From Monocercomonoides exilis PA203 (Eukaryota > Protista > Preaxostyla), in NCBI GenBank assembly GCA_001643675.2, contig LSRY02000019.1, positions 62,001 through 126,000 of the forward strand: 64,000 nt of DNA. Direction: 5' to 3'. Position numbers and translations under genes: made by a program. Positions 1 to 64,000 of this stretch are shown here, piece after piece. The notes beneath the pieces were generated by a model that saw only the letters and a program-made list of their open reading frames with translations, did not search any database and was not told the origin of the DNA. How positions within the stretch are numbered: the stretch's first letter is position 1; each line of letters begins with the position of its first letter.

Positions 1-3000
1 CCTCATCAAATGAAAATGGCTCACAAATTGAGACATCCTTATTCTTCCCTTCAAAGTGGAGTGACACTGCCTTCAAAATAGTCGAACATGGAGACGCTTC
101 ATATCCGCACATCGAAAAATCATGGCCCAAAGATCCTCCCACAAACGCTGGAGCTGAAAAGTTGTTCCACAGATACACCACCAGCGGGATGGCAAATGTT
201 TCATTCAGCGTTGATCTCTCAAATCCATTCAATTTTGTGAAATCATTCAAATCAACTCCAAAGCTGATCGATTCTCTGTTAATCACACTCGAAAGATCAT
301 GTGCGTTGATGAAGATTTCTTTCCCCTCTCTGGCATCACATTCAGAAAATGAAACATCCCTCAAAACGAATGACTGCGCTCCTTCAGCCAGATGAAGATA
401 AATCCCTCCTCCATATCCGCACTCTCCATCTGCCGTTTGTGTTGCCTTGCAGCTCTCAAGTTGCAACAAATTACTTTCATCATTTGAAGTTTTTGTTCTC
501 AGAAGGGAAGTATCTGTGATGTTTCCCACAGTGAATGATGATCCTTCATTCATCAAAACCCACAACCCTCCTCCATTTCCTCCATTGCTCTCACACCCGC
601 ACATTGTTCCTCCAACAATTTCAAGAGAACAATCTCTCCCAAGTGTGCATTCCACTGCTCCTCCATCTCCTCCATCCCCTTTGAATCCACTCATCGTATT
701 GTTCAACAATTTCACTGACTTGGCTGAACTTGTGGAAATCACTCTTATTGATCCTGATGGCAAATCTGCTGGCGATGCTGCTTTCACTGAAAGTGTTGAA
801 TCCTCTATTGTGATGGATGCTCCATCAGCAACTCCAAATAAGACACTCTGTGTTTCAGAGTTAATATCCTCAACACTCATGGAAGTGAATGTGCCATAAA
901 CACCACTTCCAACAAGGCTAATCAATGGATGATTCCCAATGGACAAAGACAACGCAGAAAACGATGAAACGGACACCTCACCTGCTGACACGGACAAAAA
1001 CACATAAGATAACGCCGACTGGGAATTTTGCAAAGAAAGTGAGCAATCTTCAAGCGAAAAGAATTGTGAGGAAGAAAAGAAGAACACTTCGTGATTTTGG
1101 AGAGCAGAAGGAACAGAGAAAGTTAGTGAACTGATATTTGCATTTGCACTGACTGTTATCATGCTTTCTCCACTTCCATCAGAATCGTCAATCACTTTCC
1201 ATCCGCTGTTTTCATCTTTTCCCCTGATTGTGTGTTTGAATGAGTCGAATATCAATTCATTTTTCACTTCAATCATCCCATCAACAACAATCTTCTTTTC
1301 CTCTTCTTGCCTCGTCAAACAATGCCTCAGACTCAGGCAGGGAAACTCAGCAAATCCACAAAGAGAATGGTCAAATGCATCAATACTGCTCACATAAATC
1401 TCATCTGGCAAAGGAATCAGATAAGCACCCAAAGGAATTGGCGTTGAGTCATCGCCTTTATCGAATCCTCGAATTTCATCCAGCAATGGATTCGAAGCTG
1501 TTAATGAAGTGATCTTCCCACTTCTTGCTGCTGATTCCAAATTCGGAGAATCAATGAAAATATCATTTCCCCACTTGGCTCTGTTTCCTTCAAATGCTGA
1601 TGAAATATGAAAGTTGGCATTTGTTTCTCTCACTTTCAGCCCAATTCCCCCTCCTCTGCCTTGAGTGGTTGAGGCATAACAGTTCTTCGCAATTCCTCCT
1701 TTCACATTCAATGAACCCCCGCTTCCCACTGCAACCATCATACCCCCTCCAAACTCAGAGTCTTCACTTCCGCAGCCATCAATGGTGCATTCTTCAAGGG
1801 TTATTGAATGTGACCCTTCACCCACACTCATCAGCGATGATCCGGTTGTTGTTCTCACAATATTGCTGAATGTGCAGTTGCCCAGGGTCAATGTTGCAGA
1901 CGATTCTTGAGGCACAGATATCAAACTTGTGGTGCTGAATGTTTGGACCCATTTCACATCTTTCATCTTCAACTCTCCTCCTTCCACCTTCACAAGTGAT
2001 CTTTGAATACTCTTTTCTTCTGAATGAGCTGCATCCATTGATATGTCCATTCTCTTCACATTCATCAATCCACTTCCTCTCACTTCAAACAACCTGCATT
2101 GTCTGTTGTTTTCAAATGAAGAATTGTGAATCACAGATAGATCGCTCACAACCAATTTCCCTGTTCCAACACAAAACAGACCCAGCCTGTTTGCCTCAAA
2201 CTTTGTTTCAATTGATGATCCAGATACTGAAGCGCCATTCACAGAAATCGTTTTTTCTCCAATATCAACTCCTTTTCCTTCCACAACTTTCCCAGAAAGC
2301 ACCTTGATTTCCTCCACAAACCCCACAATCATTTGGGAAAGGCAATGGCTGATTGTGAGGCACGCACAGCTTTCATTCAATCCGCAGCTGAATGTGTCTT
2401 TTGCATTCTCTTGACTCTCCTTCGAAGCAACAAATCTGCTTCTTCCTCCTTCATTCGGCAGCCATTCACTTTTGTCACCATCAGCATAATATCTGACTCC
2501 TTCTGTTCGTGTTGAATAACAGAAAACAACCTGGATATCTGTATCGTTATCGCAAACACATATATCATTTCCATTCGGAGCTGTGTTATTGTGGAAAAAG
2601 CAAAACCACAAAAGATTTCCATAGTGTCCATCAGCATGAATACTTACGCCTCCTCCGCGTAAATCCGAATGGCATCCTTGAAAGAGGCAGTTGTGAGAAA
2701 CAACTTTGTCCACTCCATGCCAATGAGCAAACCCTCCGCCATCGGAGCTTGTTGGGGAGTGAACGCTGCAATTTTGGAAAAAGCAATTCAAAACACAATC
2801 TTTTGTTTTTGTAGTTTTTGAACTCCAAATTCCAAGTCCTCCAGCATCATTCCCAGTCCATCCATCTTTAAACAAACAATTCTCAAAAAATACTTGAGTT
2901 GTAATTTCATAATTCTCAACGCCTGCCCCTCCATAGTCAACTGACGAGACGCAATAACACTCAACAAATGTGGAATGCTTAACAGTGCATTCCGCAATTT

Positions 3001-3916
3001 TCAAAGCATATATCCCCCCTCCTCTAGTGGAAGTCGCATTGCATTTCACAAAAGACGAATTCTCAACAGTCAGCGTCGCATTTGAATTGTCATGCACATA
3101 CAGCGCTCCTCCACAAGGCGCAGAGCATTCATTCCATTCAGCGTTCGTGAACTCAATTGTTTCTGTTGTTGAATTTCTTTCTGTATTCCTCACTTTCCGA
3201 TTCACTCTTTCATTCTGAACAAATGTGCAATTGTTGCAGTTGAATGAACCAGATCCTTCTGTTCCGCTCGCTATCCCTCCCTCAAGCACATTCATCGATC
3301 GTTCAACATCACAATCCTCCATTTTGCTTCTCTTCATCATCCACTCTTTCTCAATTGGCATCTCCTCTATTTCAATAATTTTCATTGTGATATTCGCAAA
3401 TCGACAGTTTTGAATGCATTCAAAGCCTCCTGCACCCTCTCTCAGAATGCTGCCTCCACTCCCACAAAATACAACATTCTCAAACTCACTGTTTCTCACA
3501 AACAACGAAGACAAACCTCCTCCTTCCATCCTCACCACGCTCCCCATCATTCCACATTCCTCACCATTCCCAACACCCAAAGTCGTGTTTATCAGCCAGC
3601 ATGTTCCTCCATTCCTCACAAAATGACCATTCCACTCGTTCTTTCTCACAAACACACTCCCCTCAACCAGCAGTAATGATCCTGCTCTTATTTCAATCAT
3701 CACACAATTATCTGGCTTTTCAAGCAATATCCCTTTCATTTCAACTGACGAGTTGTGCATTTTGCAGAACATCCGAACAACACTTCCCTTCTCCAAAATA
3801 CCACTCTTCTCCACGCCAGGAACACAGAAAGCATCATATCCATTATTCCGTTTATCGTTTTTGTCTTTGTCGCAAACAGCCGAGAGCAAAGACACAAGAA
3901 AAGCAAAAAGAATCAT
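1..3916 (-). CDS. Large secreted/surface protein with parallel beta-helix-like (pectin-lyase/Pmp-like GGA[ILV]) repeats; 3' end lies outside the window
   Basis: ATG at 3916 gives MILFAFLVSLLSAVC (signal peptide-like), then repeats such as NAEWNECSAPCGGALYV and SSFVKCNATSTRGGGIY. It is absent from the ORF track, consistent with no stop before position 1. The + strand shadow ORFs at 162, 447, 1161, 2970 and 3225 share one frame. Confidence 0.8.
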   Translation of the reverse strand, partial: MILFAFLVSLLSAVCDKDKNDKRNNGYDAFCVPGVEKSGILEKGSVVRMFCKMHNSSVEMKGILLEKPDNCVMIEIRAGSLLLVEGSVFVRKNEWNGHFVRNGGTCWLINTTLGVGNGEECGMMGSVVRMEGGGLSSLFVRNSEFENVVFCGSGGSILREGAGGFECIQNCRFANITMKIIEIEEMPIEKEWMMKRSKMEDCDVERSMNVLEGGIASGTEGSGSFNCNNCTFVQNERVNRKVRNTERNSTTETIEFTNAEWNECSAPCGGALYVHDNSNATLTVENSSFVKCNATSTRGGGIYALKIAECTVKHSTFVECYCVSSVDYGGAGVENYEITTQVFFENCLFKDGWTGNDAGGLGIWSSKTTKTKDCVLNCFFQNCSVHSPTSSDGGGFAHWHGVDKVVSHNCLFQGCHSDLRGGGVSIHADGHYGNLLWFCFFHNNTAPNGNDICVCDNDTDIQVVFCYSTRTEGVRYYADGDKSEWLPNEGGRSRFVASKESQENAKDTFSCGLNESCACLTISHCLSQMIVGFVEEIKVLSGKVVEGKGVDIGEKTISVNGASVSGSSIETKFEANRLGLFCVGTGKLVVSDLSVIHNSSFENNRQCRLFEVRGSGLMNVKRMDISMDAAHSEEKSIQRSLVKVEGGELKMKDVKWVQTFSTTSLISVPQESSATLTLGNCTFSNIVRTTTGSSLMSVGEGSHSITLEECTIDGCGSEDSEFGGGMMVAVGSGGSLNVKGGIAKNCYASTTQGRGGGIGLKVRETNANFHISSAFEGNRAKWGNDIFIDSPNLESAARSGKITSLTASNPLLDEIRGFDKGDDSTPIPLGAYLIPLPDEIYVSSIDAFDHSLCGFAEFPCLSLRHCLTRQEEEKKIVVDGMIEVKNELIFDSFKHTIRGKDENSGWKVIDDSDGSGESMITVSANANISSLTFSVPSALQNHEVFFFSSSQFFSLEDCSLSLQNSQSALSYVFLSVSAGEVSVSSFSALSLSIGNHPLISLVGSGVYGTFTSMSVEDINSETQSVLFGVADGASITIEDSTLSVKAASPADLPSGSIRVISTSSAKSVKLLNNTMSGFKGDGGDGGAVECTLGRDCSLEIVGGTMCGCESNGGNGGGLWVLMNEGSSFTVGNITDTSLLRTKTSNDESNLLQLESCKATQTADGECGYGGGIYLHLAEGAQSFVLRDVSFSECDAREGKEIFINAHDLSSVINRESISFGVDLNDFTKLNGFERSTLNETFAIPLVVYLWNNFSAPAFVGGSLGHDFSMCGYEASPCSTILKAVSLHFEGKNKDVSICEPFSFDE

Positions 3917-4828
3917 TGCTCCAAAGATGATTATGGGTTTTATGAACCCATATTTTTATGATATCCCATTAACAAACCAAACTTCAAAAACTATAATTTC
4001 CTTCACTGCTTCCATTTTTGAAATTCAATTCTCTGTCTTGTTTTCCATTTTTCAGATTCATTCTATTTTTATTAATTTCAAGAAACTGCCATCTTCAGCA
4101 AATTCTATGGTTGGTCTTTATTTTTCTGATTCATGTCTTCCCCATCTTTTTTGCTTGAATGAAATTTCTCATCCCCTCAGCTCTTTTTTCGTGATAAGGC
4201 ATTTTCATAGAATTGTTCATTTTCATTCTGAATCTCAATGTTTTCTTCCTTTGATTTCATCGTCTCCTGAAAATGCAAATGGAGAAAAAATATCTAAAAA
4301 AAAATGGAGAAAAAATATCAATCAAAAGAAAAAAGTGAAAATACAAATTCCAAAAAATTAATCTGAATTCTATTAATTTCTGCATTGTTGCTTTTGCTTC
4401 ATTCATTGGCATTGCTTCAAACCTTAATCACACTTCCAAATTCGCCTTTTTCAGTTGCTCTTTCCATGGGAAATCTTTTTTTCCTGTTGCACAAAAGATA
4501 AATTGATTTTTGCAGAAATGTTCTCTCAATTTTCTCTTTTCCTGTTTTTCAACATTTGCCATCTCTTTCAATCCTATTCTTGCTCTCTTCAATTTTGTAT
4601 CAACTTATTTTTGTAATCTTCCTCTTTGATCTCTTTATTTTTATCAATCAATTTTTGCGTTTTCCTGATTTTTCAGATTGACCGTCAATGTTTTAATCAA
4701 CCTCATTTAATGAGAATTCTCCGAATTCATTACGATGTTAATTTTCTTTTACGAATAATTCTTCCTGCCGCTTCAAAGACTTCTCGATTCATCCTCTTTA
4801 ATTTATTCTGCAAATTATCCATCGCTTT

Positions 4829-4829
<1 letters not shown>

Positions 4830-4876
<47 letters not shown>
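4830..4876. repeat. Poly(T) tract (47 nt); other long homopolymers at ~5644-5681 and ~18422-18457 (poly-A)
   Basis: Read directly from the sequence. Confidence 0.9.
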
Positions 4877-4879
<3 letters not shown>

Positions 4880-5641
4880 TTGTTGAGATTTGAGTTCACA
4901 ACTGTGTGAGGTGAAATATTTGTGAGTTTCTGCTTTTAACAGCCAAAATAATCCATTCATTGATTACTGAAAAAAACATCTTTGAATGCAAATCACAAAA
5001 TATTTCAAAAAAGAAAACCTCAAGCCTCCAATTCCTTTGGCATTTCCGTTGTTTTAGTTCTGGGGTCTGTTTTCCATTCGCATTCCAAGTCTTGCATAAA
5101 AATCATTTCTTTTGCATTTTCAAGTTGATTTCAGCCTTTCTGAGTTAAATGAATTTTGTTTTTTTAAAAAAGCTATTGATAAAGAAAGCAATATTGCTAA
5201 ATAAGATTATTTTTCTCTTGCATCGCTTGGAATGGACTTGAGTGAATCATTTTTTGAAAACAAGCCATTAAGTTATTGATATCATAAGGCTTTGGTATAA
5301 AAGTGGAGGTTCTGCAAAATTACAAATTATCAAGCATGAATGAAAATGTATAAAGCCAGCTTTGTAACATCTGCCTTCAAAATGGGTCATTTTCTGTTGG
5401 CATCAATAACTGAAACAAACTTTTAAATCGAATTCAGTCACGTGAAAATGAAAAATAAATGATTGTTTGCGCAAGCTCCATTTTGAAACATTCCTTTGCA
5501 AATTCATTAAACAAGGAAAATGAAAATGATATAATGCTGGAAAAATGATATTATTATGGGGCAATTGTGTGTTCAAGAAAAAATGATTTAAAAATATTTA
5601 AATAAAACGTTTTAAATATTTGTAAATAAATAAATAAATAA

Positions 5642-5684
<43 letters not shown>

Positions 5685-6120
5685 TGGTAAAAAAGATTCA
5701 ATAATACGATTCTCTATTTATTCTTTGTAATATATCAAATAATAAATGATTGAAAGGACAAACATTAAAACTAGCAAACAAATAATAATCTCTTGAAAAT
5801 TCTTGAAAAATGTAAAAGAAATTCTCAGACGGATAATTCAGTGGAATGTTGATTATAAAAATTCAAAAAAAGTTTACAATAATGCAAGCAATGGTAGTTT
5901 AAAAAAAAAAGGAAACGTATGCATAGTAATGATATGTTAACATTTCGATGAATTCCACTAAGATTAATGCAAAAAACTTTTCAAAAAATAGTCTTTTTGA
6001 GCAGGAAAAACCAATCAAATAAAATCATATCATTTTTGATTGGATCTGGATTTACTCATCGCTGTATCAATTTTGATTCTAAGAGTCGGTATATAAACAT
6101 TCAATACAAAAAACATTTTC

Positions 6121-8399
6121 TCATTTTTCGTTTGTTGCAGTAACGATAATTCCTGATGGAATTGATACAACAAGAATCGGAGGTATTTCAAGTTGGTCAA
6201 TAAGTTCAATATGCTCTGATAAATTCCTCAAATTATCCTCCTGCTCATCAAACAACGAATCTTCACTTTCATTTGTGCTGTTTGATTCATCCTCTTCTGA
6301 ACTATCATTTTCGTCATTTTCATTATGCTCCTCAGCATTCTCTCGAATATTTCTTCTTCTGTGATGTTCCTGGTGCTCATGCACAATCTCGTCTCGCCCT
6401 TGTTCCGGTGTCAGTTCGCCCATTAGCATCAGTATGTGCAAGAGTGGATTGATCTCTCTCATCTCATGCTGCTCTCTTTCCCTCTCGTTTTCTCCCGCAT
6501 TGTTTCTGTTCCTTCTCCGATTCCTTCCGTTCTGCGTGGCAAAGTCACCAAATAGCAGCCCGTTTTGCAATCCAGCAGCAGGAGAATTCGTGTCTGTCTG
6601 CCTTTCTATGTCAATGTCAATCTCATCCACAAGTGCTCTTCTCTCTCTTTGCGTTAGTCTTCTTTGCTGACGACCCTGGTGCCTCCTCTCTGTTGTATTT
6701 CTGGTTCTACCATTTTCATCCCCTTCGTCATCGTTGCCTTCTTGCTCACCGTGAATCTCATCCAAATCTTCTTCTAAGCCTAACAATTCCTCAAAGTGTA
6801 CTGCTTCTTCCACTCTTCTTTCTTCCTCTTGTGAAAGCACTCTCAAATATAGTCCGTTCTTTTTCGCCCTAAAGCTGATTCTGTTCATGAAAGTAACGTG
6901 GTTAAGGTCAATCCCTTGGAACAGGTTTGTTTCGCCTCTTTCCCCGCCATGCTGATTAGCATTAGCATTAAAAATTGCGGCTCGTCTCCTTCGCTCAGCA
7001 ATTGCATTTCTCAGCTCTGTTTCTCCAGCCTTTCCAAATGAAATGATGTCGAAGAAAATCGAGCAAAGCACAATTGTTGTCAAGTCTCCAAAGTCGTCCA
7101 TAATAAGTGTAATGAATCCGAGTGGTTGTGGAAGTGCAATGAAGAATATAAGATATATGCACCGAACGGCTGCATACACAATAAACACAAACTGAAGCCT
7201 GGAAAAGAATGTTAGCCGATTGCGGAAAGGAAGGGAGAAACTCATTGGGTGAAGTGGAGAAAGAAGAAGTTGATTCTGCAACGCAGTTTTGTTTGTCTTC
7301 ACGTTGGAGAACCAGTGATATGTAAGAAGAAATAAAATGATTATAAGAGCAATAAATGTCATTTTGTCGTAGAATATCATCATCATTCGAAAACCCATCG
7401 ACGCAAGAGATACAATCACAATTGCAGCCCATGATGTCTTTTGGGTTTTTCTGTGTGTAACAGATGATCCCAGAGCCCCAAGCCATAGGAATACAATTGG
7501 AATTACACATCCAATTGATGTTACAATCTCTAACAATATGCGGAACCATAATGGTCGTTCACGTCGGTAAAGCGGAATCGTATCAATGCTCAATGCACGT
7601 AATAATGAAGAGATGACATGCACGATGCACATGCATATTTGCGTCCAATGCAATATGCATCCAACTTCAAGTGAATGAAAAAAAATCACACGAATAAGAC
7701 TATAAACTGTCAACAACGCCCAAATCCCTGTTGATGCATAATAATAAATAGGAAGCGGAATTTCGTAAGAAGGGATATGCACGCTGCCAGGATTAAGAAA
7801 AGATCCACTCACAGACACCCTTCCGGAACGAAGTTCGCAATTTGACAAAGCAATTGTGTACTGATTGTTATCTGGAATAGGAAGGTGATAGTTGCCAGAA
7901 GATTTTATGTCCAATAAAGATAATTTTTGTTTATATTTGGGCTCCTTTTTATTTAAAAATGGAATTTCAATGAAAAAACAATATAAATGTAAATGTCAAA
8001 CTTGGAGGTCTCTCATAAACACAATGCATTCTTTTGTTCCATCTCGCACGTGGTGATCCATTTTTTCGAACTGTACAGTGGGCATAGAAAAAAGTGTCAA
8101 TTTCTGATTCTTATTTCTTTATACAAAAATATAACTTTCAAAATAAATAATATCTGGCAAACTGCATATCTACATGTATTTCGACAAAACCCCCTATTTA
8201 ATAAGAAAAGAGTACATTTGTTTTATCCAAATAAAAAGCAGATACAATTGTTATAAATTATTTAGGATAAAAATAAACCTCTTAAAAAACTAAAGTTACC
8301 AATAACATATAATCTAGACGAAACTGACCAACTACGTTTAAATTCTAATGAATAGCATTGTCTCAAAATTAAAAATGCTGAAACAAAGAAATACAGCAT
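6121..8399 (-). CDS. GPR107/GPR108/TMEM87-like (Lung 7-TM/GOST family) seven-transmembrane protein, 4 exons
   Basis: Spliced N-terminus MLYFFVSAFLILRQCYS...GNFSFLRGGFVEIHV joins the 597-aa ORF through three GT-AG introns. NPGSVHIPSYEIPLPIYY resembles the family motif NP.gyLsagEiPLp.lY. About 7 hydrophobic segments follow, then a charged tail. Confidence 0.75.
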
Positions 8400-8561
8400 C
8401 GGTAAAACGAAAACAGAAATATTAAAAATACTATGGGAATATGAAGAATGGAATCATTATTCTTTTCAAAAATGAATGGAAGAGATCGATAAATTCTCTA
8501 AGATAATGAAGAACTTAAAAATGACAAACAAAAATTTTATATGGTTTAGAGATCATATAAC

Positions 8562-11500
8562 ATGGATTCTTCGATAATAAAGGCATTTATTGAGATGCTA
8601 AAAGCATCAAAATTGCAACCAGATCTACAGCCTTCGCATTACATTAATTTTTGGTCATTGATGAAAAATACCACAAATGCTGCAATTGTTCTTCAATCAT
8701 TGATACAAAAAGCGTGTGGAGTTCAATCTGACCAAGTTGAACAGTATCTGGCGAATGTTAAAGCGAAAAAAAAGCCACCAGAACGTGAAAAAGTCGAAGG
8801 CATGATATTTCAGTTCGTTTATAAAAAAATAAAAGAGAAAAATATGAAATGTTTTTCAAATTATTTTTCAGAAACAAAAATAGCAGCTTATTTGAATAGT
8901 GCATTTTATCTTTCGTTATTTTGCGACTGCCCCCCAACAAATGTTGAAGTTACAGAATCAATCAACCTTTGGTAAATGTTTTTTTGTTTGGTTTTCTGGG
9001 TTATATTGTTTTCCATTTTTAGGAAAGTAACAATTGGAACTTCAATGGAAGAGAAAACCGCTCATGGAGAACAGCTTGCATTTGTGTGGAGATTGTGCTT
9101 CTAGTGATATTTATAGATTTATGTTTTCAATTTTTCTTTTCAGTTCCATAAGGTTCTGACAACCTCAGGGCAAACAAGAGAAAACGTAATTTCAAGATTA
9201 TTTGACATACTTGTTTACATTCCCCTTCATAACTCTAACGCGCTTACAAGCAGTCTACGTCTCACCACACATTTTTCAAACCATCGTATGAGGAAAAAAA
9301 TGATGTTTTGATATTTTGAGATTTAATTTCTTTTCTTTAAAAATATTTAATGTCAGACATTGTCCTTCTTGTGATGATTTATTTGCTGCGTTGCACGAAT
9401 TTCCGGAGTTTTGGAGGGGATGCGTTTGGTGGTGATGCCCAACTGAACCTGTCAGTCATGAAAAAGAGTGAGGCTCCCCAAGCAGAGTCTTCAAGCACAG
9501 AAAGCGGAAAGCCACAGCAGTCACATGCACACGAGCCGATCGAAAGCGAACTGGCATTTTCAAAGCCGAAGTGGATTTCGGAGGCGTCGGACGTGATGGA
9601 AGGGTGGATGGCGTCGTCGTCTTCGCCGCTTTTTGACTCGCCGTTCTACAAAGAGTGGCAGAGGAGAGACATCCTGGCAGAGGAGCAGCGGAAGAAGGCG
9701 AAAAAGAAGAAGGAAGAGCAGCGTGGGAAGGAAGAGAAAGCAGCAGGCGAAGGCGACGAAAAACGAGAGGCAGATTCTGCGAGTGTTGGGGCTGAGGGAA
9801 AAGGCAGTGTCAATGAAGGAGCTAATATTGCCAGCACTTCTCTTTCTACCAGTGCTTCAGGTTCTGCGGGTTCTGATGCAAATGATACAGACACACAGAA
9901 CAATGCTGAAGCTAATAAGGAAGAGATGGGCGAAGCAAAAGAAGCCACTCAAACTGATATCAAAACAGACTCACAGCTCAATTCATCTGCTGAATCAACA
10001 GAGAAAGCTGCGGAAACAGACAAAGAATCATCTTCAGCTGTATCAGAGCAGACGAACTGTTCGACTGATACTTCAATTTCATCGTCTCAAGAACAGTCTC
10101 AGAGTGGAGAATCAACAGCTGCTCAGCAACCTTCTTCATCTGCTGAACAAAAAAGTGCAGAATCAGAAACATCTTCAAGCCATTCTTCCTCTTCCAACGA
10201 CGAAAACACGAAAAAAAGTGATAGCTCCGAATCCAAACTGGAGCAAGAAGCAGAATCGCAGTCGTCCACAGACAAAGACACATCAGATCAGAATGTTCCA
10301 CCGCCGTGCTACACAACTCTTTCTTCTCTTCCTCCACACGCAAGTGCTCAGCCGTCCATTTCACTCCTCCGCAAAGTGGTGTGGCAGAAGATGCAGCTGT
10401 CGTCCCGCCTGCTGCAGCACATCTCTGACCTCTTCCTCCTCCCCAACATCTCCGAGCGCATCCTCTCTCTCTGCCTCTCTCTCCGCCACCTGCTCCTCAC
10501 CCGCTGCCCAGCTGCTGACCCCATCTCCCTCCTCTCTCTGGCTGTGCACTTGAGGCCGTTTGTGCTGCAACCGCATCCTGTTGGTGGAGTGGCAAGGGAC
10601 ACATTGACGGTGGTGCAGGAGGAGCTGTGTGTGACAGGGATGACAGCGATGAAGGCGAAGTACACTGCACTCTGCGACGAAGAGGAGAGAGTGAGGAGAA
10701 TCGCAGGGAAAGAACAGAGTGGAGGAGGAAGAGGAGAAGGAGAAGGAAGAGAAGGGAGAAGAAGAAGAGCAAGCTCAGCAGATAGAAATAGCAGAGACAC
10801 AGAAGTGACTAAGCTGAGCCGCAGCAACAGCAAAAGCAGCTGCAACAGTCTGAATCAGCCACAAATGACAGAGAATCCAACAGAATCGCAAAATGAGCTT
10901 ATTCTTCGTGAGAGCATTCCAACAGACATCCGCCCGACCATTCCAGTTGTGACATCTGACTTTGCTCTGCAGCATCCGATGGCATCTCTTGTGCTCACAC
11001 AGTCAACACGCTCTGTGCACCACCACAAGAGACAGAATAATAATAGTAATAGTTATAATAATAGGACAAGTGCAGAGGGAAAGGGTAACACACAGGAGAG
11101 TAATCTTTCTGCTGTTAATTCACCTGTGGGAAAGAGGATTGCTTCTGGCAGTTATTCTCCAATTGTGTCATCAATATCATCATCATATTCATCATCATCA
11201 TATTCATCATCATCATATTCTTCTTCTTCTCTTTCATCCACCACTCCTCCTTCGATAGTCCCTCCTCGCCCACCAATTGAAGTGCTTGTCTCATCCTTCC
11301 TGGCTGACATCATCAACTGCTACATCCCCCTCAACTTCCCTTCTCCTGCTGCTGTCTCTGCTATGAATCCGACTTCTTCATCTGAATCTTCTGAGTCTTC
11401 TGACACATCTTCTTCTTTTTCCTCTTCTTCCTCTTCCTCCTCTTCTGATTCGTCTGGTTCTGCTTCTGATTCTTCTTCTGATTCTTCTTCCGATACTTCT

Positions 11501-14500
11501 TCTGCTTCAAACACAACAGACACCACATCTTCTGAACACACTTCAGTCACTGAAACATCTTCACCATCCTCTTCCTCTTCCTCTTCCTCTCCTTCCTCTT
11601 CCACCCCCATCCCCTCCTCCCCTTCCCCTTCCCCTTCCTCCTCTCCTCCTCCTCTTTCCTCTGACATTCTCTCTCCCTCTCTCCTCTCCCATGTGGCAGG
11701 CGCTGCCATGTGTCTCCCTTCCTCCCGTCTGATGCCTCTTCTCCATCGCATCATGCGCATCTTCAGCGACCTCTGCGAAGCCAAAAAGGAGTTCCTCTCA
11801 CAAGTCATCGCTTCTTCGGCTGTCCCTTCCACTTCCACTCCTTCTGCTGCATCGTCTGAGTCCTCCCTCCGCCGCTCTGTCTCTCTCTTCTCTTCCTCCG
11901 TCGCTCAAAACACTGTTGCTTCTTCTTCTTCTTCTTCCTCTTCCTCCTCTTCCTCTTCTCCTTCCTCTTCTCCTTCCAATGCTAATAATGATGCCAATAA
12001 TCCTCACAATCTCAGCAACCTCAGCAAAGTCAGCAGTGCCAGCAAGCTGCCCAACTTTTCTGTCTCCTCGTTTGTCGCTCTCACCTCCTCAGACACTTCT
12101 TCTGAGCACAGACGGGCGGTTGTGGAGTGGCTGTGGCAGGTGAAGGAAGAGGGCACGCAACATTACAAGGCGTTCCTTCGCCTTCCTCCTCTCATGCAGA
12201 GGGTTCAGATGGAATATATAGATGATTGTAATGTGAAGAATGTTTGCTCAACAATGTCAAGCTCTCCTAATTCTTCTTCTTCTTCTCATTCTTTGGCTGC
12301 TAATCTCTCAACTGCCCAACTTACACGAACGAACTCCTCTTCCTCTCCACAACGTCCTCTTTCTCTTTCTCTCACTTCATCCACAAATAATCGCAGTTCA
12401 TTATCATTATCATCTTCAGCATTCCCTTCTTCTTCCTCTTCTTCTTCCTCTTCTTCCTTCTCTTCCCCTTCCATTCTCTCCAGTTCTCTTCCACTTCAGT
12501 TGGTTTCTCCTCATTTGCCTCGTCTATTCCACCAGCCAGATCTGATGCGCCATGACTTCTCCTGTTTCGTCCTCAGCGACGGCGACTACAACACCCTCAC
12601 TGGCATCATCGTTGAGGGACTGCTTAGCTTGCAGGATGATGAATGGAATAACTATGCTCTTTCTTCTTCTTCTTCTTCTTCTAATTCTCCAAGAGGAAAA
12701 CTCTTTGAACAGTCTCTTCTTTCCAATGATCATTCACTATCATCTTCTTCTTCTCCCTCTCCCTTTCCCTCTCCCTCTTCTTCCACTCATAAGTCTCAAC
12801 CGTCCCCTCCTCTTCGCATCGTCCTGATGGGCGGAAATTTGGAAGTGCACAAAGCAGTCAACGCGCTCTTCCAGGTGCAGACGACGTTTCCCCATCTGCT
12901 GAAGCACAAGCAGGTGCTCTTCTACCTCGTGCCCCTCACTCCTCACAAGAGAGACCCAGACGCTGCTCGTGTTGCAAACAGAGGGAATGGGCAAACAGGT
13001 GCAGAGAATATGGGCGCTTTGGCTGCTGGCTTGTCGTTCGGGTCGTTTGATGTGGGAAATGCTTCGGCACCGCCGTCTTCTACTTCTCCATCTGTTTCAT
13101 CGTCTGTTTCATCATCGTCATCATCCTCTTCTTCTTCTTCAATTTCAACTTCTTCACTTTCTTCTCCTTCTTCTCCTTCAGCTACCACATCCACCACCAC
13201 CACCACCACATCCCTCCCTCTCTCTTCTCTTCCACTCCCCCGCTCTCCTCTCGAAGATGAGAATCGTCTTGGCCTCTATCTCTCTTCCATCGATCCCTGG
13301 TTCCATCACCTCGTGTTCCTCCCTTGGTCTTCTCAGCAGCCACTGGCGTTTCCTTCGATGAAGACAACTGCTGCTGATTTCTCGTCGCTGGAGCAGAAGA
13401 ACGGGGCGTGGACGGTTGGAGTGGAGGGAGAGGAGGAGGAAGAAGAGGAGAAAGAGAGAGAGAAGGAGAAAGAGGAAAAAGGAAAGGAAAACAAGGTTTG
13501 TTGTTTAGAAAATGAGGCTGTTACTGTATCTGAGGGATCTGCTCAGAAAGATGAATGCAAAGAGCAAAGCAACTCAGAGAAACAAAAGACAAACACAAAG
13601 ACAACAAATGAAGAAGAATCCAATGGAGAAGGAAAAGAAGAGAAGAAGAAGGAAGAAGAAAAAGAGCAAAAAGAGCAATCAACAGAAAAAGCAGAAGAAG
13701 CGAAGGATTCGACAACAGAGAGTGAGACAGATGCCAAAATGAATGAAGCATCAAATGTGACACAGCCATTCTCTCTTTCAGCTGCTGACAGCCAACAAAG
13801 TGCCTGTGAGCATTCGAATGCTGCTGCAATCTCTTCTTCTTCTTCTTCCACCTCATCTTCATCTCCTTCTTCATCTTCTCCTTCTCCTTCCTCCCCTTCC
13901 AACAGCCAACTATCCAAAAGACTCTCCCTCACTCGTTCACGTGCCTCTTCCGTCTCCTCCAGCAGCATCCACCAGAACATCCTCCACCCTCACTCTTCTT
14001 CTCTCTCTGCCTCCTCCAGCTGCCTCGCTTCTGCCTCGCTCTCCCCTTCTTTCCTATGCAAGCGCGCCTCCTTCTCTTCTCTTTCTCCTGTCACACAGCT
14101 CGTCCACTACGCCGAGCACAGCCACAGAGGACATGTTACCCACACCCACCTGCACACTGCTGTCTCTCTCCCTTCTGCCCTCCACACAGGATTCGCCTCT
14201 CTCTCTCTAAGACCTCCCCTCGTATCACCTGCTGCCAGACACCTTTCGCAGCTGACGGCTCTGCACAAATCGAGAATAACACTCTCTTCGTTCGACGAGG
14301 CAGCCCCTCTGCATGCAGTGGACGATGCAATGCAGCTGCTGCTGACGATGGCACAACACAAACGAGCACTGAACATTTGGATAGCAGAGATGTGGTCGAA
14401 GGGCAAGCAGTGGGCAGAAGAGAGAGAGAGGAGAGAGAGGGAGATGGAGGCAGAGAGGCAGCAGATAAGACGAGGAGAGGCTGATTCGTCAAAGTCAGCG

Positions 14501-15846
14501 GCGAAACAGGAGGAGCTCCCGAAACCCATCTGGGCATGGTTCACGCCATATTCCTCTTCTTCTCTCTCTCAGTCATCTTCTGCTTCTACTTCTTCTCTGT
14601 CTTCATCATCATCATCTTCTTCTTCTTCCTCTTCTTCCTCATCATCATCCTCCTCTTCTTCTTCTTCCTTCTCTTACTCAGGTGCAACATCCACATATGC
14701 TCAATCAGAACTCATAGAAGTTCCAGTGTCTTCTCTTTCTTTGACTCTTTTGGAGGCAGCCGACGATGTTTCGAAGAATCCGCTGCCTGAACGGGTGTTG
14801 AGGGAGCAGCAGCTGAAAAAAGAAGAAGAAGAAAGAGAGAAAGCGATGAAGGAAGCACTCGAAAAGGGAGAGGCAGTTGAAGGAGATAACTCCAACAGAA
14901 CAGGCGAAGAAGGTGCAGATGATCTGATCTCCACACAAAGTGTGTCACAAATGGGGGACGACTCTTCTCTCTCCACACCTCCCACATCCTGTGTGGACGA
15001 TGACCTCTCATCTGCTGCTCCTCTTTCTCCTCTTTCTCCGCTGGCTGCCCTGTCAGACGCTGCTGGCTGTCTCGATGCAGCTCAGTCAGCACAGTGGATG
15101 AGTCTCCACAGATGCGCCTTCTGCCTGCAGATGCTGTTGTGTGTGCCAGGCGTGGATAGCTTGCAGATTGTCCACTCTCTCATCGCCAGAAAGAATGTGA
15201 AGCATATCACACCGTGCAGACTGAGGCTGACTTTCTTGGAGGTATGCAATTGAATCTTTTCTTTATTTGGTTGAATGAAACATATATATTGTGATTAATA
15301 TTGTCATTGTCATTTTGCATATATGTTTTTATAATTAATAATCTGTCAAATTTTCATTCCATTATTTTTTTTATTTTTCTATTTGACATGAACCGACTTT
15401 GCACTTAGGTCTCTACCGATAACACTCCGAAGGATGAGATCACAATTGCCACCACAGAGACGTGCTACTATTTATCAGCCACGTCTGTCCCACACTCAGA
15501 CGACATTGGCTTTGCCGGAGCGCCTCACCTGGACTCGCTGGAGCTTGCTGTTCTGAGCAACGACTGGTCAGTCAGCCATGCTGAGTCTAACACTCGCTCC
15601 AAATCAACAGCATCTTCGGCTCTTTCTTCTTCCTTCTCAACAACTTTTTCGCCTGTTCTTCGGTGCTTCCGCGTGGCGCATCTTCAGATAGACACTTTGG
15701 GGCGAGACGCTGATGATTCGTTCTCCTTTTGGCTCGATGGGCAATTCTATGGGCCAAGTGCTCGCTTGTGCTTATCTCTGAACCAATCAGATATAACGGG
15801 CGTTGACGACAAAATGAATATTGCGTCTTTCTTCCCTTCTTTTTAA
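8562..15846 (+). CDS. ~2300-aa Ser-rich protein with motifs of the PI3K class IB regulatory subunits p101/p84 (PIK3R5/PIK3R6-like), 5 exons
   Basis: Exons ~8562-8971, 9023-9083, 9144-9285, 9356-15241 and 15409-15846 splice in frame. Colinear blocks: INFWSL..IVLQSLIQK; LRPFVLQPHPVGGVARDTLTVVQEELCVTG; LRIVLMGG...QVLFYLVPL; NRLGLYLSSIDPWF; VDDAMQLLLTMAQHKRALNIW; C-terminal FSFWLDGQ...MNIASFFP. Confidence 0.65.
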
Positions 15847-16298
15847 ATTTTTGAGTTAGCCGCAATTATATTTATGAAGTTCTAAGTGTTTGTTATATTT
15901 TTATACAAAACATAAAACATAAAAATTTATTTGTTATTTTTAGTAAACGTTTAAGAAAGAAATAATTATCATATGTTTTTCATGTTGTTATTTATTTCTT
16001 GGTAGTTTCTCTTTAGTATCAAAATTATTAATTTTGAATAAAATACAGATATTTTGTTGTGTTTGTATTTTTTGAAGGCCCTGCAAATATTCCATTTGTA
16101 TTATAAAGAAGTTTATTTGCAATTGCTTTGAATCACATCAAATATATTGTTTGATTTTCTGTTGCATCATTAACACATAACGATTTTTAAGATCATTTAT
16201 AAATTATCCAAGTTAAAATATTTGGAAATGCAAGACTTTTAATTGAAAACAAAATTATCTAACATTGAATAATGTTTAAGAAAGATAGGAAAAGCAAT

Positions 16299-17111
16299 TT
16301 AACATCCGCCATATCCACAGTTTGATGAACGCAAGCATCCTCCTCCTCCGTAGATTCCGCGGGAGTTGCAGTTCAAGCCAGCAGCATTGTTGTAGCAGTT
16401 GTTAGCGTTTCCGCAAGCATGGTTTCCGGCAATGCGGCGTGATCCAGCACACATGTTGGCATGTCCCATGTCATAGCAATCGTTTCCTGTGCTAATTGCT
16501 TCGTTTGCACGACGGATCATAAACTCATCTGCGCATTTTTGAGCATAGGCACGGTCACCATGAACGCGACATGCATCAGCATTCATGTGAGCTCCGTTAG
16601 CTGATCCGCAAATTGCACCTTGGTTGTATCCGCAGTTTCTGTTTCCAGCACCATAGCAATTGGCTGATTTTCCGTTCGCATATCCTGCACCTCCTCCTCC
16701 TCGGATAGATGATGTTTGACCATACATGCGTGGGGCTTGGCACATATTTCCGTAGTTACCATAGCCACCATTCATTCCATTGCATCCCATTCCGTTGTAT
16801 CCCATTCCGTTGTATCCCATTCCATTACATGCATCACAAGGAGCTGCACAAGCACACAACTCATAGCAGCATCCATCAGGATAGCAGCAAGATCCGCAGC
16901 ACATCTCCTCAAGTTCTTCATCAGAAAGTTCAGACCCACACAAAAAGCCCATTCCTCCCATACCCATTCCTCCCATGCCCAATGCACCAAGGCCTCCCAT
17001 TCCTCCCATGCCTCCGAATCCGCCCATTCCTAATCCGCCAAGTCCTCCCATTCCTCCCCAGAATTGTGCAGTCAATGCTGCAAGTGAAAGAAGTCCAACA
17101 AAGAATTTCAT
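16299..17111 (-). CDS. Secreted Gly/Met/Cys/Asn-rich low-complexity protein (candidate wall/coat structural protein)
   Basis: Single-exon 270-aa ORF with signal-like MKFFVGLLSLAALTA, a GGMGG/GGLGG tract, a Cys cluster (CCGSCCYPDGCC), GMG[YC]N repeats and a Cys/Gly/Asn-rich C-terminal half. Confidence 0.8.
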   Translation of the reverse strand: MKFFVGLLSLAALTAQFWGGMGGLGGLGMGGFGGMGGMGGLGALGMGGMGMGGMGFLCGSELSDEELEEMCCGSCCYPDGCCYELCACAAPCDACNGMGYNGMGYNGMGCNGMNGGYGNYGNMCQAPRMYGQTSSIRGGGGAGYANGKSANCYGAGNRNCGYNQGAICGSANGAHMNADACRVHGDRAYAQKCADEFMIRRANEAISTGNDCYDMGHANMCAGSRRIAGNHACGNANNCYNNAAGLNCNSRGIYGGGGCLRSSNCGYGGC

Positions 17112-18142
17112 TCAGAATATCTGATTGGTATCAATAACAGATATTTTGTTTTAAAGGATAATATTTAAACGAATTTATCTTGTCAAGTTTACAGTTAAGA
17201 CATGAATTAAAAATAAAGCTCAAGTCGAATACGAAATTATTTGATTATGGGTCAAAATGGTTGGAAAAAAACATAATTTATCGTTTTTGAAATCACTGCT
17301 TAATTCATTTTTTATTTGATCGTTTCAATTAAGCTTATCTGACAAGGCAAATCAAATAGTGCCTCGTTAGTCCCTTTGCGAAAAAAATGATTTGTATGAA
17401 TTAAAAAAAAAATACTGAGTTCAATGCATAGATTTCCAAGTGAAAAAAATGCACCAGAATCAAAAATCAAAACAATGCATTAATCTTTTGTTTGAAATGT
17501 TGCAGAAACATTAATTTATTTCTAAATTTTCTTTTATAACGGAATGTCTTTTTCTCGACAAATCCATCCGATTATTATCATTCAACGAATGCAATACCAA
17601 GTTTTTGTTTTTTATAGAAATTTGCCGTTAACAATTAACATTCAAGTCCATTTGAATTTTTGGAAAATAATATAACGTTTCTGATGAAATCAATTTCAAA
17701 TGAATATTTTTTATGAAATAACAATTATTATTCAACAGCAATCATTTTTCAACCATCGAAAAATAAACCAAAGAGCTAAATAATTTTTGTTGTTTTTCCA
17801 AATGAAAGTTCATGTCATGATGTGCAGGATTTGAGTATCTGAACGAAATAGAAAAAATAACAAACCTGATTTCTCGTTCGTTATTTCGTGCTAACTCCAC
17901 TTATATTAATATCGCGTGAGGCAGACTTTATCCATAAAAATTATTAAATAGATCATTCAAAAATTTGAATAAAATTGAAAAACTCAAAAAAAAGTTGGTA
18001 CACATATCGCAAAAAATTCCGTACATCGCATAAAATACAAGACAAGATCGATTTCACAATAACTGCAAGAGGAATAATTCTGACAATTTTCCTCAAAATA
18101 TATCTCATCAATGCAAACTCATTTGGCTTATCAAACTTCCAT

Positions 18143-18254
18143 TTTCATGAAGACTGAATATAGAAAAAATTATTTTTGAAATTTAGGAGAAACTCAATAT
18201 CATATTTCTCCTAAATTTCAAAAATAATTTTTTCTATATTCAGTCTTCATGAAA
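18143..18254. repeat. Perfect inverted repeat with 50-bp arms and a 12-nt loop
   Basis: 18143-18192 is the exact reverse complement of 18205-18254; the loop is ctcaatatcata. Confidence 0.95.
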
Positions 18255-18421
18255 TGACAATATGATTTCAAAGCCAAAACATAAAAGATTTGAATCAGAT
18301 AAAATGAAATCACAAATGAGATTTTATTGTGATGTCAGTTCAATCAATTTCAACGTTTGAACAAAAAAGTTCTATTCTTTCAAATTGCAGCTATTTTGTG
18401 GAAAAGTGAAATTATAAAAAG

Positions 18422-18458
<37 letters not shown>

Positions 18459-18459
18459 A

Positions 18460-19420
18460 GATATTTGATCACCAATGACAAAAAATTAAAAAATCAATAA
18501 AAACAAATTGATAAAGATTTCATTCATAAATATTCAATTGATGATGTCATCTTCCTATGTGAATGAAAGAAATAAAATTTTGTTCATTTTATTAAAAACA
18601 AAAATGTTTATACAGTCAAAACCGGATAAAATCTCATCGATTTTTGCACAACTTTTTGTGACATTGTCCGATTGTGATTATATTCGATGAGACAGTGCAC
18701 AGAAAAGTTTAAAAATTAATTTATGAAATAATTAATTATGAGTCAATTTTTTTATTTTTGGAAATGTTTCACAAAAACAAGTTTTTCAATAAAAACAACA
18801 ATTTTTTTTATTTTATTATGTTATACTGACTTATTTGAACATTTTTATGAAAAAGCGAAAAATAGAAAATTATAATCAAATAATCGTTTTTTCATTGAAA
18901 AATGAACCCATAATAATTTTTAATGTGATTGAAAATATTCAGCCGTGTGATTATATGCGATGGAAAAAAAAAGGGAAAAAAATATTTGTGCATCGAAAAT
19001 TGTGACTATAAACAAATGTGAATAAATTCAACGTGATTATATCCGGTTTAGACTATTATTCAAATAATGCACAATTCATTTTGCATCAATATTTGCAACA
19101 AAACCAACAAAATTATATCTAAATGATTCAACACAATAATTTTTGATGTGCATGAGCACGAAAGTCATTGAGTGTAATAAGAAGGATTTTATAACAAATA
19201 TTGTGGCAAAAAGAAATGTTCATTATGAAAATTATTAACATTTTTATTTTTTATCAAAGGAACTTTTATAGAAAATCTTTCATACATAGAGGAAGATGAC
19301 ACACTCGATTGAATGTTTTTGAAGGTCAGTCAAAGTTCATTGATTGACCTTCAAAAACTTTAAATTTGAATGACAAAATAATATCGATTTTTTATTCAAA
19401 AAATGAACATCAATTAAGCT
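18460..19420. mobile_element. Degenerate fold-back/MITE-like non-coding element
   Basis: attcaattgatgatgtcatcttcctatgtgaatgaaaga (~18532) matches the reverse complement of ~19276-19315. agtcaaaaccggataaaatc (~18614) matches the reverse complement of ~19035-19054. Boundaries are approximate. Confidence 0.45.
19315..19358. repeat. Hairpin with 19-bp arms (one G-T mismatch) and a 6-nt loop
   Basis: gtttttgaaggtcagtcaa-agttca-ttgattgaccttcaaaaac. Confidence 0.85.
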
Positions 19421-20178
19421 TTTTTCTTTTTTGTGAAACAATAATCCAAAAAAATGGGGCATTGTATAACAATTCAAGCATTATCGTTAACTAAATATGT
19501 ACTTTTAATGAGCTTTTTGTGATCAAAAAAACGCAATAAAAATGTGTTAATTTTGGAAATACGTATGAGGTCACAAAACATAAAAATATTTCATCAATGA
19601 TGTTTGTTTTCAATTGTGAAAATTTAATATATTTTGAAATCTGATAAAGTTTAATTATATTATAAGTGAAACAAAGTTTTCAAAATATGTGCAAATAACG
19701 CATGAAAGCACGTATTTTCCCCCAAATGTCAATCAATTGTTATTTTTTCAATTTCACAATGTTGTGATCAACGAAATGAAATGAACTCTTCAAAGTTTGT
19801 GATTCATTTGTAGGTTTATCTTAATGAATGATTCGGCTAAATTTCAAACTTTTTTTCCATTGAAAATATGATTTCATTTTTAATCACCCATTGATATTCA
19901 AAATTCACGGTTTTTTTTTTGAACTTTTATTCTTTTCAAAAAAATATTTAACATTGGAAAAGAACGATGAACAACTCTATACGTAAAAGTGATTATTAAA
20001 AACATGAATCATATTCATTATCTAAAAAGTTCACAAAGTATTTGATAAATTTATAGTTAAAAGCTCATTAAAACATTTATGAAAAAATGAATAAAAAAAT
20101 ATTCAAAACTCAAATAAAAAGCATTCTTTTCCAAAATACTATTTGAAAAATTAAAAATGTTTCATTTACAGATGAAAA

Positions 20179-22083
20179 TCAACTATTTCTTTGAAGGTGA
20201 GCTGCGCGAGCATCATCATAACCTTCTTTTTCGAGTTCATTATTTACCATTAACAGTTTACGCTTCCGCGCAAGCATTTCACCATCATTTTTCGATTCTC
20301 TAATGAAGATATCAAGACTTAGTAATAGAGAATCGATACATTCTTTGGAAGCGTTTATGAAATTCACATCAATATCATCAAATGATACAAAAGGTTTAAT
20401 GCTTTCAAACAATTCTGCAAATTCAACGTATTGATATTGATAAATTAGAATATCAAGCCACAAAGCATTTTTGTTTAAGATTTCCGCATCAAAAAATCTT
20501 CTCTGCTGTAAAAACTCAAGATGTGAAATAGATTTGCATTTATTCTCTAATCCATCACGATTGCTATCAATCTTTCCCGTATTTTTCTTTTCGTGATGGT
20601 TTCGAAAATAGTTGATCAACGCAGCTCTTTCTGAAACGATGGACGAAGAAATTTGAATACATTTTTTCAATTCGCAATAAGTTAAGGGATTATGCTTTGA
20701 AAATACAAGAAATGAATTCAGAAATTCAACAAATGAATATTTGATGTACCAATCCTTTTTAAGCTGATCCAGTGACTTTACAATGTTTTCTATTGAATCT
20801 CCTTTCATTTCTTTCGATTCTCCATCATCAAAATATATGTTAACTTCTTTTTCGAAACATTTCCAATTCACAACGCAGCTTTCCTGTAAGCAGTTTTCAA
20901 ACCAATCAATAGCAGTCAAAAACAACTTTGATCGTTCTTCAGCCGATAAATTAATATATTTATTATTTAAAATAGTGATAAGCAACCACGCAACATTATC
21001 TTTCCTCAATTTCATGAAATCAGTAAACACGAGCAGCTCTTTTTCCTTTTCCTTACATTCGTAGCTGTTTGTAATAGCCAACTGTTTTCGTTGCACATAA
21101 AGCTCAAAACGAACAATTTGATCAAGAAAAACGTTGAAATAATCATCAATAGCATCATCGTCACTATTGTGGTAACACCTCCATTTTTGCAATCTTTTCA
21201 AATTATGAATTGTAATTAATGCATTCATTATTATGTCGTTCCGAAAATTGAAATCAAAAATTTCCAGGAAACATTTGTTTTTGTAAATAGCTTGGTGAAA
21301 GTTCTCACTCGTCTTTCTCAAAACGTGGTCATTTTTACAGAATAAAGCCAGGAGCGTCTTTGATAATATGTCAAAAATCTGAAATTTGATAAGATCCCAT
21401 TGATAAGTATTTGACATACATCCAACATATGCACATAAAATTCGAAACGATGCAGCCATTCTTGACGTTTGCATAACCAACGCTTCACACAACTCTTCAG
21501 TTTTTATATGTCCGTTCTCATCAAATGGAAATTTCTCTAAAATCTCTTTTTCATAGATCCAGTTTGACAACGTAGACTCAAAAAAACACCATCCACCATA
21601 GTCCTTACAAAAGAATAATTTCATTTGACATATTTCTAGAAGGAGCACAATTAATTCTTGTGTTTGCGCTTCAGGTTTGAAGTGGACATATATATTTCGA
21701 AGATCCAAAAAAAAGTCTCTTGATCCAGAAAGCAACATTTCGTTGTTATTGACACCCAATGTTAGAAAAATGATTTTTATTAATATTATAATGTGCCTCT
21801 GATTTGTAGATTCATATGCAATAGATGCAAGTTCTAAGAAAAAATAAATTAAAATAAACAATAAATCATTTCAAATTATTAAGATTATAATAAAGATTCA
21901 AACTTTGTAACGTCGTTCTATTTTCTGATTCAGCAATACGTTTTGACTCGCATTTTTTTGTATATTCGTCCAAAATTTCTGAAAATACAAAAAATAAATA
22001 GTTGAAATTGTTAACCTTTTCGAATACATCTAACCTTTAATATCACTATTGTATATTTCTTCTTCATTGAAAATATCAAACAT
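20179..22083 (-). CDS. Hypothetical, probably all-helical protein, 3 exons (~590 aa)
   Basis: ATG at 22083 (MFDIFNEEEIYNSDIK) splices through two GT-AG introns into the 560-aa ORF at LASIAYES. It ends ELEKEGYDDARAAHLQRNS; no domain recognised. Confidence 0.7.
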
Positions 22084-22557
22084 AGATTTTAAACGTTCCT
22101 TGCCACACACACACAAATAAAAAGCAAGTCTATTATTATTATTAATGGGATAAGCAAAATTATTATTCGTTAAAAACCTAAATATGAGAGTTCACAATTA
22201 ATTTAGCGCATTCAATACTTGCCATTTTACACTTTTTTCATAAAGAAAGAAATATATCCATTTCTCTTTTTCACAAATAAAACAAAGATGGAAAAAATAA
22301 TTAATTAGGATTATTTCTCTTTGAAATTTCACAAGAAACACATATTCAAAATTAATTAATTTTCTCATTTAATAACATAAATCAAGACAAAACGATAATT
22401 TGACATGAATTACTTGAAGAAAAATATGAATAAATAAATTCAGATTTATAAAAAATTGTTTCATGAATATAAAGTGATATTGCTCATGAATAAAAAAATC
22501 AAAAAATATATAAAGAAAATCAATAAACTATAAAGATCACAAGAAAGGAATATAACT

Positions 22558-23487
22558 TTATTTTGAAGAGCATCCACAGCAAAAATGAGATTTTGGTCCA
22601 TGAAAAGAACGCGAAGTGGTTTCAAATGGTGCAGATGGACCAACAATAAGCTTGCTATCTTGGGGCTTATAAATGTGCTTGTCATCTGGACGTCCAGGAT
22701 CTTTGTATGTTTCCCTTGCTGTGGATTCCAACCTTCCAAGAGGACCTGCAGATTCTGGAACACCTTTAAAAGCTCTTTCTCTTGTAGGATAATCATCAGA
22801 TGATGGACTTTTATATGTTCCGCGTGTTGTTGTAGTAAAATCTGTAGGGCGAGTTCCCAAAGGTTGTGTTGAACTCTTAAAAGGCAATGATCGTTCAGTA
22901 GGCTCTCCAAGGTAATTTGTTCTGTACTCTGTATCAAAAAGTCCAGGAGGAGATGATCTGGCCTTTGTTTCTCCTGGGCCCACAGACGGGCTATACAAAT
23001 CTTCGCTTGGCTTGATGTATGTTTGCCTATATGTTGTATCGAATTTTCCAGGTTCTGATTTCATTGGAGAATTAAAAGAACGTACACGAGCAGGATAATC
23101 AGCTGAAGACGGAGCCTTATACGAATCTCTCGTCATTGTGTGCGGATCAAACGGTTCGCTACCCTTCCAAGAACGAGACTTAGCCAATGGCTCATGATCA
23201 ACGTGTTTTGGAGTGTATTGGCGTTTCATTTCGGTTGCCATAGGAACCAAGCTGGGATCGGTTCCTAAGTTATCTGTTGGACGATATTGACGAGACGTTG
23301 GATAATCTTCATCGCTTGGGGGCTTGTGAAAACCTCTGCTAGTTGTGTTGAATGCATCAGGGTCATATGGCAAAGTTTTTGAAGATTTTGGTTGTTCTTT
23401 TCCATGACACAAACAGTCACATTTATGTGCGCATGTGCAGGGATAGTAAGGAGGACAAAGAGGAACAAGATCACAAGTTTTTGGCAT
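22558..23487 (-). CDS. SAXO/FAM154/MAP6-like microtubule-stabilising protein (Mn-type repeats)
   Basis: Cys/His-rich N-terminus (CTCAHKCDCLCH) and eight ~34-aa-spaced repeats such as FNTTSRGFHKP, FDTTYRQTYIKP, FDTEYRTNY and FTTTTRGTYKSP. Confidence 0.65.
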   Translation of the reverse strand: MPKTCDLVPLCPPYYPCTCAHKCDCLCHGKEQPKSSKTLPYDPDAFNTTSRGFHKPPSDEDYPTSRQYRPTDNLGTDPSLVPMATEMKRQYTPKHVDHEPLAKSRSWKGSEPFDPHTMTRDSYKAPSSADYPARVRSFNSPMKSEPGKFDTTYRQTYIKPSEDLYSPSVGPGETKARSSPPGLFDTEYRTNYLGEPTERSLPFKSSTQPLGTRPTDFTTTTRGTYKSPSSDDYPTRERAFKGVPESAGPLGRLESTARETYKDPGRPDDKHIYKPQDSKLIVGPSAPFETTSRSFHGPKSHFCCGCSSK

Positions 23488-23589
23488 AACGGTTTTTTGT
23501 AACCATATTACTTTCTTTTTGTTGAGACGAAATAAAGATTATTCTTTTTGATTGAATAATGTCAATTATTCACTGAAATAAGTTTCAAA

Positions 23590-24160
23590 TGCTGCTAATG
23601 CTAAATACATCGGTAAAGTGTAACTTATTGGGTCCGAAAATTTTCAAAGAAATTATCTTGAATTGTTTCTTAAATATACTTCATTGTTGTAAATTCGATT
23701 AATAAATGTGTAATTAAGTTTCAACGATTAACAAATAAGTTGTGAATTTCAGTTTCATTACCAAAAATAAAACCAGAATTTACAAATATTTACAGAATCA
23801 TTAAAATCTTCTTCATTCTTCAAATTATTTTCTACTTTAATTCACTCAATTCACAAATACCCAAATAAAATAAGTTGCTATTTACAGAATCTGAAGATTT
23901 TTCATCATCTTCATAGTTTTCTTTTCATTATCATCAAATAATTTTCGAATAAATATGTTCCACCTTTTGAGTGATAATGATTTAAAAATTATGTTATGAT
24001 AGGATTTTTCAATAGAAATCATAATTTTTTTACAAAAAATATCATTTGATGAATGATGATATTCGAATGTGTTAAATTTGGTGAAATATTGAGAATAATT
24101 CACAGTTAAAATCGGGACCCAATATATTACATCTTACCAATACATGCAGATTAGAACGTT
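23590..24160. mobile_element. Degenerate MITE-like element with long imperfect terminal inverted repeats
   Basis: ggtaaagtgtaacttattgggtcc (~23612-23635) versus ggacccaatatattacatcttacc (~24115-24138), with weaker similarity flanking both; no credible internal ORF. Confidence 0.5.
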
Positions 24161-24887
24161 CTTGATATATTATTTCAAATACATTTTTATCTACAATAAT
24201 TGTCAAATGAAAAAAAAAAAATACAATTCTTTTGCTCTTCATAATATTAAATAACTATTGAAGTAATTATTATTATTATTATTATTCTGAAGTCTGAAAG
24301 TTAGATGAGAAACGCTTTCGAAAACTCAAAAATCAAATCATTTAAAATAATTATTTATTTAGAAAATTCTTGTATACTTTAATTTTGATGAAAGTTTATT
24401 TTTTGCTCATTTGAACAATCACAATAATTCATATGTTTCACCTGCAGATTGTTAATTCCATTTCCTTTTTGTCATTCAAAATTCCTCTTTCCGGTTTTTG
24501 ATCCCTTTGACAAATTTATTTTTTTCATTCTCATAAATTTTATCTTCAAATCATCAAAGTTAAAAAACAACAAGAATGTGATCATATCACAGTCTTTGCT
24601 CATTGAAACAGTCACTATATCACAAAAATAGTCGCATTATTTCTTGTTATTTTCGTTTTTAGGTTGCAGTGATCGTTTTCAGGTGCTCATATTTTTGAAA
24701 AATATATGTATTTCGATATATTCGTATATTTTATCACAAAGGACTAATTAATGGTTGATCACCTGTTAACAAACCCATTTTTACAGTCTGAATATTTCTC
24801 TATCTTTTAAATCGTATTTATTTTTTTTAAAAATTTTTAACAACGAATTAATTTTTGTTTTCCATTGTTGATTCGCATTATATCTAG

Positions 24888-27800
24888 ATGGAAGATAGTG
24901 GTATTAAGCTTTTTATAAAATTTGATATTCAACATTTCAAAAAATATTATTTTCTTTTTTCATGCAATTATTTTTCTCATTTTGAAAAAATTTTGCATTC
25001 ACATAATACCCCGCATAAATATAATAGAAGAAAGTGACTTGGATGAACTTCATTTCCCGTTAAAAGTGTTGAGCGCGGAGAATATTGACAGACTCGATGA
25101 AGAGATTTCTTTTGATGGTGTGAATTTTTTTGTGTAAAATAGTACAACATATTTCATCATGCATAATATTTTATTGTGTTTTGATAAACTGTTATAAGAT
25201 AAATTTTGCACTGTATGTGGATTGTACACATCTTATGATGACAACCCGATCGTCGTTTGTGACAAATGTCAAACGGCTGTACATGCAAAATGCTACGATA
25301 TAAGTGCTGAGGAGCTTGAAGAAGATGAGTGGCTATGTAAGCCATGCAAGTGTGAAGACTATAAAGCCAATATTTCAATTTAAAAAATTTATTATTTTTT
25401 TTTTTTTTATTAGGCAACATGTTTATGCTATCAAAAAACAAAAGGTTGGACAAAAAAATGCTCGTAATTCTGAAAGGCAATGTAGGTTATGTTCGCATTA
25501 TGGAGGAGCAATGAGCGAAGTCAGCAATGATGGTGGATGGGTTCACACATGCTGCGCTATATATCTCCCAGAAGTTTGATTTGTCTAATTTCATTTTCTT
25601 GATTTATAAATTCGTTCCAATTATTAAGCTGCAATTTGTTGATGGAGCCGTCGATATTGACAAAGTGTTGAAAGAGCGAAAGAAGCACAAATGCTGTTTG
25701 TGCAATTCTTCGGAAGGGGCGATGATTCGATGTAGCTGTGCTCTCTGCGATTCCCTTTTGAAAGACCAGGAATCCGATTCCGAAGAAAGTGATACTGAAA
25801 ATGCTCAAGAACAATCAGGAAAAGAGGCTGATGTTTTGGAAGTTAAGGAAACAAAAGAAAAAGTGAGAAGAAATAGACGAAAGGAACAAAAGAAAGAAGC
25901 TGAGGAAAAGGAAAATAAAAAAGAGGATGAAAAGGAGTTAGAGAAAGCGGAGGAGAAAGAAGTTGAGAAAGAAGCTGAAAAAGAAGAGGAGAAAGAAGCG
26001 AAAGAAGAAAAAGAAGAGAAAGAAGAAAAAGAATCCGAGAAAGAGGATGTGAAAGAAATTTCAAAGGCCAAAGCCGATGAAGAGAAAGCTGCAAAAGAGG
26101 ATAAAGATAACTCTTCAGATGTCGAAGTCATTGAAGTGAAGAAGCCGAGAAGAGGGCGCCCACCGAAAAAGAAGCCTGAGGGTTCTGAGAAAGCAGGCGA
26201 AGACGCTGCTGCAAAACCAGTTGTCAAGAAAAAGCGCGGGAGGAAGCCGAAGAACGCGCTGAAGGCGAAGAAGGAAGAGGAAAGCAACGACGGAAACGAG
26301 TCGCCTGAGGAAGAGGATGTCAAAGAGGATGAAGTGGTGCCTCTGTCCAAGCGCTTCCTGCAGCTGCACGATGGCTGCCAGAAATGGTTCCATGTGTCGT
26401 GTGCTGTGAAAAGTATGAACGTTGTCAAATTGAATGGCTTTTGAGAACTTCATTTTAATCGTCATTGTCATCGTCATCGTCATTATTTAGAAATAATTAT
26501 TGCACGTTTTAACAAAAATTTGCATTTTTATTCTTTTTCAATTTAAATCTTCATTTTTATGTTTAAACAAATGTTTATGTTTTTCTCTTTTGCATCAATG
26601 GCAGACCATCTTCTTATCGATATTCTCCCGTTTCCCACTTCTGCTAAAACGAAAGTGGCAACACCTGCTTCATCATCAGAATCCACCGCAGCTCAAACAT
26701 CCTCTTCTTCCTCTAATTCTTCCTCTTCCTCTTCTTCTTCATCATCTGATTCATCAACTGAATCAATCCAAGCAGATGGCCCAACCTTCTTCGCTATTTT
26801 CTGCCCTGAGCACACCGAGGCATTCTACAACCTTCCCGATGACAAGAAGTACATCATCGGAAGTTACAACTACCATCCGCTGATTGGAATGGGCGTGCTG
26901 ACACGCGAAATGATCGATGCGCTGAAGCAGAAAGTGAAGATGGACAACAAAGCAGAAGAGGCTGCGAAGGAGGAAGCGGCGGAACAGAAAATGGATGTGG
27001 AAGAAGGAGCGAAAGAAGAAGGAAAAGAAGAGATGAAAGAAGAAATAAAGGAAGAAATCAAAGAAGAGGTGAAAGAAGAAACGAAAGACGAAACAAGTGA
27101 AGAGAGCAAATTGGAGGAAGTGAAAGAAGAGCTGAAAGAAGCAAAAGAGAAAATTGAAAACGAAGAAGGAAAAGGAGAAAAAGACGAAAAGACTGAAAAA
27201 TCGAGGAAAGCCGAAAAATTGCGCAAACTGAAAGAAGCAAGAGCAGAAGCCAATCGGATATTCAAGTTTGCACTGACGATGCAGGAAATCATTGACTGCC
27301 GTAACACTTGCATGACATGTGTGCCTTTGTTGTATTTTTTAGCCCCCTCTTTCAATCATATTCCAATTTAAATATATATTCAACATTATTATTATTATAA
27401 ATTCCGTTATTTCCAATTAAAATAATAATGTTATTAAAAAATATTTTCACAGGCACCAAATTCTCTGTGAAGCCCTGTGGCAAGTTCCTGAATCCATTTG
27501 TTGCCCTCAACAGATGCATGCGTCCTCCAAAGACAGACCCACCAGCGCTGAATTACTGGCGCATTATGAACCAAAAGAAGAAGCGAGAGAAAAGCGAAGA
27601 AGACGAAGAAGAAGGCGAGGAGGAAGGCGAAGAGAAGGAGGAGAACGAAGGAGAGGAGGAGTCTTCTTCTTCCGAAGTGGAGAAGAAAGTGAAGAGGCGC
27701 CCGAAAGCGAAGTCTGTGCGACCGAGATGGGAGCCAGCGCCGGGCGAGGAGTTCCACTTCAACGACGTCTTCTTGTCAGATGAAGAGCTGCGGGAGCTGG

Positions 27801-29188
27801 ATGCTCAGCTTGCCTTTGAGAGGAAGTCTGCGAAGGCTGGCCACGAGGAAGAAGAAGAGGAAAGCGCTGGCTCAGGCGCAGGCGGAGGTGCAGGTGCAAA
27901 CAACGACGGAATGGATGTGGAAGAGGAAGGGAAGGAAGGCAAAGATGATGATGATGATCAGTACAAAGACGAGTCCGAGGCGAAGAAGCAGAAGAAGCCT
28001 GTGACAGGAAAGAAGCGGGGGAGGAAGCCAGGGAGCACGAAGAAGAAGAAGATGGAGGATGACGATTTTGTGGGAGAGGCTGTGGAAGATGATGCGCATA
28101 GCGATGCTGAAGACAGCGATGCCGACAAGATATCACAAGAGGATGTATCAGACTTCTCAGAAAACGGAAAGTCGAAAAAGAAAAAGAAGCGCCGCGGACG
28201 GAAGCCGAAGAATGCAGACAAAGAAAAGAGCGAGAAAGATGCAGAGGGCGAAGAGAAAGACGGTGAAGGGAAAAACGAGGCGAATGAGAAGAAGCCAGGA
28301 ACTGTGGGGCGAAAGCGCGGGCCACGAAAGCAGAAAGATGCAGCAGCAGCATCTGCATCGGCAGCGCCAACTTCTGCACCACAGCCGTCTGCTCCTGCTG
28401 CGACATTCCCTCAAACTGCCTCATCTTCTGCCTCAGCCAGCACCCCAGCCTCAGCCTCAGCCTCAACGATGGCCTCTGCACCAGCCACGCAGATCAGCAC
28501 ACAGCCAATCAACTCCAGCAGCACCTCGCTGACATCGCCTCTGACGTCTTCGTATGCATATGCACCTGCATCTCTGCCACAGCACCAGCCGCTCACCCAA
28601 AACTCGCTCCTTGCAGCAGCTGCAGCAGTTGCCTCGTCGTCGTCGATGATGTCATCGATCGGGCTGTTGGGAGGGACTTCACAAGGCGACGGCTACGGGA
28701 TGTCGCTGGACGAGTACTATGCGTGGCAGAAGCAGCAGCTCCTCCGCCAGCAGCCGCGCACTGCGATGATGCCTGGCTATCCTGAGGGATATGGCCCCTC
28801 GCAGATGGGCATGGCTGGCACTGGCATGCCCACAGGCACATTGGCATTCTCAACGATGCAGCAGGCCGTGCCGATGGGGACAGTCGCGATGGGCGAGCAA
28901 AGTGTGATGGGGGGAGAGATGGCTCCTGCGCTTGGGGCGGGTGCGGGTGGTGCACAGGGCGGCGAGCAGACAACAACGCCGACAGGGTCTGCTGTACCGA
29001 ATGAGCTGCTGGTGCTGGCCAATCGTGTGCAGCAGGAGCTCGCTGCGTCGTACGGCGCTGCTGCCAACAACATCAGCCTTGCCCAGCTCTTCCAGCAGAT
29101 CAGCCCGTCGATCGTGTCGCTGTCGCAGGAGGAGCAGTCCTCGACCATCAAAGACGCGTTCCTGAAGATCCTCCAAATGGCCCAGTAA
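24888..29188 (+). CDS. PZP (PHD + Zn-knuckle + ePHD) chromatin reader of the JADE/BRPF/AF10/Nto1 type with multiple AT-hook-like motifs, 7 exons
   Basis: Spliced PHD CTVC...NPIVVCDKCQTAVHAKCY...WLCKPC, then CRLC..GGAM...WVHTCCAIYLPE, CCLC..GAMIRC...CQKWFHVSCA and FCPEH. Basic motifs PRRGRPPKK, KRGRKPK and KRGRKPG. Confidence 0.85.
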
Positions 29189-30044
29189 AATTTAAAGAAA
29201 GAAAAAAAAGAAAAGAAAAGAATAAATAAATTCTTCTTGTTTGGTTGCAATTTTGGTTTGATTTGTTTTTCTTTTTAATCGTTTGTGACTGAAAGGAGGA
29301 GTGTTTTTATGGGATTGCTGCTGTGGATATTAGCTCTCCTGTTCTTAATCTTTTTATGAATTTACTTCTTCTCGTCTTTTGTTCCTTCTCATGTCATGTC
29401 TTAATGTTATTTTCTTATCATCCCACAAGTATTTCTATTTCCATGGATAAGTTTCAATACACCAATTTAAAACTCATCTTGTTGATATAAACAAACCGAT
29501 TATTTGTTAACATTTCTTTCTCTCATAAAGCATGATGACTTCAATTACAAAAAGCAAAGTTCTCGCAAAGAAATCATCCAATTTAAAAAACATCTTTGAA
29601 AGAAACTATTTTATTATCAAAATCAACTGAGTTCAGTTTGTGTCAACAGATTTGTGTGAAATGAATCGAATGAATTGACTGAAAAAGCAAAGAACGATAA
29701 AGACTTTTTAAAATATAATTCACAACATACATAACAGAACAGAAATATGACTCATTTCCAAGGAGAAATAAACTAATCGCCAATTTAAATACAACAATAA
29801 AGGTTATGAAACGAAGAAACAATGCAAAATAAACTAATGCAATCGATCATCAAAAGAAGCAAAAAACTCGTTTCAATAAAAATAAAAAAGGCTTACAAGA
29901 GATAAATCATTCTGCTAATGTCCACTAAAAAGCAATACCAATCGATATTTATAAATACAGCACGCAAATTTCTGTATATTTTCACTCCCAAAAAAATTCA
30001 ACAACTTAAAAAGAACCACCTAATTTTCTCTAATACTCTCATTC

Positions 30045-32426
30045 TCATTCGTATCTAGCATCTGATCGTGGTGTTCTGGTGGATCTTGCACTCATAGGAG
30101 GTTTGTGTGCCGAGCTGTGTGCAGATGAAGAAGGACGCTCAGATTCCGAAGTGCCAAGCTTGCTGGATGCAACTTGCTTCACACGAGGCTTCGTGGAGTT
30201 TGATATCTGCCTCATAAATGCAGTTGTGGGCGTCGCCGGTAGAAGTGATTTCTTTGCGCGTGCACTTTTTGAAGGTATCTGATGATGAGGTGTTCGAACA
30301 GAGGGAGTGCTTGGGGCACGCTGAAGAGGCTCCAAATTGAGATGCGGAACAGAAATAGAAGAAGACGACGAGTCAGTTGAAGGTGTAGGTGATGAAAGTG
30401 CTGTCTCTTTGTACTTCGGTGGCTGTGCAGACGGATACTCTACGCTTGCTGCTGCTGAGCCTTTGTTCGCATAGAATGGCGAAGAAGCATGCGACGGAGG
30501 AGACAAAGAATTGCGTCGTGGCCGCGGAACAGTGCTGCAGCGTGGAGGAGAAACCATCCGCGGAGCCGCTGCACGTGGCTCAGTTCGCATTGATGTAATT
30601 GCTGATGATGGATATGCATGTGCTGGAAGTGGGCTTGTGTTGTCTTCCACAGAAGGATATTCAGGCATTAGCCTGGCCGGCCTTTCTCGCACGGAGCGCC
30701 GTGTGGGAGGCGTCTTGCGCCTCGAAAAGGTCACAGGGGTGCGAGCGCTCTCCGGTTTTAATCCATACACATCTGAACGTGGTGTATGCTTTGGCGTTTT
30801 CGGAGGGGCGCGGTGAGTTCTGGCGGATGTTGGAACTTTTGGCGATTTTTCAGTTCTAACAGGCTCGTCTTTTCGAACAAGTCGTTTGCTGCTTTCTTTC
30901 TTTGGAGATGTTGTTCCTTTCTCTCCAATGCTCGGACTTACCGTGCTGCTTCTCATTGTATCACTTGCTCTGTAATTTGGACCTGCTGTTTGAGTGTCCT
31001 TGCCAAATTCGATATCTTCCACCACTTCTTCGATCATTCCATCTGACCCTTCTGTGTGATCAAAGCTTCTGTAAGCCTCATTCAAATCATCGCTGCTTGA
31101 TTTGCTCTTGTTGCTTGTAGCAGAAGCAGAAGCAGAAGTATTGCTTGGCCCTTTCGTCTTTCGGACTGTGCGGCAGATGCGTGTTATTTGCGGCTGAACC
31201 GAAGGCTGAAAAGTCGAAAGGACCGTCCCCACCAAAGACGACGATGCATCAGACAGAATGTTGCTTGCGATTGTCGATCCCCTTGAAAGCGTAGCTGCCT
31301 TTGAGGATGCAGACGGAGATTCTGAAGGAAAAGCGTGTGAATGTGTTTGGGGAAATGTGAATGGTGTAACAGAAGGTGTGGATGAAGTAGTATCTCTATT
31401 TCTTGGCATTTTCAGATCTCGATTTCGTTTTGAAGATAGAAGGCGAAAGGCTTCTGCCTCATCGATGTCATCGCCTTCGTAAATCTGTTCATTTTTAATA
31501 AGCGGAGTGTCAACAGCTGACAGACTTGTACGAGTTGTCTTGACAGTTTGTGGTGTTGACCTTTGAGTCGAAGAAAATACATTCATCTTAGCACCAGTCC
31601 GCCTCGATGAAGATAAAGCACTTGCATCAGTGACACGTTCACTTTCTGAGCGGCTTATGGGTAGTGATGATGGACGTAATGCATGCGTTGGAATAATTGG
31701 AGAGGGAAAAGAAAACTTAAAAAGAGGAAGTTCAAGGCAAGAAGCTGCGGATATCCTAAGCGTTGGGTTATAAACAATTGTTTGGCGAATGAAATCGCAA
31801 AAATGTGGTATCAAATAAGTTGGTATTTGAGAAAGAATTCCAAATGACTCTGAAGGAGGAATAAATGGTTCCTTCCTTGAAAAAAGAGTCTGTGAAACAG
31901 GAACAACTGGACTACTAAATAAAGATAAAGCATTAAAACGCTTATCGGAAATATAATGCAAATCAGCTCGAGACGGATTCCCAAAACGTGAAAATATAGA
32001 TTCAAAAATATCCTCAAATGAATTACACGACAATGGTTTATATCCAAGACACATTTCAAAAAATATCATTCCAAATGCCCACATATCGTTTTCTGGGGTA
32101 AGAATCCCTTCTGATTTTTGAGCTTCAAGATGAAAAAACACTTCAGGTGAAAAATACTGTGCAGTTGTACATTCAGCTGGTAATAAAAATATTTCTTCAG
32201 ATGGTGAAACAAAAATTGTTTTAGGATGAAGAGACCCAAAACATTCACCGTTTTCATGTAATTCTTTTAGAGAAATTAGAACTTTTTTCATCCAAGGAAC
32301 AAGCATCTCTATTTTAATGAATCCTTCAAGTTGCAAAAAAAGAAATTTTTATATAAAGATTTAAATTAAATTCGAAAGAATACCAGGTGATTCATCAAAA
32401 ATGGACGCAAGAGAAGCAAGCTGCAT
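30045..32426 (-). CDS. Pseudokinase (kinase C-lobe only) with a long Ser/Pro/Thr/Arg-rich tail, 2 exons
   Basis: Probable ATG at 32426 plus one intron. LKELHENGECFGSLHPKTIFV, YFSPEV, DMWAFGMIFFEM and RISAASCLELPLF correspond to subdomains VI-XI; HRD, DFG, Gly-loop and VAIK are absent. Confidence 0.7.
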
Positions 32427-32657
32427 AAAAATTAATATTGATCGATACCCGTAAACCAATTCGCAAAGAATTTAAAAGGAAAAAAATATTTCTCTCTTAA
32501 AAATGTGCAATTTCTTTTGTGAGTGATTGGAACAAAATGAACAAATAATACTATTTACAGTTATAAGAGATGACTAAGATAAAAATTTGGATAAAGACAT
32601 TCTCATGCTCAAAAAAAAGCTGCGTTAAATATTTTGTCATGAAAGAGTTGTCATTAC

Positions 32658-33374
32658 TCATTGCTTTGACGATCCAACTCCACTTGCACATTCTTTGCAT
32701 GGCTTAATCGGATCTTCTGGTCCAAGTTTTGTTCCTTCTGGAGGTGGTGTAATAGACATATCTCCAGGCAATTCTGATTTTCTCTTTTGTGCTTCAGCAA
32801 CTTTATTCATCTCCTCTTGTGCTTTTTTAACTTGCTCTTCTTCATTTTGTTTTTTCCGTTCATCAGCTTTTTGGAGTTTATCTTGAATAACTTTTTCCAA
32901 CTCTTTTTGGGATTCGTCTTGTTTCATCTTATGCTCTTTGTGAATATTTGCAACTTTTTCTTGATGCATACGACAGCTTTCCACCTTTTCTTGCATTAGC
33001 GATTCAGCTCGTTTTTGTGCCATCTCCAAGTCTTTTTCCATTTGTTGTCGGTCTTTTTGACGGTCTGCATTCATTTCTTCCTTTTGTTTTTGTACTGTTT
33101 GTTGCTTTTCTGATACTTTTGCTCCAGCTTCTTTTTTCTTTCAACAAAAATTTGAATAAAAAGTTGAAAAGGATAAAAAAAATCAAACTGATTGAAGTTC
33201 ATTCATTCTACGTCTTTCTGCTTCTGCTAATTTTTCCTGTATTTCTTGCGCAGAAAGCTCTTCCTTTTGATTTGATTCAAGTTTCTTTGCAACTTCTGGC
33301 TTCTCAGAACTTTTTTCTAATGGTACATCGATACAGATACTTTGCATTGAACTTTTAGTTTTGTTTGTTTGCAT
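32658..33374 (-). CDS. Stathmin-like tubulin-binding protein, 2 exons, 221 aa
   Basis: Intron 33138-33188 joins the 63-aa and 138-aa ORFs in frame. KEELSAQEIQEKLAEAERRR resembles stathmin [20 protein letters not shown]; helical repeats occur at 50-51-aa spacing. Confidence 0.7.
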
Positions 33375-33705
33375 TATAAAATGTATTTATAGATTATAGA
33401 AATTAACGCGATTGTTCCAGCACGGTTATATCATGCGAAGGCAAAAAATTCGCACATTCCTGCAGCATTTTGATCTGATTGTATTTTAAATTATTTAAAA
33501 ATTTTATGAAGGAATAATTCAAAGTTGCATATTTTGGTAAATACCCTCTTTCAAAAACAAAAACGAAAAAAAAAAAAAAAGACGTTTGGAGTGAAGACTT
33601 CAAAAAATAAATTGGAAAAAAAAAAATAGCTTCATTCGTTAAAAATTAAAGTTAATAACTTAAATTGTTGAGTGATGAACGATATTATCAAGATATAAAT
33701 TGTTT

Positions 33706-35541
33706 TCATTCATTTCTAATATCATTAATTGGTCTATAATTTTTCCTCTTTCGATCTCTGATGCATCTCACTGAAGTACCAAGAGTATAAAGAAGAATAG
33801 AAAGACTGACAATTCCAGCACAGATAATTGAAATGATTGTAATAAATAAAGATTGCTTTTCGACAGGACGATTGCCATCCCAATCAGCTTGGATCCACCC
33901 AAATTTATAGGATTCTGCAAGTCCCTTATGTGCAAAGGGCAAATCTTTGCTGAGTCCAGAAATAGAAACTGGGGGAAGTTGATGAGAAGTTGTAGGCCCA
34001 GCAATCATTAAGAAGTTCTTTGAATCCTTCATCATGAAAGCAGATGTGATCTTAGCATCAATAGCTCCATAGGGTTTTGGTGGAAGAAAGTTATCGGCCT
34101 CTGCTGTTTCTGTTCTGTTTCTGAGATCGTGCCGAGAGGCAATGCTTGTTCCTGGGTCTTTTCCAATGCTTGGCAGGATGCTTTCCTCGTCTGCGAGATA
34201 ATCGTTGTATCGAATCGCCCATTTGGCTGTGTTGAGGTCGTGTACCTTGCGCGACACTTTTTGCATCACTTTCTTCCGCCTCGACTCTGAAGGCGAATAG
34301 AACAAAGCAGAATTCGACTGCTTTTCAAGAAAGTCTGTGAAACCCAGTTCATTTCTGATTGACTCATGTGGCGGAACACCAAAAAGCATAATGCTCTCTT
34401 CCTCTCTTAACTGCTTGCTGACGTCTTCAACGATCACAGATAAAGGTGATGCCTCAACGCGAAATACTGCTCCATCTTTAAGTGTCTTTTTTGGTTCAAA
34501 ATGAGAATAATCAACAATAAGCCATTCACCATTCCGGGTTCCGCTTGATTCTGTATTCAGAGCTTCCGAAAAGATATCCCCTGGATTTCTGCCTTCTCCA
34601 TTTTGCTCGCCGATTTTCATTATTCCGATCATCGCCCGCATCCAACAGGGCAATGCTTTGCTTTTCATCAAATTCAAAGCATCTGAAGATAATACAGGAA
34701 GTGCAACACCAGATATGCACACATGATCCCCAACAATGTAGAAATCATCTAAAGAATGAAGCAATCCGGGATAACTTGTGAACGATACGCTGGATGTCTT
34801 TCCATTTGCTAATGGAAAATGGATGCATTTGTGGATTTTTGTCAAAGCTGAATATGTGAACCAAGTATTGTGCATAACATATAGCTCTTCATTCCGCTTC
34901 CGTAGTTTAACAATAGAAGTTCCCTGATCTCGTCTGCTGAGTAAATCACAGCAATTGCTTTTTTCATTTAAGCATGGCCAGGGCTGATACCTTCTAATTA
35001 TATCGTTGAGATCTCCAATGTTTTCCAGAAACCAAAAATCTTTTTCGGTCAACTTTGCAGAGCCAGTGTCTTTCTGAGTATATCCATCTATTAAGCCAGA
35101 GAACTGATTCCATAGCATTTCTACTTGCTTGTTAACTTCTGTGCTTTGCTCATTTTTAAAAAAATCTTGAACATAGTTCTTTGATTCATCCAAAAAATTA
35201 AGAACATCCTGGTTTAAAGCATTATCTTGTGAAAGTGTGGAGAGGTAATAATGAATATTTCCATGAAAAGAGTCAATGAGAGATGATGTAAAGTATCCTT
35301 CAGCAACACCAATTGCATGATACGTCTGCTCGTCTGCAGTCTTTGAATTTACAAATATTTCCAGTTTGTTCCATCCAGATAAAAGCATGGTGTCTTTGTA
35401 TCTTGCTGTCACAAGTGCATCATTAAGTTTTCCGCTATTTACAACATATTTATTATTCAAAAAGGAAACAGAAATCCAATTATCAGAATAAAAGCTATTT
35501 ATTAATATGTTTATCAAAAAGTAATGAATTATTTTTATCAT
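33706..35541 (-). CDS. Phospholipase B-like (PLBD1/2, Ntn-hydrolase) protein with a C-terminal TM anchor; probably catalytically degenerate
   Basis: Family motifs GWNKLEI, HNTWFTY, FTSYPGLLHSLDDFY, IRYNDY, IASRHDL, GAIDAKIT and AGPT; N-terminal signal-like segment; hydrophobic C-terminal segment. Confidence 0.85.
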   Translation of the reverse strand: MIKIIHYFLINILINSFYSDNWISVSFLNNKYVVNSGKLNDALVTARYKDTMLLSGWNKLEIFVNSKTADEQTYHAIGVAEGYFTSSLIDSFHGNIHYYLSTLSQDNALNQDVLNFLDESKNYVQDFFKNEQSTEVNKQVEMLWNQFSGLIDGYTQKDTGSAKLTEKDFWFLENIGDLNDIIRRYQPWPCLNEKSNCCDLLSRRDQGTSIVKLRKRNEELYVMHNTWFTYSALTKIHKCIHFPLANGKTSSVSFTSYPGLLHSLDDFYIVGDHVCISGVALPVLSSDALNLMKSKALPCWMRAMIGIMKIGEQNGEGRNPGDIFSEALNTESSGTRNGEWLIVDYSHFEPKKTLKDGAVFRVEASPLSVIVEDVSKQLREEESIMLFGVPPHESIRNELGFTDFLEKQSNSALFYSPSESRRKKVMQKVSRKVHDLNTAKWAIRYNDYLADEESILPSIGKDPGTSIASRHDLRNRTETAEADNFLPPKPYGAIDAKITSAFMMKDSKNFLMIAGPTTSHQLPPVSISGLSKDLPFAHKGLAESYKFGWIQADWDGNRPVEKQSLFITIISIICAGIVSLSILLYTLGTSVRCIRDRKRKNYRPINDIRNE

Positions 35542-35805
35542 TTCTTATTAAATATGTATGAGTATTCAAAGAGTATTCATAATAAAAGTTTGATGGTGGG
35601 CTTTGATCTGACAAATAAAAAAATCAATAAAAGTACTTAACCATCTTATTTATAAAAGCTAATCAATTAAAATTGAAAATATTGATTTCATTCAAACAAA
35701 TTATTTTAAAAAATAACTGAAAAAACTGTTAAAACTAAACTGAAAATTTTGAATAAAATTTAACAATTCAATGAAACAAATTACAATTTGCAAAAGCATA
35801 GTTAG

Positions 35806-38800
35806 CTAAGGATTAATTGTAAGTCTCGAAAGCATTTGGAAGGGTAGAGGATGTGGAGAAGGAGGGATAAAAACGTGTGTTTGGGGTGTTTGTACATTGT
35901 TATTTGCTTGTTCATCTCTTTTCTGTATAGATGTGCTTTTAATTGGAGAAAGTGAATGAGAAGAAGAAGGAAACCTCCGAAGAGGAGAAGTCGGAGGTGT
36001 CTGTTGCACGTCAAATGGAATCTGCTGACTGGAAAGTGGATCATCCACTTGCATTCTGTGCTTTTTGTATTCATCTTCATCTTCTCTTTCCTTTTCGGTC
36101 ATTCCTTTCTCATTTCTTCTCTCTCCACTCTCTTTAATCCCTTCTTCGGTGTGTCTATCATCATAACCAGGTGTGGCAATAGCAGATGAACCAGCAGTAT
36201 TAAAAGCATTAGAAGCAATAGAAGAAGAAGCATTATTATTAGTATTACTATTATTAGAAGCAGAACTGAATGTTCTGGGCGGAGTGAGTGAATAAACAGA
36301 AGCAGCGACAAGTGCCTGTGGAGGGATGAGAGAGACAGCAGAAGAGGACGACTGGATGGTGGCTGTGTGATGAGGAGAAGAGAAATCACTGGACTGAGAG
36401 AAGGGAGATGTGGAGAGAGAGAAATGGGAGTTTGGAGTGGAAAATGGAGATAATGAAGAGGAAGAGGAAGAAGAAGAGGAGGAAGAAGATAAAGAAGTAA
36501 TTGAAGAAGAAGAAGAAGAAATGTTAGCTGATTTTTTGGTTTGCATGGAATTGTTCTTGTTTTGGGTCAATGTTAGCAGAAGTGATTCAGCAAATGAAAT
36601 TGAATGAGAAGTAGTCAAAAAGCGGGAGTTGTATGTGGCAAGAAGAATGGGGCGTGGATAAGAAGGATGAGACACTTTGATCCTGAATGAATAAGATATT
36701 AGATAAATATAAAAAAGAATGTTATAAAAAGAAGAAGAATAAATAAATAAATAAATGTGCAAAGAAAACAAATGGAAAAGAAAGAAAAGAAAGTAATCAC
36801 AAAATATACAATGAATACAATAAATGCAATCATAATAGCAATAAACATTATTTCCATCCAATATATTCACACACCAAGGCGGATACACAACAACATATGC
36901 CCCGTCCTTCAGCTCTCCTCTTCCCCCCAAGTCCATCTGAAACAGCGCATCCACAAAGAAGCTGTCATCCTCCAATGTTTGCCCTTCCTCTTTCATTTCA
37001 TCTCCTTCTTGTTCTTTTTCTCTGTTTTTACTTTCTTTTCCTTCACTTTCTCCATTTCTCCATTTCTTATTTGATCTTTCTGTCTCATCCATCGGCATTT
37101 TCCCTTCCTTCCCCATCATTTTCCTTCCTTCCTTCTTCATCTTCATCTTCATCCTTTCCTTCTTCTCCTTCTTCTCCTTCTCCCTCCTCTCCTTCCTCTC
37201 CCTCCTCTCCTTCTCCTTCTTCCTCTTCTCCTTCTCTCTTGCTCTAAGTGCCACTTTTATTCTCTGCTCTGTCAAAGGAAGGGCATGACACACCGCCACA
37301 ATCAGCTTCATCTCAGCTGTGTCTGAAAATACAGACAGGAGAAGAGGAGGCTGGGGATAGAAGACAGAAGGCGTTGGGTGAGAAATTTGAGAGGAAAAAG
37401 AAGGAGAGGAAGGAGAGGAAGAGGAAGAAGAAGAAGAAGAAGAAGAAGAAGAAGAAAGAGAAGGAGAAGAAGGAGAAGAAGATGATGATGATGATGGATT
37501 TAACATATTTTGTGAAGATTGGCTGAAAACAGAAGGAGAAGATGAGAACGTTTGGATATTTGCATACGAGTCGCTTGGATTGTGTACAGCAAAATGAAGA
37601 AAACTCTGCTTTTCTGCTTGTTTTGAGCTGAATGAGAGGTCGGGGAGAGGGAAAATGGCTGAAGAAAGAACGCTGCCAAAGAAAAGAGGAAGAGAACCAC
37701 CTGAAATTGATGAACGGAGATAAGAAGAGGAAGAAGAGGAAGAAGAGGAAGAAGAGGAAGAGGAAGGATTTGATGGAGATAAGTCATTCATTAATGCTTC
37801 ACTATAGTTTTTATTGCTTCTCTGTTCTCCAAATAATACGTTCTTCTTGTCTGCTTCTTCATTGTGAGGAGAAGACGCAGAAGAAACAAGCGCTGTTGTT
37901 GATGATTTTGACAAAGGGGACAGAATATTTGGCTCTTGAACAGATGGAAATGGGGAGAATAGCTCAGACTCAGGAAGAGATTGCACATCGCTCTCACTTT
38001 CAAGCAAAGAGACTCCGTTTGGCACTTTCATGAATGAAGAAGAAGAAGAAGAAGAAGAAGATATTGATAATTGCATTGATGATGAATCATTATTGAATGT
38101 ATTCTGTTTTTCTCCTTTCATTTTTTGGCAAGATGGACTTTTAGCTCCAAAACTGCTGTTTTCTGCAGTAAATACAAGTGTTCCTGATGTTTCTTGATTT
38201 TGATGCTTCTCTTTCATTCTCTTCGATTCTTTGCCTTTCATCTCAAAATCTTCACTTTCGCTTTCGCTTTCTCTTTCTCTTTCGTTTTCTTCTGATTTTG
38301 ATCGGCTGCGTTTCTGTTTTCTTAATCTTTCTCTTTCTTTTGCCTCTTCTTCTTCTTCTTCTTCTCCTTCTCCTTCTCCTTCTCCTTCTTCTTTCTGTTG
38401 TCCATCTATTATTATACTCCCTTCTTTTTCTTTCTCTTCGTCAATTCCATAGCCCCTTCTAGGTGTTCTAAAGTTATCCCTTTTATCTCTCTTATCCCCT
38501 TTCCCTCCTCTTCTTTCTCTCTCATAATAATACTCCTCTTCTTCCTCTTCTTCATCTTCCTCCTCTTCTTCCTCTTCCCATTCACTCTCTTCATCCATCG
38601 AGTCTTCATCCTGTTCTCTTCCTTCAGCTGAGTTCAGCCATATCTCAAACAGCGTCGTGTCGTGTCTGATTGAAGGCAGCAGCGCTTGCAATCGACTTGT
38701 CAAATCTCCTTTGCGAAGGAGCGGGCGAGAAGAAGGGTCAGAGAGAAATGTGTGTGGCTTGAAGGAGATAGAGGAAGAAGAAAGGGAAGAAGAAAGAGAA

Positions 38801-41043
38801 GAAGAAGGAGAGCCAGAGGAAGAATACTGTGAGGAAGAATATTGAGACCCAAAAGTGGAAAGAGAAGACGACGAAACCGACGGCGAGAAGAAAGGTGAGG
38901 GCGTCTGAAGAGAGGCAGAGCCCAATCCACTGTGTGAAGAAGACTTCGAATAAGTCAGCGGCTGTGTGCGAAAGGAGGTGTGAAGCAGAGAGCCAAAGAG
39001 AGAAGCCTTCTGGTTAGGCGTGGTGAGTGTGTGAGAGGACAATAGAGGAGCAGAAGGAGAAGTGGTGTGGACATCGAATCTGCCGTCAGTGAATGAGGAA
39101 TATTGAGATTGTGGTTGTTGTTGCTGCTGCTGCTGCTGTTGTTGTTGTTCTGATTGAGTCTGCAGATGTTGATATTGCTGATGCTGCTGTTGATGATTCT
39201 GTTGTTGTTGTTGTTGTTGCCATTGCTGTCTGTCCAAATCAGCTGCAAACTGCGAAAACGTCGTTTTTGGGTGGCTGAGCTGTGGGTGTGCTTCGTCTGA
39301 AAGCGATGAAGAGGATAAACGCGAATGGAATGGACGATGAAAGACCGAGTCGTCCAAATCATCGACTTCTAATTCTTCTTCTTGCGAGCATTGCCTTCCA
39401 AAAGAAGAAGAAGAAGAAGAAGAAGTTATAGCAGAAATGGAAGAAAGAGAAGAATTTGTAGAAGAAGAAGATAAAGTTGATGCAGCTGTTCTTTTTGTTT
39501 TCTCTTCAACTTCATTACTTTCCATTTCAATGCTCATCCTTTCGTTCAATTCATCCATTGGCTTTTCCAAAGAAGATTTCTTTTCTGCTTCTCCTTCTTC
39601 TGCTTCATCTGTCAGATCAACAATCATTTTGTCATTGAATGATGGATTAATCGTTGTATGGATAAAAGGTGATGATAAAAAGGGGTTCTTTTGTACACTA
39701 GATTCGCTTAAAGAAGGAAAAGTAGCTGAAGATGAAGAAGAAGAAGAAGATGATGATGATGAAGCGAAACCAGATGGGGAATTAGTTGGAACATCGTGTT
39801 CAGAATACACCCCCATCAATGGATTGCGCAATGGAGTGTGTGGAAATGGATGATGCCCTGGTGAAACGATATCGTCTGACAAAGGAGGACTAAGAGGTGT
39901 TTGTGATTTGACAGCACGTTTTGGTGACAGTTGATTTCTTGCGCTTTCAACATTTTTATTGTATTGATTGTTTTCTGAGTTAGTGTTGTCTGATGTATTG
40001 ATCAAATGCTGTGGTTGGAGATTCAGCCTTTGTTCATTGCTCTCATCCTTCTCTTTGCTGTCCTCGGAAATGATGTCTTTCTCTTCATTGTCCGTTTGCT
40101 GCTTTTTTGTTTTGGGGATTTGCAAAGGCTCTTCTCCTCTTTTCTTTCTCATTTCATTAATCATTTCCTTCAGAACATTCAAATTGCCCTTTTTAGGTGA
40201 TGGTCTGTGAATTGCGAATGTTGGAGATTTCACTATAGGCTCGCACGCTTCAAATGGCTCCTGCGTTTGTACATTTATCTCTGAATTTTGTGGTGTTGAA
40301 ATTTTTCCATCAATAAATATTGATGGAGATGATGCAGAAGTCGATTGTTGAAGATGAGCATCTGCACGCTCGTTTTCCATTTGAGCTTTTAATTCTGTTT
40401 CTTGACCTAAAACTTTCAAATCTGTAAATTGTGATAATGAGGTTTCTTCGATGAAACTTTGTTGAATGTTTGATTGTCCTGAATCTGTTGTTTGCTTATT
40501 GCCAGCTTTTGATAAAACCGGTTCATAAACGCCAATAGAACTTGCTCCAAGTCCATATTTTCCTTTTATTGACTTTCTCATATGTAATGGGGGACTTGAA
40601 GCACCATGAGGAGACGAAGATTCGCATCTTTTCTGCTTTGAGGAAAAATCATCATTTTTTTCAACTGTTTCCAATCCTATTCGCTTTGGCGAAGTAATTA
40701 TTATGTCTTCATTATCTTCATATTGATGTATATGATGCAAAGACGTAATTTGTTCAGAAGATGTTTTCTCACCAGTAACAAGATTCAACGTAGAATATTT
40801 ATTCAAAATTGGAGAGGACCTATATCCTATTAACGATTGAGAACGAAACGATGCTTTAGAACCTTCCTGATTTTGTGTAAAAGTTGTTGGAGAAAAGCGA
40901 AGCGTTTTTTGAGGGGATTTTGTTTGAGAAATTTTAGAACGGACCAGTGGCTGGGTTTGAGTTTGTAGCTTTATCAAACCCTGAAAAGGTTTATCAAATA
41001 ACTTTGGGCTACTTTGATAATGGTGAGGTGAATCAGAATTCAT
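35806..41043 (-). CDS. Large low-complexity protein with a SPIDR-like (DUF4502-type) domain split by insertions; in-frame intron 36683-36874
   Basis: LRKGDLTSRLQALL, LLLSVFSDTAEMKLIVAVC and, after splicing, VDALFQ...GAYVVVYPPWIKVSHPSYPRPILLATY. The F/Y/I-rich stretch of the ORF is a 192-nt GT-AG intron. Confidence 0.6.
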   Translation of the reverse strand: MNSDSPHHYQSSPKLFDKPFQGLIKLQTQTQPLVRSKISQTKSPQKTLRFSPTTFTQNQEGSKASFRSQSLIGYRSSPILNKYSTLNLVTGEKTSSEQITSLHHIHQYEDNEDIIITSPKRIGLETVEKNDDFSSKQKRCESSSPHGASSPPLHMRKSIKGKYGLGASSIGVYEPVLSKAGNKQTTDSGQSNIQQSFIEETSLSQFTDLKVLGQETELKAQMENERADAHLQQSTSASSPSIFIDGKISTPQNSEINVQTQEPFEACEPIVKSPTFAIHRPSPKKGNLNVLKEMINEMRKKRGEEPLQIPKTKKQQTDNEEKDIISEDSKEKDESNEQRLNLQPQHLINTSDNTNSENNQYNKNVESARNQLSPKRAVKSQTPLSPPLSDDIVSPGHHPFPHTPLRNPLMGVYSEHDVPTNSPSGFASSSSSSSSSSSSATFPSLSESSVQKNPFLSSPFIHTTINPSFNDKMIVDLTDEAEEGEAEKKSSLEKPMDELNERMSIEMESNEVEEKTKRTAASTLSSSSTNSSLSSISAITSSSSSSSFGRQCSQEEELEVDDLDDSVFHRPFHSRLSSSSLSDEAHPQLSHPKTTFSQFAADLDRQQWQQQQQQQNHQQQHQQYQHLQTQSEQQQQQQQQQQQPQSQYSSFTDGRFDVHTTSPSAPLLSSHTLTTPNQKASLFGSLLHTSFRTQPLTYSKSSSHSGLGSASLQTPSPFFSPSVSSSSLSTFGSQYSSSQYSSSGSPSSSLSSSLSSSSISFKPHTFLSDPSSRPLLRKGDLTSRLQALLPSIRHDTTLFEIWLNSAEGREQDEDSMDEESEWEEEEEEEDEEEEEEEYYYERERRGGKGDKRDKRDNFRTPRRGYGIDEEKEKEGSIIIDGQQKEEGEGEGEGEEEEEEEAKERERLRKQKRSRSKSEENERERESESESEDFEMKGKESKRMKEKHQNQETSGTLVFTAENSSFGAKSPSCQKMKGEKQNTFNNDSSSMQLSISSSSSSSSSFMKVPNGVSLLESESDVQSLPESELFSPFPSVQEPNILSPLSKSSTTALVSSASSPHNEEADKKNVLFGEQRSNKNYSEALMNDLSPSNPSSSSSSSSSSSSSSYLRSSISGGSLPLFFGSVLSSAIFPLPDLSFSSKQAEKQSFLHFAVHNPSDSYANIQTFSSSPSVFSQSSQNMLNPSSSSSSSPSSPSLSSSSSSSSSSSSSSPSSPSFSSQISHPTPSVFYPQPPLLLSVFSDTAEMKLIVAVCHALPLTEQRIKVALRAREKEKRKKEKERRERKERREKEKKEKKERMKMKMKKEGRKMMGKEGKMPMDETERSNKKWRNGESEGKESKNREKEQEGDEMKEEGQTLEDDSFFVDALFQMDLGGRGELKDGAYVVVYPPWCVNILDGNNVYCYYDCIYCIHCIFCDYFLFFLFHLFSLHIYLFIYSSSFYNILFYIYLISYSFRIKVSHPSYPRPILLATYNSRFLTTSHSISFAESLLLTLTQNKNNSMQTKKSANISSSSSSITSLSSSSSSSSSSSSLSPFSTPNSHFSLSTSPFSQSSDFSSPHHTATIQSSSSAVSLIPPQALVAASVYSLTPPRTFSSASNNSNTNNNASSSIASNAFNTAGSSAIATPGYDDRHTEEGIKESGERRNEKGMTEKEREDEDEYKKHRMQVDDPLSSQQIPFDVQQTPPTSPLRRFPSSSHSLSPIKSTSIQKRDEQANNNVQTPQTHVFIPPSPHPLPFQMLSRLTINP

Positions 41044-41288
41044 ATCTATAATTAATTATGGTTATGTTCTTTTTTTCATTTCACAAAAATATTTTTTTGT
41101 CTTTATATCGATGTCAATTTTTAATGAAACTATTATTTGAACAGATTCAATTCAAAAAGATAATTCATTGAAAATCTTATTATTCTAGGATGATCTCATT
41201 GGAAGTTGATATTTGAAAGTATTTTTTGACTGAAATTTACATTTTTTCACTGTTTTATAATTTGACATTGATTTTAATGATTTAGGGA

Positions 41289-43047
41289 ATGATATCGCTT
41301 TTATCTCCAAAGAGTCCACGTCGTTCGAATTGGGAGCAAGGTATATTTTTTGAATTTTCATATTTTTTATGATTGTTTTTCTGTTTGATTCGTATATTTT
41401 TGCTTTATTTTAAAACTACATTTTCTTTTTCTTTTTTAAATTGCTTTATAATCAGATTTTACTCCAGTTTCTCCAAGGACAAGAGGTCGGAAATCACCAC
41501 GTTTAAATGAAGTTCCATCTCCTTCTCAATCGAAGCAAGTGCAATCACCCGAAACGAAACCATATTTTTCACCTTCATCTTCAAAGTCTTCTGGCTCAAC
41601 AAACTTTTTGACGCAAACTCATAATTTTGCACCTTATTCTCGACAATCTCCAAATTCTTCACGGATTCCCCTTCCTGTTCAGTCATCTCCTCATAACATT
41701 CCTGAATCTCCTCCAACTGTTGTTCTACCTTCCCAGCCAAAGCCTCAGCATGAAGATTTGTTTATGGCAGATCATCCTTCAACAAACCCATCTCCTTTAA
41801 GTTCAAGAACATTCAATGATGATGAGGCCAGTTTTTCCCCTTCACCCATTTCCTCAACTTTCTCTAACAATCGACCAAGTAGTTATTCTCATGATTTTCT
41901 TAAATCTTCTTCAATTTCAAACAGCCAAAATCTTTCTCAAAGTTTAGGAAATCAGAAGCGTTTGAAATCATCTCCGAATTTCGATCGATTTTCTTCTTCA
42001 CATGCATTAAGCACTTCACATTCTCCATCTCCTGCAAAGACATCTTCGTTTGGATCTTCATTAAACTTGCCTAAAAAGAGTTCATCTACCTCATCTCCAC
42101 ACCCTGAAACAGAGCTTATCGCCTCGCCAAGTCGCCAAGCAGAAATAAGACCCCACATTTCAATGGAGCTTCCTTCGCAGCATTCGTCACCGCCTCGAAT
42201 GATGTTTGTCGTTCAAAACAAACTCTGGTCTGACGAGGAAATGAAAGAAGCAGAGGAAAAAGTGAAACAGGGAAGTGCATATGGACAGAGTGAAACAGAA
42301 GAACCTGAGCCTTACAGCAGCATTCAGCCCAGCATGTTTCTTATCGAAGATGCATTGAATGGGAAAACTATTCCAACCGAGCGAAACCGCACTTTTGGAG
42401 GATCAAAGACCGAAAAAGAAGAGCTGGATCTGGATGATGATGGAATAGATGAGTCAAATCAGATTAAAAGAACAAACGTGAAAGAGGAAGGAGACAGTTT
42501 GTTGGGAGATGACATTCCAGTTTTTGAGGAACGAAAAATGGAAAAGAGAACAGCAGATGAAAAACAGGCGAATGAAGAGGAACTGCCTGATCTTGGAGGC
42601 GACGATGCAGATGACGATAGAATTCTTGGGGAGAGAGAAGAGCTGCCTCCGCTGGACACTCCCCCTCTGCCTCAGCAAGCAGCACGCACTTCAGTCACAC
42701 ACTCAGCCGACCTGCCGTCGTCCAAGCCTTCTTCTGCGTCTGACAGTTTTGCTTCACACACAGCCCCGATGAGCTTAACAGGAACGTCTTCTTCTCTTTC
42801 AAAGCAAGCAACACCAAACAATCAGTCGCAAAGAACATATCATCAGTCCCAGCCGTTGACTCCGTTGCCAAATTCTCTTCCTGACCCGTTGCCTCAGAAA
42901 TGCGCTCCTCTTCCCCTTCCATGCTCTCCTCCGATTGTCGACCGCCTCGAACATCACATAACACATAATTCCATTGATGTTTTCGAGAAACCACCAAGTT
43001 TATTTCCACTAACTTCACAAGTTGCACAAAGTTTTTCAACAGCTTAA
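41289..43047 (+). CDS. Hypothetical Ser/Pro-rich disordered protein, 2 exons
   Basis: ATG at 41289 (MISLLSPKSPRRSNWEQ), intron ~41341-41455, in frame with the 502-aa ORF; many SP motifs. Confidence 0.7.
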
Positions 43048-43508
43048 CTTTCTAATTTTTGAAATTCTCATATTGTTTTTTGTTAAATACTTTTTTCTTT
43101 TTTGATTATTTCATTCAAAATTATTCAAAATAAGAATTTTCGCTTTAAAATATATTTGCTTTAATTTGAAAAGAAACATATCATTACGAATTAATTTGCA
43201 TTAACAAATATGGTCAGTTTTTTCACTTGTTAGAAAAAAAATTATTTTGAATTTTGAAACAATCAAAAAAAAAAAAAAAAAAAAAACTATAAATGATACA
43301 AAAAATTTTTTTGAAGGATATGTGAATCAATCAAACTAACTTATATACATATTTATGAATTATTGTTATGTATGTTGCTTTATATAGCTATTTAATCTCA
43401 ATTTAAATTGTGAACATTTTCAAAGCGAAATAATGAATGATCATTCATCTTTTAAATGAAATTATATATATTGATCAATATTTCCTCAATAAATTGCTTC
43501 ATTTCTTG

Positions 43509-43922
43509 ATGGTTCGCACAAAACAAGTTGCTCACAAAACCACAGTTATTAAAGTGCCTCGAAAGCAATTGGCAACTAAGGTTGCTCGCAAAACTATTTC
43601 ATCTCAAGCTGGAATTAAAAAGCCACATCGTTATCGCCCTGGAACTGTTGCGTTGCGAGAAATCAGAAAATACCAAAAAAGTACTGAATTACTCATTCGA
43701 AAGCTTCCATTCCAAAGACTTGTTAGGGAAATAACTCAAGATTTCAAAACAGATTTGCGTTTTCAATCAAATGCCCTTCATGCTCTTCAAGAAGCTTGCG
43801 AAGCTTATCTTGTGGGATTATTCGAGGACACAAATCTCTGCGCAATTCATGCAAAGCGTGTCACAATTATGCCAAAGGATATGCAACTCGCTCGTAGAAT
43901 AAGAGGAGAAAGAATGATTTGA
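43509..43922 (+). CDS. H3: Histone H3, divergent-tail variant
   Basis: [12 protein letters not shown]...[38 protein letters not shown]...[21 protein letters not shown]. The true start is the ATG at 43509, not 43437. Confidence 0.97.
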
Positions 43923-44248
43923 CTTTTTCATTTTTATTTAATTTTTTTTGACTTCATTTGTATTCTTTTCTTTATCATTATATTTTTTTCATCATTTAAA
44001 TTTGATTTACTTATTGTTCTATTTAATTTTAATCTCATAAATATATTATAAAGAAGGCTATCCTCGATATTGATTTTTCTGAAATGAAAAAATAAAGGTT
44101 TACTACTTTCTTTGAGAAAAGATGTAGGTCTGTGAAATGGAATTTTTGAGAACTTATTAATTCCAAGGTTCAAAGGTGCTAAAGCAGAAAACAAAAGAAT
44201 TTGATAAAGAAATGATCAAAAAACAAAAATATTTTATTTTTTCATTTG

Positions 44249-45353
44249 ATGGAAGAAGAAAAATCATTTTTTAAAGATGATACAAATTCTTTAAACTTCG
44301 TTGTCATATCAGATCTGCATAACAATAAAGAAATGTTTGATAAATTTATGGAATGGTGTAAAGTTCATCAAGAAATGTTTGAAAAATAGTTAATGTGATT
44401 TTTGAGATGTTAAAACAATTTTTTATTTTTTTTTAAGACTAGATGTATGCATTATGCTTGGGGATATGGAGAATTACTTTCACAATAGAAAAATGGAAAC
44501 TCGGGATGTGGAAGAGATGGAAAAGAGAGTAATTGATAGATGCAAGCAAATTTCTCTTCTTTTCAAATTAATACTTTTTATTCCTGGAAATCATGAACCT
44601 CCAATGTTCTATCATGCATCGTCATTGCAAATATCAGATAATGTTTTTATTCTTCATGGATCTATAAAGAAAATCTGCGAGGGATTAATAGCAGCTGGAG
44701 TTGGTGGATGCATCCCAGGTGTATCGCGTAAACAAAAAATATTTAAAGGCTATCCGTTTAATACAGAAGTTGACTTTTTTAATTTTTTGCAATCGTCACA
44801 AATCGAGAAGTTGGCACAATATTATCAGTCAAGCTCCACCTCTTCAATTTCAGAATCCCAATTGATTGATGATGCTGTTATTTTCCTTACTCATGACGGG
44901 CCTGTACATTCGTTGACAACATTTTCGATGAATGAAGATCACATTGATTCTCTTGGATCAGTTGCCTTGTCAAAGTTTCTTCTTCACAGCTCTCATTCTT
45001 CTTTATTGAATCACATTGAAATTTTGTTACATGGGCATACTCACGAAAGTGTAGGTTTTTTCGGGGAGCATATCGTTGCTCAAGAGATAGCGGAGATTGA
45101 ACAAGTACAATATTTTGATCAAAAATTTGGAGAATATTCAACAAATATTGATGAAGAAGGCGTTCCAACTGAAAAGCCATTTTTGCCTTTTACAGCAAAT
45201 TGTTGTTCCTTGACGTTTGTCTGTTTTTTTAAGAAATGGTTTCTGATTTTAAATTTTTATATTTCTTTCAGATTAGGATATTTTACCACATTTTTTATGA
45301 AAAAAATCGAAAAGCGTTGGATAGTGGAAGAATTTTCTGAACACTTTTTATAA
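44249..45353 (+). CDS. Calcineurin-like metallophosphoesterase, 3 exons
   Basis: All five motifs: SDLH (upstream exon), LGD, PGNHE, LTHDGP and HGHTH. Introns ~44376-44437 and an in-frame one at ~45215-45271. Confidence 0.85.
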
Positions 45354-45569
45354 TTTCTAGATTATATTTTTCTGTCATAATCTATTTATATTATCTATTA
45401 AGCAAAGGGGTAATGTTCATTTTATATTTAAGAAAATTGATGAAACGTTATCAACTTCGAAAGTGGAAATTTTCCTTTCGTTGCAATTTATTCAAGTGTA
45501 ATTATTATAATTTTGAGTGAAAAAAATCTCAATTGTGTATTTTTCATGAAAAGTGAGGAATTTTTAATA

Positions 45570-47465
45570 GGGTTATTATTTTATCCTGACCCTTTTTCTT
45601 TATTCTGACACAAAAAATGAAGTGAAAAAAATTCAAAAAAACAACATAATTAAAAGAAAACATAATCAGAATTAATTCTTCTGATAACTTTCCTTTTTCC
45701 TTCAGCTCGATTTAATGCATTATCTTTCTTTTCATCTTCAGAATCATCGTTTTTCACATGAAGAAATCTTCTTTTTTTTTTTCTTCTTTTCATCCACAAC
45801 AGTCTTCACTTCATCTTTCTCCTTTTCATCCATTTCATTTTTCCTTTCAATATTCATTTTCAAATGATTTTCCCATTTCTCTAAAAGATTTTCGTCGGTT
45901 ATCACTTTTCCATCAAAGTTGTATCCATTTCTTCGGGATGGAAGAGGGTAAATAGATGATTCGGGCAATTTCAAAAGAACTGGCCCAGAAGAATTGTGAA
46001 GAACACCACTGCAGATGAAAGCTTTCTGAATAACTGAAGGACATAATACAGTGTGGATGGCTTGAGGCAGAACGTCGGAAATTGCTGATCGTTTGGAGGA
46101 AGATGAAGAAGAAGATGGAGCCTCAAATTTGTTTGTCAGTTCAGATTTGAACACAGCAAACACCACTCTGTCCAGCGGTTGATTGAGGTGTGTGCTGTGT
46201 GGTACGAAAGTTGAAACGTCGACTAGTTGTTTTTGGAATTCTCGCCAGATAGCTGGATCTGCGCGAGATGCATGCGAATCAAGAAGGAGAAAATGTGTTC
46301 GTTTTCAAGTGACATGCGCTTTCTTCTTTCGATGATAGAAGGTTGAAGAACGGTGAGAGCATGCCTTTTAAAGCACTTGTTGTCTATCCATCCGCTGCAA
46401 CAGCTGCCACGAATGTCGAATTTATCATTCTTGGTCGTTCTTTTGTGAAACCTGCTTTTGTGTCTGCTGTATGCACAACAAGCTGTTTGGAATCTGCAGG
46501 AAAGCGCGTTGAAGATTCATCGACATTTATCATCAAAGCTGGATTATAATGGAACTTTTCATGCAGCTCGTCGAGTGTTATGTACCAGGGTTTTAAGACA
46601 CTTCTGCACGAAACAACCAGTCTATTGATGTCCAAATTCTTCGGCGTTCCAGTCTTCAGCTCCGGATGAAGCTTGACAAAGCCGTACGTAGCAGACATTG
46701 AAACTTCTGTAAATGGTGAGTCTTCATCATCGTTGTCGTTTTAAAACATTTTCCATCTGAAAAACAAATTAACAAAACATAAAAATAAAAAAAAGCAAAC
46801 CAATTCTCTTGTTTTTTTAAAGTTAAACAAGTTCTTGACTTTGCTTCAATGTGAATAATATCCAAAACTCTATGTTCCTTTTCGCCCACTACTGCTGCAG
46901 GTCTGCCAACTTTTCCAACTAGCCTTCCTTTTCTCGGTGCTTGAACTGCATTCTTTATTACCGTACGGCTGAATTCCTTGGAATTAATATCATCCGTTAT
47001 GCGAACTACTCCATCGACAACGATGTGAGCCATTCGCTCCAGCCGACTGTGATAATTCCTGTACTTGCGCGAAGACATTGCACGCTGTAATTTTTTCTAA
47101 CCTTCTTTAAATTTTATTTCTGTTGATATTTTCATTTTTTAATAATATTTTTTAGATCATAACAATTTTTTATTTTTTTAATAGAAATGAATTAAAAAAA
47201 TCGAAAAATAACATTTTTAACGAATTGAAGGTTTCATGCCCCATGTAACCCTCCAATTCCACACAGAAGTTCAATGAAGGGGCTAAACCCTCCCTATCTC
47301 CTCCCCACTCAAAATTGGGTTTGTTTTAAAACGTATTTATTTTTATCTATTGAATTCATACATATACTTAAAAATCTTTAAAAATATGAAATTGTGGGAA
47401 AAGTTAATGATTAATTAAAAAAAATGGTCTTGATAAAAAAAAAGGTCAAGATAAAATAATAACCC
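45570..47465 (-). mobile_element. pogo/Fot-like (Tc1-mariner superfamily) DNA transposon, 1896 bp, with TIRs and TA target duplication
   Basis: Left end TA|gggttattattttatcctgacc; right end ggtcaagataaaataataaccc|TA (21 of 22 matching); transposase remnants inside. Confidence 0.9.
45744..47078 (-). pseudogene. Disrupted DDE_1-type transposase (DD35D)
   Basis: Fragments KVGRPA, LMINVDESS, VAAVAADG* and FLLLDSH-...-PHSTHLNQPLD (35 residues between the two Asp) RVVFAVFK, broken by stops and frameshifts. Confidence 0.85.
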
Positions 47466-47637
47466 TAATTCAACAAAAGATTTTCTTATTAATTTTATTT
47501 CATTTTGTCTTTGGAGCTTTGTAATTATGAATATCATTTTCAAACAAATTTTGTGTTGTTGATGAATGAACAATCATGATATTCTCAATTTTGAAGAATG
47601 TCTGATTAAAGAAAACAAAAAAAAAAAAAAAAACTTC

Positions 47638-47690
47638 TGACGTGAAAAATCAATACTGACGGACGTGAAATAAAAATCTTCATCACGTCA
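47638..47690. promoter_or_regulatory. Cluster of three GACGTGA motifs upstream of the USP gene
   Basis: tgacgtga 47638-47645, gacgtga 47662-47668 and inverted tcacgtca 47683-47690, in an otherwise CpG-poor spacer. Confidence 0.35.
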
Positions 47691-47966
47691 CGCAGGCTTT
47701 AAATAACCCAAATTTATTTTAAAAGACAAAAAATGTTATTTGCTCAAGAAAAAAAAAGTTCTTCCGAACAAATGAAAAACTTAATTATTCGATAAATAGT
47801 CATTGAGGAGATATAAACAAATATGCATTAATTTTTATGATTCTTTCTCACTAAAATTAAAATATAAGTTATAACATTTTGATCAAAAAATGTGAATGTT
47901 TAAGCAATAATTTTTTTAAACTTTGATCTGAAAAGATCAACTTGAGTACGAGAATTTATCCTGATA

Positions 47967-49954
47967 ATGACAAAATTGGAAGGCATAACAACAGAAGAAT
48001 TCGAACTTCTTAAGAAAGGATATAAAAAACAAGATTTTTTACACTTAGAAAGAGTTTATGTAATAGAAAAGAATTGGTTTGATGCTTTCTGCGAGGGGAA
48101 AGCTCAAGGACCAATTGATAATTCAATACTATTATTGGATGATCATTTATCATTTAATCCATGTTTGTTATCAAAAATAATTTTCAAAAATTTCCTGAAT
48201 TTGCAATATTTTCCTATTTATTATAATTATATTTATTTTTTTAGCAAAAAATGAAGTGAAAGATTTTTCGATAACTACAGAAATTAATTGGAAAAAACTA
48301 ATATCTGTGTATGGAGGAGGTCCTCAAATCACTTTAGATGTATTTTACAATAAAGGAACACCAATTTTAATTAAGTCTTATAATACATACTCAATTACAG
48401 CGAAAAATGTGTCAGGCGAAGTTATTGATAAAAAGAATTTAAAATGTGGAAAGTTTTTTAAGTTGCAACATTTTGTTGAGAAGTTAATCAATGAATTTCC
48501 ACAACTGAAAAATTTATCTTTCAAGATATTTGTGCACGATAACAATTCCAAACCACTTGTCCTAAACGCAGACGCTTCTTTTCAGAGTCAGATTCCATCA
48601 ACTTCTAATGAGCTAGTTGTAAGTTGCACTGAAAACGATGAACAAGATGTTTCAATTATTAACAGCCAGAAGTATTTAAGTGCATCTTCCGAAGGGTCAA
48701 CACCTCAATCAATCACCAAAATAATAGCAGCCGCAGTTACATTGGCACAAGAAACAAAACAAGAATTTTCAAAAATTAATCCGTACAAAGAGCAAGTGAA
48801 AATTGGATCTGATCCTCATTATGATCGATTGTATTCTACATCAAATACTAAATATTCCGATAGTTACAAACCTTACAATTTTCAGTACAAACAAAACGAA
48901 ACTCAGAAGACAATTTATGCATCACAAACATATTGCATGAATGAAAAAGCGAAGTACCTTAAGTGGAGGATGAAATTTAATCTTCCAGTGGAAGGATGGT
49001 GGAATATGCATGAAAAAGAACTTTCAGAGAAAGAACTTGAAACAGAAAAAGACTCAACTCAAACGAGCGTTGACAGTTTGCAGCATAAAAGCGATGCCAC
49101 ATTGAGAGAACAAAACGAAGTCAATACATTACCTCAAGTTGAGGAGCAACAACAAAGCAATATCAATCCCGAAGACAATTCAACATCGGCATCCATAAAA
49201 CAAAAAGAGATGATAAACAATTCCATTGTCACTCCTCCTTCACATTCTCAACATCTTTCTAGCACTCTTCGCGAGCCAGTCTCTGAATGCATCAAAAACC
49301 CACAAGTTTCGCAGACTTTGCCAATTGAACCACCACACACATCAGAACTCATTCCACAACTCACTTCAGAAAAAGAAACTCCTCCTCCTCCCTCCTCTTC
49401 CTCTTCCTCTTCTTCCTCTTCTTCCTCTTCTTCTTCCTCTTCCTCTTCTTCTTCCTCTTCCTCTTCTTCTTTCTCTTCTTCTTCTGAATCACTTCACTCC
49501 ACTTCAGTTAACACTTCATCCTCTCCATCTGCTGACTCCTCACTTGTTTCACCTGCGTCATTACCACCAAAATCCATTTCATCCATTCCATTTTCTTCAA
49601 AGGGATACTGGGTCTCTAACTTACCCACTCCATCTCCATCTCCATCACCTTCACCATCGTCCACTTCATTTCATTCAAATAATCTTTCTTCTTCTGCTGT
49701 TGCATCGTCTCCTTGTGCAACACCCTCTCCTCTCACCTCAAACACCTCTTCTTCTTCTTCCACAGATAATTCTGATTCAAAAGACACATTGTCTATTTTA
49801 AGCAATGCACTTTCGCAATCAACAAGCATCATTCATTATTCATCATCCACACCATTTCCTCCACCTCCTTCAACTCCAGTTAAGCCATTTCAGTCTGCCT
49901 CTTCCCTTTTCCCTTTTCCTTCATCAAACCGTCTTTATTCAATGAATTCTTCTT

Positions 49955-49985
<31 letters not shown>

Positions 49986-52900
49986 TTTATCCTCATCATA
50001 TTCATCTCAATATGTGCCTGGACTGTGTGGCCTTCAGAACTTAGGCAACACATGCTACATGAACAGTGCTCTTCAGTGTCTTTCAGCGTCTGTCCCGTTG
50101 GTGGCGCATATGCTGTCGCTGCGCTGGATCGACGAGGTCAACATGGCGAATGTGCTCGGGTGGAAAGGCGTTCTTGCTGAGGCCTTTGCCGAATGGGTCG
50201 GAGAAATGTGGGTTCCGGGCACATGGACAGAGGAGAACAGGAAGGAGACAGAAAGAGAAATGTGGGGGGATCAATCAAAAGTTAGTGAAAACAAACAGAA
50301 TAATGATAAAGCAACAGATTTGTCTTCAAGCTTTTCTATTTATTCTCGAACAGGATACAACAACTCAGCAAATCAGAACAAAAAATATTCGTATCGAGTT
50401 GTCTCACCTTCGCATCTCAAAAGTGTGATTGGAAGATGTGCAAAGCAGTTTTCAGGATATTCGCAACAGGACTCACAGGAACTTATCAGTTTTCTTTTGG
50501 ATGGATTGGTATGATTGCATTTGTCTTATTTTGAAATATTTTCTTTTTATAATATTTTTTTATTTATTTCTTTAAATCAATTTGCTATTTGCTTGAATGA
50601 TTATCAACGCAATTTACTTTGTCAAATAACAATTCTTTTTAGCACGAAGACCTCAACCGTGTGAAAGAGAAGCCATATGTCGAGTCTCCCTCCTTCTCCA
50701 CCACGAGCGACATGACAAAGGACTCCCTCGTTGCGTGGGATGCGCATCTGAAGCGGAACAACTCGATGATCGTTGACTTGTTTCAGGGGCAGCTGAAGTC
50801 GACTGTCACCTGCCCGACCTGCGGCTTCTCTTCTGTGACGTTTGATCCATTCACCATTCTGTCGCTGCCTTTGCCATCAGAGAAGCACAAACAAGGAGCA
50901 ATCTGGCAGCCAGACGGAGGGCTGGCTGGAGGGAAAGAGCAGCTGTGTGTGATTGTAATCACACAGCAGCAGAACACGAAGGAAGGACGGAGGAAATGGA
51001 ACTGCGAAACAGTGCTGTGGAAGATGAAGTGCGCACCTGAGTGTTACAGAGTGGAATGGAAGAGGAGAAAGAACGCACTTCTTCGGGAAGGCGCTGGAGA
51101 AGAAGAAATTCAAACCAAAAAAAGAGAATACAAAGAGGAAGTGAACAAAATGATCGATGAATTTAAACATTTAATCAGAAAATATGATGATGTTGATGCT
51201 GATGGCAACGAGCAAGAAAGCAATGATTCAAATTCAGAACTTCCTTGTATGTGTCCTGTGGAGATTCATTTGTCTCTTTATCACACAAAAACAGTTGGCG
51301 ATGTTCTCTCAGCAGTGAACGATATGTTTGAGTTGAATTCCACGTGGAAAGGGAAGAAAGCAGATGAAAGCAAATGCGAAAACAACGGTCCTTCTGCAAA
51401 TGAAAAGCAGACGTCGCTGGTTGCCCTCTGCGATTCTTCCATAGCAGCATCATCCACAATATACAGATACACATACACCAGTTCATATAACACTGCCTCC
51501 GCTTTCACAAAATCATTCACTCGCCTTTCAGAGAACAAAGAGGTTGGGTCTCTTCGAGGAAGGAAAATTGTGGTGATGCAAGTTGAAGGGGTTGAAGAGA
51601 CGAAAGGCAAACAATCAACTTCTTCTGTTCTGAAGCTCATAAGAGAGAAAGAAAAGAAAATTGATACTAAACACACAAATGCGCAGACATCATCTGCTTC
51701 ATCTGCAGATTCTAATAAAGGATTGCATTCAGCGTCACAGCCATCATCAGACTCAACTCTTCAAACAACGAAGCCACAATCTTTTGAGAAGAAAGAAGAA
51801 GAAACAAATAACAAGAAAGCAGATGAGAACAATGTTCAGGAATTGAAAGAAGAAAAACCAAAGAACAGTCCAAAAGACGAGCAAGAGCTTGAAAGACTGA
51901 GAAGACAGAGAGAACGAGAAGAAATGCTTGAAGAGAAGAGAAAGTTAGCAGAAAAGAAAAGATATATTTCTCCATTTTCGTCAGATTCTGACGGGGAAAC
52001 ACTAAGTAACACTTGGCCAGACGAAGTTTCATTTAAAATTCCGTCGACATCAGAAGCTATTGTATTACGCACGCCAACGCCGAACGACCCAGAACCTTCA
52101 AAGGATCTTGATCATATGACAAACACAGCAGCTGATTATTCATCGTTTATTCTTTGTCATTCAATCACAGTGTCTGTTTATCTTTCTTCAATAAATTCAT
52201 TTTATTCGTCTACTCCGTTTTCAAAGATCAAAGCAGCTACTCCTCCAATTGTCGTATCAATTAAGCGAAAGAAAGATTCTGTGGAAGACTTTTTAAGAAA
52301 GATTTGGGAAGCAGTTAAGCAATACATCAACCCGAGCCGCTACAAAGAATGGATAGAAAGCGAAGAACGCAAAGAAATAGAACGCAAAGAAAGAGAAGAA
52401 ATGGTGACTGTGAAAGAAAACATTGACAAATATTCGAGAAAGGACGAGAAATGGCGAAGGAAGCAGAAGGAGTTGGAAGACGAAAAGAGAAAGAAAGAAC
52501 AGGCAGAACGCATTTCGAAGCTGAATCAGTTGAGATTGGCGAGACTAGAAAAATTATCTTTGACGAGGAAAGATGAAAAGCAGATGCAAAATAAAGACGA
52601 TGAAGAATCACGAATCAAGAAGACTAATTCTTATCAAAGAGGAAATAGCGAAGAAGATGATGACGAAGGATCTTCACTGCTCAGTTCAATGAACTCTTTT
52701 GAAGGCGATCAATCAACTCTAAACACCACAGCTTCATTCAAAGGATCTTCTTCTTCACACTTATTTTCATCAGCACCTTGTGATACCAACAAACCAAAGG
52801 CATCTGGAATATTTCTGGAAGGGTTTACGTATTTCCCTGGGGTTCTGACAGAAAGCGAGCGGCAAGCACGCTTAATGCACAGAATGAAGGCTGTGCATCA

Positions 52901-55900
52901 ATCAGGCAAAAAACCATCAATCCCAGCAGATCAACCTGGACGCACACGAATGATCCTTTATGCATGGATTGATAAACTGTCTGAAGAAGAGAAAGAGAAG
53001 CAGAAGACTTTCATTGCCCGCTGGATGAGGGAAGCCCCGCAGCTTGAGTCTGATCTGTCTGATGTGCTGGGCAGAATAACTGAAGATGCAGAGATGATTG
53101 GAAGCTTGAGCGAGTTGACTGATGCAGCAGCTGTTATGATGGAGGAATGGGCAGATGAGATGAAGCAAAGAGAGAAAAGAAGACAAAAGAAGGCAAATAA
53201 ACAATCAGTGAATGAAAATTCCGCTGATACAACATCAAACAAGAGCTCTTCATCAGCTCCTATAAGTACAGGAACATCTTCTACCGTAATTGAAGAACAG
53301 TCGACAATTCCAAGTTTTCTGTGCTCATATTTCTATATTTCACCAGATATCCTTCAGAAGATATTTGAAACTGTTAGTTTATTTGGTTCATTCACACACT
53401 TATTTGACCAAGTCATTGAAGATAACATAAAGTCCAGTTCCTCTTTGACTGTTTCGCCTTCTTCAAAAATTAAGAAGTTTGTGATGGAGAATGCAGAGCT
53501 TATTGATGCAGTGTGTGATGAGATAGAGCAATATGCGAGGAGTAATTATTATTTCGCGATGAAGCTGGATGAAGGCTTCTACACAAATCCCATGTTCTGG
53601 CCTGTTGCTCCATCAGATCGCAATTGTGGATCACGCTCAATTTCAAACACATTAAGCTCTTCAGACTCTTTGCAGGGTAATTGTAACGAACTTGATGATG
53701 AAAACACGGATTGGCCCGAAGAATATGATGACTGGAATGATGCTGCAAGCAATGGTAATGCTTCAGATCGACAAAATGAAAGAAATGATCGCTCGGATAT
53801 GTCATTACCTGAAGATTCTCAATTTTTAGACACTCAGGTTGATTCTTCATCAGAAGAAGATGTGCTTGGAAAAGATGATGACGACGATGATATCAACTAC
53901 CAGTCAAAACTATATGGTAAGCCAGTAACAAAACATAGAAAACTTAAACATTCTAAAATGAATACTTTCAATTCTGAAATAGAGCGTTTGCAGGATTTGT
54001 CAAATGCATTGCTTCCATTGAGGAACGGTGATTACATTCTCTATGAAGACGAGCAAGATCCATTCGAAGATGAAATGGATGATGTTTTAAAGGAAATGAA
54101 TGCTTTTCCCAGTGACTCTTCGAATTCATCAATGTTTTCTAGAAATGGTTCAATGAGGGCAACATTGCCTAAATCCATGTCAACGCGCGCTCACAGAATT
54201 TTGTCAATTATGCTGATGAAAGATGTCTGCGAATTGGTGGAAAAGGAAAAAGAAAGAATGACTTTGAAGAAACTCAAAGAAGATTCTGCATCCACCTCTG
54301 AAGCTCATGAAAATGACAATGCACAAGAAGATGGAGATAATTTAACTTCAAAAGAAAAAGATTCACAAACAACATCGAAACAGAAATCTTCACTTTCGAC
54401 GTTGTCTTCAAAAAGAGATAAGATATTAAATGATATTCAGGATGGAGAAAAGGAATTGCTCGAGATTGAAAGGTCGTTATCCAAAAATAACACTGAAAAT
54501 AATGAAAGAAGTGGAAACAAGCGAAATGATGGAAAATCTTCAGGCAATTCATCAACAAGAAATCTGCAATTGATCAATGAAAAGAACATCGAAACAAATT
54601 GTAGTGATACAAACAATGATTCAAACGAGATTTCAATTGAAGTCGATACAAATGATGACGAAAGCAGTGAAATATCTGAAAGTGACAATGAAGATACTGA
54701 TGATTCGACAGATTACAAAAACAATTCAGAGGAGGATGACAGCATTTACTCAGAAGCGCTTTCTCATCTGAAAAAGACAAAGAAAAGAAGCACAAGCGCT
54801 GTGGTAATTGATGATAAAACGCCTTCAATCACTTCATTTTTCAAGCGAGTGAAAGAGACAAGCGATTCAGCATTGCCAAAACCCGAAGAAAAAAAATCGA
54901 CCCAATTGGTCAGTTCTCTTTCCTCGAATAACACTACTACAGACGTTAACACTTCTAATTCATCAACTTTACCGAGTGTAGAAAACTCTGAACAAAATAC
55001 GCAACAAAGCTCAAGTTGCGATAGCAAAATGTCTGATGATGAGGATGCAAATCCTTTGCTGTCTGAAACTCGCTTGTACCGAGAGCCTTTGTTTGGAACT
55101 GATAATGCTTTTTCTTCGTTCACCTCAAAGCAATCAAATTCACTATGCTACGAAGACTTAACTGATGGAGCATGGTTTTCTGTTCCAGCCAGAAAAAAGC
55201 ATTTCCATCGATGCAATAGAGAGAGATGTGGAATTGGAAAGCAATGGTTGCTTAAACAAGAGGATAATTACAAATGGCCTGAAGATCTGTTTGAAAGCCC
55301 AGAAATGCAGATATCGAGTATTTTAGAAGACATTAATCAAGAAGATGATTTGAATGATTCCCAACAAATGAGTGAAGATGATTCTGTGATTGACGATGCT
55401 GATGATGATGATACTGAAACTCCAAATCAACTTTTTGAAGAAATAGAAACAGCACTTGAAGACGAAGAATGGTTGGCTTCTCTTCAACTTCCAAGCCGTG
55501 CGTTACTCCCGTTTCGTGTTGTGACTGGCAACGTGGAGAACGAAAAATGGCTTTATGAAATAAACTCTGTTTGCATTTCAACAATTCAGACGAATAATGT
55601 AGAAGGGCAAATTGAAAAGCAAAATGGGAAAGAGATTCAAGATTATAATATTTTATCATTGGACAGTATTCTCCAAAAGCGGAATTCGGATTCTGTTAAG
55701 AATTGGGAACTCCAGCAGTTTGAAGCAGAGGAGAAAATAAGACAAAAGAATTTGCACAAATTCCAACAAAAGGAAGGAATAGACACAATAGAAGACACGA
55801 AAGACAGCGATGAAAATAATGAATCCAGACAGAAAACTTCAATTCCAGAAAAAGAAGAGACGGAAATAAGCCTTGTTTGGATTGCACCACAAGTGATTGA

Positions 55901-57377
55901 TGCTCACAAATCACTCAGAATTATTGAAGATTGGTCGAAAAGAAAGTGGATGATGGATATGCTCAAAGAGAAAGAGTTGTTTGAGAAAAAACAGCGAGAA
56001 GAAGAAGAAAGAGACGAATTTGAAGAGGAAAACGAAGAAAATAGAAACTCTGAAGATCCTTCGCACATGGTAAATGATAACATGATTCAAACCGATAAAG
56101 GCAAAGCTTCACATGAAGAGATGAATGAGCAAATGGAAGATGAAGATACTCAAAAAGAGAACAGGCTTTTGCAGATGAAGACAGCAGAGACATTAAGTGA
56201 CAACGATTTTATTCCAGACAAAACTGCATTATCACTGAACAAAGATTCATCCTTATCTTCTAACAAAAATGACTATAAAAAGAAAAATCACATTACAACA
56301 CTTCAGGATTGCTTCCGTTTGTTCTGCAGGAAGGAGCAGCTCAGTGAAGACAACATGTGGTACTGCCCCAAATGCAAAGCTCATCAACAAGCTTGGAAAC
56401 AAATGGACATTTGGCGATTACCTCCTTTGCTAATCATCCAGTTGAAGAGATTTTCATCAACTGCTTCGTCGCTTTCTTCTTTCTCAACATTCGATCCATA
56501 TTCGTCATCATATTATGGAATGTCTCAATTTTCTCGAAGAGAAAAATTGACAGATTTTGTGGATTATGGCGTGGATGCTGAAAACTTTAAAAGATGGGAG
56601 CGATGCAATCCTTCCGTGATTGATTCATTTGCAGAGAAAGAGGTGAAGCAATATTCTTTTAATGAGCAGAAAGATACACAAGTTAAGAAAGAGAATGTTA
56701 ACGTCGAGCTTAAAAATGATAATGGAACAGAAGAAGAAAAGAATTCAAAGCAACAAAGCGAAGTGGAAATCGACATATCCAATCAGAGTATTGCTCAATG
56801 TGCTGAAAATTCAGTTGAGAATAGTCAGAATGGAGAAATAAACAGCTCGTCATACGACGCTAAAGCTACGCCACTTCCTGAATTGAGCAATGCACAAAGC
56901 CAAAAAGAAAATGAAAAGCTGACAAGCCCACAATTATTAAATTATTCGAACATGAAACTATCACAAGAAAGTGGTTCTTATGCACCAAAATACCCACCTA
57001 TTTACAATTTATATGCTGTTTCCATTCACAGCGGTGGGACTGGAGGTGGGCATTACACTGCAAAGGCCTTATCCCCACTTACACAGCAATGGCATTCATT
57101 TAATGACAGCTACGTATCAACAGAAGGTGGATACACAAAATGGATGACGGATTCAAAGTCTGATTGCAAAGATGATAAGAAAGATGATGATGATGATATC
57201 AGTTCATATCCTCCTTCTGTCGTTTGCGGAGATGCTTATGTTCTTTTCTATAGGAGGGAAAACATTCCCTTCAACAAGGAGGTTATTGAAGGAGCTTTGA
57301 GAGAAGCTGAACAGAAAATTGCTGAAGAAGAAAGTTCCATAAAAAAGGACGAGGAAGCAAAAAAAGAAATGATATAA
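47967..57377 (+). CDS. Ubiquitin-specific protease, DUSP-USP (USP4/11/15, Ubp12-like), ~3050 aa, 3 exons
   Basis: DUSP-like YVIEKNWF..GPIDNS..WKKLISVYGGGP; Cys box GLQNLGNTCYMNSALQCL; QQDSQELISFLLDGL|HEDLNRV across intron 50509-50642; His box YNLYAVSIHSGGTGGGHYTA, WHSFND and AYVLFYRR. Confidence 0.95.
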
Positions 57378-57863
57378 TATTTTATTAAGTATTACTTAAG
57401 CGAATTTATAAATATTTTCTTGTTGTATTTATTTCGTAAACTTGAAATCAAAGTCTAAAATTTTGAGTAAACTTTCATTTCATTTCATTTCATTTCATTT
57501 CATTTTTTTTTTTTTTTTTTTTTTTTTTGACATATCACTTACAAATGAAAGAATTCTTTGTTTATTTTTTACAAATTGGAACGTGAAGGTTTTAAATATA
57601 ACCGAAAATTTAAACTACAAATTTTGAAACAATTATTAAATACTTAACTTTGTTTCAAGAAATAGCAAAATCTCGTTCGAGAAACAAATACATAATCAAA
57701 GAACTCATTTACGTGAAACTTAAATTGGAAGAAAACATACACAAAAACTCTATTTGAAAATATAACAAAAAAGACATTCGAAAAAAATTAATATAGAACG
57801 AATTTGCATGCGTCAAAATAAGAATTCAGAGAATAACTTTCAAAAATCCAAATAAAGCAAAAG

Positions 57864-60800
57864 TTAGTTTTCCTTCTTCTTTTTGGCTTTTGCCGATGGG
57901 CATTCCTTCGATATATGCCCCACCATCCCGCACACAAAGCAAACTCTGGTGTCTTGAAAGTTGCACTCCTTTGAAGAATGCCCCATTCTCCCGCATCTGA
58001 AGCACGAATGCCTCGACACATCGAGATCCTTGTTGTGATGAGGGCAATTGATGAACATATGTCCTTTTTGACCACAATGATAGCATCTTTCTCCTTTCAC
58101 TTTTTCGTGTTGGGCAACAGACCCGCTTTTCATATCAGTCACCGAATCACCCTCCATATTTGACAGCAACTGCTTTTTCACTTCAGGCGCTTCAATCAGA
58201 AGAGGTTTAATGCTCTGTTTCAGTGGATTAGTAAAGGAGGAAATAGGCATCTCAATAGGAGCTTGCCATGAAGGTCGCAGTATTTCATTGCTTTTGTCGG
58301 GCAATGGAAGAATGGGTTGGTCTTGTTGAAGGGGCAGAACCCGTTGCCCAGGGATAGGCAAAATACCAGGAACGTTGAATGCGTTGACATCTTCTCTTCT
58401 TTTCCTGCTCAATTCAATTTCTTGTTCTATTCTTGGATATGTTTTTGCTTCATTTATTGGACTTTGTAAAGGTGGGAATAATGGAGCCACATCTGCCTTG
58501 TTAACAAATGGCTGCTTGATCTGTATTGTCCGGCCATGCGAATCAACAAAAGAAGGAAATGGCAACAAACCCTGCTGAACATAAGGCTGCTGTGGAATTG
58601 GATAAGAGGAGTTTGACAGTTGAGGCATTGGTGCAACTGGTGGCTTGCTGGTATTTTGTGCAGTCATCACAAAGCTTTGCTTGTCGACAGTCTGCTGATA
58701 AGGCATATTTTGAGGAACGGCATTCGATGCAGGTGAACGGTACATCAAAAGGCCAGATGCTTGAGCAGGATCTCGATATTGTTCGAAGCATACTTGAGGA
58801 GGATATTCTGAAGTGAAAGATGGCTGAACGCCATTTTTGTAAGGCATGCACTGCTGCATGGGCATCGCCATGGGCAACGGTGAAGACGACGCTGGGGACA
58901 GAATTATGGGAAGTGGAGTGTTTAATAGCGGCTGATCGGTCATTGTGAGAGAAGAGGCTGGCAGAAGCGGAGGAGAGAAAAAGGGACTGATTGCGAGCAT
59001 CCCAGGCTGTGAAGAAAGAGACGATGCTGAGAAGATCACAGGAGGAACAGAAGAATCTTGCAGAAGCGGGGCATTGCTACGCGAGTTAGCACGTTCGGGA
59101 TTTGTGTCCTGGCGACTGTTTGCGCTGCTTGAGAGAGGAGACGATGAAGGATCAATTACACGTGGTGGAACAACGATTGGTGCAGGAGGATAAACGGAAG
59201 AACGATTAACACCTTGATTAGCTGAATAAGTGGGTGCATTTGAGGTATTATGACTTAACTCTGGACGTGCCTGGGAATCAAAAGCAGAAATGCTATCATT
59301 TGTTCTGCTATTTAAACTAGAATCTATTGTCCGCTGATCCAAAGAGTTGGTTTGAACATTCTGTAAATCTTGAGTGCTGTGCAAAAATCTTTTTTGATTG
59401 TCACTCTCTCCAGATTTCAGATCCTTCTGAACTTTTTCAAGATTAACTTCTGAAGGAACTTGAATGAAAGTGGATTGTGTTGATGAATTGGATGTAATGT
59501 TTGATTTTTCTCCGTCTTTTGAGTTCATCAGCAGATTAACATCAGAACCAGTTTTTGAACTGATGTCAGCAGATCTGTTAGACCCCAATGCCATTTCCAA
59601 AGATGAGTTTGAGTTTGTTCGAGAATTATGCGACTGATTGGAAGCGGTTGAATCAGCTTTCCCAGTAAATTCCTTAGGACCACTGGGAGAAAGGCCAAGA
59701 TGAGTTGGTGCAGGAAGCAGTGGTCCGAGTGCTCGCTTAGGCAGTATTTCTCCATCCATTGTCACAATTATCGGCTGAGGATGAGTCAAAGGCATCGAAG
59801 TGAAGTTTGAAGAAAACGTGCTTATGTTGTTGGTACGAGAAGAGGAAGAATCTGAAGCATCTCTTGTGGACGTATTTAAGGTCTCTGAAAAGCTGTGCAT
59901 CGACGGAGGAGGAGAAGTGGAAGTGGAAGAGGAAGAAGAGGATCTTGGCGATGAGCAAGCGGATGACGTGCTTAAGGCAGATGTGGAGCTTGTATCAGAC
60001 AAAAACGAACTTGTTGAAAGTGAGGAAGAAGAAGTGAGTGAAGATGGAGTTTGGGAAGCTGACGAATCAGTTGAGACAGAAGAGGAAATGGAAGACGGAA
60101 AATGCATCTGCAAAGGAAAGCTTCTGCCTGTCGAATTCAAAGGATCGTGCGAATTCGACAGAGAAGAAGAGGTAGTTGGAGTGGCAAACGATTTTGAAGC
60201 ATCTTCAGAACTGGAAGAAGGTGCTGTGGATGTGTTTGCCAAAGATGACGGTGAATGAGCACCAGACCGAGTGTTCATAATTTGCTGTTCTTCTTTGTTG
60301 GCAGAGGGAGCAAAGATCGATGCTGTCTCGACAGTAAACATAGATGTGTTGCTTGTCTGGTTCGTGTACAAGAGAGAAGGCGGCTGCAGCGCAGAATAAT
60401 CAAACGAGGCGCCGTCGTGGTCGATTGTTGACTGAGTCCCTGTGTCTGAAAGATGAGTGGATGCAATCGAATTCACGCTGCGTCCTTCGACAACAGAGCA
60501 GCGTGGAGAAGAAGTTGAGAGCATCTCCTTTTTGTCAGTGGCCATGCTGTCAGAGTAAGTGGCGGAGGAGTTCTTTTCTTCGATCAAAGAAGAAGTGCTG
60601 GAGACATCTGATGTTTCCGCTTTTGAAGAAGTCTGCTGATAAAAGGGAAGAGAAGATGGCTGCTCTTCTGCTTGATTATTGTCTGCAGCATAACTTGCAC
60701 TGGAATGCTGCTCAAATCTGCTAAGATCTTCATCATCACGCTTTTCTTTCTCTTCTTTTTGAACTTGTTCTTCAGTAATGTTTTTTTGCTCTGGTGTTTC

Positions 60801-63800
60801 TTTTGTGTCATTTATGGAAAAGTTATTTGAAAGTACATCTTTTTCTCCGCTCAGCTGCTGAGTGACTAGTGGAATGTCATTGTTTAGAACCAAATCAACT
60901 CCAACGTTTATTTTTTCATCTGCAAAACGCAAATTATCGATCATTGAAAATTTTTCTGTTGATGTCTCACTTTTCTTCACAGAAGTAGCATTTCCTTCGT
61001 TTATGTTGTGTTGTTGTTCTGCTGATGAAGAAACTGATTGATTTTCGTCTAATTCTTGGTTCTTTTGAGAATTTGTCTGTGTATCAGTTTCTTTTGCGAT
61101 TGCTTTGTTCTCAGCTTCTCGTGAACTGTCCTTCTGAGAAGGCAATTCATTGCTAACTGTCTTTTCATTGGAAGGATATAGTGTTGAAGTGTTTAGTGCA
61201 CTTTGTAATGAATTGCCTGTAATTGCTGATGTTTGTTCATTCACATCCAATTTTGTGTTGGACGTTTGAGAAATCAGCTGCTCCTCTGGCAGCAGGTCAA
61301 GATGAACAGCCGCCACATTCAAATGCCCATCAACAGGAAGAGATTTCTTCTTCTTCTTCTTCTTCTTTTTTCTTGTCCCGTCCTCGTAAATAAACTCAAT
61401 CACTTCGTCGTCTTCTTCTCCTCCTTCTTCCCCGTCCTTCCTCTTCTTCTTCTTCTTCCTGACGATCCTGTGCACAGGCACATCTTCCCCTCTTTCTGTG
61501 ATGAGTGAGTGCATCAGGCTGCTTCCAATGCCATTTGCTTCGCTCAAACCAGCCGAGTGGCCAGAGACACGGCGATCAGACGACGTCTGCTGAAGGGCAA
61601 CAATTGAATGATCTGATTTTGCATTGGACTGGGAAGAGGAATGACTTCCTGTTATATCCTCATCTGAGATATGTGGCTGCATCTCTTTGTGCTCGGTGCG
61701 AAATAAAGCAGAGCTGTTTGATTGATCGTTGGATGTGTTTGAAGGATGGGCATTCATTTGCTTCAGAGCATTTGCATCATTAGTGTCATCAGGATGAGAA
61801 TATGTCTTCTTTTCATTGGGAGAGTGCTTGTTTGCCAGATACGATGCAGGTGAAAGAGATATAGAAGCACCAGACGTTGAAGGATAAGATTGAAGGGAGT
61901 TGTTCAGACTCGAATGTCCTGTCTCATCAGTCAGTGAAGATGGAGATGGGGCAAGCTGAGAGGTAAAACTCGACAGCGGAGAAGCAAAGTTCGAAGAACC
62001 AGAACCAGAAGAGGAAGAAGAAGAAGAGGAGGAGGAGGAAGAACCAGAAGCCAATGCAGACGAAGAAGAAGATGACAGAACAGAAGCAAGATTATCTGAC
62101 GAATACTGCACAGTTGTCTCATAAGACCCCCTCTGAAACTCGAGAAAGTCTGCTGAGCCAATTTGGCTTTCCTCCGAAAAATGCGACGATCCCATCGACT
62201 GCTGCTTGGAGGAGGACTTGAGCACATCTCCGCTGAACGGCGACTGGAACGAGCTGAAGGCGTCAACATGGTGCAGCGAAGGGGAGGAGAACCCAGACCC
62301 AACGAAGCTGTCCATGTCATTTGGCGAGGGAGACAGCAGCGCCTGTGCCGAGCGAGGGGACAGAGAGCCAGCAAATGACTGGGGAGAGCCAGCGGGGTAG
62401 GCAGAGCTGATGGCAGAGAACGGGAGAGCAAAGAGAGGAGAGGCGCCCATTGCAGAGTTGGAGGACTTTGCAATTGTCGCTGCTGTTTCAGAGAGATATT
62501 GCAGATCGTCTTCAGGCAGCATGTTTGTGTCGTCAGAGGGAAGAAGACTGAAACTCTCAGACGAATGGCGTTGGAGCTTGCGCGGATGATACGGCTCAGC
62601 TGTGAGAGAAAGGGAGAGGGAAGAGGTTGAGGAATTACGCAAAAGCTCCTTCGGTTTGGAGGAGTTGGAGGAGGATGAGGATGAGGTAGAGGAAGAGGCA
62701 GCAGTCTTGGAGCGCAGTTGGAGAGGGATGATTGTTGGTCGTGCATTCAGCAGAGAGGAGTCGGCAGAGCTGAGGCTGCTTGTGGTTGGCAACTGCACAT
62801 ACTCAGAAGGTGGGGAGGTGATTGAGCGTGGTGAGGAGACCAGCGAGGAAGGCGGTGAAGAGGCAGTTGATTGGTGCTCAGAAGGCTCAGAAAGAGTTGT
62901 GTGGTTCTCTTTGCTGTGCAGCTGATGTGTCTGCTGCAGCGTCTGTGGAACTGAAGTTGGCTGGGAGATCTTTTGGTAGGAGATTTGAGAGTTTATTCCT
63001 TGCAGACGCCGGATTGGGGGAGAGGAGTGAGGAGTTGTTGATTGCATGGAAGGAGAGAAGGAAGGGAAGTGCGGGTGGGAGGTATGGCGATGGGGCGATG
63101 TGAGAAACGGAGAGGAGGTTGGGAAAGAAGGAGAGGAAGAATTGGCAGAGGTGGAAGAGTTGGAGGAAACAGATGAAGGAATAGAAGAAGAAGAAGAAGA
63201 AGTAGAAGTAGAAGAAGATGATGATGATGACATCGACACAACCATTTTAGGATGGCTGCCTGAATGAGAAATGGACGAAATGGTAGAAATAGCTGGAACA
63301 GCTGTTGGAGTGGGAGCAAACAGGGAGGAAGGGAAGGAGAACGAGGCAGATTCCAGTGAATGTGCAGGAGAAGTGGTGGAAGCATACTGATCATGATAAG
63401 TGATGAAAAGGGGGGACTGACAGGAGGAAGGAGAAGAGGAGAAGGCAGGCGAGGCAGAAGGTGAAGAGGCTGTTCCATATGAAGTTATTGAAGTGAAAGA
63501 GGCAGCAGGAGAATGTGTTGTCTGAGAAGCAGAGTGGACAAGAACAGGAATGTCACAGGAGATAAGCGTGGACTTGACAATGGTGCTTGTGGGAGACAGA
63601 GACAATTCAGCAGTAGCAGAAGAAGAAGAAGTGAGAGATGCTGTTGAAAGTACCTTTGGTTGAACAGAAAAAGGATTGTGTGACAGTTTTTTCTTATCGG
63701 GTGAGTTTGTCGTGACATTTTGAATACCGCTTTTACTGTCGAATTGATGAGGGTGTGTTCTGCTGGGGAGGAGAGATGGGAATGAACTGAAGATTGGGCG

Positions 63801-64000
63801 ACTTTGAGGAGGAGATTGAGTCACAGAAGAAGATGGTGCAAGTGAAGTGACTGATGATGATGTCGAAATGGAAGAAAAAGATGATGAAGAAGAAGGCATC
63901 GCCGTCATCGATGCAGAAGGGAAGGAAGATGATGGAGTGGAACTGGAAGCAGCAGAAGAAGAGGAAGAATGCTCTGAATGAGGTGAGTCATCTGACGAAG
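57864..64000 (-). CDS. >2040-aa Ser-rich disordered protein with three C-terminal CCHC zinc knuckles; 5' end outside the window
   Basis: CYHCGQKGHMFINC, CFRCGRMGHSSKEC and CFVCGMVGHISKEC. The frame stays open upstream of 63908 to the window edge. Confidence 0.85.
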   Translation of the reverse strand, partial: SSDDSPHSEHSSSSSAASSSTPSSSFPSASMTAMPSSSSSFSSISTSSSVTSLAPSSSVTQSPPQSRPIFSSFPSLLPSRTHPHQFDSKSGIQNVTTNSPDKKKLSHNPFSVQPKVLSTASLTSSSSATAELSLSPTSTIVKSTLISCDIPVLVHSASQTTHSPAASFTSITSYGTASSPSASPAFSSSPSSCQSPLFITYHDQYASTTSPAHSLESASFSFPSSLFAPTPTAVPAISTISSISHSGSHPKMVVSMSSSSSSSTSTSSSSSSIPSSVSSNSSTSANSSSPSFPTSSPFLTSPHRHTSHPHFPSFSPSMQSTTPHSSPPIRRLQGINSQISYQKISQPTSVPQTLQQTHQLHSKENHTTLSEPSEHQSTASSPPSSLVSSPRSITSPPSEYVQLPTTSSLSSADSSLLNARPTIIPLQLRSKTAASSSTSSSSSSNSSKPKELLRNSSTSSLSLSLTAEPYHPRKLQRHSSESFSLLPSDDTNMLPEDDLQYLSETAATIAKSSNSAMGASPLFALPFSAISSAYPAGSPQSFAGSLSPRSAQALLSPSPNDMDSFVGSGFSSPSLHHVDAFSSFQSPFSGDVLKSSSKQQSMGSSHFSEESQIGSADFLEFQRGSYETTVQYSSDNLASVLSSSSSSALASGSSSSSSSSSSSSGSGSSNFASPLSSFTSQLAPSPSSLTDETGHSSLNNSLQSYPSTSGASISLSPASYLANKHSPNEKKTYSHPDDTNDANALKQMNAHPSNTSNDQSNSSALFRTEHKEMQPHISDEDITGSHSSSQSNAKSDHSIVALQQTSSDRRVSGHSAGLSEANGIGSSLMHSLITERGEDVPVHRIVRKKKKKRKDGEEGGEEDDEVIEFIYEDGTRKKKKKKKKKSLPVDGHLNVAAVHLDLLPEEQLISQTSNTKLDVNEQTSAITGNSLQSALNTSTLYPSNEKTVSNELPSQKDSSREAENKAIAKETDTQTNSQKNQELDENQSVSSSAEQQHNINEGNATSVKKSETSTEKFSMIDNLRFADEKINVGVDLVLNNDIPLVTQQLSGEKDVLSNNFSINDTKETPEQKNITEEQVQKEEKEKRDDEDLSRFEQHSSASYAADNNQAEEQPSSLPFYQQTSSKAETSDVSSTSSLIEEKNSSATYSDSMATDKKEMLSTSSPRCSVVEGRSVNSIASTHLSDTGTQSTIDHDGASFDYSALQPPSLLYTNQTSNTSMFTVETASIFAPSANKEEQQIMNTRSGAHSPSSLANTSTAPSSSSEDASKSFATPTTSSSLSNSHDPLNSTGRSFPLQMHFPSSISSSVSTDSSASQTPSSLTSSSSLSTSSFLSDTSSTSALSTSSACSSPRSSSSSSTSTSPPPSMHSFSETLNTSTRDASDSSSSRTNNISTFSSNFTSMPLTHPQPIIVTMDGEILPKRALGPLLPAPTHLGLSPSGPKEFTGKADSTASNQSHNSRTNSNSSLEMALGSNRSADISSKTGSDVNLLMNSKDGEKSNITSNSSTQSTFIQVPSEVNLEKVQKDLKSGESDNQKRFLHSTQDLQNVQTNSLDQRTIDSSLNSRTNDSISAFDSQARPELSHNTSNAPTYSANQGVNRSSVYPPAPIVVPPRVIDPSSSPLSSSANSRQDTNPERANSRSNAPLLQDSSVPPVIFSASSLSSQPGMLAISPFFSPPLLPASSLTMTDQPLLNTPLPIILSPASSSPLPMAMPMQQCMPYKNGVQPSFTSEYPPQVCFEQYRDPAQASGLLMYRSPASNAVPQNMPYQQTVDKQSFVMTAQNTSKPPVAPMPQLSNSSYPIPQQPYVQQGLLPFPSFVDSHGRTIQIKQPFVNKADVAPLFPPLQSPINEAKTYPRIEQEIELSRKRREDVNAFNVPGILPIPGQRVLPLQQDQPILPLPDKSNEILRPSWQAPIEMPISSFTNPLKQSIKPLLIEAPEVKKQLLSNMEGDSVTDMKSGSVAQHEKVKGERCYHCGQKGHMFINCPHHNKDLDVSRHSCFRCGRMGHSSKECNFQDTRVCFVCGMVGHISKECPSAKAKKKKEN

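What the first reader, a model, noticed from the sequence alone, without database searches (positions are those of the whole stretch)
8562..15846. Cryptic PI3K-gamma adaptor (p101/p84, PIK3R5/6-like) in a protist, dispersed among Ser-rich insertions
Seen: six ordered blocks separated by long low-complexity tracts. They match, in order, human p101 segments as I recall them: INFWSL..IVLQSLIQK..VQ vs LNCWSL..ILLEQILQK..VQ; FVLQPHPVGGVARDTLTVVQEELCVTG vs FLTWPVPYCS....LLTFIDAELKAPG; LRIVLMGG..VLFYLVPL vs LRVVVFGS..LQFFYVPV; NRLGLYLSSIDPWF vs NDISHYLGMLDPWY; VDDAMQLLLTMAQHKRALNIW vs [34 protein letters not shown]..IASF vs KVDKVQI..FAVCLD..IMTF. Known: class IB adaptors are characterised in vertebrates and usually regarded as animal proteins. 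Inference: an ancient class IB-like PI3K regulatory module that pairwise searches could miss because insertions nearly triple its length.
Basis: partly seen in the sequence, partly recalled or inferred. Interest (0 to 1): 0.85.

Follow-up and report, generated by a model that had tools for sequence, protein, structure and literature searches.

The report
Divergent p101-like PI3K adaptor gene
An expressed six-exon gene of the protist Monocercomonoides exilis encodes a roughly 2,290-residue, serine-bloated relative of the vertebrate PI3K-gamma adaptors p101/p84, and its relatives occur in many eukaryotic groups, so this adaptor family looks ancient rather than a vertebrate invention.

Summary
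RNA contigs show a spliced six-exon gene (8562-15846, + strand, about 2,287 codons). About half of the big exon is Ser-rich or Glu/Lys-rich filler. The genome (82.3 Mb, 101 contigs; Monocercomonoides exilis) has three colinear paralogs.

Pfam and PDB searches with the gene itself find nothing significant. A 103-position profile of two blocks from the four paralogs finds 91 proteins among 1.84 billion. Most are 750-1,000 residues long and come from chytrid, dictyostelid, stramenopile, euglenid, Diphylleia, Anaeramoeba and environmental sources.

Of 43 full-length hits, 26 match Pfam PI3K_1B_p101. Their joint profile hits only p101 (E 4.6e-28) and p84 (5.8e-13) in the PDB. That profile holds no M. 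exilis sequence, yet it finds exon 1, three blocks of exon 5 and the last exon, in order. Across the whole genome it hits only the four loci.

The exon-1 block belongs to an N-terminal module with no detectable counterpart in p101.

The genome has three class-I-like PI3Ks but no detectable G-gamma or G-alpha. Adaptor function is inferred, not shown. A word search of earlier scan notes on this genome found no p101 note.

The parts
8562..8799 (+).
   Evidence: The RNA contig starts at 8556 and the joint lies at 8799/8872. The family HMM matches the ORF 8550-8972 at E 6.9e-7, HMM positions 16-105. hhalign gives E 5.8e-5. There is no counterpart in p101.
8800..8871 (+). Intron 1: 72 nt, in frame, GC-AG
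   Evidence: A spliced joint is seen in contigs of three of the four RNA runs. The ends are GCATGA..TTTCAG. The three paralogs have GT donors at the corresponding site.
8872..8971 (+). Exon 2
   Evidence: Joints at 8799/8872 and 8971/9023. A weak colinear hhalign match, E 0.0076, columns 76-104.
8972..9022 (+). Intron 2: 51 nt, GT-AG
   Evidence: Joint seen in all four RNA runs.
9023..9083 (+). Exon 3
   Evidence: Joints.
9084..9143 (+). Intron 3: 60 nt, GT-AG
   Evidence: Joint seen in all four RNA runs.
9144..9285 (+). Exon 4
   Evidence: Joints.
9286..9356 (+). Intron 4: 71 nt, GT-AG
   Evidence: Joint seen in all four RNA runs.
9357..15241 (+). Exon 5: 5,885 nt. It holds the conserved blocks among Ser-rich and Glu/Lys-rich inserts.
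   Evidence: One open frame. RNA contigs lie on it without mismatch up to 14399, the end of the laid stretch, with holes at repeats. The family HMM gives a full-sequence E of 2.9e-22.
10400..10651 (+). Block 2: helical solenoid segment that carries the family's most conserved N-terminal motif. It corresponds to about p101 residues 63-145, inside the p110-gamma-binding region.
   Evidence: HMM positions 193-284, domain E 1.1e-7. Genome-wide E 3.9e-6. hhalign E 4.1e-8. The AF2 model has pLDDT 87 and is five helices. The Foldseek rank-1 chain in the PDB is p101 (8sod_B, probability 0.98, but E 0.28).
12779..12943 (+). Block 3: strand, Gly-Gly turn, helix and strand of the alpha/beta domain. It corresponds to about p101 residues 513-566.
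   Evidence: HMM positions 501-552, domain E 2.4e-11. Genome-wide E 6.2e-10. This is the only direct Pfam hint: PF10486 positions 499-554, E 0.38.
13247..13393 (+). Block 4: corresponds to about p101 residues 601-640
   Evidence: HMM positions 549-595, domain E 5.6e-4. hhalign E 5.3e-6.
14285..14407 (+). Block 5: helix that closes the alpha/beta domain. It corresponds to about p101 residues 648-680.
   Evidence: The paralog profile against the family gives hhalign E 1.2e-4, columns 601-641. The p101 string is aligned.
15242..15408 (+). Intron 5: 167 nt, GT-AG, phase 0. Predicted only; no reads were laid here.
   Evidence: Ends GTATGC..ACTTAG. The frame continues. The same exon end, reading ..LTFLE, is present in the C34 and C2 paralogs; C39 has a diverged form.
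15409..15846 (+). It corresponds to about p101 residues 748-876.
   Evidence: HMM positions 720-831, E 9.3e-8. Genome-wide E 1e-4. Alignment A4. The AF2 model has pLDDT 75.5. The 16 structural matches with Z of 3.9 or more are all DAG, sphingosine, NAD or acylglycerol kinase-type chains, or p84 (Z 5.7) and p101 (Z 5.0).

Best explanation
The gene encodes a very divergent, insertion-expanded member of the p101/p84 (PIK3R5/PIK3R6) family of class I PI3K regulatory subunits. It is one of four paralogs in Monocercomonoides exilis.

Shown here:
- The gene is spliced and transcribed.
- It is colinear with an about 850-residue family found in many eukaryotic groups.
- That family is homologous to p101 and p84 along the helical solenoid, the alpha/beta domain and the C-terminal beta-sandwich.
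- The Ser-rich inserts sit between the conserved blocks. Two of them lie where p101 has loops that were unresolved in the cryo-EM structure.

Inferred:
- The protein is a non-catalytic adaptor.
- Its N-terminal solenoid docks on the C2 region of one or more of the three class-I-like PI3K catalytic subunits of this genome.
- Its C-terminal lipid-kinase-like alpha/beta plus beta-sandwich part brings the complex to a membrane or to an activator.
- The activator is probably not G-beta-gamma, because heterotrimeric G-protein genes were not found.
For: Gene model and expression: spliced RNA contigs from four runs of one study.

Paralogs: three colinear loci on contigs C34, C39 and C2.

Family:
- The paralog profile A2 finds 91 proteins at E up to 1e-3 among 1.84e9. 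The match lies at about residues 500-680 of 750-1,000-residue proteins.
- 26 of 43 match PF10486, best E 1.4e-13. Cavenderia, Triparma, Ploeotia and MAST-4 members score above the Pfam cut-off.
- Profile A3 hits only p101 (4.6e-28, three colinear stretches covering p101 63-265, 478-566 and 601-876) and p84 (5.8e-13) in the PDB.

Link back to this gene:
- The A3 HMM holds no M. exilis sequence. Against 1,670 six-frame ORFs it scores exon 5 at 2.9e-22, exon 6 at 9.3e-8 and exon 1 at 6.9e-7. The best unrelated ORF scores 0.051.
- In the whole 82-Mb genome it hits only the four loci.

Fold:
- The exon-6 model matches only lipid/NAD-kinase-type chains, p84 and p101. These are the same neighbours that the p101 structure paper reports (PMC8397274).
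- The block-2 model's top PDB chain is p101.

Context: three class-I-like PI3Ks with C2, helical and kinase domains. The one tested against the PDB has p110-alpha as its best match, at 1e-108.
Against: - Direct searches with this gene or its paralogs do not reach p101. Pfam PF10486 gives only 8.9 bits (cut-off 23) on one block, and the PDB searches give nothing. The link is therefore transitive.
- Blocks C to G in the middle of exon 5 are conserved among the paralogs, but they do not map significantly to the family profile.
- Fold-search scores are middling: Z 5-6.7, and Foldseek E above 0.1. The models were built from alignments of the same family.
- The motif Trp of the solenoid segment is Gln in this copy.
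- No binding evidence exists. The co-fold gave no answer.
- No G-gamma or G-alpha was found, so the best-known input of p101 is probably missing.
Confidence: 0.82

Rival explanations
1. The protein is a true homolog of p101/p84, but in this lineage it does not serve PI3K. It would be a scaffold or membrane adaptor for some other partner, and p101's PI3K role would be a later, animal-side acquisition.
For: No binding was shown, and the co-fold gave no answer. The family carries an N-terminal module of about 170-190 positions that p101 lacks. G-protein genes were not found.
Against: The part best conserved from protists to p101 is the solenoid segment. It lies inside p101 residues 25-175, which suffice for p110-gamma binding (PMC8397274). 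The genome keeps three class-I-like PI3Ks.
Confidence: 0.13
2. It is a PACS-type cargo-sorting adaptor, a relative of phosphofurin acidic cluster sorting proteins, rather than a p101-type protein.
For: Six of 43 family members also match Pfam Pacs-1 in the alpha/beta region, best E 8.7e-9.
Against: The Pacs-1 matches cover only the alpha/beta segment. The N-terminal solenoid matches are to p101 alone. The family profile aligns to p101 almost end to end. No Pacs-1 match was found for this gene or its paralogs.
Confidence: 0.03
3. It is an active lipid kinase of the diacylglycerol/sphingosine kinase type.
For: The exon-6 model's best structural matches are DgkB, YegS and SphK1. One family member matches Pfam DAGK_cat at 3.2e-6.
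Against: No DAGK_cat match for this gene or its paralogs at E up to 10. The Gly-Gly-Asp of the family consensus is Gly-Gly-Asn here. p101 has the same fold without catalytic residues (PMC8397274).
Confidence: 0.02

Closest known systems
p101 (PIK3R5), regulatory subunit of PI3K-gamma; PDB 7mez_B, 8so9_B
   Same: The order of parts is the same: helical solenoid with the conserved hairpin motif, alpha/beta domain, beta-sandwich and a C-terminal strand. Five sequence blocks align to it through the family profile. Two long inserts, between blocks 3 and 4 and between blocks 4 and 5, fall where p101 has unresolved loops at 560-603 and 623-650.
   Different: This protein is about 2.6 times longer (2,287 against 880 residues). 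It has an extra N-terminal module with no counterpart in p101. There is no direct significant sequence match. It sits in an organism without detectable G-beta-gamma partners.
p84/p87 (PIK3R6); PDB 8aj8_B
   Same: The family profile hits it at 5.8e-13. The exon-6 model superposes on its residues 599-716 with Z 5.7.
   Different: The same differences as for p101. p84 is a vertebrate-only paralog of p101 according to PMC4617754.
Uncharacterised proteins of about 850 residues in other eukaryotes, for example Cavenderia fasciculata DFA_12108, Triparma TrST_g7980, Batrachochytrium BASA81_007738, and Diphylleia, Ploeotia, MAST-4 and Anaeramoeba proteins
   Same: These are the true nearest relatives. 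All blocks are shared, including the N-terminal module and the C-terminal motifs.
   Different: They lack the long Ser-rich inserts. Many of them are recognised by Pfam PF10486, whereas the M. exilis and Anaeramoeba members are not.
Diacylglycerol kinase DgkB, YegS, sphingosine kinase 1 and NAD kinases
   Same: The fold of the C-terminal beta-sandwich matches (Z 5-6.7), as reported for p101 itself.
   Different: No sequence match, and the nucleotide-binding Gly-Gly-Asp-Gly type motif is not intact. The protein is probably not an enzyme.

Membership tests
p101/p84 (PIK3R5/6) adaptor family, Pfam PF10486 in the broad sense | Colinear sequence homology to p101 over the solenoid, the alpha/beta domain and the beta-sandwich | tested here: met
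   The link is transitive. The gene matches family profile A3 at E 2.9e-22, 9.3e-8 and 6.9e-7 for three exons and at genome-wide E 6.2e-10. A3 matches p101 at 4.6e-28 and p84 at 5.8e-13, and these are the only PDB hits.
p101/p84 (PIK3R5/6) adaptor family, Pfam PF10486 in the broad sense | Direct match to the Pfam model above its gathering score (23 bits) | tested here: not met
   The best result is 8.9 bits, E 0.38, on block 3 only. There is nothing for the whole exon or for the paralogs. This is an operational threshold of a vertebrate-centred model. 17 of the 43 clear relatives also fail to match the model at E up to 1e-3.
p101/p84 (PIK3R5/6) adaptor family, Pfam PF10486 in the broad sense | Conserved solenoid hairpin motif (aromatic, Trp-Pro, Pro, then Leu/Leu/Glu and Pro-Gly) inside the p110-binding region | tested here: met
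   The motif is aligned in A5 and by hhalign. The Pro, the Glu and the trailing Gly are kept. The Trp is Gln in this copy. In the model this region is helical with pLDDT above 90.
p101/p84 (PIK3R5/6) adaptor family, Pfam PF10486 in the broad sense | C-terminal beta-sandwich (the G-beta-gamma-binding domain of p101) followed by a terminal strand with a conserved Pro | tested here: met
   A4 shows the Asp-Gly..Tyr-Gly-Pro motif and the terminal Phe-Phe-Pro motif. The model matches p84 residues 599-716 (Z 5.7) and p101 residues 732-835 (Z 5.0). Only the exon-6 half of the domain was modelled.
p101/p84 (PIK3R5/6) adaptor family, Pfam PF10486 in the broad sense | Forms a heterodimer with a class I PI3K catalytic subunit | tested here: inconclusive
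   Three class-I-like catalytic genes exist. The co-fold of block 2 with the RBD-C2 part of one of them gave no answer.
p101/p84 (PIK3R5/6) adaptor family, Pfam PF10486 in the broad sense | Mediates activation by G-beta-gamma | not testable with these tools
   No G-gamma match. The best 'G-alpha' match is a 183-residue Arf-like GTPase. G-beta was not searched.
PACS cytosolic sorting proteins (Pfam PF10254) | Match to the Pacs-1 model | tested here: not met
   No match for this gene or its paralogs at E up to 10. Only 6 of 43 relatives match, and only in the alpha/beta segment.
Diacylglycerol/sphingosine kinase catalytic family (Pfam PF00781) | Match to DAGK_cat and an intact Gly-Gly-Asp-Gly type motif | tested here: not met
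   No match. The sequence reads Gly-Gly-Asn-Leu at the aligned place. That this place equals the kinase motif rests on my memory of those families.

The most novel reading that the evidence does not exclude
[quoted passage not shown] They derive from a diacylglycerol/sphingosine-kinase-like enzyme and have been kept in metamonads, dictyostelids, stramenopiles, euglenids, CRuMs, chytrids and vertebrates. In M. exilis, four serine-expanded copies would couple three class I PI3Ks to inputs other than G-beta-gamma. This would overturn the published view that class IB adaptors arose in vertebrates and that protist class I PI3Ks have no regulatory subunit.
Probability: 0.45. Interest if true: 0.85.

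Novelty: new member of a known kind. Interest (0 to 1): 0.7.

Why it matters
The one phylogenetic study of PI3K subunits that I could find dates p101/p87 to the vertebrate ancestor. [quoted passage not shown] A survey of Entamoeba states that no class I regulatory subunit is known there or in Dictyostelium (PMC6563779). Full-text searches for p101 homologs outside vertebrates found nothing.

This gene, its three paralogs and the relatives they retrieve show that the family is widespread. A dictyostelid member is among them, so the question 'what regulates protist class I PI3Ks?' becomes testable in a tractable model.

The case also shows how low-complexity expansion hides conserved proteins in this genome from routine annotation.

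Caveat: several protist members pass the Pfam threshold, so domain databases may already flag them even though the searched literature does not.

Tried and rejected
- Pfam on the whole exon 5, on ten sub-blocks and on the paralog ORFs gave only one sub-threshold PF10486 hint.
- phmmer or hmmsearch of exon 6, of the compact C39 block and of the paralog profile A2 against the PDB found nothing at E up to 10.
- The word-index protein search with block 2 found 443 candidates, none scoring. The length window may have excluded the 850-residue relatives.
- The PF10486 model run over the whole genome gave only matches to model positions 251-494 at other loci, best 22 bits. This part of the model overlaps the disordered 311-512 loop of p101. 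I take these hits for composition artefacts and did not follow them up.
- Blocks C to G of exon 5 did not map to the family.
- The N-terminal module profile against the PDB gave no p101 or p84, only chance rows at E 0.23 or worse.
- Foldseek of both models against the PDB gave no match at E up to 0.001. I use the ranks only as consistency checks.
- Co-fold of block 2 with the RBD-C2 part of the C50 PI3K: no answer, score 0.00, partner fold uncertain, and my alignments were not used. This is no evidence either way.
- A rough tree on the block-3 columns groups the four M. exilis copies together. hmmalign placed only about 50 columns for three of them, so I do not rely on it.
- The spliced protein was never assembled. 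Every exon was searched by reference, so no full-length search or fold of the joined model was made.
Full report
WHAT IS THERE

The region holds one gene on the + strand. Contigs from four RNA runs of one study lie on it without mismatches. They carry four spliced joints, all upstream of the big exon. The contigs start at 8556, just before the ATG at 8562.

The exons are 8562-8799, 8872-8971, 9023-9083, 9144-9285, 9357-15241 and 15409-15843, with the stop at 15844-15846. The first intron (8800-8871) is 72 nt long, in frame, and has GC-AG ends. The other three confirmed introns are GT-AG.

The last intron (15242-15408, GT-AG, phase 0) lay outside the 6,000 bases I could lay reads on, so it is predicted only. 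The exon end before it is shared by the C34 and C2 paralogs.

The coding length is 6,861 nt, or 2,287 codons. Exon 5 is 24% serine. 54% of its residues lie in Ser-rich or Glu/Lys-rich windows. Every search used single exons or parts of exon 5 by reference.

ORGANISM

The assembly has 82.3 Mb in 101 contigs. A paralog on contig C2 (1,930,038 bases) is the database protein MONOS_5009 of Monocercomonoides exilis, recorded on a contig of that same length. The published long-read assembly of that species has 101 contigs (PMC8767320).

THE BLOCKS ARE REAL

Searching the genome with block 2 and with exon 6 found three further loci in which the same blocks occur in the same order:
- C34, near 867-876 kb
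- C39, near 770-777 kb
- C2, near 926-933 kb

An alignment of the four large exons shows sharp islands of conservation in a sea of unalignable low complexity.

In the C39 copy, blocks 3 and 4 are adjacent. The Ser-rich linker between them in the window gene is therefore an insertion. The first intron sits at the same place in all four copies.

DIRECT SEARCHES FAIL

Pfam finds nothing in the whole exon. In ten sub-blocks the only relevant row is PF10486 (PI3K_1B_p101) on block 3, at 8.9 bits and E 0.38, model positions 499-554. The paralogs give nothing. Sequence and profile searches of the PDB and a word-index protein search were blank.

THE BRIDGE TO p101

I built a 103-position profile of blocks 3 and 4. 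The compact C39 copy served as scaffold, and the separate blocks of the other three copies were added as rows (A2).

Against 1.84 billion representative proteins, A2 found 91 proteins at E up to 1e-3. Most are 750-1,000 residues long, with one continuous match around residues 500-680.

The named members come from these organisms:
- Batrachochytrium salamandrivorans
- Diphylleia rotans
- Anaeramoeba flamelloides
- Ploeotia vitrea
- a MAST-4 stramenopile
- Triparma
- Cavenderia fasciculata

All of them are annotated as hypothetical or are unnamed.

Of 43 full-length hits (alignment A3), 26 match PF10486 at E up to 1e-3 (best 1.4e-13), six match Pacs-1 and one matches DAGK_cat. In the members whose tables I read, the PF10486 matches lie mainly in the N-terminal part of the model, positions about 25-150.

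The A3 profile hits exactly three distinct PDB sequences at E up to 1: p101 twice (4.6e-28 and 4.8e-28) and p84 (5.8e-13). The p101 match consists of three colinear stretches that cover residues 63-265, 478-566 and 601-876.

BACK TO THE WINDOW

An HMM of A3 contains no M. exilis sequence. I searched it against all 1,670 six-frame ORFs of the window and the paralog loci:
- Exon 5 scored 2.9e-22, with three significant stretches: block 2 at HMM 193-284 (1.1e-7), block 3 at 501-552 (2.4e-11) and block 4 at 549-595 (5.6e-4).
- Exon 6 scored 9.3e-8, at HMM 720-831.
- The exon-1 ORF scored 6.9e-7, at HMM 16-105.
- The best unrelated ORF scored 0.051.

Block 5 reaches E 1.2e-4 with the paralog profile in hhalign, at columns 601-641. 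All matches are in order. Over the whole 82-Mb genome the same model hits only the four loci.

Alignments A4, A5 and A7 show the shared motifs directly.

The alignment printed contains the recalled p101 strings for blocks 2 to 6. They align to the profile positions that the window's blocks occupy.

Block 1 is different. Exon 1 is a genuine family module with a near-invariant Trp. A profile of that module does not find p101 or p84. The full profile puts p101 residues 63-74 at positions 207-218, the start of block 2. The Pfam matches on family members agree: model position 25 aligns at about residue 172 of P0003.

So p101 seems to lack, or has lost beyond recognition, the first 170-190 positions of the protist-type protein.

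FOLD

The p101 structure paper defines these parts (PMC8397274):
- a solenoid, residues 11-149 and 186-267
- an alpha/beta barrel, residues 150-185, 268-670 and 867-877
- a beta-sandwich, residues 671-834
- unresolved loops at 311-512, 560-603, 623-650 and 835-866

It reports diacylglycerol kinase, YegS and sphingosine kinase as structural neighbours.

Exon 6: an AlphaFold2 model built from A4 has pLDDT 75.5. Among 48,161 chains, only 18 match at Z of 2 or more. The 16 with Z of 3.9 or more are DgkB, YegS, SphK1, NAD kinases, acylglycerol kinase, p84 (Z 5.7, residues 599-716) and p101 (Z 5.0, residues 732-835).

Block 2: the model has pLDDT 87 and is five helices. p101 is the first-ranked of 350,542 PDB chains in Foldseek, though at E 0.28.

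These scores are modest, and the models rest on family alignments. They agree with the sequence result but do not stand alone.

The window's inserts between blocks 3 and 4 and between blocks 4 and 5 fall where p101 has its unresolved loops at 560-603 and 623-650.

CONTEXT AND MECHANISM

The genome encodes three proteins with PI3K C2, helical and kinase domains, on C50, C57 and C25. For C57, the one I tested, the best PDB matches are class I p110 subunits, at 1e-108. A ubiquitin-like segment ahead of the C2 domain looks like a Ras-binding domain to my eye, although the Pfam model for that domain found nothing.

No G-gamma match was found. The best G-alpha match is a 183-residue Arf-like GTPase.

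The most likely working model is therefore a non-catalytic adaptor. Its solenoid would dock on the C2 region of a class I PI3K. That part of p101 (residues 25-175) suffices for p110-gamma binding, and it is the part best conserved from protists to p101. Its lipid-kinase-like C-terminal half would bind a membrane or an activator other than G-beta-gamma.

All of this is inference from homology. A co-fold of block 2 with the RBD-C2 part of the C50 kinase gave no answer.

NOVELTY

The published phylogeny dates p101/p87 to vertebrates. A phosphoinositide survey states that Entamoeba and Dictyostelium have no known class I regulatory subunit. Four full-text searches found no report of p101 relatives outside vertebrates.

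The gene is a new and extreme member of a known family. The wider point is that the family spans most eukaryotic supergroups.

Several protist members pass the Pfam cut-off, so domain databases may already list them. I could not search subscription journals.

Noticed in passing
window 8800-8871: The first intron has a GC donor (GCATGA). It is 72 nt long and has no stop, so retention would add 24 in-frame residues. The three paralogs have GT donors at the same position.
   Followed up: partly
G000 C34:866500-876499 (L036), C39:769000-778999 (L037), C2:925000-934999 (L038): Three colinear paralogs of the gene. Only the C2 copy was found in the protein library, as MONOS_5009 (1,734 aa). That model appears to start inside the large exon and so to lack the N-terminal exons. 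The window gene and the C34 and C39 copies were not returned by the library search.
   Followed up: partly
family members P0012, P0013, P0018, P0076 and others: Pfam Pacs-1 matches the alpha/beta segment of six of 43 family members (best 8.7e-9). This suggests that the C-terminal region of PACS sorting proteins and the alpha/beta barrel of p101 are homologous.
   Followed up: no
G000 C50:269500-277500 (L039), C57:273000-281500 (L040), C25:171500-180500 (L041): Three class-I-like PI3K genes. Two have long Ser-rich inserts inside the C2 domain, and all three have one between the C2 and helical domains. The Pfam Ras-binding-domain model finds nothing in the genome, although an RBD-like ubiquitin-fold segment is conserved ahead of the C2 domain.
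   Followed up: partly
whole genome G000; L042 940-1491: No G-gamma match. The best G-alpha match is a 183-residue Arf-like GTPase, so heterotrimeric G proteins may be absent. G-beta was not searched.
   Followed up: partly
G000 C59:234513-234875 (L013): This is the best whole-genome match to Pfam PF10486 (22 bits, model positions 251-371) in a 1,785-residue open frame. It overlaps the disordered 311-512 loop of p101 and is probably a composition artefact, but it was not examined.
   Followed up: no
window 6121-7914 (-) and 16299-17111 (-): Flanking ORFs. One is a 597-residue protein with several hydrophobic segments and a long acidic, charged tail. The other is a 270-residue protein rich in Gly, Met, Cys and Asn with a hydrophobic N-terminus. 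Neither has a Pfam match at E up to 0.01.
   Followed up: partly
window 11200-11399, 12200-12399, 13800-13999: Summed contig depth jumps 10- to 100-fold here, and many non-canonical 'joints' link these places. They are Ser-codon repeats shared with many other transcripts, not splicing.
   Followed up: no
window 12809-12820 (Gly-Gly-Asn-Leu in block 3): The family consensus here is Gly-Gly-Asp followed by a helix. From memory this resembles the Gly-Gly-Asp-Gly nucleotide-binding motif of diacylglycerol, sphingosine and NAD kinases. Protist members may be closer to the enzymatic ancestor than p101 is.
   Followed up: no
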